A stretch of DNA of 64,000 nucleotides from Clostridia bacterium (lineage in GTDB: Bacteria > Bacillota > Clostridia > Oscillospirales > CAG-272): NCBI GenBank assembly GCA_017502135.1, contig JAFVVP010000005.1, positions 180,811 to 244,810 on the forward strand. The letters run 5' to 3'. The number at the start of each line of letters is the position of its first letter. Position 1 is the stretch's first letter. This document shows positions 1-64,000 of this stretch, in pieces. The notes under the pieces were generated by a model, which did no database searches, was not told the origin of the DNA, and saw nothing but the letters and a program-made list of their open reading frames with translations. A program made the position numbers and the translations under genes.

Positions 1-289
1 CCGGGGTCATCTTAACGTAAGTAACCTTTTCCTGTCCCTCGGCATATACCTCAACGACAGGCTCGTACTGGCAAATACCAATGCATCCGGTCTGCGTTAC
101 AGAAACAGATTCTGTAAGGCCTGCTTCGTTCACAGCCTCCACGAATGCGTTAAGAACGGGACGTGCGCCGGCCGCAATACCGCAGGTTGCCATACCGACA
201 ACAATTCTGGTAGAACCGGAGCCTTTGCGGATCGCGACCTTGTCTTGCATTTTTGCTTTGATCGCCATCAATTCTTCTAAAGACTTCAT
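1..289 (-). CDS. thioredoxin-like [2Fe-2S] ferredoxin of the hydrogenase operon (C-terminus lies beyond the window edge)
   Basis: Not in the ORF track because it runs off the window. Reverse translation from ATG (289-287) reads MKSLEELMAIKAKMQDKVAIRKGSGSTRIVVGMATCGIAAGARPVLNAFVEAV...TQTGCIGICQYEPVVEVY, typical of thioredoxin-fold 2Fe-2S ferredoxins. The + strand ORF 81..293 is its shadow. Confidence 0.75.
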   Translation of the reverse strand, partial: MKSLEELMAIKAKMQDKVAIRKGSGSTRIVVGMATCGIAAGARPVLNAFVEAVNEAGLTESVSVTQTGCIGICQYEPVVEVYAEGQEKVTYVKMTP

Positions 290-321
290 TTGATTGATCC
301 TTTCCTAATTATGTAAATTTA

Positions 322-873
322 TTATTGAATCGCATCATACTGTTCCCGCAGGTTGCCTTCTATCCATGAAAGGATCTCCGGTTCTGCGAGAGATATATCC
401 TCACCGAGGATCTGACGGATTTCCGACGTGTCAAGTGCGACCTCGCCGTTTTCCGTTTTATGAGTGTAAACAAAATCAATTTCGGGTGAACCGTGTATCA
501 ACGTCTTCACCGTATCGACCATATCACCGAGAGGGACGAAATCAATATGATTCCGACCGAACCGAGCAGAAGTGGTCGTACCGTGCTCTGCACTGATAGA
601 TTCGTGAACAGAGTGGATCTGCACTTCCCCGCCGGTCATCTCAGCGAGCATTTTCAGAAACGGAATTCCGAGTCCGACATTTCGCGTTTTTCGCGTCGTA
701 AAAAACGGATTCCCCAATTTCTCAACCTGCTCCGGTGTCATGCCGCAGCCGTTGTCCGAAACAGTGAAGTAAAGCCAATCTCCCTCCTCCGTAAGACTAA
801 CGGAGATTTTGTCAGCCCCCGCACGCACGGAATTCATCGTTATATCGAGTACGTACAGTGAAAACTCAAACAT
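322..873 (-). CDS. stand-alone GHKL (histidine-kinase-like) ATPase domain protein
   Basis: ORF 322..906. HATPase_c-type motifs are present (VSDNGCGM, NVGLGIPF, TGGEV). Start moved to MFEFS (ATG at 873), which has an AGGAAGGA Shine-Dalgarno and an ATGTTTGA overlap with the stop of the upstream PHP gene. Confidence 0.8.
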   Translation of the reverse strand: MFEFSLYVLDITMNSVRAGADKISVSLTEEGDWLYFTVSDNGCGMTPEQVEKLGNPFFTTRKTRNVGLGIPFLKMLAEMTGGEVQIHSVHESISAEHGTTTSARFGRNHIDFVPLGDMVDTVKTLIHGSPEIDFVYTHKTENGEVALDTSEIRQILGEDISLAEPEILSWIEGNLREQYDAIQ

Positions 874-1618
874 AGACAAATCCTTCCTCTCCGCGCAGAT
901 ATGCAATCAACCGATCTGCCACCAATGCTGACGAATATGGCTCGTCGTCGATCACAAAACTATTGTGAGCTTCCGAAATCTTTGAAAGATCGTGTGCATC
1001 AGAAGAAACGACGTGCCTCAGTTTCGAAAGAGACGGAAACTGTGCCGTATACTGCTCTTTCGAATCAGCTGCGTTAAGCTCGTATGCCGTGTACGCCGGT
1101 GCCTCCGGGAACGCACCAAGGACCGAAACGATTCCGTTCGACGTCCGATCAATATGCGCCGGATAAGAGACACCACCGTGTTCCCACGCCATCCTGAAAG
1201 CCTCATCTAACGATACAGCGGTCGCATTAATGAGCAGATCCTCTTCCTCAGCGATAACCCGATCCTCTTCGTCCATCACAAACTGATTGCCGAAGATAAG
1301 CGGTTTATTGCGGATGCGGATTCTTTTCTCAGATACGGCAAGATCAAATTCGGTCGCAGCCGCAAGTGTGGGAAACAGGCAGATAACGTGAATATCTTCC
1401 GACGTGGTCAACTCCATACCCGCAATCGGTATCAGACCGTATGTCTTGGCCGCTTTAAAAAAAGCGGGGCAATTTCGGGTAGTGTTGTGATCCGTCAAAG
1501 CTGCAATCTGCAATCCATTGAGAACAGCCATACCGGCGATGTTGGCAGGTGTTGCTTCGTCGTCACCGCACGGTGAAAGGCAGGAATGTATGTGCAAATC
1601 GTAGAAATACCGATTCAT
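866..1618 (-). CDS. PHP-domain phosphoesterase
   Basis: N-terminus MNRYFYDLHIHSCLSPCGDDEATP...LTDHNT is the PHP (polymerase/histidinol phosphatase) metal-binding signature. ATGA overlap with the upstream DRTGG gene. Confidence 0.85.
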   Translation of the reverse strand: MNRYFYDLHIHSCLSPCGDDEATPANIAGMAVLNGLQIAALTDHNTTRNCPAFFKAAKTYGLIPIAGMELTTSEDIHVICLFPTLAAATEFDLAVSEKRIRIRNKPLIFGNQFVMDEEDRVIAEEEDLLINATAVSLDEAFRMAWEHGGVSYPAHIDRTSNGIVSVLGAFPEAPAYTAYELNAADSKEQYTAQFPSLSKLRHVVSSDAHDLSKISEAHNSFVIDDEPYSSALVADRLIAYLRGEEGFVYV

Positions 1619-1947
1619 AAACCTTTATCAACGGAGCCGATGACACGACATATCTCATACACGCTTAAATCGCTCGAGAGAACTGTGATATTATTTTCTC
1701 GCGCAGCCGCTTCGGCTTCCGGCATGAGTTGCACGCCTTCCGCAAGAATGACAGCAGCGGCTTCCGTCAAGGAAGCAACGGCAACCACGTTCATGTTGTT
1801 CATGATGGTTATCCACAAGTTCCCCGCTTCCACACGGCTCATCGCCCTGCTGAGAAGATCGCCTGCATAGACGCCTTCAAATGAATCGGGGATTTCCCCG
1901 ACAACGGGAAAGAGTGAAAGCTTATCCGTCAGATCAGAAAATAACAT
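1615..1947 (-). CDS. DRTGG domain protein (small, 110 aa)
   Basis: Its size and sequence (..GDLLSRAM..WITIMNNMNVVAVASL..AAVILAEG..) resemble DRTGG domain proteins. GGAGGA SD upstream. Confidence 0.65.
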   Translation of the reverse strand: MLFSDLTDKLSLFPVVGEIPDSFEGVYAGDLLSRAMSRVEAGNLWITIMNNMNVVAVASLTEAAAVILAEGVQLMPEAEAAARENNITVLSSDLSVYEICRVIGSVDKGL

Positions 1948-1961
1948 ACTTTCCTCCGCGC

Positions 1962-3314
1962 TTATTTGGATTCAGCCGTTTTTGTTTGGTTCGCGTTATG
2001 ACGAGGCACAAGGGGCTTCAATCCTTCGAGAATTGCTTTTTCCTCATGCTCTTTCAAATACTCATGAAACAAAGATCGCATGATCACCGTACATTCATCG
2101 GAGTTGGTATCACCTTTGATAATATCCTCCGCGAACGCCATACAGGTAGGAGCACCGCAAGAACCGCAATCGATCCCGGGCAGACTCTTGCAAATAGATT
2201 CGATGTCTCGCATCATCTGCATGGCCTCTTCCCGGTTCTCAGATAACTTTGCACTGGGGGTGTACTGAAGTCCACCTTCAGCCATTACAGTTTCCGGGAT
2301 TTCCTTTTCAGTGGGACGATTGGGAGAAACGGGCAGATAGCGCTTGAGCAACTGAAGGCGCGCCTGTGCAATGTAGGGATTGGCTACCGTCATCGCACCG
2401 CCCACACAGCCGCCACTGCATGCGTTCAGTTCTACGTAATCCAGATTATGAATATCTTCATTATCTATCCGTTCCAGAACGCGGATGCAGTTCTCTATTC
2501 CGTCCGCAGCCAGATAGCGTTCGTTGAAAACAGCAGCCGATTCACCGCCGGTGGATGCCCAGCCGATTCCAACCATACCGGATTCGGTTGTTTCATCCGT
2601 TCCGTTTTCACGCAATTTCTTCATTTCATCGAGAAGAACGAAGTAAACGTCCCTCACCGATACGACGTGATCAATATAATTCTTCTCGCCGGCAAAACCG
2701 TTCTTTACGTAGCTCACTTTCGCCGGACAGGGAGAGATGAAGAAGACACCGATTTCATCCGGTGAAAGTTCCGGATGAGTTTCTAAGGCTTCTTCCTTTG
2801 CCAGCCGCGCCGCGATATCAATCGGCGCCAAAAGCGGTATGACATGTTCGCAAAGGAACGGGAAATTCATACTGATAATGCGCGAGATTGCGGGACAGGC
2901 AGAACTGATAACAGGCTTTACAATTCCGGGCCGGTTAAGATAGAGACGCGTATAAGCGGAAACGATTTCCGCCGCCCGCGCAACCTCAAAAACCGAATCA
3001 AATCCGATTTCCTTGAGACCGCCGAGGATATAGCCGATGTTATCCAGGTTATCAAACTGACCGTACAATGACGGCGCAGGAAGCGCAATGGTGTATTTGT
3101 AGTTGTTCAGGCAATCAAGCGAGTCGTACACGGCTTTTTTTGCTTTGTGCGGACAAACCCGAATGCACTCGCCGCAATCAATGCAGCGGGAGGGGTTAAT
3201 AACGGCACGTCCGTCACGAATGCGAATCGCTTCCGTGGGACAGCGTTTCAAACAAGTGGTACATCCTTTACATTTACTCTCATCGAGAGAAACGGAATGT
3301 TTGTATGTAGCCAT
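1962..3314 (-). CDS. HydS-like [FeFe]-hydrogenase homologue (2x[4Fe-4S] ferredoxin domain, H-cluster domain, C-terminal RnfB-type 4-Cys domain); putative sensor
   Basis: Two CxxCxxCxxxCP motifs (C15-C25, C44-C54). H-cluster motif equivalents are SSACP (aa 137-141), SPCPAK (194-199) and ELNACSGGCVGG (295-306). C-terminal CGSCGAPTC...C motif. No PAS domain. Confidence 0.8.
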   Translation of the reverse strand: MATYKHSVSLDESKCKGCTTCLKRCPTEAIRIRDGRAVINPSRCIDCGECIRVCPHKAKKAVYDSLDCLNNYKYTIALPAPSLYGQFDNLDNIGYILGGLKEIGFDSVFEVARAAEIVSAYTRLYLNRPGIVKPVISSACPAISRIISMNFPFLCEHVIPLLAPIDIAARLAKEEALETHPELSPDEIGVFFISPCPAKVSYVKNGFAGEKNYIDHVVSVRDVYFVLLDEMKKLRENGTDETTESGMVGIGWASTGGESAAVFNERYLAADGIENCIRVLERIDNEDIHNLDYVELNACSGGCVGGAMTVANPYIAQARLQLLKRYLPVSPNRPTEKEIPETVMAEGGLQYTPSAKLSENREEAMQMMRDIESICKSLPGIDCGSCGAPTCMAFAEDIIKGDTNSDECTVIMRSLFHEYLKEHEEKAILEGLKPLVPRHNANQTKTAESK

Positions 3315-3344
3315 AACCGTACCCAGCCTTTCTTCAGCGGGCTA

Positions 3345-3770
3345 TCAGTTCAACTTGATTTTCATCGTTACCGTTGTTCCGACGCCAACCTCAGAGTCAA
3401 TTTGCATAAAGTCGGTATATTTTTTCATGTTGGGAAGTCCCATTCCGGCGCCAAACCCGAGCGAGCGAATGTTATCACAGGCAGTTGAATAGCCTTCCTG
3501 CATAGCCAAAGAAACATCAGGGATACCGGGACCGCGATCTTTAAGAACGATCGTAATCTCATTGTCATCCACTGTAACGTCGGCAGTGCCGCCGTCGGCG
3601 TGGATCACCATGTTGATCTCTCCTTCATACATTGCAATCGAAACACGACGCATGATATCCGGGGAAAAGCCCAACTGCCTCAGTTTCTTTTTGACCACCA
3701 CCGAAGCCTCACCCGCAGAAGAAAAATTTTCTCCGTCTACGTCAAAGTGAAACTTTAAGACCTCACCCAT
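3345..3770 (-). CDS. RsbW/SpoIIAB-like GHKL ATPase (anti-sigma-factor-type Ser/Thr kinase fold)
   Basis: ORF 3345..3827. Motifs ..NMVIHA.., KDRGPGIPD and GFGAGMGLPN fit HATPase_c. Start moved to MGEVLKF (ATG at 3770), giving an ATGGGTGA overlap with the upstream DRTGG gene stop. Confidence 0.75.
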   Translation of the reverse strand: MGEVLKFHFDVDGENFSSAGEASVVVKKKLRQLGFSPDIMRRVSIAMYEGEINMVIHADGGTADVTVDDNEITIVLKDRGPGIPDVSLAMQEGYSTACDNIRSLGFGAGMGLPNMKKYTDFMQIDSEVGVGTTVTMKIKLN

Positions 3771-4122
3771 GAATCTTACCCGCGTTTCCTCGAAGGCCCG
3801 ATGTGTACAAATGCCCACACGCTTCATAGGCGCGCATATCCGACTTCATAAGCACGATCCCGCAAGCTTCTGCAAGCTCAATCATCTCCTCAGTGGGTGC
3901 TTTGCTTCTGACGAAAACGACGCAGACCATGTCCATCATACTGGCGGTTCTGATAACTTGAGGATTAATAAGTCCGGTTATAAGAACCCCCTGATCTTTA
4001 ACGTACGCCAAAACATCGCTCATCATATCACTGCAGCACGCGGAAAAAACATCGTGCTCCAGAGCCTCTTCACCACACAAGAGAGTTGCGTTCAAAAGCT
4101 TTTGGATTTCGCAAATTTTCAT
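3763..4122 (-). CDS. DRTGG domain protein (second copy)
   Basis: ORF 3763..4272. Start moved to MKICEIQKLL (ATG at 4122, AAGGACGGGG SD), because the longer ORF would overlap the NuoE-like gene. The sequence ..DMMSDVLAY..VLITGLINPQVIRTASMMD..VVFVR.. is DRTGG-like. Confidence 0.65.
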   Translation of the reverse strand: MKICEIQKLLNATLLCGEEALEHDVFSACCSDMMSDVLAYVKDQGVLITGLINPQVIRTASMMDMVCVVFVRSKAPTEEMIELAEACGIVLMKSDMRAYEACGHLYTSGLRGNAGKIHG

Positions 4123-4175
4123 AAAGAACCCCGTCCTTTCGCAAAAAATTAATTCGTTATGCGATGCGGGAAAAC

Positions 4176-4673
4176 TTAATTCTGGTATTTTGCAAGAATG
4201 TCTTTCAGCATATCGGGAGTAAGACGTCCGTAAACATCCTCGCCGATCGTCAGAACAGGAGCAAGACCGCAAGCACCGATGCAGCGCGTCGCTTCCAGAC
4301 TGAATTTAAGATCAGGGGTAAGACCGCCGTTTTCGATACCAAGCAGAGATTCCATTTTCTCCATCAGTTTGCCGGCACCCTTAACATAGCAAGCAGTACC
4401 AAGGCAGATCGCTACCGGATACTGGCCCTTAGGGTTGAGCAAGAACTGTGAATAGAAAGTGGCAACACCGAACACCTCGGATACGGGTACGTCCAAACCG
4501 TCAGCAATCATCTGCTGAACTTCAACGGGAAGGTAGCCGTAGATGTCCTGTGCTTTTTGAAGAATCGGCATAAGGGCACCGGCTTCACCTTTGTGCTGTG
4601 CGATCACCGCATCCAGAGCGGTCTTTTGCTCCGGCGTACCGGAGAACGGCACGGAAGTCAGTTTCTTTTTCAT
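4176..4673 (-). CDS. NuoE/HydC-family [2Fe-2S] subunit of an NADH-linked (bifurcating-type) hydrogenase
   Basis: Thioredoxin-like 2Fe-2S motif CLGTACYVKG...CIGACGLAP. AGGAGG SD. First gene of the hydrogenase cluster in this window. Confidence 0.9.
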   Translation of the reverse strand: MKKKLTSVPFSGTPEQKTALDAVIAQHKGEAGALMPILQKAQDIYGYLPVEVQQMIADGLDVPVSEVFGVATFYSQFLLNPKGQYPVAICLGTACYVKGAGKLMEKMESLLGIENGGLTPDLKFSLEATRCIGACGLAPVLTIGEDVYGRLTPDMLKDILAKYQN

Positions 4674-4760
4674 GACTTTTTCCTCCTACATTGTCATAAG
4701 ACAGAATTTCTGGGGATTTGCGTAGCATATGTATTGCCGCTTTGCGGCTTAATGCACTTA

Positions 4761-5600
4761 TTAATTTTCGCAAAACTCTGCTACCGCGTCAGCCGCAGCG
4801 TCAAGGTAATCGTTCTCCATAAGTTCGATGATTCCCTTGTCACAGAGGGACGAGAGTCTCGGATCAAGCGGAACGCGTCCGAGAAGACGGATGCCGTATT
4901 CAGCGCAAACTTCCTCCGCACGGCTTTCACCGAAAACGTGAAGCTCCTTGCCGCAGTCAGGGCACTTCACATATGACATGTTTTCAACAAGACCGATTAC
5001 AGGGATGTTCATGAGTTTCGCCATGTTGAGAGCTTTTTTCACAATCATGGAAACAAGTTCCTGCGGCGTTGTAACGATGATGATACCGTCGAGCGGTAGG
5101 GACTGGAATACTGTCAAGGGTACATCACCGGTGCCGGGGGGCATATCTACGAACATATAATTCACGTCCGTCCAAATAACGTCCGTCCAGAACTGCTTAA
5201 CCGTACCCGCGATTACAGGTCCGCGCCATACAACGGGCCGCGACTCATCTTCGAGAAGGAGGTTCACGGACATCATCTGAATACCGGTTGTCGTGGTAAG
5301 CGGGATAAGTCCGTTTCCGTCGCTCATTACATCACCCTTCGTACCGAAGGCCTTCGGGATAGACGGACCGGTGATATCCGCATCGAGAATAGCAACGCCG
5401 TTATCGCGGCGACGCATTAGAACGGACAGAATAGAGGTAACGATCGATTTACCGACACCGCCTTTTCCGCTTACAATGCCGATCACGTGCTTAACTGTAC
5501 TCTGCGGGTTGAGCTGCTCTTTCTCAATCTCCTGACGAGATGAGCAGTTGGCGGAACACGTAGAACAGTTATGGGTACATTCTTCGTGGTTTTCAGCCAT
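4761..5600 (-). CDS. Mrp/NBP35/ApbC-family Fe-S cluster carrier ATPase
   Basis: Deviant Walker A GKGGVGKS, a Cys-rich N-terminus (CTHNCSTCSANC) and a C-terminal CPDCG motif. Confidence 0.9.
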   Translation of the reverse strand: MAENHEECTHNCSTCSANCSSRQEIEKEQLNPQSTVKHVIGIVSGKGGVGKSIVTSILSVLMRRRDNGVAILDADITGPSIPKAFGTKGDVMSDGNGLIPLTTTTGIQMMSVNLLLEDESRPVVWRGPVIAGTVKQFWTDVIWTDVNYMFVDMPPGTGDVPLTVFQSLPLDGIIIVTTPQELVSMIVKKALNMAKLMNIPVIGLVENMSYVKCPDCGKELHVFGESRAEEVCAEYGIRLLGRVPLDPRLSSLCDKGIIELMENDYLDAAADAVAEFCEN

Positions 5601-5638
5601 AAGAATCCCTCACTTTCGTAATAATTTCAAACATAATC

Positions 5639-5667
5639 ATTATACCGCATTTTTTGTAAGATTACAA
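5639..5667 (-). promoter_or_regulatory. sigma-A-type promoter for the mrp-like gene
   Basis: On the minus strand: TTGTAA (5667-5662), 17 nt spacer, TATAAT (5644-5639). This lies about 35 nt upstream of the GTGAGGGA SD and the ATG. Confidence 0.6.
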
Positions 5668-5759
5668 GAGTTACGGAAAAGATTTTATGTTAAAACAAGC
5701 GAATTTGACAAAATTTTTGCAGATTCAACACTAACAGACTGTAAGTTGTTCGGTAGGTT

Positions 5760-8414
5760 TTAACATTCGCCGTTCGATTCATTTGACCGTGCTCCAAAAA
5801 AGCACTTCCAATACAAAAAACGCGCCAAAGAAAGCATAAGTGCGACCGCCACTCCTGCAAGTGCAGCCATAATGCTCACGGGACGCCACACCGTAACGAC
5901 AGTTATTAACGCAAGAGCGGTATAAATCAGCATAGCCGCATTTACACGAATGTGGCGTATTCTTGCTTGTCCGTGAGTAAAGTACATAGAAAGCGCCAAG
6001 AAGACAGACGAAAGAATCGCGATGATATAAGAAACGGCATGGGGAACCTCACCGGAAGCAATTCGGGAAAGATACATAGTGAAAACACTTTGCGTCACAC
6101 CTGCCATGACGCCGAAAAGTGCATGCAAGAGCATAGTTTTCTTATCGAAAAGAATCTCTCTGTTCATAGGCCCGGATGAACTTAAAGGTGATCTTGAAAA
6201 AGCAAACATCAAAACCGCTGTGAAGTCTAAAATAAGCCCCCACCACAGTGTCTCGGCAGGTGCGTGCATCGGCAAGCCGAGGAAAGCCGCAGACAACATA
6301 AGCGTCATCCTGAAGATCTGCACAGTAAGCAAATATTCGGCGGCAAGACGCATATGAGCAAATGCTGTTTTACACGATGTAACGATACGCAGCGTCTGCT
6401 CGACGGCTGATAAACTCTTTTTCTCAGATTGACAGCCGGTAGAGGCATCCGATGCAAGAAGAAGGCACTGAGGTGTACGATGAAACGGGCGCTCTGCCGC
6501 AACCGCTACCGATACGGAGGGAAACAACTGGATGTCGTAAAGCACACTGCCGATGTAGGCAGTGTTTTCCACGCGCTCTGCGACTGCGCGCAATATTCTC
6601 GCTCGCTCCCTCCTATTTGATACGGAAACCATGATATTTCCCGCCGCATCACCCGCGGAAATTCGTTCGAGATATGACGAAACCTCAAAAGCTGAGTGAA
6701 GCGCCACAGAGTTTGGCGCTAAAACGCCTGCATTGACAGCCAGCATCCGCTCGGCTTCGCTGCCATCTGTAAACACAATGACGCGGATACCGTTTCCCTG
6801 ACAGCACTCAAGTGCCGCTTTCGTTGTCACATCAATCGGAAGGGCAATTGAGAGAAAGCCGACAAGGCACATCTTTGCGTGGAGGACACTGACTTTAGAA
6901 AGATTCGTACAAGGTGAAACGCGACGCGCAACCGCAACGGTACGGAAAGATTGCGTTTCAAAAAAACGTGCCTGCTCCATCAATGAATTTCGCTCCTCAC
7001 TCGTTATTGCACGAGTACTGCCACACGTTACGATTTCAGAGCAGCACGTGAGAACGTCAGAAAGATTGCCGCTCGTATACACAAACGTCTCACCGGAAGC
7101 CGAGGTGAGAATAGTATGGAGCTTTGAAGTTAGTTTTCTTTCGGTTACCGACGGGAGTTTCAATCGCGATTTCGTTTCTGCGTCAAAATCCTCAAATATC
7201 CGAAAAAGCATCAACGAAAGCGGATCCGCCGAAGGATTACCGTCCGTGTAGACTGGATGAAGGGTACCATAACGGCAAAGAAGAGCAAGCGCACAAATCG
7301 ATGCTGCCTCCTCGCTGACACCAATTGCCTTCGCGTCAAGCCAAGCGCCGTTGGCAAAAGCAGCCTCGAGTCGGATATTACCCGATTCAAAGAGATGCGG
7401 ATCACCCACGACAAGGCATTGCGTTTTTGCGAAACATTCCATCGAATCGGCTGAGCGCAGCACAACAGAGCCGTCACTTTCAGAGCGAAGTTTGTGCATG
7501 GATACCGCAAGAATGATAGCGGCAATCACACAAAGGAACTCGCTCATTGATGCTACAGCCAGAGAGAGTGCGGATAAAAACAACGTATCTATCGTGAGAG
7601 TGCTGTGCCCGGCAAGAAGCCCGCCGAGAGTGATGAGAAGGACAACACCGATCATCAAAAGAGAGATGCTCCGGCACCACGACGAAAGAGAGACGAGCAC
7701 GGAAAGATCCTCTCCGGCGGGGATGGTGATGTGCCCCCTCTTTGCGAAAATGTACGTATCCTCACCGGTAGCGAACGCAACGCCCCGTCCGGATCCGCCG
7801 AGTACGGTTGATCCTGCAAAGAGAATATTTGAGCGAGTCTCGCAAGAAATCTCCTCTGACATAACGGTTGAAGCAGTTTTATTTACAGCACCTCGGTTGC
7901 TCGTAACACCGGCCTCAGATACTGTGAGATCGCCAGAAACCAAACGAACATCTGCTGTAACGGGATCCCCCGGAGAAAACACCAGAATGTCTCCAGGCAC
8001 GACGGCATCAGACGGCAACAGAATCGCTTTGCCGTTTCTTATTACCGTTGCGCGCGGAAGATTTTCCTGAGCGGCGTTTTCGAACATTCTCTGTGCCGCA
8101 ATAAATATGAGAGTCCGTACAGAAGCAGATACCGCCAAAAGGACAAAGAGGACGAGTGCTTCTCTTCCCCTTTGGAAAACCGCTGAAACAGCCGCGGTGA
8201 TAATGAGCAATATGGCGGACAGATCCAAAAATTCACCGCGCGCCGTGTGCGCGGCAGAAGCGCGTTTAACGCACCAGATAGCATTCTGACCGCACTTTCG
8301 TCTTCGCGCGGCCGCTTCTTTGCGCGACAACCCCGTATGCATATCAGCACGAAGAGCGGAACAAACCGAGTCCGCGTCCATGGCGTGCCATACGTTTGGA
8401 TTTTTCTTTTTCAT
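5760..8414 (-). CDS. P-type (P2/SERCA-like) ATPase homologue with degenerate catalytic motifs; probable pseudo-enzyme or membrane scaffold
   Basis: Cation_ATPase_N-like N-terminus (HAMDADSVCSALRADMHTGLSRKEAAARRRKCGQNAI) and multiple TM segments. The signatures read TSNR for TGES (aa 171-174), SEFLC for PEGLP, DPHLF for DKTGT (aa 338-342), VFTDGS for ITGD, and IGSVLYD for GDGVND. Confidence 0.8.
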   Translation of the reverse strand: MKKKNPNVWHAMDADSVCSALRADMHTGLSRKEAAARRRKCGQNAIWCVKRASAAHTARGEFLDLSAILLIITAAVSAVFQRGREALVLFVLLAVSASVRTLIFIAAQRMFENAAQENLPRATVIRNGKAILLPSDAVVPGDILVFSPGDPVTADVRLVSGDLTVSEAGVTSNRGAVNKTASTVMSEEISCETRSNILFAGSTVLGGSGRGVAFATGEDTYIFAKRGHITIPAGEDLSVLVSLSSWCRSISLLMIGVVLLITLGGLLAGHSTLTIDTLFLSALSLAVASMSEFLCVIAAIILAVSMHKLRSESDGSVVLRSADSMECFAKTQCLVVGDPHLFESGNIRLEAAFANGAWLDAKAIGVSEEAASICALALLCRYGTLHPVYTDGNPSADPLSLMLFRIFEDFDAETKSRLKLPSVTERKLTSKLHTILTSASGETFVYTSGNLSDVLTCCSEIVTCGSTRAITSEERNSLMEQARFFETQSFRTVAVARRVSPCTNLSKVSVLHAKMCLVGFLSIALPIDVTTKAALECCQGNGIRVIVFTDGSEAERMLAVNAGVLAPNSVALHSAFEVSSYLERISAGDAAGNIMVSVSNRRERARILRAVAERVENTAYIGSVLYDIQLFPSVSVAVAAERPFHRTPQCLLLASDASTGCQSEKKSLSAVEQTLRIVTSCKTAFAHMRLAAEYLLTVQIFRMTLMLSAAFLGLPMHAPAETLWWGLILDFTAVLMFAFSRSPLSSSGPMNREILFDKKTMLLHALFGVMAGVTQSVFTMYLSRIASGEVPHAVSYIIAILSSVFLALSMYFTHGQARIRHIRVNAAMLIYTALALITVVTVWRPVSIMAALAGVAVALMLSLARFLYWKCFFGARSNESNGEC

Positions 8415-8422
8415 AACACTTC

Positions 8423-10759
8423 TCAGAGTGCGCGGACGGTAATCTCTCCGTCCGTTGCATCCACATCTACTGAAGAAATTTTGCCGCCGGAAGTGATGAT
8501 TTCGGTAGCAATTTTATCCTCCACTTCCGTCTGAATGAAACGGCGCATATTGCGCGCGCCGTACTTGGCAGAGAACGATTTATCCGCAATACACCGAACG
8601 GCATCTTCCGTCCAGGTAAGACGGATATTCTTCTCCCTAAGCGCACCGGCACTATCAGTAAGCATTAATGCCGCAATAGAAACAAAATCGTTTTTGTCAA
8701 GTGAGCGGAATGTGATTATCTCGTCCACACGGTTCAAGAACTCAGGACGCAAAAATTCTGCCAAAGCTCTTGCTGTGCGCTCTTTCACCTGCGCATCCGG
8801 AGCGTCCGAAAATCCGGCGGGCGCTGACCGAGCTGCTGAGCCTGCATTCGTTGTCATAACGATGACCGTGTTCTCAAAGCTGACCGTCTTCCCCTGCGCA
8901 TCGGTAACTCTTCCATCATCAAGGATTTGAAGAAGGATGTTCATAACGTCCGGATGCGCCTTCTCAATCTCGTCAAACAAAACGACGGAATAGGGACGGC
9001 GGCGGATCTTTTCCGTCAGCTGTCCCGCATCGTCATAGCCGACGTATCCGGGCGGCGCACCGATGATGCGCGATACGGAAAATTTATCCATAAATTCACT
9101 CATGTCGAGACGAATCAAGGTTTCAGGTGCCGAGAACATATCCTCCGCCAAAACTTTCACAAGTTCCGTTTTACCGACGCCCGTAGGCCCGGCAAAGATG
9201 AAAGAAACCGGTTTTCTCTTGAAGGAAACCCCGGCACGGTTTCTGCGAATTGCGCGAGAAACGGCAGACACAGCCTCTCCTTGACCGATAATACGTGCAG
9301 AAAGGCGTTCCTCCAGTTTTGAAAGACGCTCAAACTCATCCTCAGTAATCGTGGAGGCAGGAATACCCGTCCAGATTTCGATAACGTCCGCAAGATCAGA
9401 AACGTGCATTTCGATCTTATCACATTCCGTTTGAAGGAACGCGTCACGCTTCTCCATACGGAGAAGTTCAGCCTTTCCGTCTGCCAGTTTTTTGTACGTT
9501 GCTTCATCGGGTTCTTCCGACGCGGCCTTAGATTCCAACGTTTCAAGATCTGTTTTGAGAGCCGCGCGACGGTCTGCAAGCGCCCTCTTTTCGTTGAGAA
9601 AATCGGACGAGAGCGAAATGTGCGACGCCGCTTCGTCAATAAGATCGATGGCTTTATCCGGAAGATAGCGGTCGGTGATATACCGCTCGCTCAGAGTAAC
9701 AGCTGCGTGCAAAACCGAGTCGGGAATATGGATTCCGTGATATTCTTCGTAGTAATGCTTTATTCCCGCCAAAATCTCTTCAGTATCCGCCATATTGGGC
9801 TCATTGACCATGACAGGTTGGAAGCGACGTTCCAATGCCGTGTCTTTTTCGATATGCTTGCGGTATTCGGTGAGCGTAGTCGCACCGATGATTTGGATTT
9901 CGCCACGGGAAAGCGCCGGCTTGAGGATATTGGCGGCGTTCATGCTTCCCTCCGCGTCACCTGCACCGACGATGCTGTGCACCTCGTCGATCACGAGGAT
10001 TACGTTGCCGGCAGTTTTAACGTCGCCGAGAAGGCCGAGCATGCGGGATTCAAACTGCCCGCGGAACTGCGTTCCTGCGACCAAAGCCGTTAAATCAACC
10101 AGGCAGATCTGTGCATCACGCAGCCGGTACGGGACGTTCCCTGCCGCAACCTTTTGTGCCAGCGCCTCGGCGATGGCGGTTTTACCCACACCGGGCTCAC
10201 CTATAAGACAAGGATTGTTTTTCTGTCGGCGGCAAAGGATCTGAATAACGCGATCAAGCTCACGCGTACGGCCGATCACCGCGTCAAGAAGTCCGTTCTT
10301 TGCTCGCTCGGTAAGATTCTGGCAGTACGTGTTCAGATACTTGTATTCTTTCTTCTTCTCTCCGTTTTCTTTCTTTTTGGGTGGCTTCTTCTCGTTCTTT
10401 ATAGAGCCGAGCTGCATCATTTGGATAGGACCGAATAACTTTCCGAAATCAATGGCCGGAGCGCGGCTTTCACTTGGCAATGCTTGTTCACCCTCTGCAG
10501 CCTCTTCGTCCGCAGAAGACTCCGCGCCGCTCTCATCCGCATCTTCAGCGGCAGACTCCATAAGCGTTTCCATCTCCGTATTCATGCGTTCAAGATCTTC
10601 ATCTGATATACCCATTTTCTTAATAATATCATTTACGGGTGCAATTCCCAGTTCTTTTGCGCACTGGATACAAATCCCCTCTTGCTTTTGCTGACCGTTT
10701 TCAATGTGAGCCACAAAAACAACTGCTATTCTTTTTTTGCATCTAGAGCAAATAACCAT
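8423..10759 (-). CDS. ClpC/ClpA-type double-AAA+ unfoldase with an N-terminal zinc ribbon in place of the Clp_N domain
   Basis: ORF 8423..10804 has a TTG start. I prefer ATG at 10759 (MVICSRCKK...). Walker A motifs GEPGVGKT and GPTGVGKT, a middle coiled coil, and an AGF tripeptide at the ClpP-loop position. N-terminus CSRCKK...ICIQCAKEL is followed by acidic and then basic low-complexity stretches. Confidence 0.85.
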   Translation of the reverse strand: MVICSRCKKRIAVVFVAHIENGQQKQEGICIQCAKELGIAPVNDIIKKMGISDEDLERMNTEMETLMESAAEDADESGAESSADEEAAEGEQALPSESRAPAIDFGKLFGPIQMMQLGSIKNEKKPPKKKENGEKKKEYKYLNTYCQNLTERAKNGLLDAVIGRTRELDRVIQILCRRQKNNPCLIGEPGVGKTAIAEALAQKVAAGNVPYRLRDAQICLVDLTALVAGTQFRGQFESRMLGLLGDVKTAGNVILVIDEVHSIVGAGDAEGSMNAANILKPALSRGEIQIIGATTLTEYRKHIEKDTALERRFQPVMVNEPNMADTEEILAGIKHYYEEYHGIHIPDSVLHAAVTLSERYITDRYLPDKAIDLIDEAASHISLSSDFLNEKRALADRRAALKTDLETLESKAASEEPDEATYKKLADGKAELLRMEKRDAFLQTECDKIEMHVSDLADVIEIWTGIPASTITEDEFERLSKLEERLSARIIGQGEAVSAVSRAIRRNRAGVSFKRKPVSFIFAGPTGVGKTELVKVLAEDMFSAPETLIRLDMSEFMDKFSVSRIIGAPPGYVGYDDAGQLTEKIRRRPYSVVLFDEIEKAHPDVMNILLQILDDGRVTDAQGKTVSFENTVIVMTTNAGSAARSAPAGFSDAPDAQVKERTARALAEFLRPEFLNRVDEIITFRSLDKNDFVSIAALMLTDSAGALREKNIRLTWTEDAVRCIADKSFSAKYGARNMRRFIQTEVEDKIATEIITSGGKISSVDVDATDGEITVRAL

Positions 10760-10840
10760 ATACTTATAACCTGCATCCGCGGTAACGCGGTTCCTTTCAA
10801 TCAAACGTCAAAGCGAACCGAGCGCCAAAAAGCGCCGATA

Positions 10841-11566
10841 TTATCCAATAACCATTCTCAAAATATTTCCAAAGTTATCGTCGGCAAAAAATTTCAGTAT
10901 AACAGTATTTTCAATCAACTGCGGATTGAAAAACTCCGGCGAAACAGATGACATAGCGCTTATAAATATGACGGAAAGCGCGCTCAATATCCACATCCAC
11001 ACAAGTGCGTTAAAACAGCCGATAACAAAGCCAAAGAACTTATTAGCACCCTTGAGTACCGGAAGTTTAAAGATAAGATCCAAAAGCCAGGTAAGGATCT
11101 TCAAAACAATCACACTTCCGATGAAAAGAAGCAGAAAAGCAATCACACCTGTTATCGCATTCACAACGGGCTCTGCTATTAAAGTTGCCAGATCCAAAAC
11201 GGCAGCAGCATCAGCATCCGCCGAGGGAGTTACAGCATCGACCAGTTTTGAAATATCTGCTCCATAACGTTCAAGAATCTGGCGAAAAGCCTCCGGCATA
11301 TCCCGGAAGAGTCTCAGAAGGTCGAACGTACCGCCGTCATTTTTTGAGAGTGACTGAATCGTATCTGTAATATTTTCCGCAATCTCACGAACAAACGGAA
11401 CGTTCTCTATGTGCACCGCAACAGTCGGCGTGAAGGCAAATGCAACGAATAAAGCGGCAATCAATGTGCAAATACCCATAACAGATTTGATAAAACCGCG
11501 CTTTACACCCATTACAATGGATATAAGACACACTGTCAAAAGCAAACCGTCAAAAATGAAATTCAT
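10841..11566 (-). CDS. CvpA-family membrane protein
   Basis: N-terminus MNFIFDGLLLTVCLISIVMGVKRGFIKS and a multi-TM layout are typical of the CvpA (colicin V production) family. Confidence 0.75.
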   Translation of the reverse strand: MNFIFDGLLLTVCLISIVMGVKRGFIKSVMGICTLIAALFVAFAFTPTVAVHIENVPFVREIAENITDTIQSLSKNDGGTFDLLRLFRDMPEAFRQILERYGADISKLVDAVTPSADADAAAVLDLATLIAEPVVNAITGVIAFLLLFIGSVIVLKILTWLLDLIFKLPVLKGANKFFGFVIGCFNALVWMWILSALSVIFISAMSSVSPEFFNPQLIENTVILKFFADDNFGNILRMVIG

Positions 11567-11625
11567 AAAGCACCTCTCAAAATCGTATTGCGATTATGTG
11601 CGATATATGCGTGGCCTCCAAGTCG

Positions 11626-12819
11626 TCACGAAAGGTCGGCGGCCCGTGCTGTAGTGGGAAAGCAAAACACCGGTTCACCGAAAATATCACACACAGCCGT
11701 CAAATTACCGGTATATGAAGCACTGAATTCTTTTTCCGCGTATTCTTTGAGATAGAAGACAGAATCTTGTGTCAGTACATACGCAGTGGTGGCGCCATCA
11801 GATGCGGTAATACGAAGAACTTTTTCACTGAATTGCCGGTCAGAGATTATCTGCCCGTTCATATTTATTACAATCACTCTGCTCGATGTTCCGAGAATAT
11901 TCTCACTGCATACAACGGCAACACGCGTCTCAGATATATCCATACTTGTGAGGGTCATAGAAGCGAACGGGAAAGTATATTTTACCGTTCCTTCCCCATC
12001 GTATAAGGAAATGGAAGTATCAGTAACAACCGCAAGCGTTCCATCCTTCAAATAAGAAACAGAAAGTGGGATCTGCTCGCCCAGACTAACCTCGCTTATT
12101 TCGTCAGAACCAACACGGCAAAGGGTCAAAACGCCGGAAACAGGGCCGTTTTCCGCAGAAAAACCTGCTATGACAAAGGCTTCCCCGTCAGAACTAAAGG
12201 CTACCGAAACCACATAACTGTCCCGGTAATACGACGCGATCTTCTGAAAAGCGGCGTTATACAGCGATACCAAATATTTTGATTCACCGGATCGCGTTAC
12301 AATAGCATACATGCCGGTATCGCTGACTGCGGCACACTGTATCGGGCTGCCCGTACTCTCACGCAAAACGCACGCAAGCGAAGTATAAAGAGCATAAGAA
12401 GTGCCGCCTTCGTCATAAACAAGCAGGTATTTGTCACCCGCATCCAAAACGGGTGAGAGACAGTTGGGTTCATCTTTAAGAGTTACAGCGCCATCACCGC
12501 CGTACACCGAAACCCCGGAACTTCCTGCAACAACAAGCTGATCTTTATAAGAGGCGAAGGACATATTCGGCTGTTCCTCATAAACAACGGAGGAAAAATG
12601 GCCGCTCGATTCATAAGCAACGTTAAAATCGCGCATGAGGTACAAAAGGTTTTCGTATGTCATGCTTTCACGATGCGTAAGAAGCATAACGGAAAGATAT
12701 ATAGTGAACACCAAAAGCAGAATCCACTTTACAACCCCGTATCTGGCCGAAACGCGCAGATAATATGGGTTGTGCGATTTCTTTTCTGAATCACGCGCAC
12801 GCCGAACTCGATTGTCCAT
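11626..12819 (-). CDS. membrane-anchored hypothetical protein, beta-propeller-like (DUF5711-like)
   Basis: Basic N-terminus, one TM helix (WILLLVFTIYLSVMLL), then a repetitive beta-rich ectodomain. The family assignment is from memory only. Confidence 0.5.
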   Translation of the reverse strand: MDNRVRRARDSEKKSHNPYYLRVSARYGVVKWILLLVFTIYLSVMLLTHRESMTYENLLYLMRDFNVAYESSGHFSSVVYEEQPNMSFASYKDQLVVAGSSGVSVYGGDGAVTLKDEPNCLSPVLDAGDKYLLVYDEGGTSYALYTSLACVLRESTGSPIQCAAVSDTGMYAIVTRSGESKYLVSLYNAAFQKIASYYRDSYVVSVAFSSDGEAFVIAGFSAENGPVSGVLTLCRVGSDEISEVSLGEQIPLSVSYLKDGTLAVVTDTSISLYDGEGTVKYTFPFASMTLTSMDISETRVAVVCSENILGTSSRVIVINMNGQIISDRQFSEKVLRITASDGATTAYVLTQDSVFYLKEYAEKEFSASYTGNLTAVCDIFGEPVFCFPTTARAADLS

Positions 12820-12846
12820 TGACAGATTTCCTCCTTTTCTTATTCA

Positions 12847-13641
12847 TTATTCGGCCAGCCAGTTGATTTCCCTGTCATAAAGAACATTCGAAAGGTACAG
12901 CCCTGCCGAGGGGGCGGTAAAACCGGCTTTCGTGCGATCACCTGTACGGATTGCCGTCAAAACATCCCCAAGGGATCGGCTGCCGTAAACGACATCAAGT
13001 AAAGTCCCCGTCATAATACGAACCATATTATAAAGAAAGCCATCAGCCTCCACACGAAAGACAAGAATATCGTCCGGCTCGCGACGCACACTTGCGTTAA
13101 ATACGGTACGGACCGGATCGGTTATCTTCGAACCGGTTGCCATAAAACCTGAAAAATCGTGTTTTCCCACAAAAGCAGAACAAATTTCGTTCATCAAAAT
13201 TTCGTCATCTGCCGAAATCCGACGCACAGCGTGATAAGCCCGCCCGTTTAAAAAAGGATCACGCGCCGGCGTATCATAGATACGGTACTCATATTCTTTG
13301 GAAATGACGTTATAACGCGGATGAAAATCATCCGCTACGACGGCGGCACCGATTACCGAAATATCCTCCGGCAAAAAGCGGTTGACAACTCTGTGAAATT
13401 TGCTTATGGGAACAGGGCACCAATTATCTCCCACGCGGATATCGGCAGGAGCCAGTGCGGCGCAAAAAGCCTTGGCATGAACACCGCTGTCCGTTCGGCT
13501 GCAACCCGTAACGGCACACGGAAACCCGAGCACCCGCGAAAACGAATCTGTCAGAATGTTCTGTATCGCACGGCCGTTTGCTTGTGCCTGAAAGCCGCAG
13601 TAAGCGGATCCGTCAAACTTGAGTTTCAAAAGAATTTTCAT
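12847..13641 (-). CDS. truA: tRNA pseudouridine(38-40) synthase TruA
   Basis: ORF 12847..13671, with the start moved to MKILLKLKFDGSAYCGFQ. Catalytic-Asp motif RTDSGVHA. Conserved ecfT-truA synteny. Confidence 0.9.
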   Translation of the reverse strand: MKILLKLKFDGSAYCGFQAQANGRAIQNILTDSFSRVLGFPCAVTGCSRTDSGVHAKAFCAALAPADIRVGDNWCPVPISKFHRVVNRFLPEDISVIGAAVVADDFHPRYNVISKEYEYRIYDTPARDPFLNGRAYHAVRRISADDEILMNEICSAFVGKHDFSGFMATGSKITDPVRTVFNASVRREPDDILVFRVEADGFLYNMVRIMTGTLLDVVYGSRSLGDVLTAIRTGDRTKAGFTAPSAGLYLSNVLYDREINWLAE

Positions 13642-13648
13642 ATAGGCA

Positions 13649-14473
13649 TCACCAGGAAAGCGAATAGCCACCCAACCCGTTCGTGAAAATCACAACCATG
13701 CCCAAAAGGACGAGAAGAATACAAAGAACCACGTCCTTAGGCGAAGCGTGCAATACATTCATGCGCGTTCTTCCATCACCGCCGGTATAACAACGGCATT
13801 CCATAGCGGTTGCGAGTTCCTCCGCACGGCGGAAGGCAGAGATGAAGAGCGGTACCAAAATCGGAATCAGCGTTTTCGCACGCTTCATCAAGGAGCCGGA
13901 GGCAAAATCTGCACCGCGCGCTTTTTGCGCATTCATGATTTTTTGTGTTTCTTCTATCAAGGTAGGGATAAAACGAAGCGCGATCGTCATCATCATAGAA
14001 AACTCGTGAACGGGAAGGTGCAGTTTTTTAAGCGGTGCCAAAAGCTGTTCGAGCCCGTCCGTGAGTGCAATAGGTGTCGTAGTATACGTCATAAATACGG
14101 ACGTACCGATAAGGAGCACAATAATGCGAAGCGCGATCATTATCGCGTTGAGGATTCCCTCAAGATAAACACTCACAAATCCAAGTGAGAAAAGAAGCGT
14201 TTCCCCTTTCATCCAAAAGATGTTTATAACGGAGGTAAAGATGATAATAAAAGTAAGAGCCTTCATTCCCTTCAGAATGATTTTGGGCGAAATGCCCGAT
14301 GCCAAAATAAGGACAGCCGCTGACAAGAGAAGAAGTCCGAAGGACCAAAGATTTTTCGCCAAAAAAACGACGATGATATAGAGAACGGAGGCTATAATTT
14401 TTGCGCGGGGGTCCATACGGTGCAAAACAGATTTTCCCTCACAGTACTGTCCGAACGAGATGTCAAGATTCAT
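13649..14473 (-). CDS. ecfT: energy-coupling factor transporter transmembrane subunit EcfT
   Basis: Polytopic membrane protein with the ECF-T signature region (..ALRFIP..ARGA..). ATGA overlap with ecfA2. Confidence 0.9.
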   Translation of the reverse strand: MNLDISFGQYCEGKSVLHRMDPRAKIIASVLYIIVVFLAKNLWSFGLLLLSAAVLILASGISPKIILKGMKALTFIIIFTSVINIFWMKGETLLFSLGFVSVYLEGILNAIMIALRIIVLLIGTSVFMTYTTTPIALTDGLEQLLAPLKKLHLPVHEFSMMMTIALRFIPTLIEETQKIMNAQKARGADFASGSLMKRAKTLIPILVPLFISAFRRAEELATAMECRCYTGGDGRTRMNVLHASPKDVVLCILLVLLGMVVIFTNGLGGYSLSW

Positions 14474-15330
14474 GCATTATCACCCCGTACTTTCTCGAGG
14501 ATTTTTGCGGTCGCATACTTGACCGTATATACGTCCCGTCCGATATCCAGCCCGTACTTTTTCAGTTCCGATGCCACGTAGGTTATTTGTGGGACGTCAA
14601 GACCGACTGAAATGAGCTCATCGTAACGGCTGAAAACTTCCGCACAGGTGCCATCCATGAAAACCCGGCCGGCCTCCATCACGATAACACGGTCGCAGTA
14701 CAAAGCCATATCCTCCATACTGTGACTGACGATAATCACGGACGTTCCGCTGATCTTCTGGTACTCACGGATGCTGTTGAGAATCTCCTCGCGCCCGCCG
14801 GGATCAAGCCCGGCCGCAGGCTCATCAAGAACGAGAAGCTCCGGACGCATAGCAATTACACCGGCAAGAGCGGCACGCCGCTTCTGACCGCCGGAAAGAT
14901 CGAATGGTGATTTGTCGAGAAGCGCTTCTTTAAGACCTGCAAACTGAGCCGCTTCCAGAACGCGCGCGTTCACTTCATCGGGAGACATACCCATGTTTCT
15001 GGGGCCGAACGCAATATCATCGCGCACCGTTTCATCAAACAGCTGATATTCCGGATACTGCATAACGAGTCCTACTTTGAAACGGACGTCGCGAATCTTT
15101 TTCGGATCTTCCCAAATATCCTTGCCGTCGAGAATAACCTTACCCTCAGTCGGCTTCAAAAGGCCATTGAGAAGCTGTACGAGCGTCGATTTGCCGCTAC
15201 CCGTATGTCCCATAATACCGGTAACCGTCGAACCGCCGATTGTCAGGGATATATTATCGAGCGCACGGATTTCATACGGTTCTCCGGCACCGTAAATAAA
15301 CGATATATTTTGGAGTTCAACCTGAGCCAT
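14470..15330 (-). CDS. ecfA2: ECF transporter ATPase EcfA2
   Basis: ORF 14470..15447, with the start moved to MAQVELQNISF (ATG at 15330). Walker A GHTGSGKST and signature LSGGQKRR. Confidence 0.9.
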   Translation of the reverse strand: MAQVELQNISFIYGAGEPYEIRALDNISLTIGGSTVTGIMGHTGSGKSTLVQLLNGLLKPTEGKVILDGKDIWEDPKKIRDVRFKVGLVMQYPEYQLFDETVRDDIAFGPRNMGMSPDEVNARVLEAAQFAGLKEALLDKSPFDLSGGQKRRAALAGVIAMRPELLVLDEPAAGLDPGGREEILNSIREYQKISGTSVIIVSHSMEDMALYCDRVIVMEAGRVFMDGTCAEVFSRYDELISVGLDVPQITYVASELKKYGLDIGRDVYTVKYATAKILEKVRGDNA

Positions 15331-15394
15331 GTTAGCATACTCACAACGCCAGGCGTTATGAGAATCCTTTCGTAAAATAACGAGTTTTGTGAAG

Positions 15395-16273
15395 TTATTG
15401 TTTCCCGAGTGCTTTCGCAATTTCAGCGGCACACTCACCCGGATCAAAAATATCGAGGCGAACGTCGTAACCGCTCTTTTTTAGATGATACAAAAGTTCA
15501 GTCGTCTGCGGAACATCAAGGCGTGCGTTCCAAAGACGCTGTGGGTGGCTGAACACCTCTTTCGGCGTTCCGTCCATAAGAATACGCCCGCCATCCATTA
15601 CGATCACACGGTCGCCGCGAACAGCTTCGTTCATGTAGTGGGTAATGTGAAGAACGGTAATTTTTTCTTCCTTGTTCAGCCGTTCGATCGTATCCATTAC
15701 TTCTTTTCTGCCCGCAGGGTCAAGCATCGCCGTGCTCTCGTCAAAAATGATACAACGGCGGCGCATTGCGATAATTCCCGCAATCGCAATACGCTGTTTT
15801 TGACCGCCTGACAACTTATGCGGCGCATGACGCGCATATTTCGACATACCGACGAGAGAAAGTGCCTCATCTACACGGCGGCGTATCTCTTCTGAGGGAA
15901 GCCCAAGATTCTCCGGACCGAAAGCAACGTCCTCTTCAACGACGGTAGCAACGATCTGGTTGTCCGGATTCTGGAAAACCATACCGACTTTGCGACGTGC
16001 CTCCAGAATATCCTCCTCCGTAACGTCGTCGGCGCTCATGTTCTTGCCGTCAATCATTACACTGCCGCTGTCCGGTATAAGAATGAGACTCATCATTTTC
16101 GCGAGAGTTGATTTACCGCTTCCATTATGGCCGAGAATGGATACGAATGACCCCTCTTCGATGGAGAGGCTAACGTGATCAAGTGCATTAGAGGAGGCAC
16201 TTCCGTCATCAGTAGGATAGGCGTACGACAGATCACGGATTTCAATTATCGGTGTTTTTTGAAGAGTGCTCAT
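15395..16273 (-). CDS. ecfA1: ECF transporter ATPase EcfA1
   Basis: Walker A GHNGSGKST, signature LSGGQKQR and Walker B IIFDE. Confidence 0.9.
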   Translation of the reverse strand: MSTLQKTPIIEIRDLSYAYPTDDGSASSNALDHVSLSIEEGSFVSILGHNGSGKSTLAKMMSLILIPDSGSVMIDGKNMSADDVTEEDILEARRKVGMVFQNPDNQIVATVVEEDVAFGPENLGLPSEEIRRRVDEALSLVGMSKYARHAPHKLSGGQKQRIAIAGIIAMRRRCIIFDESTAMLDPAGRKEVMDTIERLNKEEKITVLHITHYMNEAVRGDRVIVMDGGRILMDGTPKEVFSHPQRLWNARLDVPQTTELLYHLKKSGYDVRLDIFDPGECAAEIAKALGKQ

Positions 16274-17181
16274 TTGTTCTCCCCCGAAAAAGTGTCAGAT
16301 CTCTGCCAACGGGCACTTGCCCCCGCAGGAAGATACAGTCCGCTTTCCGTTACCGGCAATCCCAACTCACCGGTCGTGAGAACGCCCATAGATGCCTGTG
16401 GCATCAACGTCATAAGCATATAACCCATAGATGCAGGCGACAAACCGGTCGTATAAGAGTTGATAAGAAAGAAAAGCGGCCTGTCCGTGAGGATTTTCAC
16501 AACGAGGGAAATTAGGTCATACGCGCATTCTTCCAGTTTCCACACTTCCCCGTTCGGACCTCTGCCGTACGACGGCGGGTCCATGATCACGCCGTCGTAC
16601 TTATTGCCGCGACGAATCTCTCTTTCAACAAACTTTCGACAATCGTCTACAATATAACGCACAGGTGCATCTCCAAGGCCGGAAAGGCGGAGATTCTCTT
16701 TCGCTGCCGCTACCATTCCTTTGGAAGCATCCACATGGCAAACCTTGGCACCCGCCCTGGCTGCAGCCGCAGTTGCGCCGCCGGTATACGCAAATAGATT
16801 AAGCACTTTCGGCTGATAATCGGGGACATCTCTCCGCGCACGGCCAATAATATTGGAGAACCAGTCCCAGTTTACTGCCTGCTCCGGGAAAAGCCCAGTG
16901 TGCTTAAAACCCATAGGGCGAAGATTAAACGTCAGATCGCCGTAGCTAATATTCCAATCGGCGGGCATTTTGGAAACGACCCAACTGCCGCCGCCGTTCT
17001 TCGAGCGACGGTAAACACCGTCAGCTTTTTTCCACATAGGATGCCTTCTCTCGGTATTCCAGATCACCTGCGGGTCGGGGCGGATGAGGATATATCTTCC
17101 CCACCGTTCGAGTCTTTCACCGGCGGCGGCATCGAGAAGTTCGTAATCTTTCCACGTATCGTTCTGAAACATTGAATTCAC
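16270..17181 (-). CDS. class I SAM-dependent (RlmI/YccW-like) RNA methyltransferase
   Basis: SAM-binding region VLNLFAYTGGATAAAARAGA and a DPPSY motif. GTG start with a GTGA overlap on the ruvC stop (alternative ATG at 17172). Confidence 0.75.
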   Translation of the reverse strand: MNSMFQNDTWKDYELLDAAAGERLERWGRYILIRPDPQVIWNTERRHPMWKKADGVYRRSKNGGGSWVVSKMPADWNISYGDLTFNLRPMGFKHTGLFPEQAVNWDWFSNIIGRARRDVPDYQPKVLNLFAYTGGATAAAARAGAKVCHVDASKGMVAAAKENLRLSGLGDAPVRYIVDDCRKFVEREIRRGNKYDGVIMDPPSYGRGPNGEVWKLEECAYDLISLVVKILTDRPLFFLINSYTTGLSPASMGYMLMTLMPQASMGVLTTGELGLPVTESGLYLPAGASARWQRSDTFSGENK

Positions 17182-17711
17182 CGTTTTTCTTTGGAGATTC
17201 CGCCGATTTTCGTCGGTCGGTTATAGTATTGCCCAATTGCGGAAGTACCAGTGTGTGCGTGGCACACAGCGATCGCAAGTGCATCGGCTGTGTCGTCTGG
17301 CTTGGGCGGTGCATCGAGGCCCAAAAGCATGGTAACCATCGCCATAATCTGGCGTTTTTCAGCCTTACCGTACCCAACAACCGCTTGCTTAACCTGCATG
17401 GGGGTATATTCAAAAACATCAATGTGATGCTGATGTGCACAAAGTAGAATGACGCCGCGCGCCTCGGCAACTACGATTCCCGTAGTAACATTCGATGAAA
17501 AGAAAAGCTCTTCTACCGCAATGGCATCCGGTTTATACTTTTCAATGATGGAGGACAGGCTCTCATAGATGTGCGATAGCCGTTCTTCGACGGGAAGGCC
17601 GGCCTTCGTTTGAACAGCGCCGTATGCGACAGGGCGAAAACGGGATCCTTCGTATGAGACGATCCCCCAGCCGACAATCGCAATCCCCGGATCTATGCCA
17701 AGAATAATCAT
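17178..17711 (-). CDS. ruvC: crossover junction endodeoxyribonuclease RuvC
   Basis: ORF 17178..17774, with the start moved to MIILGIDPG (ATG at 17711, AAAGGAGGG SD). The longer ORF would begin inside its own promoter. Confidence 0.9.
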   Translation of the reverse strand: MIILGIDPGIAIVGWGIVSYEGSRFRPVAYGAVQTKAGLPVEERLSHIYESLSSIIEKYKPDAIAVEELFFSSNVTTGIVVAEARGVILLCAHQHHIDVFEYTPMQVKQAVVGYGKAEKRQIMAMVTMLLGLDAPPKPDDTADALAIAVCHAHTGTSAIGQYYNRPTKIGGISKEKR

Positions 17712-17762
17712 CCGCCGCCCTCCTTTATCCATCCGGATAAAATATAAATACTTAATCAGCAT

Positions 17763-17791
17763 ATTATAGCACATATTTTCACATAAGTCAA
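17763..17791 (-). promoter_or_regulatory. sigma-A promoter of the ruvC-methyltransferase-ecf-truA array
   Basis: Minus strand: TTGACT (17791-17786), 17 nt spacer, TATAAT (17768-17763). Confidence 0.65.
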
Positions 17792-17845
17792 AACCATTTC
17801 AGCAAAATAGAGAACTTTTTTGAGGAGAATTAAAAACGAATGGCA

Positions 17846-17874
17846 TTTACAAGATAGAAAATTCGTGTTATAAT
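17846..17874 (+). promoter_or_regulatory. sigma-A promoter (extended -10) of the DUF951-yfhO-ruvA-ruvB-radC operon
   Basis: TTTACA (17846-17851), 17 nt spacer, TGtTATAAT (-10 hexamer at 17869-17874). Confidence 0.65.
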
Positions 17875-17927
17875 AATATAGAAAAGTTTTGCATTTTTCG
17901 TCTCATTTACAGAAAGGAGTGCTGTTT

Positions 17928-18137
17928 TTGAATACGATACCAAAGATTTCCGTCGGAGATATGCTGGAACTCAAAAAAAAGCATCCCTGCGGTTCAAAGA
18001 ATTTTCTCGTAACGCGTCTCGGAAGCGATGTGCGAATACTCTGCACGGGCTGTGAGAGAGACATGGTGCTCCCCCGCGTAAAGCTTGAAAAGGCCATAAA
18101 AAAAATCATTCCCACGGAGGAAAAATACGATGACTGA
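17928..18137 (+). CDS. DUF951 family protein
   Basis: ORF 17889..18137. The VGDMLELKKKHPCGS...CTGCE core matches DUF951. The start is probably TTG at 17928, 8 nt after an AAAGGAG SD. The ATG at 17889 sits only about 8 nt from the predicted transcription start and has no SD. Confidence 0.7.
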   Translation: MNTIPKISVGDMLELKKKHPCGSKNFLVTRLGSDVRILCTGCERDMVLPRVKLEKAIKKIIPTEEKYDD

Positions 18138-20907
18138 TGATCGATCCACGCAGGCTGAAACGGATTTTTTGCCGGATGATACTACACCTGAAAACGATCA
18201 TATAGAACGCGACATACTCCCGGACGAGACGCCGCCCCCTCCCTCTTTCCGCGAAAAGCAGCGCTCGTATTGGAAAGATCACAAATATCTTCTCGCCTGC
18301 TTTTTTGTCCCGGCGGCTATTATGCTTCTCATCCACATCGCCATGGGTGTCTGGCCGTTCGGCGAGGAGTCGGTTCTCGTTCTTGATCTGAACGGGCAAT
18401 ACGTTTTTTATTTTGAGGAGCTTCGCGATCTCCTTCGCGGAGACGGCAGTTTCATATACTCTTTTGAGCGCGCACTTGGCGGCGAGTTTTTGGGAATCGT
18501 TGCTTACTACCTCGCAAGCCCGTTCTCTTTTATCGTAGCGCTGTTCCCCGAGGGCATGATCACCGAATCCCTTTTAACCCTTTTTGTCTTAAAAACCGGT
18601 CTTTGCGGACTCACGTTCGGGATCTATCTTCACAACACGCACAAAAGAAACCCCGTTGTCGCTGTTATCTTCTCTACGCTGTACGCGCTGACAGCCTATG
18701 CTGTCGTCTATCAGCACAACACAATGTGGATCGACAACGTTTTCTTCTTGCCGCTTATCCTCCTCGGAATCGAGTCAATGATCAAATACGGCAAATATAA
18801 ACTATTCGTCATTACGCTCTCCTTGGCGGTGATCAGCAATTTCTACATCGGATACATGACCTGCATTTTCGTTGCGGTATATTTCTTCTATGCGTATTTC
18901 ACACGCACGCCCGAAGAAAGAAATCCGCTCGGTGTCAGATATCATTTCCCGAAATCGCTTGCACGCATCGCTGTCTTCTCCGTTATCGTGCTTTTGATTT
19001 CTGCGATCATCCTTTTGCCGGCTTATTACTCTCTCACGTTCGGCAAAACAGAATTCTCAAACCCGAAATTCGGTCTGTCGCAGAAATTTGACTTTATGGA
19101 TCTTCTTTCCATGATGTACTTCGGTTCCTACGACACAGTCCGACCGGAAGGACTCCCGCTCATTTACACCAGCATGCTCACTTTTCTGCTTTTTCCGCTT
19201 TATTTCTTTGCACCGCATATCAAAACACGCGAAAAGCTCGGCACCGGTATTCTCATCGCCTTTTTCGTTTTCAGTTTCAACGCCACCACACTTGATTTGG
19301 TGTGGCACGGATTCCAGCGGCCCAACTGGCTTAATTACCGATACAGTTTTATGCTGTGCTTTATCTTCATTCTCATGGCGTATAAAGCACTCGAGAAGCT
19401 TCGCGAGATCGGTTATCGGCACGTGATCTTTTCCGCGTCGGGAATCGCGGGAATACTCCTCATCCTGCAGAAACTCGATTACGAAAACCTTCCCGATCTT
19501 TCAGCCGTTTGGGTCTCACTCCTATTCATCGGTGTATATTTGTGCGTCATGCGTGCCGCTGCATCAAAATCAGATTATACGCGCCAAACGGCTTCACTTG
19601 TCCTCGTTATCGTTGTCTGCCTGGAGACATTCTGTGCCGGCTACCACAATCTCGTCTCGCTGGACAAAGACGTAGTCGTGTCCACGAGAGATTCCTACCG
19701 TTCGGTTATTGACCGTTTGCAGCCGGTGGTCGATCTCGTAAAAGAAGAAGACGATTCCTTCTACCGCATGGAAAAAACCACTCACCGCAACACAAACGAT
19801 AACTTTACCCTCGGCATGCGCGGCGTATCCAACTCGACCAGCACGCTGAATGCCAAGGTTATTAAATTTTTGAACCAGATGGGTATTGCATCGAAGTCCC
19901 ACTGGTCGAAATACGTCGGCGGCACACCGGTGTTTGATTCCCTCCTCGGCATCAAATATCTGATCACAGATCAGAACGCAAAAGTCTCTCCTCTGTATGA
20001 AAACACCTACACTTCCGACAGCAATCTTCTCGTTTACAAAAACCCCTATGCACTGTCGATCGCTTACGGTGTGAACAAGAATCTTTCCACACTCGATTTA
20101 AGCGACCCGCTTTATAATTCTCCTTTTGTTCGGATGAATTATATCATCGGCGAGATGATGGGCGCAGAAAAGGCTTCTGAAGTGTTCAAGCCCATTGAGA
20201 TCGAAAGCACCGCTCTTGACAACTGCCGCAAGGCCGGCGTTGTCGACCATACGAAATACGCACAAATCAACGCAGACAGTGATTCGTTCGTAACGTTCAC
20301 GCTCCACGCACCGGCAGACGGATATATTTACTGTTATTTTCCGAGCGAATACCCTCGTGAAGCAACGCTAGTTATCAACGGCAACAACGTTGGAAATTTC
20401 TTCGGAAACGATACGTTTGCTGTAAAGACCGCCGGTCCTTTCACTGCCGGTCAGAAGATCACGGTTGCGCTCAAGCTCTTGAAAACCGACCTCTATCTTG
20501 CAGAAAACGAATACTTCTTCTACTATCTCGATGAAGAAGCATTCAAAACTTCCATGGAAACAATCGGTACCTCCCAGTTCAACATCGAATCGTACACAGA
20601 AGATTCCCTTTACGGAACGATAAATATTGCCGACGACCAAAAATTCGTATTCACCTCCATCCCTTACGATGCCGGTTGGATCGTTAGAGTCGATGGCGAA
20701 ACGGTAAGGACTTCCATGGTTCTTGATGCCCTCCTGTGCTTTGAGATTCCGTCCGCAGGCGAGCATACACTCTCCCTTGAATACCGGCCGGACTGCGTAA
20801 GATACGGCGTTATATTATGTATCGTTGGTATCGCATCCTTTGCTGCAATCTGGACAGCAGAAGTACTCCTCAAGAGAAGAAACCCAAAGAAAGGATGTGA
20901 GTTATAA
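18130..20907 (+). CDS. YfhO-family polytopic membrane protein (glycosyltransferase-like)
   Basis: 925 aa with many TM helices in the N-terminal two-thirds and a large C-terminal extracytoplasmic domain ending in a TM helix, which is the YfhO architecture. ATGACTGA overlap with the DUF951 gene. Confidence 0.75.
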   Translation: MTDDRSTQAETDFLPDDTTPENDHIERDILPDETPPPPSFREKQRSYWKDHKYLLACFFVPAAIMLLIHIAMGVWPFGEESVLVLDLNGQYVFYFEELRDLLRGDGSFIYSFERALGGEFLGIVAYYLASPFSFIVALFPEGMITESLLTLFVLKTGLCGLTFGIYLHNTHKRNPVVAVIFSTLYALTAYAVVYQHNTMWIDNVFFLPLILLGIESMIKYGKYKLFVITLSLAVISNFYIGYMTCIFVAVYFFYAYFTRTPEERNPLGVRYHFPKSLARIAVFSVIVLLISAIILLPAYYSLTFGKTEFSNPKFGLSQKFDFMDLLSMMYFGSYDTVRPEGLPLIYTSMLTFLLFPLYFFAPHIKTREKLGTGILIAFFVFSFNATTLDLVWHGFQRPNWLNYRYSFMLCFIFILMAYKALEKLREIGYRHVIFSASGIAGILLILQKLDYENLPDLSAVWVSLLFIGVYLCVMRAAASKSDYTRQTASLVLVIVVCLETFCAGYHNLVSLDKDVVVSTRDSYRSVIDRLQPVVDLVKEEDDSFYRMEKTTHRNTNDNFTLGMRGVSNSTSTLNAKVIKFLNQMGIASKSHWSKYVGGTPVFDSLLGIKYLITDQNAKVSPLYENTYTSDSNLLVYKNPYALSIAYGVNKNLSTLDLSDPLYNSPFVRMNYIIGEMMGAEKASEVFKPIEIESTALDNCRKAGVVDHTKYAQINADSDSFVTFTLHAPADGYIYCYFPSEYPREATLVINGNNVGNFFGNDTFAVKTAGPFTAGQKITVALKLLKTDLYLAENEYFFYYLDEEAFKTSMETIGTSQFNIESYTEDSLYGTINIADDQKFVFTSIPYDAGWIVRVDGETVRTSMVLDALLCFEIPSAGEHTLSLEYRPDCVRYGVILCIVGIASFAAIWTAEVLLKRRNPKKGCEL

Positions 20908-21527
20908 TGATATATTGCCTCACAGGTACGCTCATTCACGTCGATACTTTAGCCTATGTGGCCGTTATTGACTGTGGCGGCGTAGGATACAAGGTAAACG
21001 TCACATCTAATACGCTCACCAAACTTCCCCTTTCTGCTGATAAGCCCGTAGAAGTCCGCTTGTACACCCATATGCAGGTACGTGAAGACGGAATAGATCT
21101 GTTCGGTTTTTTCTCGACGGAAGAGCTTTCGATGTTCAAACTTCTCATCACGGTTTCCGGCGTCGGCCCAAAAGCCGCTATGTCCATCCTCTCTCTTATG
21201 ACGCCGGAGAAACTTTCGACAGCGATTACCGCCGAAGATGCCAAGGCAATCGCCAAGGCGCCGAACGTCGGGCCTAAAACGGCAGCACGCATCATTCTCG
21301 ATCTCAAAGATAAAGTTGCAAAAAGCTTCCCTGTTTCCCCCGACACAGATACGGGTATCCGCGTAGACACAGCACCCTTAACCAGCGGGAAACTCGAAGA
21401 CGCGCAGGCGGCACTTCTTGTCCTCGGATACGCAAAGCCCGAGGTTACAAAAGCGCTTTCAAAAGTCGACACGAGCGCCTCACTCGAGGACATCATCCGT
21501 GCAGCACTTGCCGTTCTGATGAGATAA
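20907..21527 (+). CDS. ruvA: Holliday junction helicase subunit RuvA
   Basis: MIYCLTGTL...GVGYKV... and HhH motifs (VSGVGPKAAMSIL, APNVGPKTAARI). TAATG overlap with the yfhO stop. Confidence 0.9.
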   Translation: MIYCLTGTLIHVDTLAYVAVIDCGGVGYKVNVTSNTLTKLPLSADKPVEVRLYTHMQVREDGIDLFGFFSTEELSMFKLLITVSGVGPKAAMSILSLMTPEKLSTAITAEDAKAIAKAPNVGPKTAARIILDLKDKVAKSFPVSPDTDTGIRVDTAPLTSGKLEDAQAALLVLGYAKPEVTKALSKVDTSASLEDIIRAALAVLMR

Positions 21528-21578
21528 CACCGCCTACTCTCGCGTTCATTTACTCCGCTTAAACGAAAGGACGTCTCT

Positions 21579-22646
21579 ATGGATACGGAATTTGATTTTG
21601 AGAATCGGATTGTTACAACCGACTGCATTTCTGAGGACAGTGAGAACGAACTGAGTCTCCGCCCTCACACTCTCGAAGAGTACGTCGGTCAGGCCAAATC
21701 CAAAGACATACTGAAAATTTATATTGAGGCCGCAAAACTGCGCGGAGAGTGCCTCGATCACGTTCTGCTATACGGACCGCCCGGTCTCGGCAAAACGACA
21801 CTTTCTGCCATTATCGCAGCGGAACTCGGCGTAAATCTCCGTGTTACTTCAGGCCCCGCGATTGAAAAACAGGGCGATCTCGCGGCCCTCCTCACAAATC
21901 TTGGAGAGGGCGACGTACTTTTTATTGACGAAATTCATCGGCTCTCCCGCTCGGTAGAAGAGATCCTGTATCCCGCCATGGAGGATTACGCCCTCGACAT
22001 CATTATCGGTAAAGGACCTTCCGCGCGCAGTATCAGAGTACCTCTGCCCCACTTCACGCTGGTGGGCGCCACCACGCGTGCGGGACAACTCACAACACCG
22101 CTTCGTGACCGATTCGGCGTTCTTTTGAAGCTCGAACTCTACACAACGGATGAACTTGCACAGATCGTTCAGAGAAGTGCGAGAATCTTGAACGTTCCTA
22201 TTACCGAGGACGGCGCGATTGAAATTGCCTCCAGATCGCGCGGCACACCGCGAATCGCCAATCGCTTTTTGAAACGTGTTCGTGACTTCGCGCAGGTCAA
22301 AGGCGACGGTACGATCACGCTGGAATCCGCAAGAGAAGCCCTTTCTATGCTCGAGGTTGATGAGTTAGGCCTCGACAATATCGACAGACGCATGCTCCAC
22401 ACGATCATCAACATATACGGCGGCGGTCCCGTTGGTCTCGATACGCTTGCCGCCACCGTCGGTGAGGAACCCATAACGCTGGAAGATGTGTACGAGCCTT
22501 ATCTCATGCAGATCGGTTTTTTGAGCCGCACCCCCCGCGGCAGATGCGTAACGAAGCTGGGATACGATCATTTAGGTCTCCCCTATACGGCGCCCTCCAC
22601 CAAAAACAATATGCAAATTGAAATGGATGATACGACAGATGAGTGA
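21579..22646 (+). CDS. ruvB: Holliday junction helicase subunit RuvB
   Basis: [12 protein letters not shown], Walker [10 protein letters not shown], Walker B LFIDEIHR and the sensor region GATTR. Confidence 0.95.
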
Positions 22647-23355
22647 AAACAACGTTCATGCAGGTCACAGAGAACGCCTGCGCACCAGATACAAGCGCTG
22701 CGGATTTGACGACTTTCAGGAGCATGAAGTTCTGGAACTGCTCCTGTTCTATTCAATTCCCCGTGCTAATACAAACCCGCTCGCACATAATCTTTTGAAT
22801 CATTTTGGCTCTCTTTATGCCGTTATGAATGCAAGCTACGAGGCGCTTTGTGAGGTTGAGGGCGTGGGACCGGCAAGTGCCGCTTTAATCCGCACGGTGG
22901 CTGACAGTGCGAGAGCCGCAAAACTGAAAGAACTCGCAAACGAACCGCTCCTCTCGCCTGAAAAACTGTATATTTACGCTGCGGAATGGTTTTTAGGCAA
23001 ACCACACGGCACGGTAGCTGTTTTACTCCTTGATGCAAAACGAAAAATTATAACCGTGCGTACGATCGCAGAGGAACATCTCCGTTTGCCGGCATCCTTT
23101 CCGGAAGAAATACTACGTCTCTGCCAGCAAATGGACGCGTCAAACGTTGTTCTTATGCACAACCACGTGGACGGTGTTATGGAGCCATCTTACGAGGACA
23201 TATATCTCACACGCGAGATCTACCGCATACTAAAAGACAACGGCATCACACTCCTCGAGCATATGATCGTCCACGAACTGGACGCCATCCCTTGCCTGAA
23301 CATTTCTATGAACGAAGAAGTTTCCGGATTCCCGACGAAATACAAAAAGCAATAA
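22639..23355 (+). CDS. radC: RadC-family JAB/MPN domain protein
   Basis: ORF 22618..23355, with the start moved to MSENN (ATGAGTGA overlap with the ruvB stop). N-terminal GHRERLR and HhH region. JAMM-type [14 protein letters not shown] motif is intact. Confidence 0.8.
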
Positions 23356-23387
23356 CAAAAAGGCACCGGTGAAAGGTGCCTTTTTTG
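23355..23387. terminator. bidirectional intrinsic terminator between convergent radC and the DUF4097 gene
   Basis: A-tract, stem GGCACC (23362-23367) paired with GGTGCC (23375-23380), then TTTTTT (23381-23386). Confidence 0.8.
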
Positions 23388-23401
23388 TCAAAACACGCCT
23401 A

Positions 23402-24364
23402 TTAGCGGCGTATTTCTATTTTGATATTACCTGTATCGGTAGTAATCTCACATCTGCCGCCGCTCACGGAATCGGGCACATCAATACGTCCCGTGTCGGA
23501 TCGCGTTATGAACACCTTTTCCGAAAGAAGCGTTCCTTTCACGTCGCCCGTATCTGTTACAATAAAAAGTTCAGCGGCATCCGCACTGTTAAACCGTACG
23601 TCGCCGGTACTTCTTTCAACGGAAAGTTTTCCATCCGCAATCACGTTCGTAAAAAGTATATCGCCCGTGTTGCCTGTCGAAACGAAGCTTTTGCACGTAA
23701 GATCGGAAAGTTGTGCTTTGCCAGTACTTACGCGGACCTCAACGTCACCATCGCATTTCACATTGGATACACTTACTTTACCTGTTGAAACAGCAAGATC
23801 GAGCACACCGGCAGATATGTCTCGGACAGAGATATCGCCCGTACTCGTCTTAATTTTCAAGCATCCCGATACGAACGCACTGCATGTGATATCTCCCGTA
23901 CTTGCCTCAATTTCAACGCTTTCAAAGGAGAAACCGCCCGGTATTTCTATGTTGCCCGTGCTCTCTTTCACAGAAAGGCGGGCATAATCCCCGGTGGGCA
24001 AATATACAGTTATCGCCGGTTTACCGAACGAAATGATTCGCTCGTGCCATTTTCTCGTATCGACAAGTTCAATGAGAAGCGTACCGTTCTCTACCCCGAC
24101 CGCATGCTTTGCGCTCTCTTGCTCGTAGCAGATAATAGACGTTTTTCCGTCCTTAGACGGTCTGAACACAATATCGGCAGTATCACTGGCAATCGCAATA
24201 TCCCTGTACCGATCGTCTATCTCATAGCGATTTCTTTCGTACTGTACCGCAGACAGCTGCTTCACATCCCAGCCGACCGCAAGCATAACGCCGCCGACGA
24301 GAATGAGCCCGGCGGCGATAAGCAAAGCCGCAAAAACGATCCATTTTACCGTTTCGTTACCCAT
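23402..24364 (-). CDS. DUF4097-family beta-strand-repeat protein (putative adhesin fold), membrane-anchored
   Basis: N-terminal TM helix, then many repeats of the STGDI/STGKV-type motif characteristic of DUF4097. Confidence 0.75.
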   Translation of the reverse strand: MGNETVKWIVFAALLIAAGLILVGGVMLAVGWDVKQLSAVQYERNRYEIDDRYRDIAIASDTADIVFRPSKDGKTSIICYEQESAKHAVGVENGTLLIELVDTRKWHERIISFGKPAITVYLPTGDYARLSVKESTGNIEIPGGFSFESVEIEASTGDITCSAFVSGCLKIKTSTGDISVRDISAGVLDLAVSTGKVSVSNVKCDGDVEVRVSTGKAQLSDLTCKSFVSTGNTGDILFTNVIADGKLSVERSTGDVRFNSADAAELFIVTDTGDVKGTLLSEKVFITRSDTGRIDVPDSVSGGRCEITTDTGNIKIEIRR

Positions 24365-24995
24365 TATGTTTCACCTTTCGTTGAGAAGATTTTTTACACC
24401 TTACAAAAATGATTTTCGTGAGAAACCAAGCGCACTTTGTGGCCGCTGTAGAAAGGACAAACAAAAGAACGGAAACACCGGCGACAATAAGGGACGCGCC
24501 AAACGTGGCAACTGACGTTACGGTAAAGCCGCCGAGCGCAAAGCCTATCCCCGCCATAATACATCCAAGGGACGTGAGCGCTACCGCGCACCCCACCGCC
24601 CACAGGGATATGATCACTGCCCAGAGTGAAACGTACAACGATAAAACGACCGCAAAAACAGCAATGAGAATCGTGATCCACAAGGGAGCGCCAAGCACGA
24701 GAAGAAAGATTTCACCCGCTCTCATATGGCGTCTTGCTTTCTTTTCCTTTGCGTTTTCCGTTTCAATTTCCTCCCGAATCATTTCTTCCGTTTTGTCACG
24801 AGAAAACTCGGCTACGATTTCAGCAGAGATCTCGTCAAGGTTACCAACAGCCGAAACAGCCTCTCCCTCGCTCAGCCCTTCTTCCATTCGATCCTCGATC
24901 ATTTCTCTGTAAAAATGCAGGCGTTCTTGGGCGTCCTCTTTGGGCAAGGCGGATAATTTCGCCCGTAAGGCTTCAATAAATTCCGATTTATTCAT
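24357..24995 (-). CDS. DUF1700-family membrane protein (PadR-associated sensor-like)
   Basis: MNKSEFIEALRAKLSALPKEDAQERLHFYREMIEDRMEEG is the DUF1700 N-terminal signature, followed by C-terminal TM helices. ATGA overlap with padR. Confidence 0.75.
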   Translation of the reverse strand: MNKSEFIEALRAKLSALPKEDAQERLHFYREMIEDRMEEGLSEGEAVSAVGNLDEISAEIVAEFSRDKTEEMIREEIETENAKEKKARRHMRAGEIFLLVLGAPLWITILIAVFAVVLSLYVSLWAVIISLWAVGCAVALTSLGCIMAGIGFALGGFTVTSVATFGASLIVAGVSVLLFVLSTAATKCAWFLTKIIFVRCKKSSQRKVKHNG

Positions 24996-25309
24996 ACTTC
25001 TGCAGACTCCTTAATTATAAACTGATACATAAGCATGACTTCTCGCCACTCATCCTTGAAATCTTCAATACGCCCGAGCCCTGCCTTCGTGATATGATAA
25101 TACTTACGAAGTCTGCCTCCGTGCTCCGCCGTACACACCGTGAGCATATTTGCCGTCTCAAGACGTTTCAAAATGGTGTATAAGGTCGACTCCGAAAGTT
25201 CAAAATACGGCTTTACATCTTTAATAATTTTATACCCGTATGAATCTTCGTTTTTAATCGCGGCCAAAACGCACACGTCCAAAAGTCCGCGTTTCAACTG
25301 AACATCCAT
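24992..25309 (-). CDS. PadR-family transcriptional regulator
   Basis: 105 aa winged-helix protein: ..LDVCVLAAIKNEDSYGYKIIKDV...SESTLYTILKRLE...RKYYHITKAG. Confidence 0.9.
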   Translation of the reverse strand: MDVQLKRGLLDVCVLAAIKNEDSYGYKIIKDVKPYFELSESTLYTILKRLETANMLTVCTAEHGGRLRKYYHITKAGLGRIEDFKDEWREVMLMYQFIIKESAEV

Positions 25310-25323
25310 TGTATACCTCCTTT

Positions 25324-25354
25324 CACAATATACATCATATCACGATGTATTGTG
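25324..25354. promoter_or_regulatory. imperfect inverted repeat overlapping the padR -10 box (candidate PadR operator)
   Basis: CACAATA(TA)CATC (25324-25336) versus GATGTATTGTG (25344-25354). The core is ACATC-N7-GATGT. Confidence 0.4.
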
Positions 25355-25362
25355 CTTGTCAA
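25334..25362 (-). promoter_or_regulatory. sigma-A promoter of the padR-DUF1700-DUF4097 operon
   Basis: Minus strand: TTGACA (25362-25357), 17 nt spacer, TATGAT (25339-25334). Confidence 0.6.
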
Positions 25363-25367
25363 GAAAA

Positions 25368-25406
25368 AACAAAAAAAGACAGTATTATTTCGCATACTGT
25401 CTTTTT
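25368..25406 (-). terminator. intrinsic terminator after recR
   Basis: Stem AGACAGTAT (25377-25385) paired with ATACTGTCT (25394-25402). The A-run at 25370-25376 gives the U-tract on the minus strand. Confidence 0.75.
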
Positions 25407-25425
25407 ACTACGGCGATTTCCGCCA

Positions 25426-26028
25426 TCAATTCATATCGTATCTGCCTTCAAGAGCACGTTTAAGGGTGATTTCGTCCGTGTATTCCAAGTCCCCGCCTAC
25501 GGGCACACCGTTGGCAATGCGGCTGATTTTCACGCCGTACGGCGCTATCTGACGGGACAAATACATAGCGGTTGCCTCGCCCTCCACCGTAGAATTGGTG
25601 GCAAGGATTACCTCACCAACGCCGCCTTCCTCGATGCGAGCCATCAACTCCTTGATCTTCAGTTGATCCGGTCCGATACGGCGCATAGGTGAAATCGCAC
25701 CGTGCAAAACATGATATACCCCGCGATAACCGTGCATTTTTTCAAACGCGATAACCGCGCGCGGATCCTCTACAACACAAATCACGCTTTCGTCGCGATC
25801 GTCGGAACGACAGATATTGCAAAGTGTATCGGTCGTTATGTTCTGACAGCATTCGCACAGATTAATATCCGTTTTTGCGGCAATGAGCGCGTCGGCGAAA
25901 TCGCGAACCTCTTCTTCCGAAAAGTTCATCACGCAGAACGCAAGACGGACAGCGGTTTTCGCCCCAATTCCATCAAGCTTTCGGAATTTATCTGCCAGCC
26001 GCTGCAAAGGCTCAATATATTCCGTCAT
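25426..26028 (-). CDS. recR: recombination protein RecR
   Basis: HhH N-terminus (LDGIGAKTA), a C4 zinc finger (CECCQN...CNIC) and a Toprim region. Confidence 0.95.
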   Translation of the reverse strand: MTEYIEPLQRLADKFRKLDGIGAKTAVRLAFCVMNFSEEEVRDFADALIAAKTDINLCECCQNITTDTLCNICRSDDRDESVICVVEDPRAVIAFEKMHGYRGVYHVLHGAISPMRRIGPDQLKIKELMARIEEGGVGEVILATNSTVEGEATAMYLSRQIAPYGVKISRIANGVPVGGDLEYTDEITLKRALEGRYDMN

Positions 26029-26030
26029 AC

Positions 26031-26387
26031 TTAAAACATGCCGGGCATACCGGGAATATTCATAGAACCGGTAACCTTAGCCATTTCCTCGTTGTTTGTT
26101 TCGTTTACTTTCTTGATCGCCTCGTTTACGCCTGCCACCAGAATATCGGAAAGCGTTTCAATATCATCCGGATCAACGATTTCCGGTTTTAGATCAATGG
26201 ATTTAATTTCCATCTTGCCGGTGATTTTTACGGTCACGACACCGCCGCCGGCAGAGACTTCATACACGCGTGCATCAAGTTCCTCCTGGAGCGTTGCGAT
26301 GTCCTCCTGCATCTTTTGCGCCTGGCGAAGCATGCTCTGCATATTCTGCGGTCCGCCGCCCATGCCTTTCGGGATTCTTGCTTTCAT
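26031..26387 (-). CDS. ybaB: YbaB/EbfC nucleoid-associated protein
   Basis: MQSMLRQAQKMQEDIATLQEELD...GGGVVTVKITG...; conserved dnaX-ybaB-recR order. Confidence 0.9.
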   Translation of the reverse strand: MKARIPKGMGGGPQNMQSMLRQAQKMQEDIATLQEELDARVYEVSAGGGVVTVKITGKMEIKSIDLKPEIVDPDDIETLSDILVAGVNEAIKKVNETNNEEMAKVTGSMNIPGMPGMF

Positions 26388-26408
26388 ATGTATTTCCTCC
26401 GCATTTGA

Positions 26409-27989
26409 TTATAAACTGTTATACAGATCTTCCGCTGCTGAATCGGAACTGAATTCTTTCATTTTTACTTCAACAATAATTTCTGCGGTGCCAGCGGTTA
26501 CTCTGCAAAGCGCCAAAGCATTCGCAATAGATGCCTTTGATTTTTCATCCGAAAGCATCTTTGCGGCGAAATCCGTTGCCACAGAGATACGTGCTTTCAT
26601 TCCGTTCGGCGAAACGAAAACGTCCGATTCCAGAAGAAAACTCTGTGCTCTCTTGTCAAACTTACCAAGCTTTTCAATCACTTCACTAATGTCCGGTACA
26701 AGTTCAAATTCATCTGCGGCATCATTGATGAGAGTTTTTTCGGGTATTATCTCAGAAATAGTTTCGTTAACTTTTTTCGGCTCGTCTCGGTGGACTTCTC
26801 TCTTTTCCTTATGCGTGGGAACTACAGACGCACCGATTTCCATGAGAGCAATGCGATCTTCCAACTGTCCAATGCGTGCGAGAAGCGCCTCAGTCGATTG
26901 ATCGAGCGCCGGCTCACACATACGAATAGAGGCAAATTCTGCGATCGTCCGCTTCATCTGCGGCGCACGCAGCATCGCCTGAAATGCCTGATCCAGAATA
27001 CTGCAGTGATAGGTCAGCGTTTTAATGTTGAATTTATCAGCGGCATCAAGAAGAAGCGCGCACTCCTGACTCGTAAGATCAAGATAGGAAACAACGTCGT
27101 CTGCGTATTTCCCCACCATCATATCCCGATAGAAGGACGTCAGCTCCTGCCAGAACACGGTGATGTCCTTAGAAGAGGCGACCACATCGGAAATCACGGA
27201 AAACATTGCCTTAATATCTCCGTGCGAAAGCGAAAGAACGGCATCGTGCAGAAACGCATAACTACTGAGTCCGAGAATGTCCCTGACTCGATCGATCGTT
27301 ACGTCCGCACCGCCGCCGCTGCAAAGTTCGAAAAGATTGATAGCATCACGCATACCGCCCTGCGCCTGGCGAGCAATTTGCTGTGCCGCTTCTTCTTCGA
27401 GGAGAATGTTCTCATTTTTTGCGATATACATTAAGCGTTCGGTCAAAACGGAAAGAGAAATCCGCCTGAAATCAAAGCGCTGACAACGGGAAACGATCGT
27501 CGTAGGCAGTTTGTGCATTTCCGTTGTAGCGAGAATAAACACCACGTGCTCCGGCGGTTCCTCGAGCGTTTTGAGAAGTGCGTTAAACGCGCTGGTAGAC
27601 AGCATATGTACCTCGTCAATGATGTACACGCGTCGCTTCAGCATCGCCGGTGTGTAAGAAACCTCGTCGCGGATATCACGGATATAGTCTACGCCGTTGT
27701 TGGAGGCCGCGTCCATTTCAAGAACGTCCGGCGCACTGGCAGAATCAATGGCGCGGCAAGAGGGGCACTCACAGCAAGGATTTCCGCCTTTAGGGTTCTC
27801 ACAGTTCACCGCTTTGGCCAAAATTTTTGCGCACGTCGTTTTTCCTGTTCCGCGGGAGCCGCAAAACAGATATGCATGAGAAACACGCCCGTTTTCAGTC
27901 TGGTATTTTAAAACAGAGGTGATATGCTCCTGCCCGCACACATCATCAAATACGGTTGGTCGGTATTTTCTGTACAGTGCCTGATACAT
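26409..27989 (-). CDS. dnaX: DNA polymerase III subunit gamma/tau
   Basis: MYQALYRKYRPTVFDDVCGQEH, Walker A GSRGTGKTT, a zinc module (CENPKGGNPCCECPSC) and IIDEVHML. Confidence 0.95.
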   Translation of the reverse strand: MYQALYRKYRPTVFDDVCGQEHITSVLKYQTENGRVSHAYLFCGSRGTGKTTCAKILAKAVNCENPKGGNPCCECPSCRAIDSASAPDVLEMDAASNNGVDYIRDIRDEVSYTPAMLKRRVYIIDEVHMLSTSAFNALLKTLEEPPEHVVFILATTEMHKLPTTIVSRCQRFDFRRISLSVLTERLMYIAKNENILLEEEAAQQIARQAQGGMRDAINLFELCSGGGADVTIDRVRDILGLSSYAFLHDAVLSLSHGDIKAMFSVISDVVASSKDITVFWQELTSFYRDMMVGKYADDVVSYLDLTSQECALLLDAADKFNIKTLTYHCSILDQAFQAMLRAPQMKRTIAEFASIRMCEPALDQSTEALLARIGQLEDRIALMEIGASVVPTHKEKREVHRDEPKKVNETISEIIPEKTLINDAADEFELVPDISEVIEKLGKFDKRAQSFLLESDVFVSPNGMKARISVATDFAAKMLSDEKSKASIANALALCRVTAGTAEIIVEVKMKEFSSDSAAEDLYNSL

Positions 27990-28028
27990 ATAGGCGTGCT
28001 CCTTTCATGTATTTGTTAGTAAAACAAT

Positions 28029-28330
28029 GCAAGCCGCAAAGTAAGGCCATACACCTAAAAGTCGAACTGCCCACATATGCGCCACCGTATAGTCTGCTCA
28101 GAACAGGCATCCTTGCGGCGCATCAGCTAAACTGCTTAATGCTGCTTGGTTCCCCACCTGACATGGTTCACAGCCGCTGATCGCGCAAGACCCATTCCTC
28201 AACACAGCCTGCTACGGCGCAGACCACACGTACACAGCCCTCAAAATAGGAATCAACCCCTGCTATAGCGGATTTCAGGTACAAGGACCCGCTGCTCCCC
28301 CGGCTGGTATGACCTTACTTTGCGGCTTGC
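28029..28330 (-). ncRNA. ffs: signal recognition particle RNA, long (Alu-domain-containing) Firmicutes type
   Basis: A 20-bp terminal helix (28029-28048 pairs with 28311-28330, with one G.U). The domain IV motif on the minus strand, GUCAGGUGGGGAACCAAGCAGC (28141-28162), resembles E. coli 4.5S GUCAGGUCCGGAAGGAAGCAGC. It occupies the canonical position immediately upstream of dnaX and has its own consensus promoter. The exact ends are uncertain. Confidence 0.8.
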
Positions 28331-28344
28331 ATATATCAAGAGAT

Positions 28345-28373
28345 ATTATAGCATGTTTTTAGAAAGATTGCAA
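28345..28373 (-). promoter_or_regulatory. sigma-A promoter of the SRP RNA gene
   Basis: Minus strand: TTGCAA (28373-28368), 17 nt spacer, TATAAT (28350-28345), about 14 nt upstream of the terminal helix. Confidence 0.6.
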
Positions 28374-28401
28374 GAGGATTTTAGGAGAAAAGTGTGTTCG
28401 C

Positions 28402-29670
28402 TCATCCGAAAACTGCACCCGAATTCCCGTACAGAGACCGACCGCCAAGTTCTTGTTCGATCTTCAATAAACGGTTGTATTTTGCCACACGTTCAAATCG
28501 ACACGGCGCACCCGTTTTTATAAAACCGGCATTTGTGGCAACGGCGATATCAGCGATTGAGGTATCCCCCGTTTCACCTGAACGGTGAGAAATTACCGTT
28601 TTATATCCGGCTGCCTGTGCCATTCTGATAACGGCCATCGTTTCCGTCAAAGTACCGATCTGATTCGGTTTGACGAGAACGGCATTTCCCGCCTTTCTTT
28701 CAATTCCGGATTTAAGGCGCTTGGGATTCGTAACAAAATAATCGTCGCCGACGAGCATTACACGCTCTCCCATTACACCTGTCAGCATCTGCCATCCGGC
28801 ATCATCATGCTCACCCACACCGTCTTCGATTGAAATGATCGGATATTCTTTCGAAAGATTTTCCCACTCGGCAACAAGACTTTCCGTTGTCATCGTTTTT
28901 CCCGCTTTCGGAAGCCTATATTTATCCTTCTCCGCCCATTCACTTGATGCAACGTCAAGAGCAAGCTTCACCCGCTCTGTATCATATCCCGCGTGCTGAA
29001 CCGCTTCGACAATCATTTCGATCGCTTCTCTTGTATCCCTGAGATCCGGAGCAAATCCACCCTCATCGCCAACAGCAGTATTCTTCCCTTTCTTTTTCAG
29101 CTCACTCCCCAGCGCGTGATAAATCTCAACGCCCGCACAAAGCGCCTCTGCAAAACTTGCAAATCCAATCGGCACAATCATGAATTCCTGCACGTCCAAA
29201 TTATTAGCAGCATGTGCGCCGCCGTTCAGAATATTCATCATTGGCACCGGCAAACAAACACTGTTCATTCCGCCGAGATACCTGTATAAAGGGATATCCA
29301 ACGCACGCGCCGATGCACGCGCGCAAGCCAAAGAAACCGCTAGGATCGCATTGGCACCAAGATTTTCTTTGTTTTCCGTACCGTCTGCTTCCACCATGAT
29401 ACGGTCGATCTCAAAAAAAGACGCACTTTTCCCACGCACCGCCGCTCGAATCGTCGTATTGACGTTCTCAACGGCTTTTTGTACGCCTTTACCGTTATAC
29501 CGTTCTTTTTCACCGTCTCTGAGTTCAACAGCCTCATAGACGCCTGTGGAAGCACCGGAAGGGACAGACGCAGTTCCTCTTACACCGTTTTCGAGCACGA
29601 CGGTTGCTTCCACAGTCGGATTTCCTCTTGAATCCAGAACTTCCCTACCCATGACAGTTTTAATTCGCAT
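28402..29670 (-). CDS. eno: enolase (phosphopyruvate hydratase)
   Basis: ORF 28402..29799, with the start moved to [22 protein letters not shown] (ATG at 29670). The rest of the sequence is canonical enolase (..[10 protein letters not shown]..). Confidence 0.95.
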
Positions 29671-29778
29671 ATTTTCCCCCATTGTTCTTTTCTTTAAAAA
29701 TCTGCATAGAATTTTTTTATCGGCATCAGCCATTTTGGGTTTATTTTTTCCGAAGCAATATTTTTTATACACTGCTGA

Positions 29779-29805
29779 ACGATTTTGAAAACAGAACATA
29801 TGCTG
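29779..29805 (+). promoter_or_regulatory. possible mother-cell (sigma-K/E-like) sporulation promoter for the SleL-like gene
   Basis: AC (29779-29780), 16 nt spacer, CATATGCTG (29797-29805), compared with the B. subtilis sigma-K consensus AC-N16/17-CATAnnnTA. About 30 nt upstream of the start codon. A weak, consensus-only call. Confidence 0.25.
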
Positions 29806-29837
29806 ATTATGAAATTTCTTTTTCAGGGGAGAATGTT

Positions 29838-31142
29838 ATGCTTCTATACACAGTTGAGCAAGGAGATACCGTATATTCCATCGCCGAGAAAAACGGCACG
29901 ACACCATCTCGCATTATTATCGACAACGATCTCACAAATCCGGGCAGACTTGTGGTGGGACAGTCTCTCGTGTTGCTGTATCCCACGCGTACTTACACCG
30001 TGCGCGGCGGCGATACACTTGAATCCATCGCTAAAACCTATGGAGTATCTATTCTACAACTCTGGCAGAACAATCCCGCACTCAAAGGGAGGTCGTATAT
30101 TTATCCCGGCCAAACACTCAATATCTCATACGAAACGCCGCCGCTCGGGCGGATTCGCGTAAATGGGTACGCTTATCCGTATATCGACCGCTCTGTCCTC
30201 AGAACCACGCTTCCCTATCTAACATATCTCTCTATATTCACCTACGGATTCCGTCCGGACGGCACTCTCATCCCTCCTACGGGCGGAGACGAAGAGATGA
30301 TCGGGATTGCAAAAGAATACGGAACGGTTCCCCTCATGATGCTGACTTCCCTAACAGAGGAAGGAACGTTTTCAAACGAACTGGTAGCAAGCCTTCTTGC
30401 CGATCCCGCTTTGCAGAGCACGGTTATCGAAAATGCTCTCAGCGTGATCCGTCAAAAAGGCTACGGCGGACTCGACGTCGATTTCGAATACATTCCTGCT
30501 CAATTTGCAGAAACGTATGCGGAATTCTTAACGATGTTAAGGCAGAGGCTTTCAGCGGAAGGATACGTTCTTTTTGCTTCGCTGGCACCCAAAACCTCCG
30601 CCACTCAGCGCGGTCTCCTTTACGAGGGGCACGATTATCCGTCGGTCGGTGCAGCGGTTGACTATGTTCTTCTTATGACATATGAATGGGGATACACGTA
30701 TGGACCGCCGCTTGCCATCGCACCGATCGAAAACGTACGAGGTGTCATCGATTACGCCGTAACGGAAATTCCGCCGTCAAAAATCTTTTTGGGGATTCCG
30801 AATTACGCCTACAACTGGACGCTCCCCTACGTGCGTGGGGAATCGCAGGCACAAGCTCTTTCGAATGTCGCGGCCATCGGGCTCGCCACAGAAAAGAATG
30901 CGGAAATCCAGTTTGATGAAACAGCACAAACGCCGTTTTTTAAATACTTTGAATACTCAGCACAGGCAAAAAAAACAGTGGAGCACGAAGTTTGGTTTGA
31001 AGATGCACGCAGCGTGGAGGCAAAACTGCGTCTCCTTAACGAATATAACCTTGCAGGCGCCAGCATCTGGCAGATCATGAAATACTTCCCGCAACTGTGG
31101 CTAGTTTTGAACGCGCTTTATTCCATCGAAAAGCTATACTGA
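29838..31142 (+). CDS. LysM-LysM-GH18 glycosidase, SleL/YaaH-like spore cortex hydrolase
   Basis: ORF 29682..31142, with the start moved to MLLYTVEQGDTVYSIA (ATG at 29838, AGGGGA SD). Two LysM repeats and the GH18 catalytic motif GGLDVDFEY. Confidence 0.85.
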   Translation: MLLYTVEQGDTVYSIAEKNGTTPSRIIIDNDLTNPGRLVVGQSLVLLYPTRTYTVRGGDTLESIAKTYGVSILQLWQNNPALKGRSYIYPGQTLNISYETPPLGRIRVNGYAYPYIDRSVLRTTLPYLTYLSIFTYGFRPDGTLIPPTGGDEEMIGIAKEYGTVPLMMLTSLTEEGTFSNELVASLLADPALQSTVIENALSVIRQKGYGGLDVDFEYIPAQFAETYAEFLTMLRQRLSAEGYVLFASLAPKTSATQRGLLYEGHDYPSVGAAVDYVLLMTYEWGYTYGPPLAIAPIENVRGVIDYAVTEIPPSKIFLGIPNYAYNWTLPYVRGESQAQALSNVAAIGLATEKNAEIQFDETAQTPFFKYFEYSAQAKKTVEHEVWFEDARSVEAKLRLLNEYNLAGASIWQIMKYFPQLWLVLNALYSIEKLY

Positions 31143-31180
31143 AAAACGCGCATACGGGGTTTCCCGTATGCGCGTTTTCA
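31143..31180. terminator. bidirectional intrinsic terminator between the convergent SleL-like and DUF4430 genes
   Basis: Stem ACGCGCATACGGG (31147-31159) paired with CCCGTATGCGCGT (31164-31176), flanked by an A-run and a T-run. Confidence 0.85.
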
Positions 31181-31204
31181 TATATGCCTACTCAGAAAAG
31201 CGGA

Positions 31205-31651
31205 TTATTTCTCGTCATCCTCTGCCTCTTTGATCAGCTCTTCCGTGGACTCTGCCACGTACGTGAACACGATCTCGTCGCCTTCCTTGATCTGGTTGGT
31301 ACCTGCGCGGCCGGTTTCGACCTTTTCGCCGTTAATGGTGTATTCCCAGAAGTAGGTGTAGCCTCCCTCAGTCTTATCTGCGTATTCACCGATGGAAGTG
31401 ATGGAATACTCGTCTGCCACGTAGTCTATCTCGTTGTTGTCAAATGCGGTAAGCGCTGCAAGGAGAACAGTTACAGGTTCGTCAGCGGTAGTTTCAACCT
31501 CTACAGCAACGGGGCCAAGAAGATTGTCACCGTTAACGACAACGGTAACAACTGCATTGAGCGTTACCTTTTCAACCGTAGTACAGCCAACAAAAGAAGC
31601 GGTGAGCATAAGCATTGCGACTGCAAAAGCGATAATTCTAAACTTTTTCAT
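31205..31651 (-). CDS. DUF4430-domain lipoprotein
   Basis: ORF 31205..31666, with the start moved to MKKFRIIAFAVAMLMLTASFVGC (lipobox). The C-terminal region ..YFWEYTINGEKVETGRAGTNQIKEGDEIVFTY fits DUF4430. Confidence 0.75.
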   Translation of the reverse strand: MKKFRIIAFAVAMLMLTASFVGCTTVEKVTLNAVVTVVVNGDNLLGPVAVEVETTADEPVTVLLAALTAFDNNEIDYVADEYSITSIGEYADKTEGGYTYFWEYTINGEKVETGRAGTNQIKEGDEIVFTYVAESTEELIKEAEDDEK

Positions 31652-31690
31652 AATGCGTACCTCCAAAAATATACTATATGGTGCTGATTA

Positions 31691-31719
31691 ATTATATAAT
31701 AAGTTCCAAAAAAAGTCAA
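31691..31719 (-). promoter_or_regulatory. sigma-A promoter of the DUF4430 gene
   Basis: Minus strand: TTGACT (31719-31714), 17 nt spacer, TATAAT (31696-31691). Confidence 0.6.
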
Positions 31720-31777
31720 GAGAAAGTGTGAATTCGGTCATGCAAATATATCCACGGTATACTGCGGGAATTTCTTA

Positions 31778-34495
31778 TTACGTATCGCCGTAAATATCAT
31801 CCTCGTTTACATTCTCATCTTCTCCGCCCGATTCTCTGGCATTCCATTCGGGATGCTCCCTGAACCACCGGTCGAAGTCGAAGTAATCGTAGCAGAACTT
31901 GTTATAGAAACTCCACACGTTCGTTTTACCAACATATACACCGCTCGGGATTGTGTTTTGGAAGAAAGGCTCCGCCCAACCGCCGCCGGGCAGAACATTC
32001 TCGGGCAGATCGCGGTAGACATACTGCGCATCCGTAACAGTTACCTCAATCGGGAACGCACGGTTCTCGACACGAATCAGTGCAACGTCTTTAAGATTCG
32101 CGAAATTCCCGGTGTATTCCTCTACGTCGAGGACAACGCCGCCTACGACCGTATCATACTTCACAACAACGTGGACGTCGCACTCTTTCGTAGGCATGTT
32201 ATCCTTGGTAAAGTATCCTTTAGAAATCCGATGGCCACGGGGGTCAAGGTAGCATGCTTCAGATGGCATCATGCCGGAATCAAGACAAAATTCGCACTCA
32301 ATAACGCCCGCCGCATTGGTGAATTTTTCGAGGGGGGCACCGCCGCTGTTTGCTTCATCAATATATTTTTGATGAAGTTTTGTCATAACAACATCCCAAA
32401 CGAGACACGAGGGGTTGCGGGTAAAATCGCTCAGCGTCTGATTCATATCGTAGCCAAACCAAACACCGCCCACGTAATAGGGCGTATAACCTACAAACCA
32501 GCGGTCAAAATCATTGCCGGCTGTACCGGTTTTACCTGCTACGTCGACCGTTTTGCGGAGCGTAACGGACGTACCCGTACCCTGATTCATGACGTTGTTC
32601 ATCATAACCGTCATGATGGAAGCGGTCTGATCGCTGATGACGATATTCGATTTGCTCTCGTTTTCAAGGATCAGATTGCCCTCGCTGTCATACACGTACA
32701 AAAACGTACGCGGCTCATTATAAACGCCGTTGTTTTGGAAAATAGCATACGCCGCTGTGATCTCCTCAACAGTAAGTCCAAAGCTCATCTGTCCGAGTGC
32801 CAAAGACGCAAGTCCCTTATCGCTGAAAACCGTACCGCTTGCTGTTGTGTACGATTCAACGAAACTGTCAATGCCAAGTTTATTCTTCACAAAGTCAAAC
32901 GACTTTTCAAGTGTTAGATCCTGCAGGACACGGACTGCAATGGTGTTTTTAGACGTAATAATCGCCTGATTAATAGTAGTAAGACCGGCGTACGTATGCG
33001 GAAGATTGGAAGGCCATGCCGCAGGCGCTTTCTTCTTGATTGCGGATCCGTCTGCAGCAGTCTCAACTACGTTCCAATTCACATCGTAATCACCGAAGGT
33101 TACGGGAACGTCATCAAGAACCGATCCGAAATTGATAAGTCCTGCGTCAAGTGCGGGGGCATATACCGCAATAGGTTTAATTGACGAACCCGGCGAACGC
33201 GTAGCATCCGTCGCGCGGTTCGTAATACGGTTACTGGTCTTTTCGCCGCGGCCGCCTACAATACCCAAAACATCACCCGTATAGGGGTCAATAACGACCA
33301 TAGCCGACTCCGGCTGCAATCCGTCGTTAGAATACGGAAAATACTCCTTGTCGTTCTCGTAAACTTCTTCCATGATGCTCTGGACTTCCGGATCCATAAC
33401 GGTATATATCTTAAGGCCGCCCGACCAGATCATCATACTGGCAGCGTACTGATCGTAACCGTATTTTTCCATGAGGGCATCGCGAACGTCAATGAAAAGG
33501 GATTCCTGATACCAGGAGAAAACGGTATTGGGATCGTCGTCATCGTTGTCGTTATTTAAAACGAGCACCAGTTCTTCATTTTGCGCCCGGTTCTTTTCTG
33601 CAAGGGTGATATACCCTTCCTCCCACATACGCTCCAGTACTGTGTACCGCCGATCGGCATTGTGCTCGGGGAACCGTACAGGATCGTAGTATGACGGATT
33701 CTTTACAATCGCCGCGAGTGCGGCACATTCAACAAGAGTGAGATCACTTAACTCTTTGCCGAAGAAGTAGTTTGCTGCCGCCCGCACACCTGTACAGTTA
33801 TTGGAAAGGTAAATGATATTGAGGTACAATTCAAGGATTTCTTCCTTGCTCTTTTCTTTCTCCAAATTCAAGGAGCGAAGAATTTCCTGCACCTTACGCT
33901 GAATGCGAACCTCATCATCCTTTGTCAGGTTTTTTACCAACTGCTGTGTAATGGTGGAGGCACCGCGAATTTCCTCAAATCCCAAAAAGAAATTCACCAC
34001 TGCTTTACCTGTACCGATCCAGTCTACGCCGTTGTGCTTATAGAATCTGTGATCTTCAATGGCAATAAAGGATTGATACAAATATTCCGGAAACTGCGTA
34101 TAGGAAGCCCAAAGACTGTTTTCGGATGCGTAAATGCGCTGGTCCTCCAGTTCAACCGGCGTACCGTTTCGATTTTGGCGGTCTTCCGGTGTCGCGTAAT
34201 CCATATAGTAGATGCGGGTTGTGGTATCCGCGCCCGTGGTATGGAGAAGCGACGTGTCGAGTGTGGGATCAATATGATTTTCAATATAGATCGCAAAAAC
34301 ACCGCAAACGATAATACCGGTAATCAGCCCTATGAGGAGCACGGTAAGAACAATATTAAAAGTATAGGAGAGAAGTTTCAAGAGCACCTTTCCGATTACG
34401 GAAACAGCGCGAAGCACTTCATGCCCCCAATTAACACCTCCCGGTGTCTTGCCGATATTATGATTATTCGTCATCAGTTTTTCCAATCCTTTCAT
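31778..34495 (-). CDS. class A penicillin-binding protein (PBP1A family transglycosylase/transpeptidase)
   Basis: GT51 motifs (EDHRFYKHNGVD, RGASTITQQ). Transpeptidase motifs SPGSSIKP (SxxK) and KTGTAGN. N-terminal TM anchor. Confidence 0.9.
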   Translation of the reverse strand: MKGLEKLMTNNHNIGKTPGGVNWGHEVLRAVSVIGKVLLKLLSYTFNIVLTVLLIGLITGIIVCGVFAIYIENHIDPTLDTSLLHTTGADTTTRIYYMDYATPEDRQNRNGTPVELEDQRIYASENSLWASYTQFPEYLYQSFIAIEDHRFYKHNGVDWIGTGKAVVNFFLGFEEIRGASTITQQLVKNLTKDDEVRIQRKVQEILRSLNLEKEKSKEEILELYLNIIYLSNNCTGVRAAANYFFGKELSDLTLVECAALAAIVKNPSYYDPVRFPEHNADRRYTVLERMWEEGYITLAEKNRAQNEELVLVLNNDNDDDDPNTVFSWYQESLFIDVRDALMEKYGYDQYAASMMIWSGGLKIYTVMDPEVQSIMEEVYENDKEYFPYSNDGLQPESAMVVIDPYTGDVLGIVGGRGEKTSNRITNRATDATRSPGSSIKPIAVYAPALDAGLINFGSVLDDVPVTFGDYDVNWNVVETAADGSAIKKKAPAAWPSNLPHTYAGLTTINQAIITSKNTIAVRVLQDLTLEKSFDFVKNKLGIDSFVESYTTASGTVFSDKGLASLALGQMSFGLTVEEITAAYAIFQNNGVYNEPRTFLYVYDSEGNLILENESKSNIVISDQTASIMTVMMNNVMNQGTGTSVTLRKTVDVAGKTGTAGNDFDRWFVGYTPYYVGGVWFGYDMNQTLSDFTRNPSCLVWDVVMTKLHQKYIDEANSGGAPLEKFTNAAGVIECEFCLDSGMMPSEACYLDPRGHRISKGYFTKDNMPTKECDVHVVVKYDTVVGGVVLDVEEYTGNFANLKDVALIRVENRAFPIEVTVTDAQYVYRDLPENVLPGGGWAEPFFQNTIPSGVYVGKTNVWSFYNKFCYDYFDFDRWFREHPEWNARESGGEDENVNEDDIYGDT

Positions 34496-34628
34496 AATCC
34501 CATCCCGACAAAGGTCGGAAAAGAAAACAAAAACACAAAAGTTTTTTATTATTATAGACCATTATTTTGAATAGAGTGTGAAGATATGCCAATAATATTA
34601 GGAAAATAAAAAAACAAGGGGATTCTCC

Positions 34629-34991
34629 GTGAAGAAAAAGGTCGATTTTTCAGAAATAAAAACAAGATTGTTTATCTACAGAGCACTGTTACTTTCTGTC
34701 ATCCTTACAACTCTGTGCTTATCAGTGAGCGTAAATGTTAAAGTGAAGCATTTGGAGGAGAAGATCTTATCTCCAAGTATTGAAGCTTCGATAGCCATGA
34801 ACGAAAAGTTTATCCTTCGTGAGTATGAGGGACGGATCGGCATTTTTGTAGCCGGTGAAAAAGAGCCGCTCGAAGTATTGAACGTATTTGTCTTCACTCT
34901 GCCGACGACAGACCGTGCAGCCTTGAAAATCGGCATTACTGTGTACGGTGCGGATGCACTCAGAACGCTGATTGAGGATTTCACCGCCTGA
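34629..34991 (+). CDS. small membrane-anchored protein (BofC-like C-terminal region), function unknown
   Basis: GTG start with an AAGGGGA SD. One TM helix. The C-terminal ILREYEGRIGIF....PLEVLNVFVFTLPTTDRAALKIGITVYGADALRTLIEDF pattern is recalled from small sporulation-associated proteins. Low-certainty family call. Confidence 0.45.
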   Translation: MKKKVDFSEIKTRLFIYRALLLSVILTTLCLSVSVNVKVKHLEEKILSPSIEASIAMNEKFILREYEGRIGIFVAGEKEPLEVLNVFVFTLPTTDRAALKIGITVYGADALRTLIEDFTA

Positions 34992-34998
34992 ACGGTGA

Positions 34999-37900
34999 TC
35001 AGCGAAGGACAACCGCATCTTCTCCAAGAAACTCGACGAGTTCTTTCATCACGAAAGGAGTCGGCGTTGTTTTGTAGGTTTTCGATGTCAGATATTTTCC
35101 CTGAGATGCATCATAAAACACAACCGGAACGGATCCCGTAAAAATCATGAGAAAGCTCTGCACACGCCGGCTGACGGGACTGTCCATACTGTCGACTTTA
35201 AGATAAAGTTTAGACGACGCTTTCCCGGGAATATCTTTCGAGCCCTCTTTCTCATCCGTTTTGAGAGATTTTGCCGTCTGTGCCGTTTGTTCATAAACAC
35301 CGTTTTCAAGCAAGAGCTCCGCACTCTGCATCAGGATCTTCGGATCTTCCTCTTCACGAACGGAAATGCTTCCCTTTACGGCGATGGAAGTATTGAGCGT
35401 AAGATAGCCCGAGAAAGCGCTGAGCGCTTTCGGAAAAACGATCACCTCTACCTCACCGGTTCTGTCCTCAAGGGTCAAAAACGCCATCTGCTCACCGGAT
35501 CGGGTGGCTTTGTTCTGTCTTTTTGTAATCATTCCGGCGATGTGAACGCGCTGTTTATCCGCATACTCTTTGCGAGTGCCGCCATTCGCACCCTCATCGG
35601 AGGATGCCTCCTCTTCGGTTTCAAATGAAGCCTTGATATTCGAAATCAAATCGGGACGGATCGCCGCAAGGTGCTTTTCATATTCGTCCAGAATATGACC
35701 GGAGAAATAAAGGCCGGAGCTTTCTTTTTCAAGCCGCAGAAGATCTCTGCCACTGTATTCGGGAATATCCGGCAAAGTAATCGCGGGAATCGTGTGCGGC
35801 CGATTGTCCGATGCAGCGGCCGAAAACAGATCAATCTGCCCATCGAGCGACATTCTGCCTGCTGACGCGCGCGACTCAAGTACGGACTCGTACACGGTAA
35901 GCATCTGACTGCGCTTGGCACCGAGTCCGTCAAGTGCGCCCGATTTTATGAGCATTTCAAGCTGTCGTTTGTTCATGGACAAACCGCTCATACGGGTGAT
36001 GAAATCGTCAAACGAGATAAATTTGCCTCCTCGATTTCGTTCGGTGATGAGTGTATCCACAAACTGCTTGCCAAGATTTTTGAGAGCGAGCAGTCCGAAA
36101 CGGATATTTTTTCCGTCCACGTGGAAATCCCGTGCACTTTCGTTTACGTGCGGCGGCAGAATGCGAATACCGATACGAGAACACTCAGCGATATACTCCG
36201 CCATTTTATCCGACGATCCCAAAACGGATGTGAGAAGCGCACTCTCATATTCACGCGGATAATGCGCTTTCAGATACGCGGTTCTGTATGACAGAATGCC
36301 GTAGGCGGCCGCGTGGCTTTTGTTGAAGGCATAGTTGGCAAAGCCAACGATCTCTTCAAACAGTTCTCTCGCGGAATTCTCGGGCACGCCGTGCTCCGAT
36401 GCGCCCGCGAGGAAGGCTGTCCGTTCATTTTCGAGAACGTCCAGCTTCTTTTTTGAGATTGCACGGCGCACGACGTCCGCACGGCCAAGAGTATAACCTG
36501 CAACGACACGGAAGATCTGCATTACCTGCTCCTGGTAGACAATACAGCCGTTCGTTACATCGAGTATCGGCGCAAGAAGAGGCGTTGCGTAACGAATCCT
36601 CGTGCGGTCGCGGCTGTTCTCAATGTATTTAGGAATAGAATCCATCGGCCCCGGACGGTAGAGTGCAATTGCGGCAATAATATCGTCGATACGTGAAGGT
36701 TTCATCTGGATAAGCGTCTGGCGCATACCGCCCGACTCGAGCTGAAAAACGCCGTCCGTTTTGCCGGAGGCAATAAGATCAAACGTCTTCTTATCATCTA
36801 CCGGAATTTTAGAAATGTCAAAATCTTTATGCCGTTCACGGATCTGCGACTCCGCCTCTGCAATAATCGTAAGATACCGAAGTGCAAGAAAGTCAAATTT
36901 CAAGAGTCCCAGCTCGGCTACCGTATTCATATCGAACTGCGTAACGACGATGCCGTTATTCACGGCGAGCGGGACGTAATCCGCCACGGGACGTTCAGTA
37001 ATAACCACGCCGGCCGCGTGGGTAGATGCGTGCCGCGGCATCCCTTCGAGCGCCATGGCTGTATCGACAAGGCGTCGGATCTCTGCGCTCTCATCGTACA
37101 TAGTTTTAAGCGTCTGCAGTTTCAAGGCATCTTTGAGCGTGATGCCCAATGCGTGGGGGATCTGTCTCGCTACCTCATCAACCTCGGAATAGGACATGCC
37201 GAGGGCTCGTCCGACATCACGTATAACGGCGCGTGCCGCCATCGTTCCGAATGTAATGATTTGCGCCGTGTGGTCTTCACCGTACTTTTCACGCACGTAA
37301 TCAATTGCCTCATCGCGGCGGTCATAACAAAAGTCGATATCAAAGTCCGGCATGCTGACGCGTTCAGGATTCAAAAAACGCTCAAAGAGAAGATCAAAGC
37401 GCAAAGGATCAACGTCTGTAATACCGATAAGATATGCAATAAGACTGCCGGCACCGGAACCGCGCCCGGGGCCCACCGGTATCCCCTCCGCTTTGGAGTG
37501 GCTGACGAAATCCCACACAATGAGATAGTACTCACTGTATCCCATTTTTTCGATAACGGACAACTCATATTCCATTCTCTCGCGGTATGATTCCTCCGTG
37601 TTCTTATCGGTGAATACAATATGACCCGCCGTAGTTTTTTCCTCAAAGGACTTCTCGGAAAGATTCTTCAGATATTCGCCCGGTGCCATACCGTTTTCCG
37701 TATGAAACCTCGGAAGCTCCGTATGACCGAAGGTGAAATGGAAATCGCACATATCGGCAATTTTTGCGGTGTTTTGAATGGCACCCGGGTATTCACCGAA
37801 GAGTTTTTCCATTTCCCAGGTGTTTTTATAGTAGAACTCGTCCGTCTCAAAGCCGATCGGACGGCCGTCGGTAATGACGTTGTTCGTTTGGATGCACATA

Positions 37901-38562
37901 AGGATCGCCTGCGTTTCCGCATCCGCACGGCGTAAGTAATGTACGTCATTCGTAGCAACGAGGCCGATGCCGGTCTTTTTCGCTATTTCAAGAATCGCAC
38001 GGTTCACCGTTTTCTGCTCGTCGATTCCGTGATCCTGCACCTCGAGATAAAAGCGGTCTTTTCCAAACAAATTCTGCATGCGGCGCGCGTAATTTTCCGC
38101 TTCTTCGTATTCACCCGCGGAAATCATGCGCGGAATATAACCCGCAAGGCACGCAGAGAGCGCAATGAGTCCCTCATGGTGTTCTTCCAGGAGTTCCATA
38201 TCTATGCGGGGCTTTGAGTAAAATCCCTCCGTATACGCCTTCGATACCATGGAAATAAGGTTTCTATACCCGATCTCATTCTCAACGAGAAGAACGAGAT
38301 GATAACTGGAGGAATCCTGATCGTGTGTCTTATCAAATCTGCTGCGGCGTGCCACGTACACTTCACAGCCGATGATCGGCTTTATGCCCTCTTTCATGCA
38401 CGCTTTATAAAAAGCAACTATGCCGTACATAGCACCGTGATCGGTGAGGGCAACGGCAGTGTGTCCCATTTCTTTTGCGATTTTCGGAATGTCCGCTATG
38501 CGGCATGCGCCGTCCAGCAAACTGTATTCACTGTGCAGATGCAAATGTACGAACTCTTCCAT
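34999..38562 (-). CDS. dnaE: DNA polymerase III alpha subunit DnaE
   Basis: 1187 aa with an N-terminal PHP domain (FVHLHLHSEYSLLDG), a polymerase core (..PDFDIDF..) and an OB-fold region. Confidence 0.95.
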   Translation of the reverse strand: MEEFVHLHLHSEYSLLDGACRIADIPKIAKEMGHTAVALTDHGAMYGIVAFYKACMKEGIKPIIGCEVYVARRSRFDKTHDQDSSSYHLVLLVENEIGYRNLISMVSKAYTEGFYSKPRIDMELLEEHHEGLIALSACLAGYIPRMISAGEYEEAENYARRMQNLFGKDRFYLEVQDHGIDEQKTVNRAILEIAKKTGIGLVATNDVHYLRRADAETQAILMCIQTNNVITDGRPIGFETDEFYYKNTWEMEKLFGEYPGAIQNTAKIADMCDFHFTFGHTELPRFHTENGMAPGEYLKNLSEKSFEEKTTAGHIVFTDKNTEESYRERMEYELSVIEKMGYSEYYLIVWDFVSHSKAEGIPVGPGRGSGAGSLIAYLIGITDVDPLRFDLLFERFLNPERVSMPDFDIDFCYDRRDEAIDYVREKYGEDHTAQIITFGTMAARAVIRDVGRALGMSYSEVDEVARQIPHALGITLKDALKLQTLKTMYDESAEIRRLVDTAMALEGMPRHASTHAAGVVITERPVADYVPLAVNNGIVVTQFDMNTVAELGLLKFDFLALRYLTIIAEAESQIRERHKDFDISKIPVDDKKTFDLIASGKTDGVFQLESGGMRQTLIQMKPSRIDDIIAAIALYRPGPMDSIPKYIENSRDRTRIRYATPLLAPILDVTNGCIVYQEQVMQIFRVVAGYTLGRADVVRRAISKKKLDVLENERTAFLAGASEHGVPENSARELFEEIVGFANYAFNKSHAAAYGILSYRTAYLKAHYPREYESALLTSVLGSSDKMAEYIAECSRIGIRILPPHVNESARDFHVDGKNIRFGLLALKNLGKQFVDTLITERNRGGKFISFDDFITRMSGLSMNKRQLEMLIKSGALDGLGAKRSQMLTVYESVLESRASAGRMSLDGQIDLFSAAASDNRPHTIPAITLPDIPEYSGRDLLRLEKESSGLYFSGHILDEYEKHLAAIRPDLISNIKASFETEEEASSDEGANGGTRKEYADKQRVHIAGMITKRQNKATRSGEQMAFLTLEDRTGEVEVIVFPKALSAFSGYLTLNTSIAVKGSISVREEEDPKILMQSAELLLENGVYEQTAQTAKSLKTDEKEGSKDIPGKASSKLYLKVDSMDSPVSRRVQSFLMIFTGSVPVVFYDASQGKYLTSKTYKTTPTPFVMKELVEFLGEDAVVLR

Positions 38563-38599
38563 AGCGGTCTCCTTTCATTTTTTGAAAACAGGCTGAATT

Positions 38600-39343
38600 T
38601 TACGAATTCATACCGGTTAATTTGGCGTAATCCATGATTTTCGAAAGGCGGTGGCTGACACCGGATTTCGTGATAGGCGGCTCGTGTGCATCGCCCAGTT
38701 CTTTCATAGACATTTGCTTATGCTGTACTCTAAGCTCAGCAGTTACACGAAGCGACTGCGGAAGCTTGTGAATCGCACCCGAGGCAATAAGCGACTCTAT
38801 GACCGCGATCTGTTCTTCCGCTGCGCGGAGCGATTTGCCGATATTCGCGGTATCGCAGTTCACCTGCCGATTAATATTGTTGCGGAATTCCCGCTCAATA
38901 CGAGTATTCATAAAATCAAACGCCGCCGTGTTTGCACCGATATAAGCGAGGAAATCTGCAATTGCCTCGCCATCCTTTAAATAGAAAATATACTGTTTTT
39001 TTCGCTTCGTGTGGCCACCTGAGATTCCCTGCTCCAAAAGAAGAGTCTCTAGTGCCGCACACTCCGCATCCGTTTCAAACGCAAACTCCAAATGATTGCG
39101 CTTATTGGGATCTGTTACCGAGCCGTAGAGAAGAAAAATTCTTGCAATAAAATGCGGCAGGCATGCGGGGCATTTGCACCGCTCAGCAGCGGAAAGCATT
39201 GCGGCAGGGCGTTCATCTGCAGGCATAGTACCGAGCAAATCCGCATCTTTTACGGAGTATGCACAGCATTTTTTTTTAACGGGAAGCGATGTCAAAAATT
39301 CTCTCAAAGTTTCCGCGTAAGATTTTGGGGTTGTATTATCCAT
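38600..39343 (-). CDS. whiA: WhiA-family DNA-binding protein, short form (247 aa)
   Basis: Region ..RNHLEFAF...YIFYLKDGEAIADFLAYIGANTAAFDFMNTRIEREFRNNINRQVNCDTANIGKS.. and the C-terminal HTH (ITKSGVSHRLSKI) align with B. subtilis WhiA. The N-terminal LAGLIDADG-like domain is mostly missing. Confidence 0.8.
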   Translation of the reverse strand: MDNTTPKSYAETLREFLTSLPVKKKCCAYSVKDADLLGTMPADERPAAMLSAAERCKCPACLPHFIARIFLLYGSVTDPNKRNHLEFAFETDAECAALETLLLEQGISGGHTKRKKQYIFYLKDGEAIADFLAYIGANTAAFDFMNTRIEREFRNNINRQVNCDTANIGKSLRAAEEQIAVIESLIASGAIHKLPQSLRVTAELRVQHKQMSMKELGDAHEPPITKSGVSHRLSKIMDYAKLTGMNS

Positions 39344-39364
39344 AACTGATTACACTTCCGGTGT

Positions 39365-40282
39365 TTATTCCGGAATATAAATAACTTCCGGTTCAATTTC
39401 AATTTTATGAAGACGGTAAATCTCTTTTTGTATCTTATCAATCAAAGAGAGGACGTCTCCGGCTGTTGCACCGCCGCGATTGATGATAAATCCGGCATGT
39501 TTCTCTGAGACCTGTGCGCCGCCGACCGTACATCCTTTCAGTCCCGCCTCGTCAATCATCTTTGCCGTATAGCGGCCGGGATAGCGTTTGAACGTACTAC
39601 CCGCGCTTGGATATTCAAGCGGTTGCTTTTCGATGCGGCGGCGCATCAGCTCTTCCATTTCACGCCGTATCGCATTTTCATCTCCGGGCAAAAGCGCAAA
39701 CCTTGCCGAAAGAATGATCCATTCGGGATGCGTTCTGTATATGCTGTTTCTATAATCAAAACGATGCCCATCGCCCGAAAGCGAGATCACTTCCCCGCTT
39801 TCTCTGTCATAATAGGTGCTTTCTGTAAGAACCTCTGAAATTTCACCGTCATATGCGCCGGCATTCATGAACACAGCGCCACCTACACTGCCGGGAATTC
39901 CATTAGAAAACTGAAGACCTGTGAGCGCATGATCACACGCCGTTTTTGCCAGAGCGGTCAGAGTTGCACCCGCTTCGGCAGTGATAACGTTTTCTAAAAC
40001 GGTGATTTGCTTCATAGAGGAGGTTGAAACGATCACACCGTGAAATCCGGCATCAGCGATGAGAATGTTACTGCCGCGCCCAATCACTTGCGTTTTTACA
40101 TTATGCTTTTTTGTAAGCCTAAGGACACGCCTCAAAGCATCGGCACTCTGCGGTTCAACGTAAAAATCGGCCGGCCCGCCTATATGGAACGTCGTATGAA
40201 GAGCCATTGGCTCATCGTATCGGATGCTGATATTTTGGAGCTGCTCCAAATCGTTTTGAAACAGTTTCGCATCAGTTGCCAT
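39365..40282 (-). CDS. murB: UDP-N-acetylenolpyruvoylglucosamine reductase MurB
   Basis: FAD-binding region (HTTFHIGGPADFYV, GRGSNIL) and C-terminal AGSTFK...SEKHAGFIIN. Confidence 0.95.
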   Translation of the reverse strand: MATDAKLFQNDLEQLQNISIRYDEPMALHTTFHIGGPADFYVEPQSADALRRVLRLTKKHNVKTQVIGRGSNILIADAGFHGVIVSTSSMKQITVLENVITAEAGATLTALAKTACDHALTGLQFSNGIPGSVGGAVFMNAGAYDGEISEVLTESTYYDRESGEVISLSGDGHRFDYRNSIYRTHPEWIILSARFALLPGDENAIRREMEELMRRRIEKQPLEYPSAGSTFKRYPGRYTAKMIDEAGLKGCTVGGAQVSEKHAGFIINRGGATAGDVLSLIDKIQKEIYRLHKIEIEPEVIYIPE

Positions 40283-40293
40283 AATAGCCTCCC

Positions 40294-41001
40294 TTATTTC
40301 TCCATGATTCTGACCATAAGTGACGGAAGATCCCGTATATCTTCTATCATATACGTTACGTCCCGTCCGCGTGTATCGTGATTTCCTTTATGATCGAGAA
40401 ACACGCAGTCGATACCGGCATTTATCGAACCGTCGATATCGGACGTGAGCGAATCGCCGACCACGAGATAATGCGCGGGATCATTGTCCCCGATTGCGTG
40501 CATTACGTGATCAAAAAAATTCCGGGCCGGTTTTTCCGAGCCAATTTTTTCGGAAATAAAAACGTCGCGGAAATATGGTTCAAGTCCCGAGCCATGAAAA
40601 CGCGACAGCTGCGCCTCATAACTGCCGTTTGTTATGATATAAAGCGGGAACTGTTGGCTAAGGATTTTGCAAACATCAATAGCGCCCTCTAAAAGACAGC
40701 GCTGTTGACTCAGTTGTTCAAAGTACATATGGCTGATCTTTTTGCACAGGACAGCGTCGTCTACCCCCATTTCATCAAGGAGCATTTCAAATCGCATATC
40801 TTTGAGGCGTGCTCGTGTAACCTCTTTACGCTCGAGCATCCGCCACAGTTCGTCATTGATTTCATGATAACGGGCATACACGTCTTCGTTCACAGAAAGC
40901 CCCAACGCGTAGAAGACGGCAAAAAATGCCGTTTTCTCCGCGAGGTTAAAATCAAAGAGTGTATTATCCGCATCCAAAAGCAAATGCTTGTACGGTCCCA
41001 T
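40294..41001 (-). CDS. HAD-superfamily hydrolase, YjjG-like nucleotidase
   Basis: HAD motif I LLDADNTLFDF, motif IITNG and motif VGDSLTSDI. Confidence 0.8.
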   Translation of the reverse strand: MGPYKHLLLDADNTLFDFNLAEKTAFFAVFYALGLSVNEDVYARYHEINDELWRMLERKEVTRARLKDMRFEMLLDEMGVDDAVLCKKISHMYFEQLSQQRCLLEGAIDVCKILSQQFPLYIITNGSYEAQLSRFHGSGLEPYFRDVFISEKIGSEKPARNFFDHVMHAIGDNDPAHYLVVGDSLTSDIDGSINAGIDCVFLDHKGNHDTRGRDVTYMIEDIRDLPSLMVRIMEK

Positions 41002-42242
41002 TATTTCAGCACAAAGCGGCGGTACGTCTTTTTGCCCTTTTTGAGAACAACGCCTTCACCTTTGAGCAATTCTGCCGTCAAGGCCGCATCAAAGCGTTCA
41101 ACCTTTTCGTCGCCTACAAGGATACCGCCCTGCTGAATGAGGCGTTTTGCCTCACCCTTTGAGGGAGCCATCTTGCCGATAACGAGAAGGTCTGCCACCT
41201 GAACTGCACCGTCTTTCAAGTCCGCCTCGGTCAGTTCCGTCGTCGGCATATCGGCAGATGCGCCGCCGCCAACAAAGAGGGCTTTTGCAGCGCTTTGTGC
41301 TTTTTCCGCTTCCTCTTCGCCGTGGACGAGTTTAGTCAACTCGTACGCAAGTATCTCCTTGGCTGTATTAAGCTGGCTTCCTTCCCATCCATCCATCGCA
41401 TCAATCTGCTCAAGCGGCAGGAACGTAAGCATACGGATACATTTGAGTACGTCCGCATCTGCCACGTTGCGCCAGTACTGATAGAAATCGTACGGCGAAG
41501 TTTTTTTCGGATCAAGCCACACAGCGTTTCCCGCGGTCTTGCCCATCTTCTTGCCCTGAGAGTCGGTAAGGAGTGTGATCGTCATAGCGTTTGCGTCTTT
41601 ACCGAGCTTACGACGAATGAGTTCCGTACCGCCAAGCATATTCGACCACTGATCGTCTCCGCCAAACTGAAGATTGCAATCATAATTCCGGAACAGGTAG
41701 TAGAAGTCGTACGACTGCATGATCATGTAGTTGAACTCAAGGAAAGAGAGACCTTTTTCCATACGCTGCTTGTAGCACTCGGCGCGAAGCATATTATTGA
41801 CCGAGAAGCACGCACCGACGTCACGGAGCATTTCCACGTAGTTCAGTTTCAAAAGCCAGTCTGCGTTGTTGATCATCTTGGCTTTTCCTTCACCGAAATC
41901 GATGAATTTTTCCATCTGACGCTTGAAGCACTCGGCATTGTGATCAATGTCTTCTTTTGTGAGCATCTTGCGCATATCGGTGCGGCCGGACGGGTCACCG
42001 ATCATGGTAGTGCCGCCGCCGATAAGAGCAATCGGTTTATTGCCTGCCATCTGCAGACGTTTCATAAGCGTGAGAGCCATAAAATGTCCGGCAGTTAGGC
42101 TGTCTGCGGTGCAGTCAAAGCCAATGTAAAACGTTGCTTTTCCGTTATTGATGAGATTTTTGATCTCTTCTTCGTTGGTCATCTGGGCAATGAGACCACG
42201 GGCTTTCAATTCGTCAAAAATAGTCATAGTTTCTTTCGGCAT
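41001..42242 (-). CDS. tyrS: tyrosine--tRNA ligase
   Basis: Class I HIGH-type motif (TAGHF) and KMSKS-type motif (KMGKT), with a C-terminal S4 domain. Confidence 0.95.
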   Translation of the reverse strand: MPKETMTIFDELKARGLIAQMTNEEEIKNLINNGKATFYIGFDCTADSLTAGHFMALTLMKRLQMAGNKPIALIGGGTTMIGDPSGRTDMRKMLTKEDIDHNAECFKRQMEKFIDFGEGKAKMINNADWLLKLNYVEMLRDVGACFSVNNMLRAECYKQRMEKGLSFLEFNYMIMQSYDFYYLFRNYDCNLQFGGDDQWSNMLGGTELIRRKLGKDANAMTITLLTDSQGKKMGKTAGNAVWLDPKKTSPYDFYQYWRNVADADVLKCIRMLTFLPLEQIDAMDGWEGSQLNTAKEILAYELTKLVHGEEEAEKAQSAAKALFVGGGASADMPTTELTEADLKDGAVQVADLLVIGKMAPSKGEAKRLIQQGGILVGDEKVERFDAALTAELLKGEGVVLKKGKKTYRRFVLK

Positions 42243-42262
42243 GCAGCCGACTCCTTTATATA

Positions 42263-43954
42263 TTATAATTTATTTTCAATCATTTCACGTGCGGCATCGC
42301 GCTGTGTATCCGTTACGGAAACACCACCGATGATTCTCGCAATTTCCGCTACGCGTCCGTCCGTATCGAGCACCTCAACGGAACTCTCCGCTCTGCCGTC
42401 AGAAACGGATTTTGTAATGCGAAGATGCGTATCCGCAAGAGAGGAGATCTGCGGGGAGTGCGTAACTGAGAGCACCTGCACCGTATCGGACAGTTCTTTC
42501 AGTTTCACACCGATTTTCTCGGACGTTCCGCCGGAGACACCGGCATCGATCTCATCAAATATCACCGTTGATGCACCGCGCTTTGTGTTAATTACACTCC
42601 GAAGCGCCAGCATCACGCGTGACATCTCACCGCCGGATGCAATTTTGGCAAGCGGCATCGGCGGTTCGCCGGGGTTCGTAGCGATCAAAAACGAAACCTC
42701 ATCCGAACCGCGCGGGCCGAACTGTTCCGCGCCGTCCACATCAAACATACGTCGAACGTTCACTACAAAACGAACCTTCGGCATATCAAGATAGGTAAGC
42801 GTTTCGCACACCTCACGGCTGATCTTCTCTGCGGCAGTACGACGTTTTTCGGATAAGCGACCGGCCACGTCGGCAAGCGCCAAACGAAGTTGACCGATCT
42901 CCGCTTCCATCTCTGCAATGCGGTCCTCACCGCTTGAGAATTCTGAAAGTTTGTCGGCAGCATTTTTGCGGAAAGCAAGAATTTCCTCGACCGTTTCGCC
43001 ATACTTCCGTTTCAAGCGTTCGATAAGGCTGAGCCTTGCTTCGATCGTGTTGAGTTGTGCCTCGGGGTTTGTAATATCACTGTCAGCGGTAAGTGCATAC
43101 GCGGTTTCACCGATGTCTGCGATCTCGTACCGATAACTCTCGAGTCGAGATGCTAAGTCTTCCGCTTCGGGCATTACGTCCGCTAACTGACGAAGTGCGG
43201 CAGCGGATTTTTGCAGAAGCACGGCGGCAGAGGCACCTTTTTCATTCTGCGCAAGTGCGTGATATACAAAGTCGGAATATTTTTGAATACGCTCAATGTT
43301 TTTGATCTTCGTGCGCAATACGCGTAGTTTTTCTTCTTCGCCCGAATCGGTAAGCTTCGCTCCGTCTATTTCTTTCACTTGGTACGAGAGAATGTCAGAG
43401 AGCATATTTTTCTGTCTAAGAGAATTTTTTAGTTCGTCAAGCAATACGTGCAGTTTTGTCCATTCAGCATACAGCTGCATGTACTCATTGAGCGATTCTT
43501 CCGTATCTGCGCACTCGTCCAGCATATCGAGGTGGAAGGATTTGTCGAGCAAATTCCGTGCCTCGCTCTGCGATTGGATGCTAACAAGTCCCGGACCAAT
43601 CTCACGAAGAACTGACAGAGGGACGGTACGCCGATTGATCTTCACCGTGGAGCGACCGTCAACCGTCAATACGCGCTGAATCTCAAACTCACCGTTTTCG
43701 TCCGCCTCAATATCCATCTCACCGAGAACGGGAATGTCGGGCAAATCGGAAAACACCGCGGAGACAAGAGCCCGTTGTTCGCCGGAGCGTATCATTTCAC
43801 GCTGTGATTTACCGCCCGCTACAAGTGAAAGAGAGTCAATAATTACCGATTTTCCCGATCCGGTCTCACCGGTAATAACCGTAAACCCCTCCGAAAACTC
43901 TATGTTGACGCGGCGCGCAACAGCGATGTTCTCAATATATAGTGAACGGATCAT
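42263..43954 (-). CDS. recN: DNA repair protein RecN
   Basis: ORF 42263..44098, with the start moved to MIRSLYIENIAV (ATG at 43954, 1 nt after the argR stop). Walker A GETGSGKS, a long coiled coil and the signature SGGE. Confidence 0.9.
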   Translation of the reverse strand: MIRSLYIENIAVARRVNIEFSEGFTVITGETGSGKSVIIDSLSLVAGGKSQREMIRSGEQRALVSAVFSDLPDIPVLGEMDIEADENGEFEIQRVLTVDGRSTVKINRRTVPLSVLREIGPGLVSIQSQSEARNLLDKSFHLDMLDECADTEESLNEYMQLYAEWTKLHVLLDELKNSLRQKNMLSDILSYQVKEIDGAKLTDSGEEEKLRVLRTKIKNIERIQKYSDFVYHALAQNEKGASAAVLLQKSAAALRQLADVMPEAEDLASRLESYRYEIADIGETAYALTADSDITNPEAQLNTIEARLSLIERLKRKYGETVEEILAFRKNAADKLSEFSSGEDRIAEMEAEIGQLRLALADVAGRLSEKRRTAAEKISREVCETLTYLDMPKVRFVVNVRRMFDVDGAEQFGPRGSDEVSFLIATNPGEPPMPLAKIASGGEMSRVMLALRSVINTKRGASTVIFDEIDAGVSGGTSEKIGVKLKELSDTVQVLSVTHSPQISSLADTHLRITKSVSDGRAESSVEVLDTDGRVAEIARIIGGVSVTDTQRDAAREMIENKL

Positions 43955-43955
43955 T

Positions 43956-44411
43956 TTACTGTTCGGCGGCAATCTTGCGCAGTCTTCTGCATATGCCGGA
44001 TGCGGCATCCGTGCTATGTGCAATAATGATGATCGTATCATCTCCTGCAACACAGCCAAGGATGTCGTCTTCATGCAGACCATCGATACCGGCAGCAATA
44101 GCGTTCGCCATACCCGGATAAGTCTTAATAACGATGTCGTTCATCGCGGATGCAACGCTTTTGATCGATCCGGCAAGAGCCTTCGTGTATATGTGCTGGC
44201 TGTCGTTCGGACTCATCTTCGGAAGAACGTATTTGTACTTTCCTGATTCACACAGAACCTTCGCCAGTTTTAACTCACGGATATCGCGGGATATCGTCGC
44301 CTGCGTAACGTCAAAGCCGTCTTCTCTAAGATGATCGATTAATTCTTCCTGCGTTTCGACGTCCTCGTTGGCAATAATCTCCATAATCTTGTTGTGCCGT
44401 TTTATTTTCAT
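43956..44411 (-). CDS. argR: arginine repressor ArgR/AhrC
   Basis: ORF 43956..44582, with the start moved to MKIKRHNKIMEIIANEDVETQEELIDHLREDGFDVTQATISRDIRELKL (ATG at 44411). C-terminal GTIAGDDT-type motif (GCVAGDDT). Confidence 0.9.
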   Translation of the reverse strand: MKIKRHNKIMEIIANEDVETQEELIDHLREDGFDVTQATISRDIRELKLAKVLCESGKYKYVLPKMSPNDSQHIYTKALAGSIKSVASAMNDIVIKTYPGMANAIAAGIDGLHEDDILGCVAGDDTIIIIAHSTDAASGICRRLRKIAAEQ

Positions 44412-44431
44412 GCTATCCTCCAAAGTGATGT

Positions 44432-44449
44432 ATTGGATTAATATTGATA
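44432..44449 (-). promoter_or_regulatory. candidate ARG box (ArgR operator) upstream of argR
   Basis: The minus strand reads TATCAATATTAATCCAAT against the consensus TNTGAATWWWWATTCANW, with 2 mismatches at specified positions. It lies 20 nt upstream of the argR ATG. Confidence 0.4.
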
Positions 44450-44464
44450 ATGGGAAGCCCGACA

Positions 44465-45334
44465 TCACGATAATTTGCGGCTGAGTGCATTGAGGGAGCC
44501 GCCTTTCTTTACCCGGATGAGCGGTATTCGGTACTGTGCGTGTGTAATGCGGATGATGTCGCCGTCCTGTATCTCGAGGCACTCACATCCGTCCTCGGAA
44601 AGATACATACAGTTTCCGCCACCCATGAGATTGCGAATCTCCAAAACAGATGCACCGCTGAACACCACGGGAAGATTGTTTATCGGCTGTGGACAAATAG
44701 GGGTCGCACAGATACAGTCCAGACGCGGATCTAAAATAGAACCGCCCGCTGCTCTCGAATACGCGGTGGAACCGGTCGGCGTTGCAAAAATCATGCCGTC
44801 CGCAAAACAGTGCTGTACCGGTTCGCCGTCACAGTACAGATCGAAGCGGAGAATCCGCGGTATGGGGCCGTTTGTTAAAACGGCATCGTTGAGTGCCGGT
44901 GCGGCAAAGGACAAAAGCGTATCTCTTCTCTGCACCTCTACGTTAAGCATCACACGCTCCTCAATGATGCCGGCACCCGACAGAACGAGATCTACCAGTT
45001 CTAACTCACCGATCTCGATTTCAGCTAAATATCCAAGCCTTCCGCAGTTGATACCTACGATCGGTGTACAAGTTCCCACGCTGCGGTGCGCCGCGCGGAT
45101 AATGGAACCGTCGCCGCCCAAAACAAAGATAACGTCTGCGCTTTTAAATGCGGCGGATTCATCCATAAAGGACACGTGCTCCACCGTCTCCGCAAGAAGC
45201 GGTCGGCATTCCTCAACAGAAAGAACCGAGCACCCTGCATCACACATACGAAGAACAAGATTTTTAAGCAATACCGGATCAATTTGCTTTGTCGTATTCG
45301 GCAAAAGCAAAACTTGTTTGAATACAGTACTCAC
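44465..45334 (-). CDS. nadK: NAD kinase
   Basis: GGDGS motif (VLGGDGSIIRAA) and NCGRLGYL. Confidence 0.9.
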   Translation of the reverse strand: MSTVFKQVLLLPNTTKQIDPVLLKNLVLRMCDAGCSVLSVEECRPLLAETVEHVSFMDESAAFKSADVIFVLGGDGSIIRAAHRSVGTCTPIVGINCGRLGYLAEIEIGELELVDLVLSGAGIIEERVMLNVEVQRRDTLLSFAAPALNDAVLTNGPIPRILRFDLYCDGEPVQHCFADGMIFATPTGSTAYSRAAGGSILDPRLDCICATPICPQPINNLPVVFSGASVLEIRNLMGGGNCMYLSEDGCECLEIQDGDIIRITHAQYRIPLIRVKKGGSLNALSRKLS

Positions 45335-46119
45335 TACTTCACCAACTCACATAGCTGTTTTTCAAAATCATCGGATAAGTACGCCGTTTCACTACGGCGG
45401 CAATATAAAAGATATTCTCGGTTTCCGTCACCGCCCGTAATCGGTGAAACGATCAGGGAAAGCGGTTGCAATCCGTTCTCAGCACAGCACTGAGCGACAC
45501 GACGTATCGCCCCCACGTGCATTTTTTTATCACGCACGATTCCTCTGTGATCAAGTGCCGCACGTCCGCATTCAAACTGCGGTTTTATGAGGGCTACGTA
45601 AATACCGCCAGGCGTAAGAACGGAGGCAATATTAGAGACTACGTACGTTTGGGAAATAAACGACAGGTCCGCGACCGCAATTTCGCAAAGAACGCCGAGT
45701 GTAACAGGCGAAAGAGTCCTTGCATTGAACTTCTCAAGATTCACAACACGTGCATCCTTCAAAAGCGAGGGATCGAGCTGCCCTGAACCGGAATCCACCG
45801 CATAAACCTTTGAAGCGCCGTTTCGAAGGAGGCAGTCGGTAAATCCGCCCGTGGAAGCACCGACGTCCACGGCTCTCAAACCGGTTACGTCTATTGCAAA
45901 AGCATCCAGTGCCGCCTCCAGCTTCACACCGCCGCGTCCGACGTACGGGTACGGCTCGCCGGTTACTTCAACGCATCCATCAAATTGATTATCGACGGGG
46001 AACGATACCTTCGTTACAGTTTTCCCATTCACAAGAACATAGCCGCCTTCAATAAGCTTCTGCGCGTGCGTTCGGCTTCTTGCAAGTCCCGAGGTGAATA
46101 AATAGGCATCCAATCTCAT
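45334..46119 (-). CDS. tlyA: TlyA-family rRNA 2'-O-methyltransferase
   Basis: S4 domain N-terminus (MRLDAYLFTSGLARSRTHAQKLI..G.V.VNG) and the FtsJ-like motif DVGASTGGFTD. Confidence 0.9.
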   Translation of the reverse strand: MRLDAYLFTSGLARSRTHAQKLIEGGYVLVNGKTVTKVSFPVDNQFDGCVEVTGEPYPYVGRGGVKLEAALDAFAIDVTGLRAVDVGASTGGFTDCLLRNGASKVYAVDSGSGQLDPSLLKDARVVNLEKFNARTLSPVTLGVLCEIAVADLSFISQTYVVSNIASVLTPGGIYVALIKPQFECGRAALDHRGIVRDKKMHVGAIRRVAQCCAENGLQPLSLIVSPITGGDGNREYLLYCRRSETAYLSDDFEKQLCELVK

Positions 46120-46130
46120 ATTTTAAACCT

Positions 46131-46583
46131 TTACAAAACGGGAACGAGAAACGGAATGATAATCCCAAGAATAGCCCCCATAACCACCTGAAGCGGAGTG
46201 TGACCGATCAGTTCTTTAAGGACCTCTTCCGTTCGCTCATGATCGCCCGAGGTAATATCCTCTAAAAGTTTATTCAGGATTTTGGCGTGCTCGCCCGTTT
46301 CCCGACGGACACCGGCAGCATCGTACATAACGATAGAAGCCAGAATGAACGTAACGGCAAACCACGGTGAACCGATTCCATATAAGCGACCTGCCGCAAT
46401 ACACAAAGCAGTAACAGTTGAAGAGTGCGAGGACGGCATGCCGCCCGACGCAAACATGAGCGAAAGATCAATTCGTTTTTCTCGGACGAGCACAATGATA
46501 ATTTTCAAAATCTGTGCGGTGAAATATGCGATCACCCCACACAGAAGCATATAATTCGAAACAAATTCGGAAAGAAAAGTCAT
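46131..46583 (-). CDS. divergent PAP2-family membrane protein (DUF212)
   Basis: 150 aa with about 4 TM helices and a GGMPSSHSS motif. Confidence 0.8.
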   Translation of the reverse strand: MTFLSEFVSNYMLLCGVIAYFTAQILKIIIVLVREKRIDLSLMFASGGMPSSHSSTVTALCIAAGRLYGIGSPWFAVTFILASIVMYDAAGVRRETGEHAKILNKLLEDITSGDHERTEEVLKELIGHTPLQVVMGAILGIIIPFLVPVL

Positions 46584-46607
46584 ACGGTTAACTCTTTCGA
46601 TACGGTA

Positions 46608-47489
46608 TTAATTTGTGCGATGCAGCAAATAATCCGCGAGATCCGACAAAAGAGCCGCCCCGTCATATCCCGCCAAGGCATTTCTCGCGTCAGCCGTGCA
46701 GTCTGCCGCCAACTTCTCTGCCTCATCCTCAGTAAGGAAGGTAAGAATGGTCTTCTTGCCGTTTTTGGCATCGCTTCCGACCGGTTTTCCAAGCGTTGCG
46801 GAATCACTCCGCACATCCAAAAGATCGTCCACGATCTGGAAGGCAAAGCCGATACCGTGTGCATACCGTGCTATATTTTCTTCATCCTCCGCCACAGGAG
46901 CATCTTTCGCGGCATACAGACCAAGCAAGGCAGCCGTTTTAATAAGTGCACCGGTTTTCATACGCTGTAGCCGCACGAGTTCTTCGTACGAATCACACTG
47001 ATCGGCAAGGTCGTAATACTGCCCACCGGTCATCCCGAGTGCGCCCGCTCCGCTTGCGAGTGCCGTAGCCGCAAGCACGCGTGAGCGATCAGACACCCAC
47101 GGATTGCGAAGTGCGATTTCAAACGCCTGCGTCAGAAGTGTATCACCCGCGAGCAGTGCGTTTGCCTCCCCGAATTCCTTGTGACAGGAAGGTTTTCCAC
47201 GACGCATATCGTCGTCATCCATACAGGGCATGTCATCATGCACGAGTGAATACGCGTGCACCATCTCGATTGCCGAAGCAAACGGAAGAGCCGCCTTTTC
47301 ATCGCCGCCGAAAAGACGGCAGAATTCAATCGTCAGAAAGGCGCGGATGCGCTTTCCTCCGCCAAGAACAGCGTACTTCATAGCCTCCGAAAGGACGGTA
47401 TCGCCCGAATATCTCACGGAAAGGCTTTCTTCAAGCGCCGATTCCGTAAGTGCGGCGTTTCTCAAAAGTGCTTCTTTCAACTCTTTCAT
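46608..47489 (-). CDS. ispA: polyprenyl (farnesyl/geranylgeranyl) diphosphate synthase
   Basis: First and second Asp-rich motifs LVHDDMPCMDDDDMRRG and FQIVDDLLD. Confidence 0.9.
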   Translation of the reverse strand: MKELKEALLRNAALTESALEESLSVRYSGDTVLSEAMKYAVLGGGKRIRAFLTIEFCRLFGGDEKAALPFASAIEMVHAYSLVHDDMPCMDDDDMRRGKPSCHKEFGEANALLAGDTLLTQAFEIALRNPWVSDRSRVLAATALASGAGALGMTGGQYYDLADQCDSYEELVRLQRMKTGALIKTAALLGLYAAKDAPVAEDEENIARYAHGIGFAFQIVDDLLDVRSDSATLGKPVGSDAKNGKKTILTFLTEDEAEKLAADCTADARNALAGYDGAALLSDLADYLLHRTN

Positions 47490-47740
47490 TCGATCTTCTC
47501 GCCTCCCTGCATCGGCGGCATATCCTCTTCCATGAAGTTGCCGTCCGAACCGACAGTCAAAATCTTTACCCGCTTTTGTGCGTTATCAAGACGCGTGTTG
47601 CAAAGCCGAACGAGGGCCACACCCTCCTCATACAAAGACAGAGATACGTCAAGAGGTGCGTTTCCGCTTTCAAGAAGGTGCACGATTTCCTCGAGCCTTG
47701 CCATAGCGGCCTCGAAAGTCATTTGTTCATCAATGTTCAT
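47486..47740 (-). CDS. xseB: exodeoxyribonuclease VII small subunit
   Basis: 84 aa: ..TFEAAMARLEEIVHLLESGNAPLDVSLSLYEEGVALVRLC.. Confidence 0.9.
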   Translation of the reverse strand: MNIDEQMTFEAAMARLEEIVHLLESGNAPLDVSLSLYEEGVALVRLCNTRLDNAQKRVKILTVGSDGNFMEEDMPPMQGGEKIE

Positions 47741-47741
47741 T

Positions 47742-49016
47742 TCATAGTTCCTCGGTTATATTTTCATTTTCAGCGGTTATCGGTCGGACAGCCCGGATTT
47801 CGGCATCCGCCTCTCCGTCCGCAACACGGAACGTAATTTCGTTTCCGATTGTAAGTTGAGACGCACTCTTTACGATTGTTCCGTCTTTATCGTACACAGC
47901 GGAAAAGCCGCGCGAAAGAACGGCCAACGGATTTAAAGCGTTCAGTTTGCCGACGGCGGTGGAAAGCTGTGCGTTTTTGAGAGTAAGAATATTGCCCTCT
48001 GCCAACGTAAAGCGATCTGTAAACGACAGAACTGCCATACGCTTATCATCTAAAAAATACATCGGATTTGTCAAAGCCCGCGATGTCGAAAGGTGCCCAA
48101 GTCGCTCCCGTCTCCGCGCAATGACCTGCGAGAGAACCGCACTTTCTCTGGAAATGATATTGTTAATCTTTCTTTTCAGTTCTTCCGTTTCGGGAAGCGC
48201 CAGTTCTGCCGCCGCAGACGGCGTCGGTGCACGAAGATCTGCGGCAAAATCGCAGATCGTAAAATCCGTTTCATGCCCTACTGCAGAGATTACCGGGATG
48301 CGTGAGGCAGCAACAGTTCTCGCAAGTCCCTCATCGTTGAACGCCCAGAGATCTTCTAGTGAGCCGCCGCCGCGTCCGATGATAATCACGTCTGCACTGT
48401 TCGTATTGTTGAAATACCGGACACCGGCGACGAGTTGTGCCGGTGCATCGGGTCCCTGTACGAGAGAGGGGTACAGGACGAGTTTCGCAAAAGGAAACCG
48501 TCTGCCTGCTACGTGGATCATATCCCGCACGGCAGCCCCTGTAGCGGAGGTGATAATTCCGACACGCATCGGAATCTTGGGCAGTTTCTTTTTCTTCGAC
48601 GGATCAAATAATCCTTCCGCCTGCAGTTTTCGTTTGAGCTGCTCGTATGCGATATACAAAGCGCCAATTCCATCCGGTTCAAGCGCATCTGCATACAGCT
48701 GGTACTGGCCGTCCCTGACGAATGCGGAAACTCTGCCGTGCGCTATGACCTTCATACCGTCCTCGGGTACAAACCGGAGTTTTCCGACACTGGAGCGGAA
48801 CATCACAGAGCGGATAACCCCGCCATCATCCTTCAACGTAAAGTAATAGTGACCCGTTCCGTAATGTTTTTTTAGGTTGGATATCTCACCTTTCACAAAT
48901 ACACTGGCAAGCGGAGACGATGCATCAATAACGCCTTTGATATACTCGTTCAACTGTGTAACGGTCACCGCGGAGGAGAAGCGGCCTGCGTCATTCAAAG
49001 AAGGTATATCGACCAT
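47742..49016 (-). CDS. xseA: exodeoxyribonuclease VII large subunit
   Basis: OB-fold N-terminus (VTVTQLNEYIKGVIDAS...VKGEISN), GIITSATGAAVRD and GRGGGSLEDLWAFN. Confidence 0.95.
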   Translation of the reverse strand: MVDIPSLNDAGRFSSAVTVTQLNEYIKGVIDASSPLASVFVKGEISNLKKHYGTGHYYFTLKDDGGVIRSVMFRSSVGKLRFVPEDGMKVIAHGRVSAFVRDGQYQLYADALEPDGIGALYIAYEQLKRKLQAEGLFDPSKKKKLPKIPMRVGIITSATGAAVRDMIHVAGRRFPFAKLVLYPSLVQGPDAPAQLVAGVRYFNNTNSADVIIIGRGGGSLEDLWAFNDEGLARTVAASRIPVISAVGHETDFTICDFAADLRAPTPSAAAELALPETEELKRKINNIISRESAVLSQVIARRRERLGHLSTSRALTNPMYFLDDKRMAVLSFTDRFTLAEGNILTLKNAQLSTAVGKLNALNPLAVLSRGFSAVYDKDGTIVKSASQLTIGNEITFRVADGEADAEIRAVRPITAENENITEEL

Positions 49017-49999
49017 CAGACTCCCTCCGTGTTTCTCATTTTATCGTGCAAAAAGAGATGCCGCGCCAAAAGCGCAGTTCCGAACGCGTTATCGGATGAA
49101 AATTGCGGTTTTGCAAAAGCAGCATTCTCTTCCGCGAGCATCTCTTTTATAATCCCACAACTCATAACACCGCCGGCATAGAGGATCGGCACGTCCCCGT
49201 AAACAGCGCGCACACCGTCGCGCATACCAGCGAGCGTTCTGCCAACGAAGCAGAGAACAAATGCACTCACAAGCGCTCGATCAACTCGGGAGTCGTATAA
49301 CTGAATCGCTTTGTTTTCAACACCCGAAAGATTACACTCCATACCGACTACCGATATTTTCGCCTCGGGGACTTTCCCTTCGTACGATGAGGCCAATCTC
49401 TCCATCTCCGCACCGGCAGGAAACTGAAGCCCCATATACACGCCGGCGCGATCAATGGCCTGTCCGGCGTTGATATCACGCGTGCCGCCAATTTGGCTCA
49501 CAGTAAAGACTTTGTCTTCACACGGCTGTACGTGAAGCACCTCCGTCGTACCGCCGGATACGTGGAAAGCTATAAATTCACGTCCGATCCACTCCATCCG
49601 TCCGGCAGAATGAAGTGCCGCCATAATGTGTCCGTTTTGATGGGAGAGCCGATACACCGGCACACGGAGCATAGCACCCGCTGTTTCGGCCGCCGAAAGA
49701 CCGCTCAAAAAGCACGGCATATAAGATCCCTCCGCATCGCGCGGCGTGGCCGATACACCGATAGCGGCAACGGCATGATCCGCGGAAAGCTGCTTCACAA
49801 TATCACCGAGCGCCGAGGCACCCTCCGCGAGCTGCTTTACGTGATGAAAAACCGCGTCACTCTGCCTAAGTCCGCGTTCACCTTCCTTCACGGGAAGAAG
49901 CTTCTTAAAATTCAGAAGGGCCGAACCGCTCTCATCGGTAAGCGCCACGGACGTCGTGTAATTACTCGTATCAATGCCGCAAAACAGTGGCTGTTTCAC
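49016..49999 (-). CDS. TsaD/Kae1-family (ASKHA fold, glycoprotease M22-like) paralogue
   Basis: Aligns by eye to TsaD: GIDTSNYTTS/GIETSCDETG, HQNGHI/HMEGHL, HVSGGTTEV/LVSGGHTQL, DINAGQAIDR/DDAAGEAFDK, AGGVMSC/AGGVSAN, FSSDNAFG/FCTDNGAM. Confidence 0.7.
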   Translation of the reverse strand: MKQPLFCGIDTSNYTTSVALTDESGSALLNFKKLLPVKEGERGLRQSDAVFHHVKQLAEGASALGDIVKQLSADHAVAAIGVSATPRDAEGSYMPCFLSGLSAAETAGAMLRVPVYRLSHQNGHIMAALHSAGRMEWIGREFIAFHVSGGTTEVLHVQPCEDKVFTVSQIGGTRDINAGQAIDRAGVYMGLQFPAGAEMERLASSYEGKVPEAKISVVGMECNLSGVENKAIQLYDSRVDRALVSAFVLCFVGRTLAGMRDGVRAVYGDVPILYAGGVMSCGIIKEMLAEENAAFAKPQFSSDNAFGTALLARHLFLHDKMRNTEGV

Positions 50000-50424
50000 T
50001 TTGTCTCCCCACTCACTTCCACGCCGATAAGACCTTTAGCGCGAGCGATCTGGTTCAAAATACCGTTAATGAATGCAGGAGCGGCATCGTCATCGTAAAT
50101 CTTCGCCAACTCCACGGCCTCGTTGATCACGGCTTTTGCGGGTACGCCGCCAAAACACATTTCAAAAACCGAAAGACGAAGGAGCGTCCGCGTTACGACA
50201 GCCATACGGGATATTTTCCATTTATGCGCGGAGGCAGAAATCAACGTATCCGTCTCTTCACGACTTGCCATCGTTCCGAAATACGTATCACGGATATACG
50301 CAGTTTCTTTTACCTCCTGAGCAGCAAGACTGCTCTCATACATATCGGCAGACGATACGTCACTGTGAAACTCCGCCTCAAAAAGAATTCGGAAAACGAT
50401 CTCCCGCTCTTCACGTCTTGTCAT
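49996..50424 (-). CDS. nusB: transcription antitermination factor NusB
   Basis: MTRREEREIVFRILFEAEF... and the C-terminal ..AKAVINEAVELAKIY....APAFINGILN.. Confidence 0.9.
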   Translation of the reverse strand: MTRREEREIVFRILFEAEFHSDVSSADMYESSLAAQEVKETAYIRDTYFGTMASREETDTLISASAHKWKISRMAVVTRTLLRLSVFEMCFGGVPAKAVINEAVELAKIYDDDAAPAFINGILNQIARAKGLIGVEVSGETK

Positions 50425-50513
50425 ACTTCACACATAGCCGCTATGCGGCCGATCCTTTCGCGCAATTTATACTTATAGTTAATCATTTTACATTGATTAA
50501 TATACTACTGAAT

Positions 50514-50542
50514 ATTATACATTCTCGACGTGTGGATGTCAA
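50514..50542 (-). promoter_or_regulatory. sigma-A promoter of the nusB...recN-tyrS array
   Basis: Minus strand: TTGACA (50542-50537), 17 nt spacer, TGTATAAT with the hexamer at 50519-50514. Confidence 0.65.
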
Positions 50543-50554
50543 CAATTCCGGAAG

Positions 50555-50572
50555 AAATATTCATGAATATTT
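50555..50572. repeat. perfect 18-bp palindrome AAATATTCATGAATATTT in the nusB / M23-peptidase divergent region
   Basis: Read directly from the sequence. The half-sites AAATATTC/GAATATTT are identical to those of the palindrome at 61388-61414. Confidence 0.7.
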
Positions 50573-50704
50573 GCGAATTTATACGCACGTTTCAAAGGAA
50601 ATTCGATGGAAGAATGAAACAAGAATATAAAAGTCCGATCGGTGAGATATTATAACCACAAAATTGCTCGACTTGCGAAATTTTTAAAGAGGCGGAGACT
50701 TCTT

Positions 50705-51694
50705 ATGAAAAAATCGAAAATTCTTCTCAACGTCATCACAGTGGCCCTTCTCATCGCAATCATTGTGCCTCCCCTCGCGTGCACCTGTGCCGCCGCAGAC
50801 GACAAAAATAACTACATCAAGTGGGTGGATTTCGGGATTACGGCAAAAGCTCTCAAAGATGCTATGGAAATGGATATACAGTCTTACGATTCAGAAAAAC
50901 CGATCCCGTGGATCGGCCTTTTAGCAACTTTGGGGGTAAAATACGGCGGCAATTTTTCTCTGTATAAAAATACCGATATGCAAAAAGTTGCAGAGGCGTA
51001 CACAGGCGGAAAAACCTTTGAGGAAATTGCTAAAAACGATAAACTCTATAGCTACTACGAAAAAGCATACAGGGCCGTGCTCGGCGGAATGCTGGGCGAA
51101 TATACGGAAATCGACGAGGACGGCAATAAATCCGAGGGATACGGTCTTACCGCATACGCCCCGCTTGCTTACGGCTACGGATTCAGCCACTACGACGATT
51201 TCGGTGCCGCTCGTTCTTACGGGTACAAACGGCATCATCTGGGGCACGACCTTATGGGGGCGGTCGGCACACCGGTTATTGCGGTGGAAGCAGGATACGT
51301 CGAGGCTTGCGGCTGGAATCAATACGGCGGCTGGCGCATCGGCATCCGTTCTTTTGACGGGAAAAGATACTATTACTATGCACACCTGCGTCGCGGGCAC
51401 CCTTATAACGACATATACGAAGGTAAAATCGTTAACGCGGGCGAGGTCATCGGATACCTCGGCATGACCGGATACAGCCCAAAAGAGGACGTGAATAATA
51501 TTGACACCCCGCATCTGCATTTCGGTCTTCAGTTGATCTTTGACCCGAAACAGAAAGACGGCACAAATCAGATATGGGTCGATCTCTTCGCTCTGACGGA
51601 GTTTCTCAGCATGAACAAAAGCAAAACGACTAAAAGCACAGACGGAGAATATTATGCAAAAACCGTACGCATTCCCAAAAACGCCTGGGACTGA
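50705..51694 (+). CDS. M23-family (LytM) metallopeptidase, membrane-anchored
   Basis: ORF 50642..51694, with the start moved to MKKSKILLNV (AGAGGCGGAG SD). HxxxD (HLGHDL) and HxH (TPHLHFG) motifs are intact. Confidence 0.85.
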   Translation: MKKSKILLNVITVALLIAIIVPPLACTCAAADDKNNYIKWVDFGITAKALKDAMEMDIQSYDSEKPIPWIGLLATLGVKYGGNFSLYKNTDMQKVAEAYTGGKTFEEIAKNDKLYSYYEKAYRAVLGGMLGEYTEIDEDGNKSEGYGLTAYAPLAYGYGFSHYDDFGAARSYGYKRHHLGHDLMGAVGTPVIAVEAGYVEACGWNQYGGWRIGIRSFDGKRYYYYAHLRRGHPYNDIYEGKIVNAGEVIGYLGMTGYSPKEDVNNIDTPHLHFGLQLIFDPKQKDGTNQIWVDLFALTEFLSMNKSKTTKSTDGEYYAKTVRIPKNAWD

Positions 51695-51712
51695 CTGAAC
51701 ACCCTTAAGATA

Positions 51713-51741
51713 TTGACAAAATCTTTTCATTGCGGTATAAT
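51713..51741 (+). promoter_or_regulatory. sigma-A promoter of the M29 aminopeptidase gene
   Basis: TTGACA (51713-51718), 17 nt spacer, TATAAT (51736-51741). Confidence 0.65.
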
Positions 51742-51788
51742 TTTTAGTATAGAAAACCACTATTATACAATCATTTTCGGAGGACAGT

Positions 51789-53015
51789 ATGAATAAAACA
51801 CTGATGAAAAAATACGCCGCGCTCATCGCCCGCGTCGGTGCCAACGTGCAAAAAGGACAGCCCGTCGTTATTTACGCCGAGGTAGATCAGGGTGAGTTCG
51901 TTTCCTACGTAACAGAAGAATGCTACAAAGCCGGTGCATCCCGTGTATCACATGAATGGAGTTACCAGCCGATCACAAAGATGAACTACAAATACCGCAC
52001 TTTGAAATCGCTCTCCACCGTTCCCGCATGGCAGGAAGCGAAAATGCAGCAAATGGTAGAGGATGTTCCCTGCCGAATCCGTATTGAAAGTGCCGATCCG
52101 GACGGCCTGCGCGGCATCAACCGCGATAAGGTCCAGAAATCTCGCATTGCTACCTATCCGATTATGAAAAAATATAACGACGCGCTCGAAAACAAGGATC
52201 AGTGGACGATCGCCGCAGTTCCGTCTTACGCCTGGGCGAAAAAAGTGTTTCCCGGTGAAAAGAAGAACAAAGCGTACGAAATGCTCTGGGATGCTATCCT
52301 GAACGCAGTACGCGTCACGAAGGACAACGACCCCGTAGAAGAATGGCGTCTCCACAACGAAAAGTTCAAGGAGAAATGCGCATGGCTGAACGAACAGCAT
52401 TTTGATTATCTCGAGTACAAAAGTGCAAACGGAACCGATTTCCGCGCATCCCTGATCCCTGAAGGAAAGTGGTGCGGCGGCGGAGACACGTCACTGCTTG
52501 GGCGTTTCTTCAATCCCAATCTGCCCACGGAAGAGATCTTTACGAGTCCGAAACGCGGCATGGCAGACGGAAAACTCGTTTCCACCAAACCTCTTTCCTA
52601 TCAAGGCCAGCTGATTGAGAATTTCTATATCACGTTCAAGGACGGTAAAGCCGTTGAGTGGGATGCTGAAAAAGGCAAAGAACTTTTAACACAGATGCTC
52701 ACCATGGACGAAGGCGCCGCTTACCTCGGCGAACTCGCACTCGTTCCGAAAAACAGTCCCATCTCGGAAAGCGGGATTCTCTTCTATAACACGCTCTTTG
52801 ACGAGAACGCAAGCTGCCACGTAGCGATGGGACGCGGATTTATGGATACGATCGTAGATTTCCAAAACAAATCGCACGAAGAATGCCACGCTCTTGGCAT
52901 CAACGACAGTATGATCCACGTGGACTTCATGATCGGTGCTCCCGATATGTCGATTACCGGCTACAAAAACGGAAAAGCAACCCCAATTTTCGTAAACGGA
53001 ACGTGGGCTGAATAA
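51789..53015 (+). CDS. M29-family aminopeptidase (AmpS/PepS-like)
   Basis: MNKTLMKKYAALIARVGANVQKGQPVVI... with length and sequence typical of thermophilic-metalloprotease (M29) aminopeptidases. Confidence 0.85.
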   Translation: MNKTLMKKYAALIARVGANVQKGQPVVIYAEVDQGEFVSYVTEECYKAGASRVSHEWSYQPITKMNYKYRTLKSLSTVPAWQEAKMQQMVEDVPCRIRIESADPDGLRGINRDKVQKSRIATYPIMKKYNDALENKDQWTIAAVPSYAWAKKVFPGEKKNKAYEMLWDAILNAVRVTKDNDPVEEWRLHNEKFKEKCAWLNEQHFDYLEYKSANGTDFRASLIPEGKWCGGGDTSLLGRFFNPNLPTEEIFTSPKRGMADGKLVSTKPLSYQGQLIENFYITFKDGKAVEWDAEKGKELLTQMLTMDEGAAYLGELALVPKNSPISESGILFYNTLFDENASCHVAMGRGFMDTIVDFQNKSHEECHALGINDSMIHVDFMIGAPDMSITGYKNGKATPIFVNGTWAE

Positions 53016-53030
53016 AGCGAAGAACGGGCA

Positions 53031-53059
53031 TTTTCCTGCCCGTTCTTTGACATATCCCC
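53031..53059 (+). terminator. intrinsic terminator after the aminopeptidase gene
   Basis: Stem AGAACGGGCA (53031-53040) paired with TGCCCGTTCT (53047-53056), followed by a short T-run. Confidence 0.6.
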
Positions 53060-53111
53060 CTCTATCGCGCGCATATAATTTTTGGACAAAACAAATTAAC
53101 GGGAGATTTTA

Positions 53112-53609
53112 ATGAAACGTTTTCTTTCATTTTTCCTATCCCTAATCCCTGCCGTTCTTTGTATGATTTTAATATTTTGCCTTTCTTCACAAACGGCGGA
53201 TGTGTCTTCGGAAACGAGCGGCGGCGTAATTAAAAACGTTTTGTCTCTTCTCCCCATCGGTTTCGAGCGAATGACATCCGAAAGACAAGCACAACTCATA
53301 GAATCCTGCCAATTTGTCGTCCGCAAAGGAGCGCACTTTTCTATTTATGCACTGCTCGGAATACTTTACATCCCACCGATGCACATCCTTTTCCGGCAGA
53401 AAAAATCCGCCCCCTTTGCCGCGTGGATTCTATCTTTCCTCTATGCAATCAGTGATGAGATTCACCAGAAATACGTTCCCGGTCGCAGCTGTGAACTGCG
53501 CGACGTAATTATCGACAGCGCCGGTGCCGCTCTTGGAATTTTAATCGTTTGCACAATTATCGGCGCGGTGATGGAACGAAAACAAAACCAAAAGGAAAGA
53601 TGCCTATGA
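53112..53609 (+). CDS. VanZ-family membrane protein
   Basis: ..VVRKGAHFSIYALLG...DEIHQKYVPGRSCELRDVIIDSAGAALG.. is the VanZ signature. Confidence 0.85.
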   Translation: MKRFLSFFLSLIPAVLCMILIFCLSSQTADVSSETSGGVIKNVLSLLPIGFERMTSERQAQLIESCQFVVRKGAHFSIYALLGILYIPPMHILFRQKKSAPFAAWILSFLYAISDEIHQKYVPGRSCELRDVIIDSAGAALGILIVCTIIGAVMERKQNQKERCL

Positions 53610-53621
53610 GGCATCTTTTTT
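53596..53621. terminator. bidirectional terminator hairpin containing both convergent stop codons
   Basis: Stem AAAGATGCCT (53596-53605) paired with AGGCATCTTT (53609-53618), T-run to 53621. The vanZ-like stop (53607-53609) and the GH13 stop (53604-53606, minus strand) both lie inside it. Confidence 0.7.
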
Positions 53622-55514
53622 ATTGCTTTTTAGCATAATCCCATCTGGAGTATGATAATGATACGCGGTAAGCGGCGGCACAACCGGAGAATACCCCGCG
53701 TACTCGTCGTCGATACCGCTGACCTCGTGCGTAAGACATACGCATATCTCCGCATCCGATCGGTTCAAAATCAGCATCACCGCCGGATCACATCCGTTCT
53801 CACGGACGATTATAAGATATTCGGGAGTCGCTTTCAAAACACGCATGAATCCGTCAGAGAAAACAGGCTCGCTTCGATGCAAAGCACCGATTTTTCTGTA
53901 ATACGTTAAGAGGGTTTCATCCTCTCTTCCCCACGGAAACGGCATACGGCAAAAAGGATCACCATACCCTTCGATACCCACCTCATCTCCGTAGAAAATG
54001 GAAGGCACGCCGGGCATCACCGAGACGAGTGCATATGCCATCTTCAAGAGCCTTATGCCCCGCGCGTACTGCTCCGGGGTTAAGCGTTTTTTTGCAAGTT
54101 CCGTATTGGAAAAGCCGTCAGGATAATCGCCCGCAAGAGCCGTTAAAATTCGCATCGTATCGTGCGTTCCCAATAGATTCATGAGTAGATCTGCGGCATC
54201 TTTCGGATAGCGCCTGTACAGCGGCTCCACGATATTTGTGAACTTCTCCGCATCACCGTACCGTATATATGAGACGACCGCTTCACGGAGCGGATAATTC
54301 ATCACAGAATGAAGCTGACCGCCGCGAAGATAGCGCCGTCTTATGCCGTACGATCGCTTATTCGTTGCATCCTCCCACACTTCCCCGTAGATGACAGCCT
54401 CCGGCTTAGTTTTTTTCAATCGATCATGAAGTGCATCTAGAAATCCTTCCGTAAGCTCATCTGCTACATCCAGCCGCCAGCCGTCCACACCGAGTTTCGT
54501 CCATTTCGCGACAATGCCGTCCTCACCAAGTATATATTCCCGATATGACGGCTCATCCCCGCGCACTTTCGGTAAAGTCGGCATACCCCACCAGGATTCA
54601 TATACACCGGGATGCTCGTAGAAAATATACCATGGATAATAGGGCGATTCCTCGGATTGACACGCGCCGATAGAATCATAATTCAAAAAACGGTTAAAGT
54701 AGACGCTGTCAGAACCGGTGTGATTAAAAACGCCGTCCAAAATCACATGGATACCGTGCGATTTTGCTGCGGAAATCAAAGCGTTAAAGCCATCTTCACC
54801 GCCAAACATTTCGTCAATTTTTCCATAATCACCGGTATCGTATTTGTGATTTGAGGCTGCATCGAAAATCGGGCTAAGGTAAAGACAAGTAACCCCGAGG
54901 GAAGCAATATATTCCATTTTTTCTGCAATACCGAACAAATCCCCGCCGAAAAAAACATTGTTCGGCAGATCGTCGCCGGGATTTATTGCATACTGCGGAA
55001 TACCGTGATCCCAATCGGGGTTGATAACCGTCCCTCTTTTCGGAACCGCTCTGCCGGAAGAACAAAAGCGATCGACAAAAATATGGTATATAATACCGCC
55101 TTTGAGCCACTGGGGCGTGTGTGTGCCCTTTTTGCATACGAGCAACTGGCGCTTTCCGTCCTCATAGCACGGATAGAGGATTTCGGGCGATTCACCGCCG
55201 TACGTGATGCACTTTTCACGATAATAAACGTCGTAGCAGTAGTAAAACAAACCGTCCTCAGCGTCTCCGCATAATTCAAAAAGCGCAATGTCCGCACGAA
55301 ATGATTCCTCCGCCTTTTCCATATCGTAGAGATGCATCTTCCCATCCGCATCCGAGTGGATACGCAGTACGGTTTTCACGACATCTGATGACAGCGGAAC
55401 ATACAAACAAAATCGCACGGTTTCGTCAAAAGAAAAGGCACCCAACGGAGAAAATTTTGCCTCGGTACCCTTCAGTACATATTTCTTTTCCGTAACGTTT
55501 TCAACTGTTTTCAT
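53604..55514 (-). CDS. GH13 alpha-amylase-family enzyme (neopullulanase/alpha-glucosidase-like), last gene of the glg operon
   Basis: GH13 regions I-IV: ILDGVFNHTG, GVDGWRLDVADEL, YGEVWED, LLGTHDTMR. Confidence 0.85.
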   Translation of the reverse strand: MKTVENVTEKKYVLKGTEAKFSPLGAFSFDETVRFCLYVPLSSDVVKTVLRIHSDADGKMHLYDMEKAEESFRADIALFELCGDAEDGLFYYCYDVYYREKCITYGGESPEILYPCYEDGKRQLLVCKKGTHTPQWLKGGIIYHIFVDRFCSSGRAVPKRGTVINPDWDHGIPQYAINPGDDLPNNVFFGGDLFGIAEKMEYIASLGVTCLYLSPIFDAASNHKYDTGDYGKIDEMFGGEDGFNALISAAKSHGIHVILDGVFNHTGSDSVYFNRFLNYDSIGACQSEESPYYPWYIFYEHPGVYESWWGMPTLPKVRGDEPSYREYILGEDGIVAKWTKLGVDGWRLDVADELTEGFLDALHDRLKKTKPEAVIYGEVWEDATNKRSYGIRRRYLRGGQLHSVMNYPLREAVVSYIRYGDAEKFTNIVEPLYRRYPKDAADLLMNLLGTHDTMRILTALAGDYPDGFSNTELAKKRLTPEQYARGIRLLKMAYALVSVMPGVPSIFYGDEVGIEGYGDPFCRMPFPWGREDETLLTYYRKIGALHRSEPVFSDGFMRVLKATPEYLIIVRENGCDPAVMLILNRSDAEICVCLTHEVSGIDDEYAGYSPVVPPLTAYHYHTPDGIMLKSNKKDAS

Positions 55515-55526
55515 ATTTTCCTCTTC

Positions 55527-56987
55527 CTATCGGCGCTCTGCGCCTTTTTCTTTTTCACACATTGATTTATACAGTTCTATATACTTCCGGGCGGACATAC
55601 TCCAGGAAAAGTCCATCGTCATCACGCGCTCGACGAGCGCTCCCCACTTCACTCTGTCTCGGTAGAGATCAAGCGCAGCCTCCAGCGCGTTCATCATTTC
55701 GTGCGCATTATAATTCGTAAATGAGAACCCGTTTCCTTCAGTCGTAAATTTGTTGTACGGCTTTATCGTATCGGCAAGGCCGCCCGTCTCTCTGACAACC
55801 GGCACTGTCCCATATCGAGATGCAATCATCTGTGCAAGCCCACACGGCTCGCTCCTCGACGGCATCAAAAACAAATCCGCACCCGCATAAAACTTTTTCG
55901 AGAGGGGTTTATTATATTCGAGTTTCGCCGCAAATTTCCCGGGAAATCTTTGCGCTATCTGCGCAAAATACGCTTCCAGTTCAGGCTCACCCGTCCCGAG
56001 AAGTGCCATCTGCACATCGTTTCTACCGAGAAACTCTTCCAGGATGTGTTTTACGAGATCAAATCCCTTATGAGATGCAAGACGGGAAACCATAGCGATG
56101 AGGGGCACCGAAGGATCTTCTGAAAATCCGCAAATTCTCTGCAACTCTGCTTTATTGATGGCCTTACCTCGTGTGTCAGTGGCGGAGAAATTGGCTTTGA
56201 TATCCGTGTCCGTTTCGCTGTTATAATAGTCAACGTCGATTCCGTTTAGGATTCCCGAGATCTTTCCCGCATTCATTCTGAGAACGGGGGCAAGCCCGCA
56301 AGAATAATAATCCGTCATAATCTCCGAAGCGTACCTCGGGCTGACCGTGTTTACCCAATCCGCTAAACTAACAGCGCCTTTCATAAGATTGATCGCACCG
56401 TTATACTCAACCGTCGGGCGATCCCACTCCGCAAGTTCGAAAACATCCGCAAGGGTATCGAAATTGTAAACGCCCTGATACTCGATATTATGAATGGTAA
56501 AAAGGACTTTGGTAGAGTCAAACCGCGGATCAAGTCCCAATTTTCTTTTGAGATAGATGACAAGCGGCGCTGACTGCCAATCATTTGCATGTATTACATC
56601 AGGAAAATAAGGAAGTGCCGGCATAAACTCAAGCACCGCTTTCCCGAAAAAAGCAAACCTCTCGCCGTCATCATAATTGCCGTACAGAAATTCACGGTTG
56701 AAATAATATTCGTTATCAATAAAATAAAAGGTTACGCCATCCTTGACGACACTGTAAACGCCCATATACTGATTGCGCCAGGAAAGCCGAACATTAGTCT
56801 CGAGTTCTTTCTTCAGAATCTCACCGTATTTTTCTTTCACAGACGGAAACATCGGAATAACAACACGAACGTCAGCGCCCTCTCCGAGCACTTTTTTCAC
56901 GTCTGCGGGAAGAGATCCCATAACGTCCCCAAGTCCGCCCGTTGCAGAAAACGGCATCGCTTCGGATGCAACGTACAGTATTTTCAT
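55527..56987 (-). CDS. glgA: glycogen synthase GlgA
   Basis: MKILYVASEAMPFSATGGLGDV (KxGGL-type motif) and a GT5 C-terminal region. Confidence 0.95.
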   Translation of the reverse strand: MKILYVASEAMPFSATGGLGDVMGSLPADVKKVLGEGADVRVVIPMFPSVKEKYGEILKKELETNVRLSWRNQYMGVYSVVKDGVTFYFIDNEYYFNREFLYGNYDDGERFAFFGKAVLEFMPALPYFPDVIHANDWQSAPLVIYLKRKLGLDPRFDSTKVLFTIHNIEYQGVYNFDTLADVFELAEWDRPTVEYNGAINLMKGAVSLADWVNTVSPRYASEIMTDYYSCGLAPVLRMNAGKISGILNGIDVDYYNSETDTDIKANFSATDTRGKAINKAELQRICGFSEDPSVPLIAMVSRLASHKGFDLVKHILEEFLGRNDVQMALLGTGEPELEAYFAQIAQRFPGKFAAKLEYNKPLSKKFYAGADLFLMPSRSEPCGLAQMIASRYGTVPVVRETGGLADTIKPYNKFTTEGNGFSFTNYNAHEMMNALEAALDLYRDRVKWGALVERVMTMDFSWSMSARKYIELYKSMCEKEKGAERR

Positions 56988-58117
56988 AGCATTTTTCCTT
57001 TATCGATGTAATACGGCTGTTCTTCACATCCGGCGAGCATACGTCCATCCCGAACGACGGCATTCTTATCGCTTATAACGTATTTCAGGCATACGCCCTC
57101 TCCTAAAAACGTGTCCTGCATCAGTATGCAGTTTGACACCGTGCATTTTCTGCCGATCTTCACCCCACGGAAAAGAATACTGTTTTCCACCGTTCCCTCA
57201 ACGACACAACCGTCTGCTATAAGTGAATTCTTTACGCTTGAATCGGGACTGTAATACGTCGGTGATGAATTGCGGACCTTCGTGTAAACCGGTCTGTCCT
57301 TCATCCGAAACAACGATTCGCGCGCATACTGGTTTGTGATAAGCTCCATATTACAGCGGTAATAGTCAGCCAAGGATGAAACGCAAGCGAAATATCCGTC
57401 GTAATTATACACACGATAATTCATTTTACCCATACGGCGCCTTATAATATCTCTTGTGAAACTCGTATAATTGTAGGTAACGGCATCCCGTATGATCTCA
57501 AGGAGATACTCGGTTCTGACAGCCACGATATTGAGGCTGACGTTCGCCTCACCGGAAAATTGGACAGGATTTGCCTTAACATCCGTTATACGGCCGCTCT
57601 CATCCGTTTTAAACAAAACGTTGCTCCGTGCCTGTTCCGGTGTGAGACGCATTCTTTTTACCGCTATGGTAATATCCGCTCCGTTCGCTATATGATCACG
57701 AAGAATATCGTTGAGATCCACATTGCATATGACATCGCAATCACTCATGATAACGTATTCATCCTGAATGTGTCTAAGGGTGTTATAGACGCTTTTAAGC
57801 GCTTCCAGCCGCGAAGTGTATAACGTCCGCTCCCGTGCGTCAAACGCCGAGATAAACGGCGGCAAAATTTTTATCCCACCAAAGCGGCGCGCCAAATCCC
57901 AGTCCTTGCCGCTTCCTATATGAGACATGAGCGACTGGTAATTGTTATGTGCGATGATATATACGTTGTTTATGTTGGAGTTCACCATATTGGAAAGAGT
58001 GAAATCCACGAAACGGTATCTGCATCCGAACGGAACGGATGCGAGCGTTCTCACACGCGTGAGCTGTGGGATATTCGCATCGTGCATATTCGAAAAAATG
58101 ATTCCTGTAACAGCCAT
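56984..58117 (-). CDS. glgD: glucose-1-phosphate adenylyltransferase regulatory subunit GlgD
   Basis: GlgC paralogue lacking the GGxGxRL motif (..TLASVPFGCRYRFVDFTLSNMVNS..). Conserved position between glgC and glgA. Confidence 0.9.
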   Translation of the reverse strand: MAVTGIIFSNMHDANIPQLTRVRTLASVPFGCRYRFVDFTLSNMVNSNINNVYIIAHNNYQSLMSHIGSGKDWDLARRFGGIKILPPFISAFDARERTLYTSRLEALKSVYNTLRHIQDEYVIMSDCDVICNVDLNDILRDHIANGADITIAVKRMRLTPEQARSNVLFKTDESGRITDVKANPVQFSGEANVSLNIVAVRTEYLLEIIRDAVTYNYTSFTRDIIRRRMGKMNYRVYNYDGYFACVSSLADYYRCNMELITNQYARESLFRMKDRPVYTKVRNSSPTYYSPDSSVKNSLIADGCVVEGTVENSILFRGVKIGRKCTVSNCILMQDTFLGEGVCLKYVISDKNAVVRDGRMLAGCEEQPYYIDKGKML

Positions 58118-58134
58118 CGTATAGCCTCCTTTCT

Positions 58135-59337
58135 TTATCCGTGCTCTCTTGCGTATCCCTCAGCGACGATCACCCCACCGGGGATTTTCTCTCCGGCTTT
58201 TATTAGGGCCGAGCTGCCAACGACTGTAACGTTTTCCTCATCGGCTTTGGCTCGCCCAACGACCGCACCTGCCTCGATCGTCACATCCGCGTCGATAATA
58301 CTGTAATTGACAGTTGCTCCCTCGCCGATCTCAACATTCTGCATAATGACGGAATCTTTTACGAGCGCGCCCTTCGCGACACGAACGCCGCCGGAAAGAA
58401 CACAATTCTCAACGACCCCATATATCTCGCATCCCCCGGCAACCAAGGAATCGGTGACACGCCCCGATTCGCCTATGAGATGCGGCGGTTCAGCGTTATT
58501 CCTCGAATAAATACGCCATTTCGGATCGGATATATCAAAGTTCGGAACGACCCCCAACAGATCCATATTCGCCTCCCAAAGCGAATGGAGCGTTCCTACA
58601 TCCTTCCAATATCCCAAAAAAGGATACGCATAGAGACGGCATCCGTCGCGAAGCATTGCAGGGATTACGTTTTTACCAAAATCGTTTGCAGACGTGGGAT
58701 CTGCCTCGTCCCGTTTCAGGTATTCTTCCAAAACAGATCGGCGGAATATATATATCCCCATAGATGCCTTCGTGCTTTTAGGCTTCGGCGGTTTCTCCTC
58801 AAATTCTGTGATTCGCCCGTCGTCATCCGTCGTCATAATGCCAAACCGGCTTGCTTCTTCAATGGGCACATCGAGCAGTGCAATCGTGCAGTCTGCCCCT
58901 TTCTCTTTATGAACGCGGAGCATTTTGCTGTAATCCATTTTGTAAATGTGATCGCCGGAAAGAATGAGCACGTGATCGGGATCGTAGCGGTTTATAAAAT
59001 CAAGGTTCTGGTAGATTGCGTTCGCCGTCCCCTTGTACCAATCCGCGCCGTTTTTACCTTGATACGGCGGCAGGATCGTAACCCCGCTTGCCGTACGGTC
59101 AAGATCCCACGGCTGACCGTTTCCGATATACTCGTTCAGTTGGAGCGGCTGGTACTGCGTCAAAACTCCTACCGTGCAGATCCCCGAATGAATACAGTTT
59201 GACAGCGGAAAATCAATGATCCGGTACTTGCCTCCGAACACAACAGCCGGCTTTGCAGTTTTTTCCGTCAGAACATAGAGCCTCGAGCCTTGCCCGCCCG
59301 CTAAAAGCATGGCGACACATTCTGTTTTCTTATACAT
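58135..59337 (-). CDS. glgC: glucose-1-phosphate adenylyltransferase GlgC
   Basis: [38 protein letters not shown]. Confidence 0.95.
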
Positions 59338-59382
59338 GTTCCCACCTCCAATAATATTGTCTCAAAAAGTTCTTATGCCTGT

Positions 59383-61356
59383 TTAATTCCCGTCCCCTTT
59401 CCTTTTTACCAGTACTTTTCTTAAAAGAATACCGCTGAGCGGCGGGAGCGACAGGGAGAGAAAATGCTTTATTGTACCGTCCTCCCCAATAACTTTTTTC
59501 GTTTTAACCACACCGTTTTCGAAGCCCTCACCCCCAAAAGAAACCGCGTCGGTGGAGAGGATTTCTTCATAATCCCCGCCTTTTGGTACGCACAGAACGA
59601 CCCCCTCGCGCTGTACCGGCACGAAATTTAAAACAGCAATCACTTCCTTACCGGCGCTGTTCATTCTTCGGTACGAGAGCACGCCTTCTTCGGCATTATT
59701 GGGGTCAATCCAGGAAAATCCGTCCCATCCGTCATCAATCTCCCAAAGCGAACTGTTCTCAAGATACAGATGATTCAGCGTTTTTACAAACTCTTTCATC
59801 TGTGCATGACGCGGATACCGAAGTAAAAACCATTCGAGACTGTTTCCATAATCCCATTCGCAAAACTGTGCAAATTCCGTCCCCATAAAGGTAAGTTTTT
59901 TGCCGGGCATCGTCATAAAATAAACCATAAACGTTCGCATCGTACGGAACTTATCCTCGTACGATCCGAACACTTTATCGACCAAAGATTTTTTACCGTG
60001 GACGACCTCGTCGTGCGAGATCGGCAGGATATAGTTTTCCGAAAACGCGTACACAAGCGGAAACGTCAGCTTCGTGTGCATCCAGCGCCTGTATATGGGA
60101 TCCGCCGCCAGATATTCGAACATATCGTTTGAAAAGCCCATATTCCACTTAAAATTAAAACCGAGGCCTCCATCATATACAGGCTTTGTGATCATCGGCC
60201 AAGCCGTTGATTCCTCCGCAATCATAAGTGCCTCGGGGAACTCCCCGAACACAGCGGTATTGAGTTTTTGGAAAAAGGCGATTGCCTCCAAATTATGATT
60301 ATTCCCCTCCGCATTAGGGATCCACTCCCCCGGCGCACGGTCATAATCAAGATAAAGCATTGACGCGACTGCATCCACACGGAGGCCGTCTACGTGATAC
60401 TCCCGAAACCAGAAGAGTGCGTTCGATACCAAAAAGGATTGAACTTCCGTGCGTCCAACGTCAAAGCAACGCGTCCCCCAGCCTTTATGCTCCATACGGT
60501 CCATTCCCTGATACTCGTACAAGGGAGCACCGTCAAACTCATACAACCCGTGTGCATCCTTCGGGAAATGCGCGGGCACCCAATCGAGGATCACGCCGAG
60601 CCCGGCTTTGTGCATAGTATCGACAAAATATTTAAAATCCTCCGGCGATCCGTACCGTGCGGTAGGCGCATAATATCCGGTAATCTGATACCCCCACGAT
60701 CCGTCATACGGATGTTCCATGATCGGCATCAGTTCCACATGCGTGTATCCCATCTCAAGAAGGTACAAAGCGAGACGATCGGCGTATTCTCTGTAGCCAA
60801 GATAATGTGCACCATCTGATTCTTTGTACCACGAACCGAGATGCACCTCATAAATATTCATCGGCACGGAGAAATAATGCTGTTTCTTCTTTCCCGGTTT
60901 TGGGAAAACTTTTTTCCTTCTCTCTCTGATCCACGCAGCGTCTCCCCATTCATAGGGGATTTCCGTCCGAATCACAGACGCAGTGTTTTGGAGCGTCTGT
61001 TGAGAGAGTGCATACGGATCTGCCTTCAGAAATGCTCTTTCTCCTCTTACGATCGCATACTTATAAAAGCTCCCCTCAAGGGAACGGTCGCTTACAATCG
61101 TAAGTTCCCACACACCGGAATTCTCTCCTCTGTTCATTTGATATTCCCAGTTCCAATCGGAGAAATCGCCTACCGTATATACTCTGTCGGCATTCGGCGC
61201 CCACACGCGAAACGTATAGATGTATTCTTCACTTTCGGGCATTTTTCCGCCGTGCACGCCGAGATATTCGTACGATGCAAAATTCGTTCCCTGGTGGAAA
61301 AGGTATCCCGCAAGATCATCTTTATTCGTTTGTTCGGATTTATATATCATTTCCAC
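59383..61356 (-). CDS. glgB: 1,4-alpha-glucan branching enzyme GlgB
   Basis: GH13 branching-enzyme regions (ILDWVPAHF, GLRVDAVASM, IAEESTAW, SHDEVVHGK). GTG start at 61356, with an alternative ATG two codons downstream. Confidence 0.95.
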   Translation of the reverse strand: MEMIYKSEQTNKDDLAGYLFHQGTNFASYEYLGVHGGKMPESEEYIYTFRVWAPNADRVYTVGDFSDWNWEYQMNRGENSGVWELTIVSDRSLEGSFYKYAIVRGERAFLKADPYALSQQTLQNTASVIRTEIPYEWGDAAWIRERRKKVFPKPGKKKQHYFSVPMNIYEVHLGSWYKESDGAHYLGYREYADRLALYLLEMGYTHVELMPIMEHPYDGSWGYQITGYYAPTARYGSPEDFKYFVDTMHKAGLGVILDWVPAHFPKDAHGLYEFDGAPLYEYQGMDRMEHKGWGTRCFDVGRTEVQSFLVSNALFWFREYHVDGLRVDAVASMLYLDYDRAPGEWIPNAEGNNHNLEAIAFFQKLNTAVFGEFPEALMIAEESTAWPMITKPVYDGGLGFNFKWNMGFSNDMFEYLAADPIYRRWMHTKLTFPLVYAFSENYILPISHDEVVHGKKSLVDKVFGSYEDKFRTMRTFMVYFMTMPGKKLTFMGTEFAQFCEWDYGNSLEWFLLRYPRHAQMKEFVKTLNHLYLENSSLWEIDDGWDGFSWIDPNNAEEGVLSYRRMNSAGKEVIAVLNFVPVQREGVVLCVPKGGDYEEILSTDAVSFGGEGFENGVVKTKKVIGEDGTIKHFLSLSLPPLSGILLRKVLVKRKGDGN

Positions 61357-61387
61357 AGCCGCCTCATTTCAGTAAAAACTTTTCCAA

Positions 61388-61414
61388 AAATATTCTTTCC
61401 CTCAAAGAATATTT
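61388..61414. repeat. 11-bp-arm inverted repeat AAATATTCTTT-ccctc-AAAGAATATTT upstream of glgB
   Basis: Read directly from the sequence. It lies between the trk terminator and the glgB start. The outer 8-mers are identical to the palindrome at 50555-50572. Confidence 0.7.
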
Positions 61415-61439
61415 GTATTCCGCTACCCCTTAAAAAATG

Positions 61440-61480
61440 CACAAAAAAAGGATGCGTGCACTCTGCGTACACACATCCTT
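61440..61480 (-). terminator. intrinsic terminator after the trkH-trkA genes
   Basis: The minus-strand RNA has a 13-bp stem (61479-61467 pairs with 61461-61449, including 2 G.U), followed by a U-run from the A-run at 61448-61442. Confidence 0.8.
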
Positions 61481-61495
61481 TTAGGTATACCTTTA

Positions 61496-62149
61496 TTACT
61501 GAAGACGTTTCGTAAGTTTTTCCAGTTTTTCGTCCGTTCCCATGACCGTAATCGTATCATCAGCGGCGAAAGGAACATCCGGCGCCGGGGAAACGTCCAG
61601 TTTTCCGTTTCGGCGGACAGCAATAACGGTGATTCCGTAGTGACGTCTGATATTAAGGGCGATAATGGACTGCCCAACCCACGTTTCCGGCACACGGATC
61701 TCCGCTATGGAATACTCTTCTGCAAAACTGAAATAATCAATTACATCTTTTTTTACGAGGATTTGGGCCAGTCGATCACCCATATCTTCCTCCGGGAAAA
61801 CGACCATATCGGCGCCCAGTTTTTGGAGAACTTTGCGATGCCGCGCATTCATAGCCCGCGCGACTACCTCGCCGATGCCGATTTCTTTGAGTGTCATCGT
61901 CGCTAAAATGCTGTCATTCATATTATCGTCAATGCAAACGACGGCACAATCGTAATCTGTAACACCGGCACGGCGGAGCACCGCTTCGCTTGTGGGGTCG
62001 CCCACAACGGCATTCGTCACCTTATTTGCAATTGCGTTTACTGCTTCTTCATCCTCACTGATAACGAGCACTTGATGCCGCTTTTCCGAAAGTGATTCTG
62101 CAAGCGCCACACCAAAACATCCAAGTCCGATAATGCAAAAACTTCTCAT
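61496..62149 (-). CDS. TrkA/KtrA-family K+ uptake regulatory (RCK) subunit
   Basis: ORF 61496..62173, with the start moved to MRSFCIIGLGCFG (Rossmann GxGxxG; AGGAAAGGA SD). Confidence 0.9.
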   Translation of the reverse strand: MRSFCIIGLGCFGVALAESLSEKRHQVLVISEDEEAVNAIANKVTNAVVGDPTSEAVLRRAGVTDYDCAVVCIDDNMNDSILATMTLKEIGIGEVVARAMNARHRKVLQKLGADMVVFPEEDMGDRLAQILVKKDVIDYFSFAEEYSIAEIRVPETWVGQSIIALNIRRHYGITVIAVRRNGKLDVSPAPDVPFAADDTITVMGTDEKLEKLTKRLQ

Positions 62150-62177
62150 AATTCCGATTCCTTTCCTAACCACGGTT

Positions 62178-63551
62178 TTATCCGATCATAAACTGTGCGT
62201 CCGCATAGTGCATCTGATTGTCTTCGTCACGGCTCCTATCGTGAAGTGCCGCTGTCACCGTAAGAATTCCGACACGGCCGAAGAACATAAGAAGCATAAT
62301 GACAACCCGTGCCATAGCGCCAAGCGCAGGAGTGAGTGAAAGCGAGAGACCAACCGTTCCACTCGCAGAAAAAGTCTCAAAAAGCGCCGAAATCATATCG
62401 ACACCCTGTCCAACAAGAAAAGTGGCCGCAAACACGGTGATTCCAAACTGCACGGCCGTCAAGGCAAACACCCTTGTGATATCTGCGCTTGAAACAGTTC
62501 TGCGAAAGAGCGACACACGTTTTTTACCAATCGCAAACTGCCAAACGGCCGCAATGAAAACGCCAAAGGTAGCAACCTTCACGCCGCCCGCCGTAGAACC
62601 GGATGCACCACCTACAAACATAAGGAGCAAAAACAGGATCTTAGGGACACCGCCCGCGGCGGCAAGGTTTATCGTATTAAATCCCGCAGTGCGCATCGTT
62701 ACAGACTGAAAGAGTGCGGCCAGACATTTATCCCCGACAGACAACTTGCCGAGCGTTTCAGGGTTATTCCATTCCGCCACGGCAACAACGAGTGCACCGA
62801 TCAGCCAAAGAAAAGCAGAAACAGTTAATACAAGTGTAGTATACGATGATACACGCCTGCGTTTTTTAATAAAGCATAAGAGATCCTCCCATACGACAAA
62901 ACCGATGCCGCCGATGGCGATCAGAAGTACAAGCGTCAGGCTGACCAAGGGATCATCGACAAAATAAGTCATGCTGGAAAAAGGACCGGTGAACGAACCC
63001 ATAAGATCGAACCCCGCATTACAAAACGCAGATACGGCGTGGAATACGCTCCGCCAGATACCTGAGCCCGCTCCGAAAAGCGGTATAAAACGAATGGAAA
63101 GAAGCAACGCGCCGAACAGTTCGACAAGGAGCGTACCGCGCACGATCCGTCCGACGAGAGGCAGAACGCCGTCAAACGACGTAAGATTATACGAGTTGGC
63201 CAACACCAACCGTTCGCGCGGCGATATGCGGCGGCGTATCATCATGGAGAGCAAAACTGCCATCGTCATAAAGCCAAGGCCGCCGATCTGTATCATAACA
63301 AGAATTACGATATGTCCGAAAAGGCTCCAGAACGTTGCGGTATCTACCACAACGAGTCCAGTTACGCACGTTGCGCTGACAGCGGTAAAGAGACAGGTGA
63401 GAAACGGTGCTGATTCACCGGACGAGGTAGCAATCGGCAAATGAAGAAGAAGCGCGCCCGCCAAAATCAGAAATAGAAATCCAATAACGATAATCTGCGT
63501 TGCGGAAAATCCGCGGCGCAAACGGTTGGTAACCAGAGACAAACGAAGCAT
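62178..63551 (-). CDS. TrkH/KtrB-family K+ transporter membrane subunit
   Basis: 457 aa polytopic protein with repeated pore-loop G motifs (..TGLVVVD.., ..NAGFDL.., ..RTAGFNT.., ..SGTVGLS..). Confidence 0.9.
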   Translation of the reverse strand: MLRLSLVTNRLRRGFSATQIIVIGFLFLILAGALLLHLPIATSSGESAPFLTCLFTAVSATCVTGLVVVDTATFWSLFGHIVILVMIQIGGLGFMTMAVLLSMMIRRRISPRERLVLANSYNLTSFDGVLPLVGRIVRGTLLVELFGALLLSIRFIPLFGAGSGIWRSVFHAVSAFCNAGFDLMGSFTGPFSSMTYFVDDPLVSLTLVLLIAIGGIGFVVWEDLLCFIKKRRRVSSYTTLVLTVSAFLWLIGALVVAVAEWNNPETLGKLSVGDKCLAALFQSVTMRTAGFNTINLAAAGGVPKILFLLLMFVGGASGSTAGGVKVATFGVFIAAVWQFAIGKKRVSLFRRTVSSADITRVFALTAVQFGITVFAATFLVGQGVDMISALFETFSASGTVGLSLSLTPALGAMARVVIMLLMFFGRVGILTVTAALHDRSRDEDNQMHYADAQFMIG

Positions 63552-63583
63552 CTCCTTTCAAAAATATTACAACGAATGACAGA

Positions 63584-64000
63584 TCAGGCGTTTTTCCACG
63601 TACTGCGAGCAAAAAGCGCTAACACCGGAAAAATTTCAAGACGACCGGCAAGCATATCTGCAGAAAGCACCAATTTGGAAAGGACACTATATCCACCGTA
63701 ATGGCTGGCAGGCCCCACAGAATCAAACCCGGGACCAATATTATTAAAGCACGCAATCACGGCAGAAAAATGTGTAGTGGTTGAATAATCATCAAGCGAC
63801 AGAATCAGAAAACTCACAAGAACAATAATCACATACGCCGCCAGATACATTCCCGTATTGGCAACCACGCGTTCATCAACCATTTGCCCGTCCTTTCGGA
63901 TAATCTCCACCTTTTGCGGGTGGAGCGTAAGGCGAATGTTTCGGCGAAGGCTTTTGAGAAGAAGCAACACGCGCACACATTTTATGCCACCGCCCGTACT
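63584..64000 (-). CDS. second TrkH-family K+ transporter subunit, C-terminal part only (N-terminus beyond the window)
   Basis: The frame stays open to the window edge. ..FNNIGPGFDSVGP...LSKLVLSADMLAGRLEIFPVL.. is the conserved TrkH C-terminus. Confidence 0.8.
   Translation of the reverse strand, partial: STGGGIKCVRVLLLLKSLRRNIRLTLHPQKVEIIRKDGQMVDERVVANTGMYLAAYVIIVLVSFLILSLDDYSTTTHFSAVIACFNNIGPGFDSVGPASHYGGYSVLSKLVLSADMLAGRLEIFPVLALFARSTWKNA

Follow-up and report, generated by a model that had tools for sequence, protein, structure and literature searches.

A putative mobile H2-sensing module within an electron-bifurcating [FeFe]-hydrogenase operon of a Clostridia bacterium

At the left end of a 64,000-nucleotide stretch of DNA from a gut Clostridia bacterium (the window), eight genes appear to combine a bifurcating hydrogenase operon with a mobile H2-sensing module inserted in it. 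In the best reading, to which we give a somewhat better than even chance, they form an H2-responsive kinase/phosphoesterase circuit. What the sequences show is which genes are present, the domains that they encode, the conservation of catalytic motifs, the synteny and the fusions found in nature; from these we infer each biochemical step, namely the gating by H2, the activity of the kinase, the identity of the phospho-acceptor, what PHP acts on and what the circuit targets. An ORF check reproduced the eight tightly packed minus-strand genes and the junction spacings described in an earlier sequence-only reading, and Pfam supported its DRTGG, HATPase_c, PHP and Fe_hyd_lg_C assignments. The features, in transcription order, are:

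4761..5600, minus strand: Mrp/NBP35-type Fe-S cluster carrier ATPase; Pfam ParA/NUBPL, 297 bits
4176..4673, minus strand: hydC, 165 aa; Pfam 2Fe-2S_thioredx, 170 bits
3763..4122, minus strand: DRTGG1, 119 aa; Pfam DRTGG, 26.3 bits
3345..3770, minus strand: GHKL1, 141 aa; Pfam HATPase_c and HATPase_c_2
1962..3314, minus strand: HydS, 450 aa; Pfam Fe_hyd_lg_C (102 bits), two Fer4 and a C-terminal PF04060 FeS
1615..1947, minus strand: DRTGG2, 110 aa; Pfam DRTGG, 27.3 bits
866..1618, minus strand: PHP, 250 aa; Pfam PHP, 38 bits
322..873, minus strand: GHKL2, 183 aa; Pfam HATPase_c (63 bits) and HATPase_c_3
1..289, minus strand: hydD (ferredoxin), cut by the window edge; Pfam 2Fe-2S_thioredx, 24.1 bits, just under the cut-off

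From hydC onwards, successive genes are separated by a 53-nt gap, an 8-nt overlap (DRTGG1/GHKL1), a 30-nt gap, a 14-nt gap (HydS/DRTGG2), a 4-nt overlap, an 8-nt overlap (PHP/GHKL2) and a 32-nt gap before hydD. The Mrp/NBP35-type gene (NCBIfam MrpORP, 324 bits, under that model's cut-off) is possibly the first of the transcription unit, and we treat it as context outside the cassette; of the 80 close loci, only 9 have it upstream of hydC. Promoter-like matches occurred solely upstream of it (5711-5639, minus strand), in a number not above that in shuffled sequences. The sequence-only reading had anticipated NuoF-like and HydA genes to the left of the window. On a public contig identical to the locus (L001, 284 kb), the remainder of the 123-aa HydD is indeed followed by a 597-aa NuoF-like HydB and a 578-aa HydA, placing the cassette within a bifurcating-type HydABC operon. 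Pfam and NCBIfam searches found no DNA-binding, sigma-factor or receiver domain among the cassette proteins, again as described before. That the operon encodes no output domain counts against a circuit.

We compared synteny at about 160 loci, comprising 80 species-level close genomes and a diverse metagenomic set with ~30-45% HydS identity. By this comparison, what had been taken for a single seven-gene cassette resolves into two units, a five-gene sensor module (DRTGG1, GHKL1, HydS, DRTGG2 and PHP) and a core operon. The gene order is shared by the 80 close genomes, and the module is present in every scorable close relative. Among the loci where each gene could be scored, GHKL1 was found in 75/75 close and 71/73 diverse loci and PHP in 75/75 and 55/65, and HydB/HydA in 26/26 of the close set. 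DRTGG1 lies directly 5' of GHKL1 in all 70 scored close loci and in 63 of 66 diverse ones, and DRTGG2 directly 3' of HydS in 78/78 and 66/73; these are also the presence counts of the two genes. The module is kept down to about 30% HydS identity, for example in Candidatus Eisenbacteria, and the linkage across genomes is strong and specifically tied to the HydS-like gene.

Its placement varies: the module stands before the core operon, inside it, divergently transcribed from it (four loci) or alone beside housekeeping genes, far from any NuoEF enzyme (L134, L137, L143 and L144). In some loci it adjoins NuoEF enzymes of the formate-dehydrogenase type, so the proposed hydrogenase linkage holds but extends to NuoEF-type bifurcating enzymes generally. 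At L129 and L145 the genes after it encode a histidine kinase and a regulator of REC-sigma54-HTH architecture. Such movement as a unit between contexts fits a regulator, and judging from these placements the module is a mobile unit that was inserted into the core hydrogenase operon here. Natural fusions imply that its members are physically associated: DRTGG1::GHKL1 in 5 loci, GHKL1::HydS in P0279, DRTGG1 joined to HydS in P0269 and P0323, and DRTGG2 joined to the HydS C-terminus in P0260, P0264, P0332, P0381 and P0382. Further fusions are PHP::GHKL2 (L124 and L135), GHKL2::HydD (L170) and CBS::GHKL1 (L091), in which the CBS domains are of an adenine-nucleotide-binding type. The covalent DRTGG1::GHKL1 fusion suits a stable complex better than a released partner, which also counts against a circuit.

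HydS had been likened to the group C sensors, but every sequence feature in the published description of group D (M2e) (PMC8163306) is present in it, and we assign it to that group as a putative sensory [FeFe]-hydrogenase. An N-terminal 2x[4Fe-4S] region precedes an H-domain in which C140, C196, C299 and C303 are the cluster cysteines. Ala139 stands where the proton-relay Cys is expected, Ser194 occupies the CpI Met353 position, and the C-terminal Cx2Cx4Cx16C motif is C383x2C386x4C391x16C408. No PAS domain was found in HydS by Pfam or sequence motifs. The cluster cysteines are all invariant across 34 diverse relatives, and 430 clusters (50% identity) match HydS at E<=1e-30. The characterised member, TamHydS of Thermoanaerobacter mathranii, shows slow turnover and behaves in a sensor-like way (PMC8163306). 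By its published description (PMC8163306, PMC13104023) it shares with HydS the 2x[4Fe-4S] region, H-domain and Cx2Cx4Cx16C motif, the missing proton-relay Cys, the Ser at the Met353 position and the lack of PAS; HydS differs at the Met497 position, where it has Asn in place of Leu. The TamHydS gene, too, is found upstream of genes for a trimeric bifurcating HydABC and adjoins a histidine-kinase-like ATPase, whereas two DRTGG proteins and a PHP are not described there. H2 does not reduce the C-terminal cluster of TamHydS (PMC13104023), and an intramolecular signalling route in HydS is therefore not evident, which counts against the circuit.

Of the two GHKL proteins, which had both been read as kinase-like, only GHKL1 is SpoIIAB-like by its motifs and profile. 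This SpoIIAB/RsbW-like ATPase, a putative Ser/Thr kinase, keeps the catalytic-base Glu49 and Mg-binding Asn53 of the N box, the G1 (D78xGxG) and G2 (GFGAGMGLPN) boxes and an EGYSTA lid motif; a set of 77 diverse sequences conserves these motifs. Its profile aligns over the full length with the SpoIIAB structures 1TIL, 1L0O and 1TH8 (E about 1e-9; RsbW 5e-3), and it scores 60 bits over the full length of NCBIfam spoIIAB, under the model cut-off.

With a Pfam cut-off of 25.2 bits, DRTGG1 is barely over the threshold; the marginal call was confirmed by its AlphaFold2 model (pLDDT 84.8), which superposes on the DRTGG protein AF1212 (PDB 2IOJ) with a TM of 0.83 and an rmsd of 1.8 Å. Further matches of the model are the DRTGG domain of a CBS-pyrophosphatase under nucleotide regulation (3L2B/3L31) and the N-terminal domain of HPr kinase. 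STAS proteins, considered as an identity for the small partners, were rejected on this comparison, in which no STAS structure appeared among the matches to the DRTGG1 model. Conserved motifs are SD(M/L)MSDVLA, LTGLxNxQ(V/I)RTA and VFVRxKxP in DRTGG1, and G.Y..DLLS and W.T...N..AVA in DRTGG2. The most conserved motif of DRTGG1 coincides with the least confident stretch of the otherwise confident model (residues 31-40, pLDDT 62), as expected of an interaction or modification site. In the proposed circuit the acceptor would likely be the invariant Ser in the motif D-(L/M)-(L/M)-S, which both proteins share; DRTGG domains are not known to be phospho-acceptors, a point against the circuit.

PHP is a metal-dependent phosphoesterase of the PHP family with a complete set of metal-ligand motifs (H9xH11, D43-H44, E69, H77, H155 and D207xH209) and an invariant C13-L-S-P-C17 just after the HxH motif. 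Its profile weakly matches the pAp phosphatase Cv1693 (2YB1), EndoQ, TM0559 and RNase AM, at E values of 1e-4 to 1e-2 and mostly over the N-terminal 80-100 residues, and gave no match to CpsB/YwqE-type protein phosphatases. The substrates of its nearest relatives of known function are nucleotides or nucleic acids, not proteins, which, like the missing DHp domain and partly MutL-type character of GHKL2, speaks against a circuit.

The core operon, of the electron-bifurcating [FeFe]-hydrogenase type, comprises hydC, GHKL2, hydD, hydB and the catalytic subunit. HydC is a NuoE-like, thioredoxin-like [2Fe-2S] subunit (Cys 90, 95, 131 and 135) with HoxE/NuoE as its top NCBIfam matches and a position kept across loci. 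HydD, a thioredoxin-like [2Fe-2S] ferredoxin, has only three conserved cysteines (36, 69 and 73); its first 96 residues lie within the window, and the complete gene is at 13026-13397 of L001. GHKL2 is a Bergerat-fold ATPase with a C-terminal alpha/beta subdomain, a MutL-like motif I (LDIxxNSxxAGA), a histidine-kinase-like PFFTTR..GLG motif and no DHp/HisKA domain. Its profile matches the CA domains of KinB/ZraS (1e-10) and also MutL/PMS2. The full-length neighbours of its AlphaFold2 model (pLDDT 87.7) are PMS2/MutL N-terminal domains and TopoVI-B (TMq 0.5-0.6), and histidine kinase CA domains align to just ~105 columns. GHKL2 is an HK-CA/MutL-like hybrid, MutL-like as much as kinase-like and not necessarily a kinase. 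Across loci it lies either alongside PHP or between hydC and hydD.

By position and domain type only, GHKL2 and hydD appear equivalent to accessory genes already known as "hisK" and "hydD" in the Bfu/HydABC operons of Acetomicrobium mobile (PMC9304861), with GHKL2 in the position of HydE; Acetobacterium woodii has hydE/hydD in corresponding positions (bioRxiv 10.1101/2020.01.23.904417). The hydC-hydB interval is shared with both, but GHKL2 and HydD are here also tied to the PHP and HydS module by adjacency and fusions. Genes of this type occur in bifurcating operons that lack HydS, and their products are reportedly absent from the purified holoenzyme (PMC9304861); together with the A. woodii gene order, this gives part of the "cassette" a role independent of the sensor, which also counts against the circuit.

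A likeness to partner switching had been proposed. Like SpoIIAB-SpoIIAA-SpoIIE and RsbW-RsbV-RsbU, the module has a small alpha/beta partner (about 115 aa) joined by overlapping stop and start to a SpoIIAB-like GHKL, with an antagonistic phosphoesterase gene nearby. It differs in that the partner has a DRTGG rather than STAS fold, the phosphoesterase is PHP rather than PP2C, no sigma factor is present and the kinase is in some genomes covalently joined to partner or sensor. The DRTGG-fold partners and PHP thus make this no canonical partner-switching system. Group C sensors (Ruminococcus albus HydS; Thermoanaerobacterium saccharolyticum hfsABCD) are a precedent for the circuit: their genes adjoin one for a Ser/Thr kinase and one for a PP2C phosphatase, and a regulatory action of these two genes is shown by genetic evidence (PMC5707799). 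Shared with the present module is a hydrogenase-like H2 sensor encoded alongside a kinase and a phosphatase that adjoins fermentative hydrogen metabolism or regulates it. Group C sensors carry PAS and are partnered by PP2C, whereas the present module has no PAS but a PHP and two DRTGGs. In the part of PMC5707799 that deals with Ralstonia eutropha HoxBC/HoxJ/HoxA, a low-activity hydrogenase likewise serves as H2 sensor coupled to an ATP-dependent kinase, and the histidine kinase and NtrC-type sigma-54 activator at L129 and L145 resemble HoxJ and HoxA as they appear there. HoxBC belongs to an unrelated metalloenzyme class, and HisKA/DHp and receiver domains are not encoded in the present window.

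In the circuit that we favour, H2 would bind the H-cluster of HydS and change its conformation. HydS, the SpoIIAB-like GHKL1 and DRTGG1 would form one complex, in which the state of HydS would gate either the ATP-dependent phosphorylation of a DRTGG protein or ATP-dependent binding to one, and PHP would undo this step. PHP in turn would be coupled to the NuoE/NuoF-type enzyme by way of GHKL2 and the HydD ferredoxin, and the activity or synthesis of the bifurcating enzyme would be tuned to the H2 level. Output would be post-translational or in trans in this genome, and the adjoining sigma-54 two-component system could carry it in some other lineages. The hydrogenase complex itself, which the sequence-only reading suggested as the regulated target, may be that target.

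The extra genes could instead serve to assemble, mature or repair NuoEF-type iron-sulfur/flavin enzymes and have no part in signalling. The GHKLs would then be clamps in the manner of chaperones, PHP would be a hydrolase and the DRTGGs scaffolds, with HydD as a cluster or electron donor and HydS as an alternative low-activity hydrogenase module feeding the complex. We consider this unlikely. The HydS-free operons and holoenzyme composition cited above, the MutL/PMS2, TopoVI-B and Hsp90-type neighbours of full-length GHKL2, the Mrp Fe-S carrier gene directly upstream and the three cysteines of HydD, as expected if a cluster is shared at an interface or handed over there, favour it, but GHKL1 is specifically kin to a regulatory kinase and modules occur remote from NuoEF enzymes, in divergent orientation or beside sigma-54 systems. 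Moreover, the residues by which catalytic enzymes transfer protons are missing from HydS, TamHydS is slow (PMC8163306), and the CBS::GHKL1 fusion suggests signal integration.

A module that detects or breaks down a small phosphorylated metabolite or a nucleotide signal (for instance energy charge, pAp or a dinucleotide) through ligand-binding DRTGG and GHKL regulators and a signal-degrading PHP, with no protein phospho-relay, is rather improbable. The matches of DRTGG1 to 3L2B/3L31 and HPr kinase, the 3',5'-nucleoside bisphosphate phosphatase, RNase AM and EndoQ relatives of PHP and the CBS fusion point this way. In CBS-pyrophosphatases, however, the nucleotide is bound by the CBS domains and not by the DRTGG domain; the PHP matches are weak and mainly N-terminal, and an H-cluster protein as the invariant module centre, fused to DRTGG and GHKL1, is left unexplained. 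Incidental adjacency of unrelated small genes in one lineage, for which nothing but the marginal Pfam scores of both DRTGG proteins speaks, has a negligible chance and is already refuted by an order kept in about 150 loci across phyla and by multiple independent fusions.

The H2-responsive circuit would bear on the group D sensors as a class, the interaction partners of which still need identifying according to a 2026 paper (PMC13104023). A full-text literature search turned up no work that connects DRTGG to hydrogenases or to SpoIIAB-like kinases and no assigned biochemistry for the DRTGG/GHKL/PHP partners, as the sequence-only reading had supposed. The module neighbours of HydS are the best candidates yet for the signalling partners of this sensor class.

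Eight minus-strand ORFs, all lying where the sequence-only reading had claimed them, occupy the left edge of the window and are joined by overlaps of 8, 4 and 8 nt and gaps of 14 to 53 nt. In transcription order they are:

4176-4673, minus strand: hydC, NuoE-like subunit
3763-4122, minus strand: DRTGG1, DRTGG family protein
3345-3770, minus strand: GHKL1, SpoIIAB-like GHKL ATPase
1962-3314, minus strand: HydS, putative sensory [FeFe]-hydrogenase
1615-1947, minus strand: DRTGG2, DRTGG family protein
866-1618, minus strand: PHP, putative phosphoesterase
322-873, minus strand: GHKL2, Bergerat-fold ATPase
1-289, minus strand: hydD, thioredoxin-like ferredoxin, clipped by the window edge

Pfam backed all the domain calls proposed for these genes, namely NuoE-like 2Fe-2S_thioredx, two DRTGG, two HATPase_c, PHP, and Fe_hyd_lg_C with two Fer4 and a C-terminal PF04060 domain; the clipped hydD gave a partial thioredoxin-like ferredoxin match. 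The window is matched identically by a public 284-kb contig, L001, which runs beyond coordinate 1; there the ferredoxin is complete at 123 aa and is followed by HydB (597 aa, NuoF-like; Complex1_51K, NADH_4Fe-4S) and HydA (578 aa; Fe_hyd_lg_C, Fe_hyd_SSU). The NuoF-like and HydA genes sought to the left of coordinate 1, whose absence was to count most heavily against a hydrogenase operon, are thus both present. The full order from window and L001 is hydC, DRTGG1, GHKL1, HydS, DRTGG2, PHP, GHKL2, hydD, hydB, hydA. HydC (NuoE-like, in the window) lies in one cluster with HydB (NuoF-like) and HydA, whose H-domain is complete, on L001; this combination defines a Group A3 electron-bifurcating HydABC operon.

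Directly upstream, 87 nt from hydC, lies a minus-strand gene (4761-5600) for an Mrp/NBP35-type Fe-S carrier, which scored 324 bits against MrpORP, under the 450-bit cut-off (NCBIfam), and is found upstream of hydC in only 9 of 80 related genomes. Its N-terminus is Cys-rich (CTHNCSTCSANC). No promoter-like or terminator-like site was found between this gene and hydC; promoter-like matches occur only upstream of the Mrp gene, in numbers not above shuffles. As neither promoter nor terminator counts exceeded shuffles, the operon boundaries are drawn from spacing alone. A search for the Rex operator TTGTNAANNNNTTNACAA with 2 mismatches gave 6 matches in the window, none close to the operon and not above shuffles, and an Rfam scan of positions 1-9000 returned no RNA family. 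Farther upstream, at 5760-8414 on the minus strand, is an 884-aa P-type ATPase-like protein with Cation_ATPase_N, E1-E2_ATPase and Cation_ATPase domains (Pfam) and no HAD hydrolase domain. The TGE motif is present, the TGD, GDGxND and DKTGT phosphorylation motifs are absent, and the phosphorylation site reads VVGDPHLF; the protein may be a degenerate, non-catalytic ATPase. Beyond it, at 8423-10804 on the minus strand, lies a ClpB/ClpC-like double AAA+ protein whose N-terminus has a zinc-ribbon-like CxxC...CxxC segment and whose first AAA domain is preceded by an acidic low-complexity linker. Every long ORF in the first 12.8 kb is on the minus strand. GC skew over 1-64000 is negative in all 2-kb bins except 34-36 kb (0.000) and the cumulative skew runs steadily down; the whole window probably belongs to one replichore, with co-oriented genes.

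HydS has 450 aa, with a two-[4Fe-4S] F-domain at the N-terminus (Pfam Fer4 x2) and an H-domain (Fe_hyd_lg_C) whose four H-cluster cysteines (C140, C196, C299 and C303) are all conserved without exception across 34 diverse relatives. Ala139 replaces the proton-relay Cys (CpI C299) and Ser194 stands at the position of CpI Met353; the surrounding SSA139-C140-P and IS194-P-C196 are invariant in an alignment of 15 close homologues (at least 69% identity). The C-terminus carries C383-x2-C386-x4-C391-x16-C408, a Cx2Cx4Cx16C motif matched by PF04060 at 378-409, and HydS stops 42 residues past the last cluster cysteine. Because these features match those given for M2e, including the definition of the C-terminal motif, by Land et al. 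(PMC8163306), we assign HydS to the group D (M2e) putative sensory [FeFe]-hydrogenases. The group C (M2f) membership raised in the sequence-only reading was not borne out and was dropped, since the C-terminal PAS domain is absent: none was seen among 14 Pfam hits at E<=0.01. The family is large, with 430 clusters at 50% identity matching at E<=1e-30; no solved structure of a close relative was found. TamHydS, the only characterised group D enzyme, shows sensor-like behaviour (PMC8163306), and group D was still functionally undefined in a 2024 survey (PMC11216029). A study of April 2026 reported that H2 does not reduce the C-terminal cluster of TamHydS, concluded for group D sensors that this cluster is not the redox signal, and judged the identification of interaction partners critical (PMC13104023).

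We compared two sets of loci. Scanning with a HydS alignment, one genome per species, gave 80 close loci (56-87% identity), all from gut and rumen Clostridia that are uncultured and of the Oscillospiraceae/Acutalibacteraceae/Christensenellaceae type. Searches from the window proteins gave close relatives only; breadth came from a diverse set of 80 metagenome loci, obtained by a scan seeded with a distant, 35%-identical HydS member and from the contexts of distant members in the exhaustive 50%-cluster search.

Occurrence of partners beside HydS, scored only where contig extent permitted
GHKL1: close set 75/75; diverse set 71/73
DRTGG1: close set 70/70; diverse set 63/66
DRTGG2: close set 78/78; diverse set 66/73
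PHP: close set 75/75; diverse set 55/65
Nearby NuoF-type enzyme: close set 26/26, all with HydA; diverse set 13/19 (both flanks at least 8 kb)

The order DRTGG1-GHKL1-HydS-DRTGG2-PHP-hydC-GHKL2-hydD-hydB-hydA was found in three loci of the close set, so the region resolves into a five-gene module (DRTGG1, GHKL1, HydS, DRTGG2, PHP) and a core operon (hydC, GHKL2, hydD, hydB, hydA).

Arrangements of module and core (d1, DRTGG1; k1, GHKL1; S, HydS; d2, DRTGG2; P, PHP; k2, GHKL2; C, D, B, A, hydC, hydD, hydB, hydA)
Module ahead of core: d1 k1 S d2 P k2 C D B A, or d1 k1 S d2 P C k2 D B A
Module within core: the window's own layout
Module divergent from core: L159, L164, L168, L172
Module alone by housekeeping genes, e.g. 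tRNA synthetases: L134, L137

In L087 (7026-10730; from Candidatus Eisenbacteria), L091 (7359-9552), L095 and L158, NuoE/NuoF are paired with a catalytic protein of the molybdopterin, formate-dehydrogenase-like kind in place of HydA, and in L089 (655-5483) an FDH-like/GltD-like cluster precedes a minimal DRTGG-GHKL-HydS trio. GltD-like domains or genes occur in some loci with the formate-dehydrogenase-like partner, and an H2 sensor beside a non-hydrogenase bifurcating enzyme is an unexpected pairing. Downstream of the module in two further loci, L129 (13022-15851) and L145 (13244-16625), come a HisKA histidine kinase of the PAS or Cache type and a REC-sigma54-HTH_8 regulator, in a layout that recalls HoxJ/HoxA. 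A gene for HycI, a [NiFe]-hydrogenase maturation protease, lies directly upstream of the module in L129.

The strongest evidence here for physical cooperation of the predicted proteins comes from natural fusions, found in distant relatives and joining genes that neighbour each other.

Natural fusions (L, genomic loci; P, HydS relatives from the 50%-cluster search)
HATPase_c::HydS (GHKL1::HydS): P0279
DRTGG::HydS: P0269, P0323, L086
HydS::DRTGG: P0260, P0264, P0332, P0381, P0382, L085
DRTGG1::GHKL1: L095, L118, L122, L130, L147
PHP::GHKL2: L124, L135
GHKL2::HydD: L170
CBS::GHKL1: L091

Taken together, these fusions bind the putative partners into two groups, DRTGG-GHKL1-HydS-DRTGG and PHP-GHKL2-HydD. 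Pfam backs PHP::HATPase_c, CBS::HATPase_c and, weakly, one DRTGG::HATPase_c case; the remaining fusions were called by family profiles built in this analysis, at 90-170 bits per domain, and the contig of P0279 stops at the fused gene. Apparent HydA::HydS and HydB::FDH fusions were discarded as related domain profiles cross-matching one protein, as were overlong "PHP" and "GHKL2" reading frames in L087, L088 and L100-L104, which are spurious 5' extensions by the ORF caller; a 617-aa GHKL2-YkuD ORF in L153 was set aside as a possible assembly artefact. At L091 (122-3406), three DRTGG paralogues and a CBS-CBS::GHKL1 fusion surround HydS, which suggests that in that lineage the module gained adenine-nucleotide sensing.

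GHKL1 aligns with SpoIIAB residues 19-136 (E about 1e-9) and is closest to the anti-sigma F factor SpoIIAB along its whole length (NCBIfam). It keeps, as in SpoIIAB/RsbW partner switching, the conserved catalytic Glu (E49), Mg-binding Asn (N53), G1 box (D78xGxG) and G2 box, sequence hallmarks of a putative GHKL serine kinase of the SpoIIAB/RsbW type. The other components differ. Whereas the antagonist in partner switching is a STAS protein, here it would have a DRTGG fold: both DRTGG proteins score just above the PF07085 cut-off of 25.2 bits (26.3 and 27.3 bits; Pfam), and the nearest structure to the DRTGG1 model (pLDDT 84.8) is the DRTGG protein AF1212 (2IOJ; TM 0.83, rmsd 1.8 A), followed by the CBS-pyrophosphatase DRTGG domain and the HPr-kinase (HPrK) N-terminal domain, with no STAS protein among the 50 matches listed. 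We therefore place both in the DRTGG family by sequence, the fold match applying to the DRTGG1 model and the membership of DRTGG2 to its Pfam score. An invariant D-(L/M)-(L/M)-S motif and a T..N motif are common to the two and kept across the diverse set; in DRTGG1 the former falls in the model's one block of low confidence. The alignments behind the structure models came from database hits 70-97% identical to the window proteins.

Likewise, the phosphatase of partner switching is a PP2C (PPM) enzyme, whereas the module has a protein that its HxH, DH, E, H, H and DxH motifs assign to the PHP phosphoesterase superfamily. No PP2C or sigma domain was detected in the nine proteins scanned (Pfam, NCBIfam). 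The predicted metal-binding residues H9, H11, D43, H44, E69, H77, H155, D207 and H209 do not vary among 32 sequences and are retained across 62 diverse ones. An invariant C-L-S-P-C (residues 13-17) directly follows the HxH motif and may mark a thiol-ligated or redox-sensitive metal site; it occupies the site of a His or Asp ligand in other PHP enzymes. The closest characterised relatives, by weak matches, are nucleotide or nucleic-acid phosphoesterases, and a small-molecule or nucleotide signalling role for the module is a rival explanation. The window genes also differ from a two-component system in having no HisKA/DHp or receiver domain (Pfam), both of which occur only in module neighbours at L129 and L145.

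GHKL2 was likened by NCBIfam to histidine-kinase catalytic domains and MutL. Its motif I, LDIxxNSxxAGA (compare ExxxNSxDA of the GHL ATPases of MutL, TopoVI-B and Hsp90 type), and a HATPase_c_3 match (Pfam) accompany PFFTTR/GLG motifs of the histidine-kinase CA type. In Foldseek, the model (pLDDT 87.7) aligned over its full length with the PMS2/MutL and TopoVI-B ATPase domains at a TMq of only 0.5-0.6, whereas histidine-kinase CA domains covered only the first ~105 residues at lower rmsd; because full-length and partial alignments coexist, the class of GHKL2 is ambiguous. HydD (13026-13397 on L001) has only three cysteines, 36, 69 and 73, all conserved in 34 diverse homologues, against the usual four in HydC; a non-cysteine residue or a partner may supply the fourth cluster ligand of HydD. 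In L170, HydD is joined to GHKL2. Genes named "hisK" and "hydD" lie between hydC and hydB in the operon of NiFe-HydABCSL and are absent from the purified holoenzyme (Schut et al.; PMC9304861), and Acetobacterium woodii has the order hydC-hydE-hydD-hydB-hydA1 (bioRxiv 10.1101/2020.01.23.904417). A second rival explanation, an assembly or chaperone role for the extra genes, is most plausible for GHKL2 and HydD, both of which occur also without HydS.

The best-supported reading is that the five genes form an H2-responsive regulatory module, because synteny, fusions and motif conservation are joined by the example of group C sensors, whose partners are a kinase and a PP2C phosphatase (PMC5707799). 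We infer all its biochemical steps: HydS would be the H2 sensor, GHKL1 and DRTGG1 an ATP-dependent transducer, DRTGG2 and PHP an antagonistic or reset arm, and GHKL2 and HydD the connection to the NuoEF-type enzyme. A more specific proposal, to which we give rather low credence, is an undescribed partner-switching-like machine in which an [FeFe]-hydrogenase-derived H2 sensor would control a SpoIIAB-like kinase, with DRTGG proteins replacing STAS antagonists and PHP replacing PP2C; its output would gate NuoEF-type bifurcating enzymes, hydrogenases as well as formate dehydrogenases, post-translationally via GHKL2 and the HydD ferredoxin.

Parts of this picture are already known. Systems in which an H2 sensor derived from a hydrogenase has a kinase and a phosphatase as partners are known as a general kind, as are hisK/hydD in the core and a kinase-like ATPase beside a group D HydS. 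According to a 2013 genome survey, the genes upstream of the bifurcating hydrogenase in all Thermoanaerobacter strains include one for a histidine kinase and one with group D-like architecture (PMC3608648). Full-text searches returned no paper linking DRTGG proteins to hydrogenases, SpoIIAB-like kinases or PHP enzymes. Nor did the literature searched describe the five-gene module as a defined unit, the conserved place of DRTGG and PHP proteins in it, the network of fusions, or the link to formate-dehydrogenase-type bifurcating enzymes and sigma-54 systems.

Electron-bifurcating hydrogenases govern hydrogen and redox balance in fermenting gut, rumen and sediment bacteria, and the module may bear on how cells sense H2 through [FeFe]-type sensors. 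Synteny and fusions single out DRTGG1, GHKL1, DRTGG2 and PHP as candidate group D partners, with GHKL2 and HydD as the candidate enzyme link, and supply a testable wiring diagram that turns the stated question on group D partners into direct experiments. One module type accompanies both hydrogenase and formate-dehydrogenase-type bifurcating enzymes. If this wiring is confirmed, it would extend bacterial kinase/phosphatase signalling by a new combination of protein folds and offer a lever for engineering H2, formate or ethanol yields.
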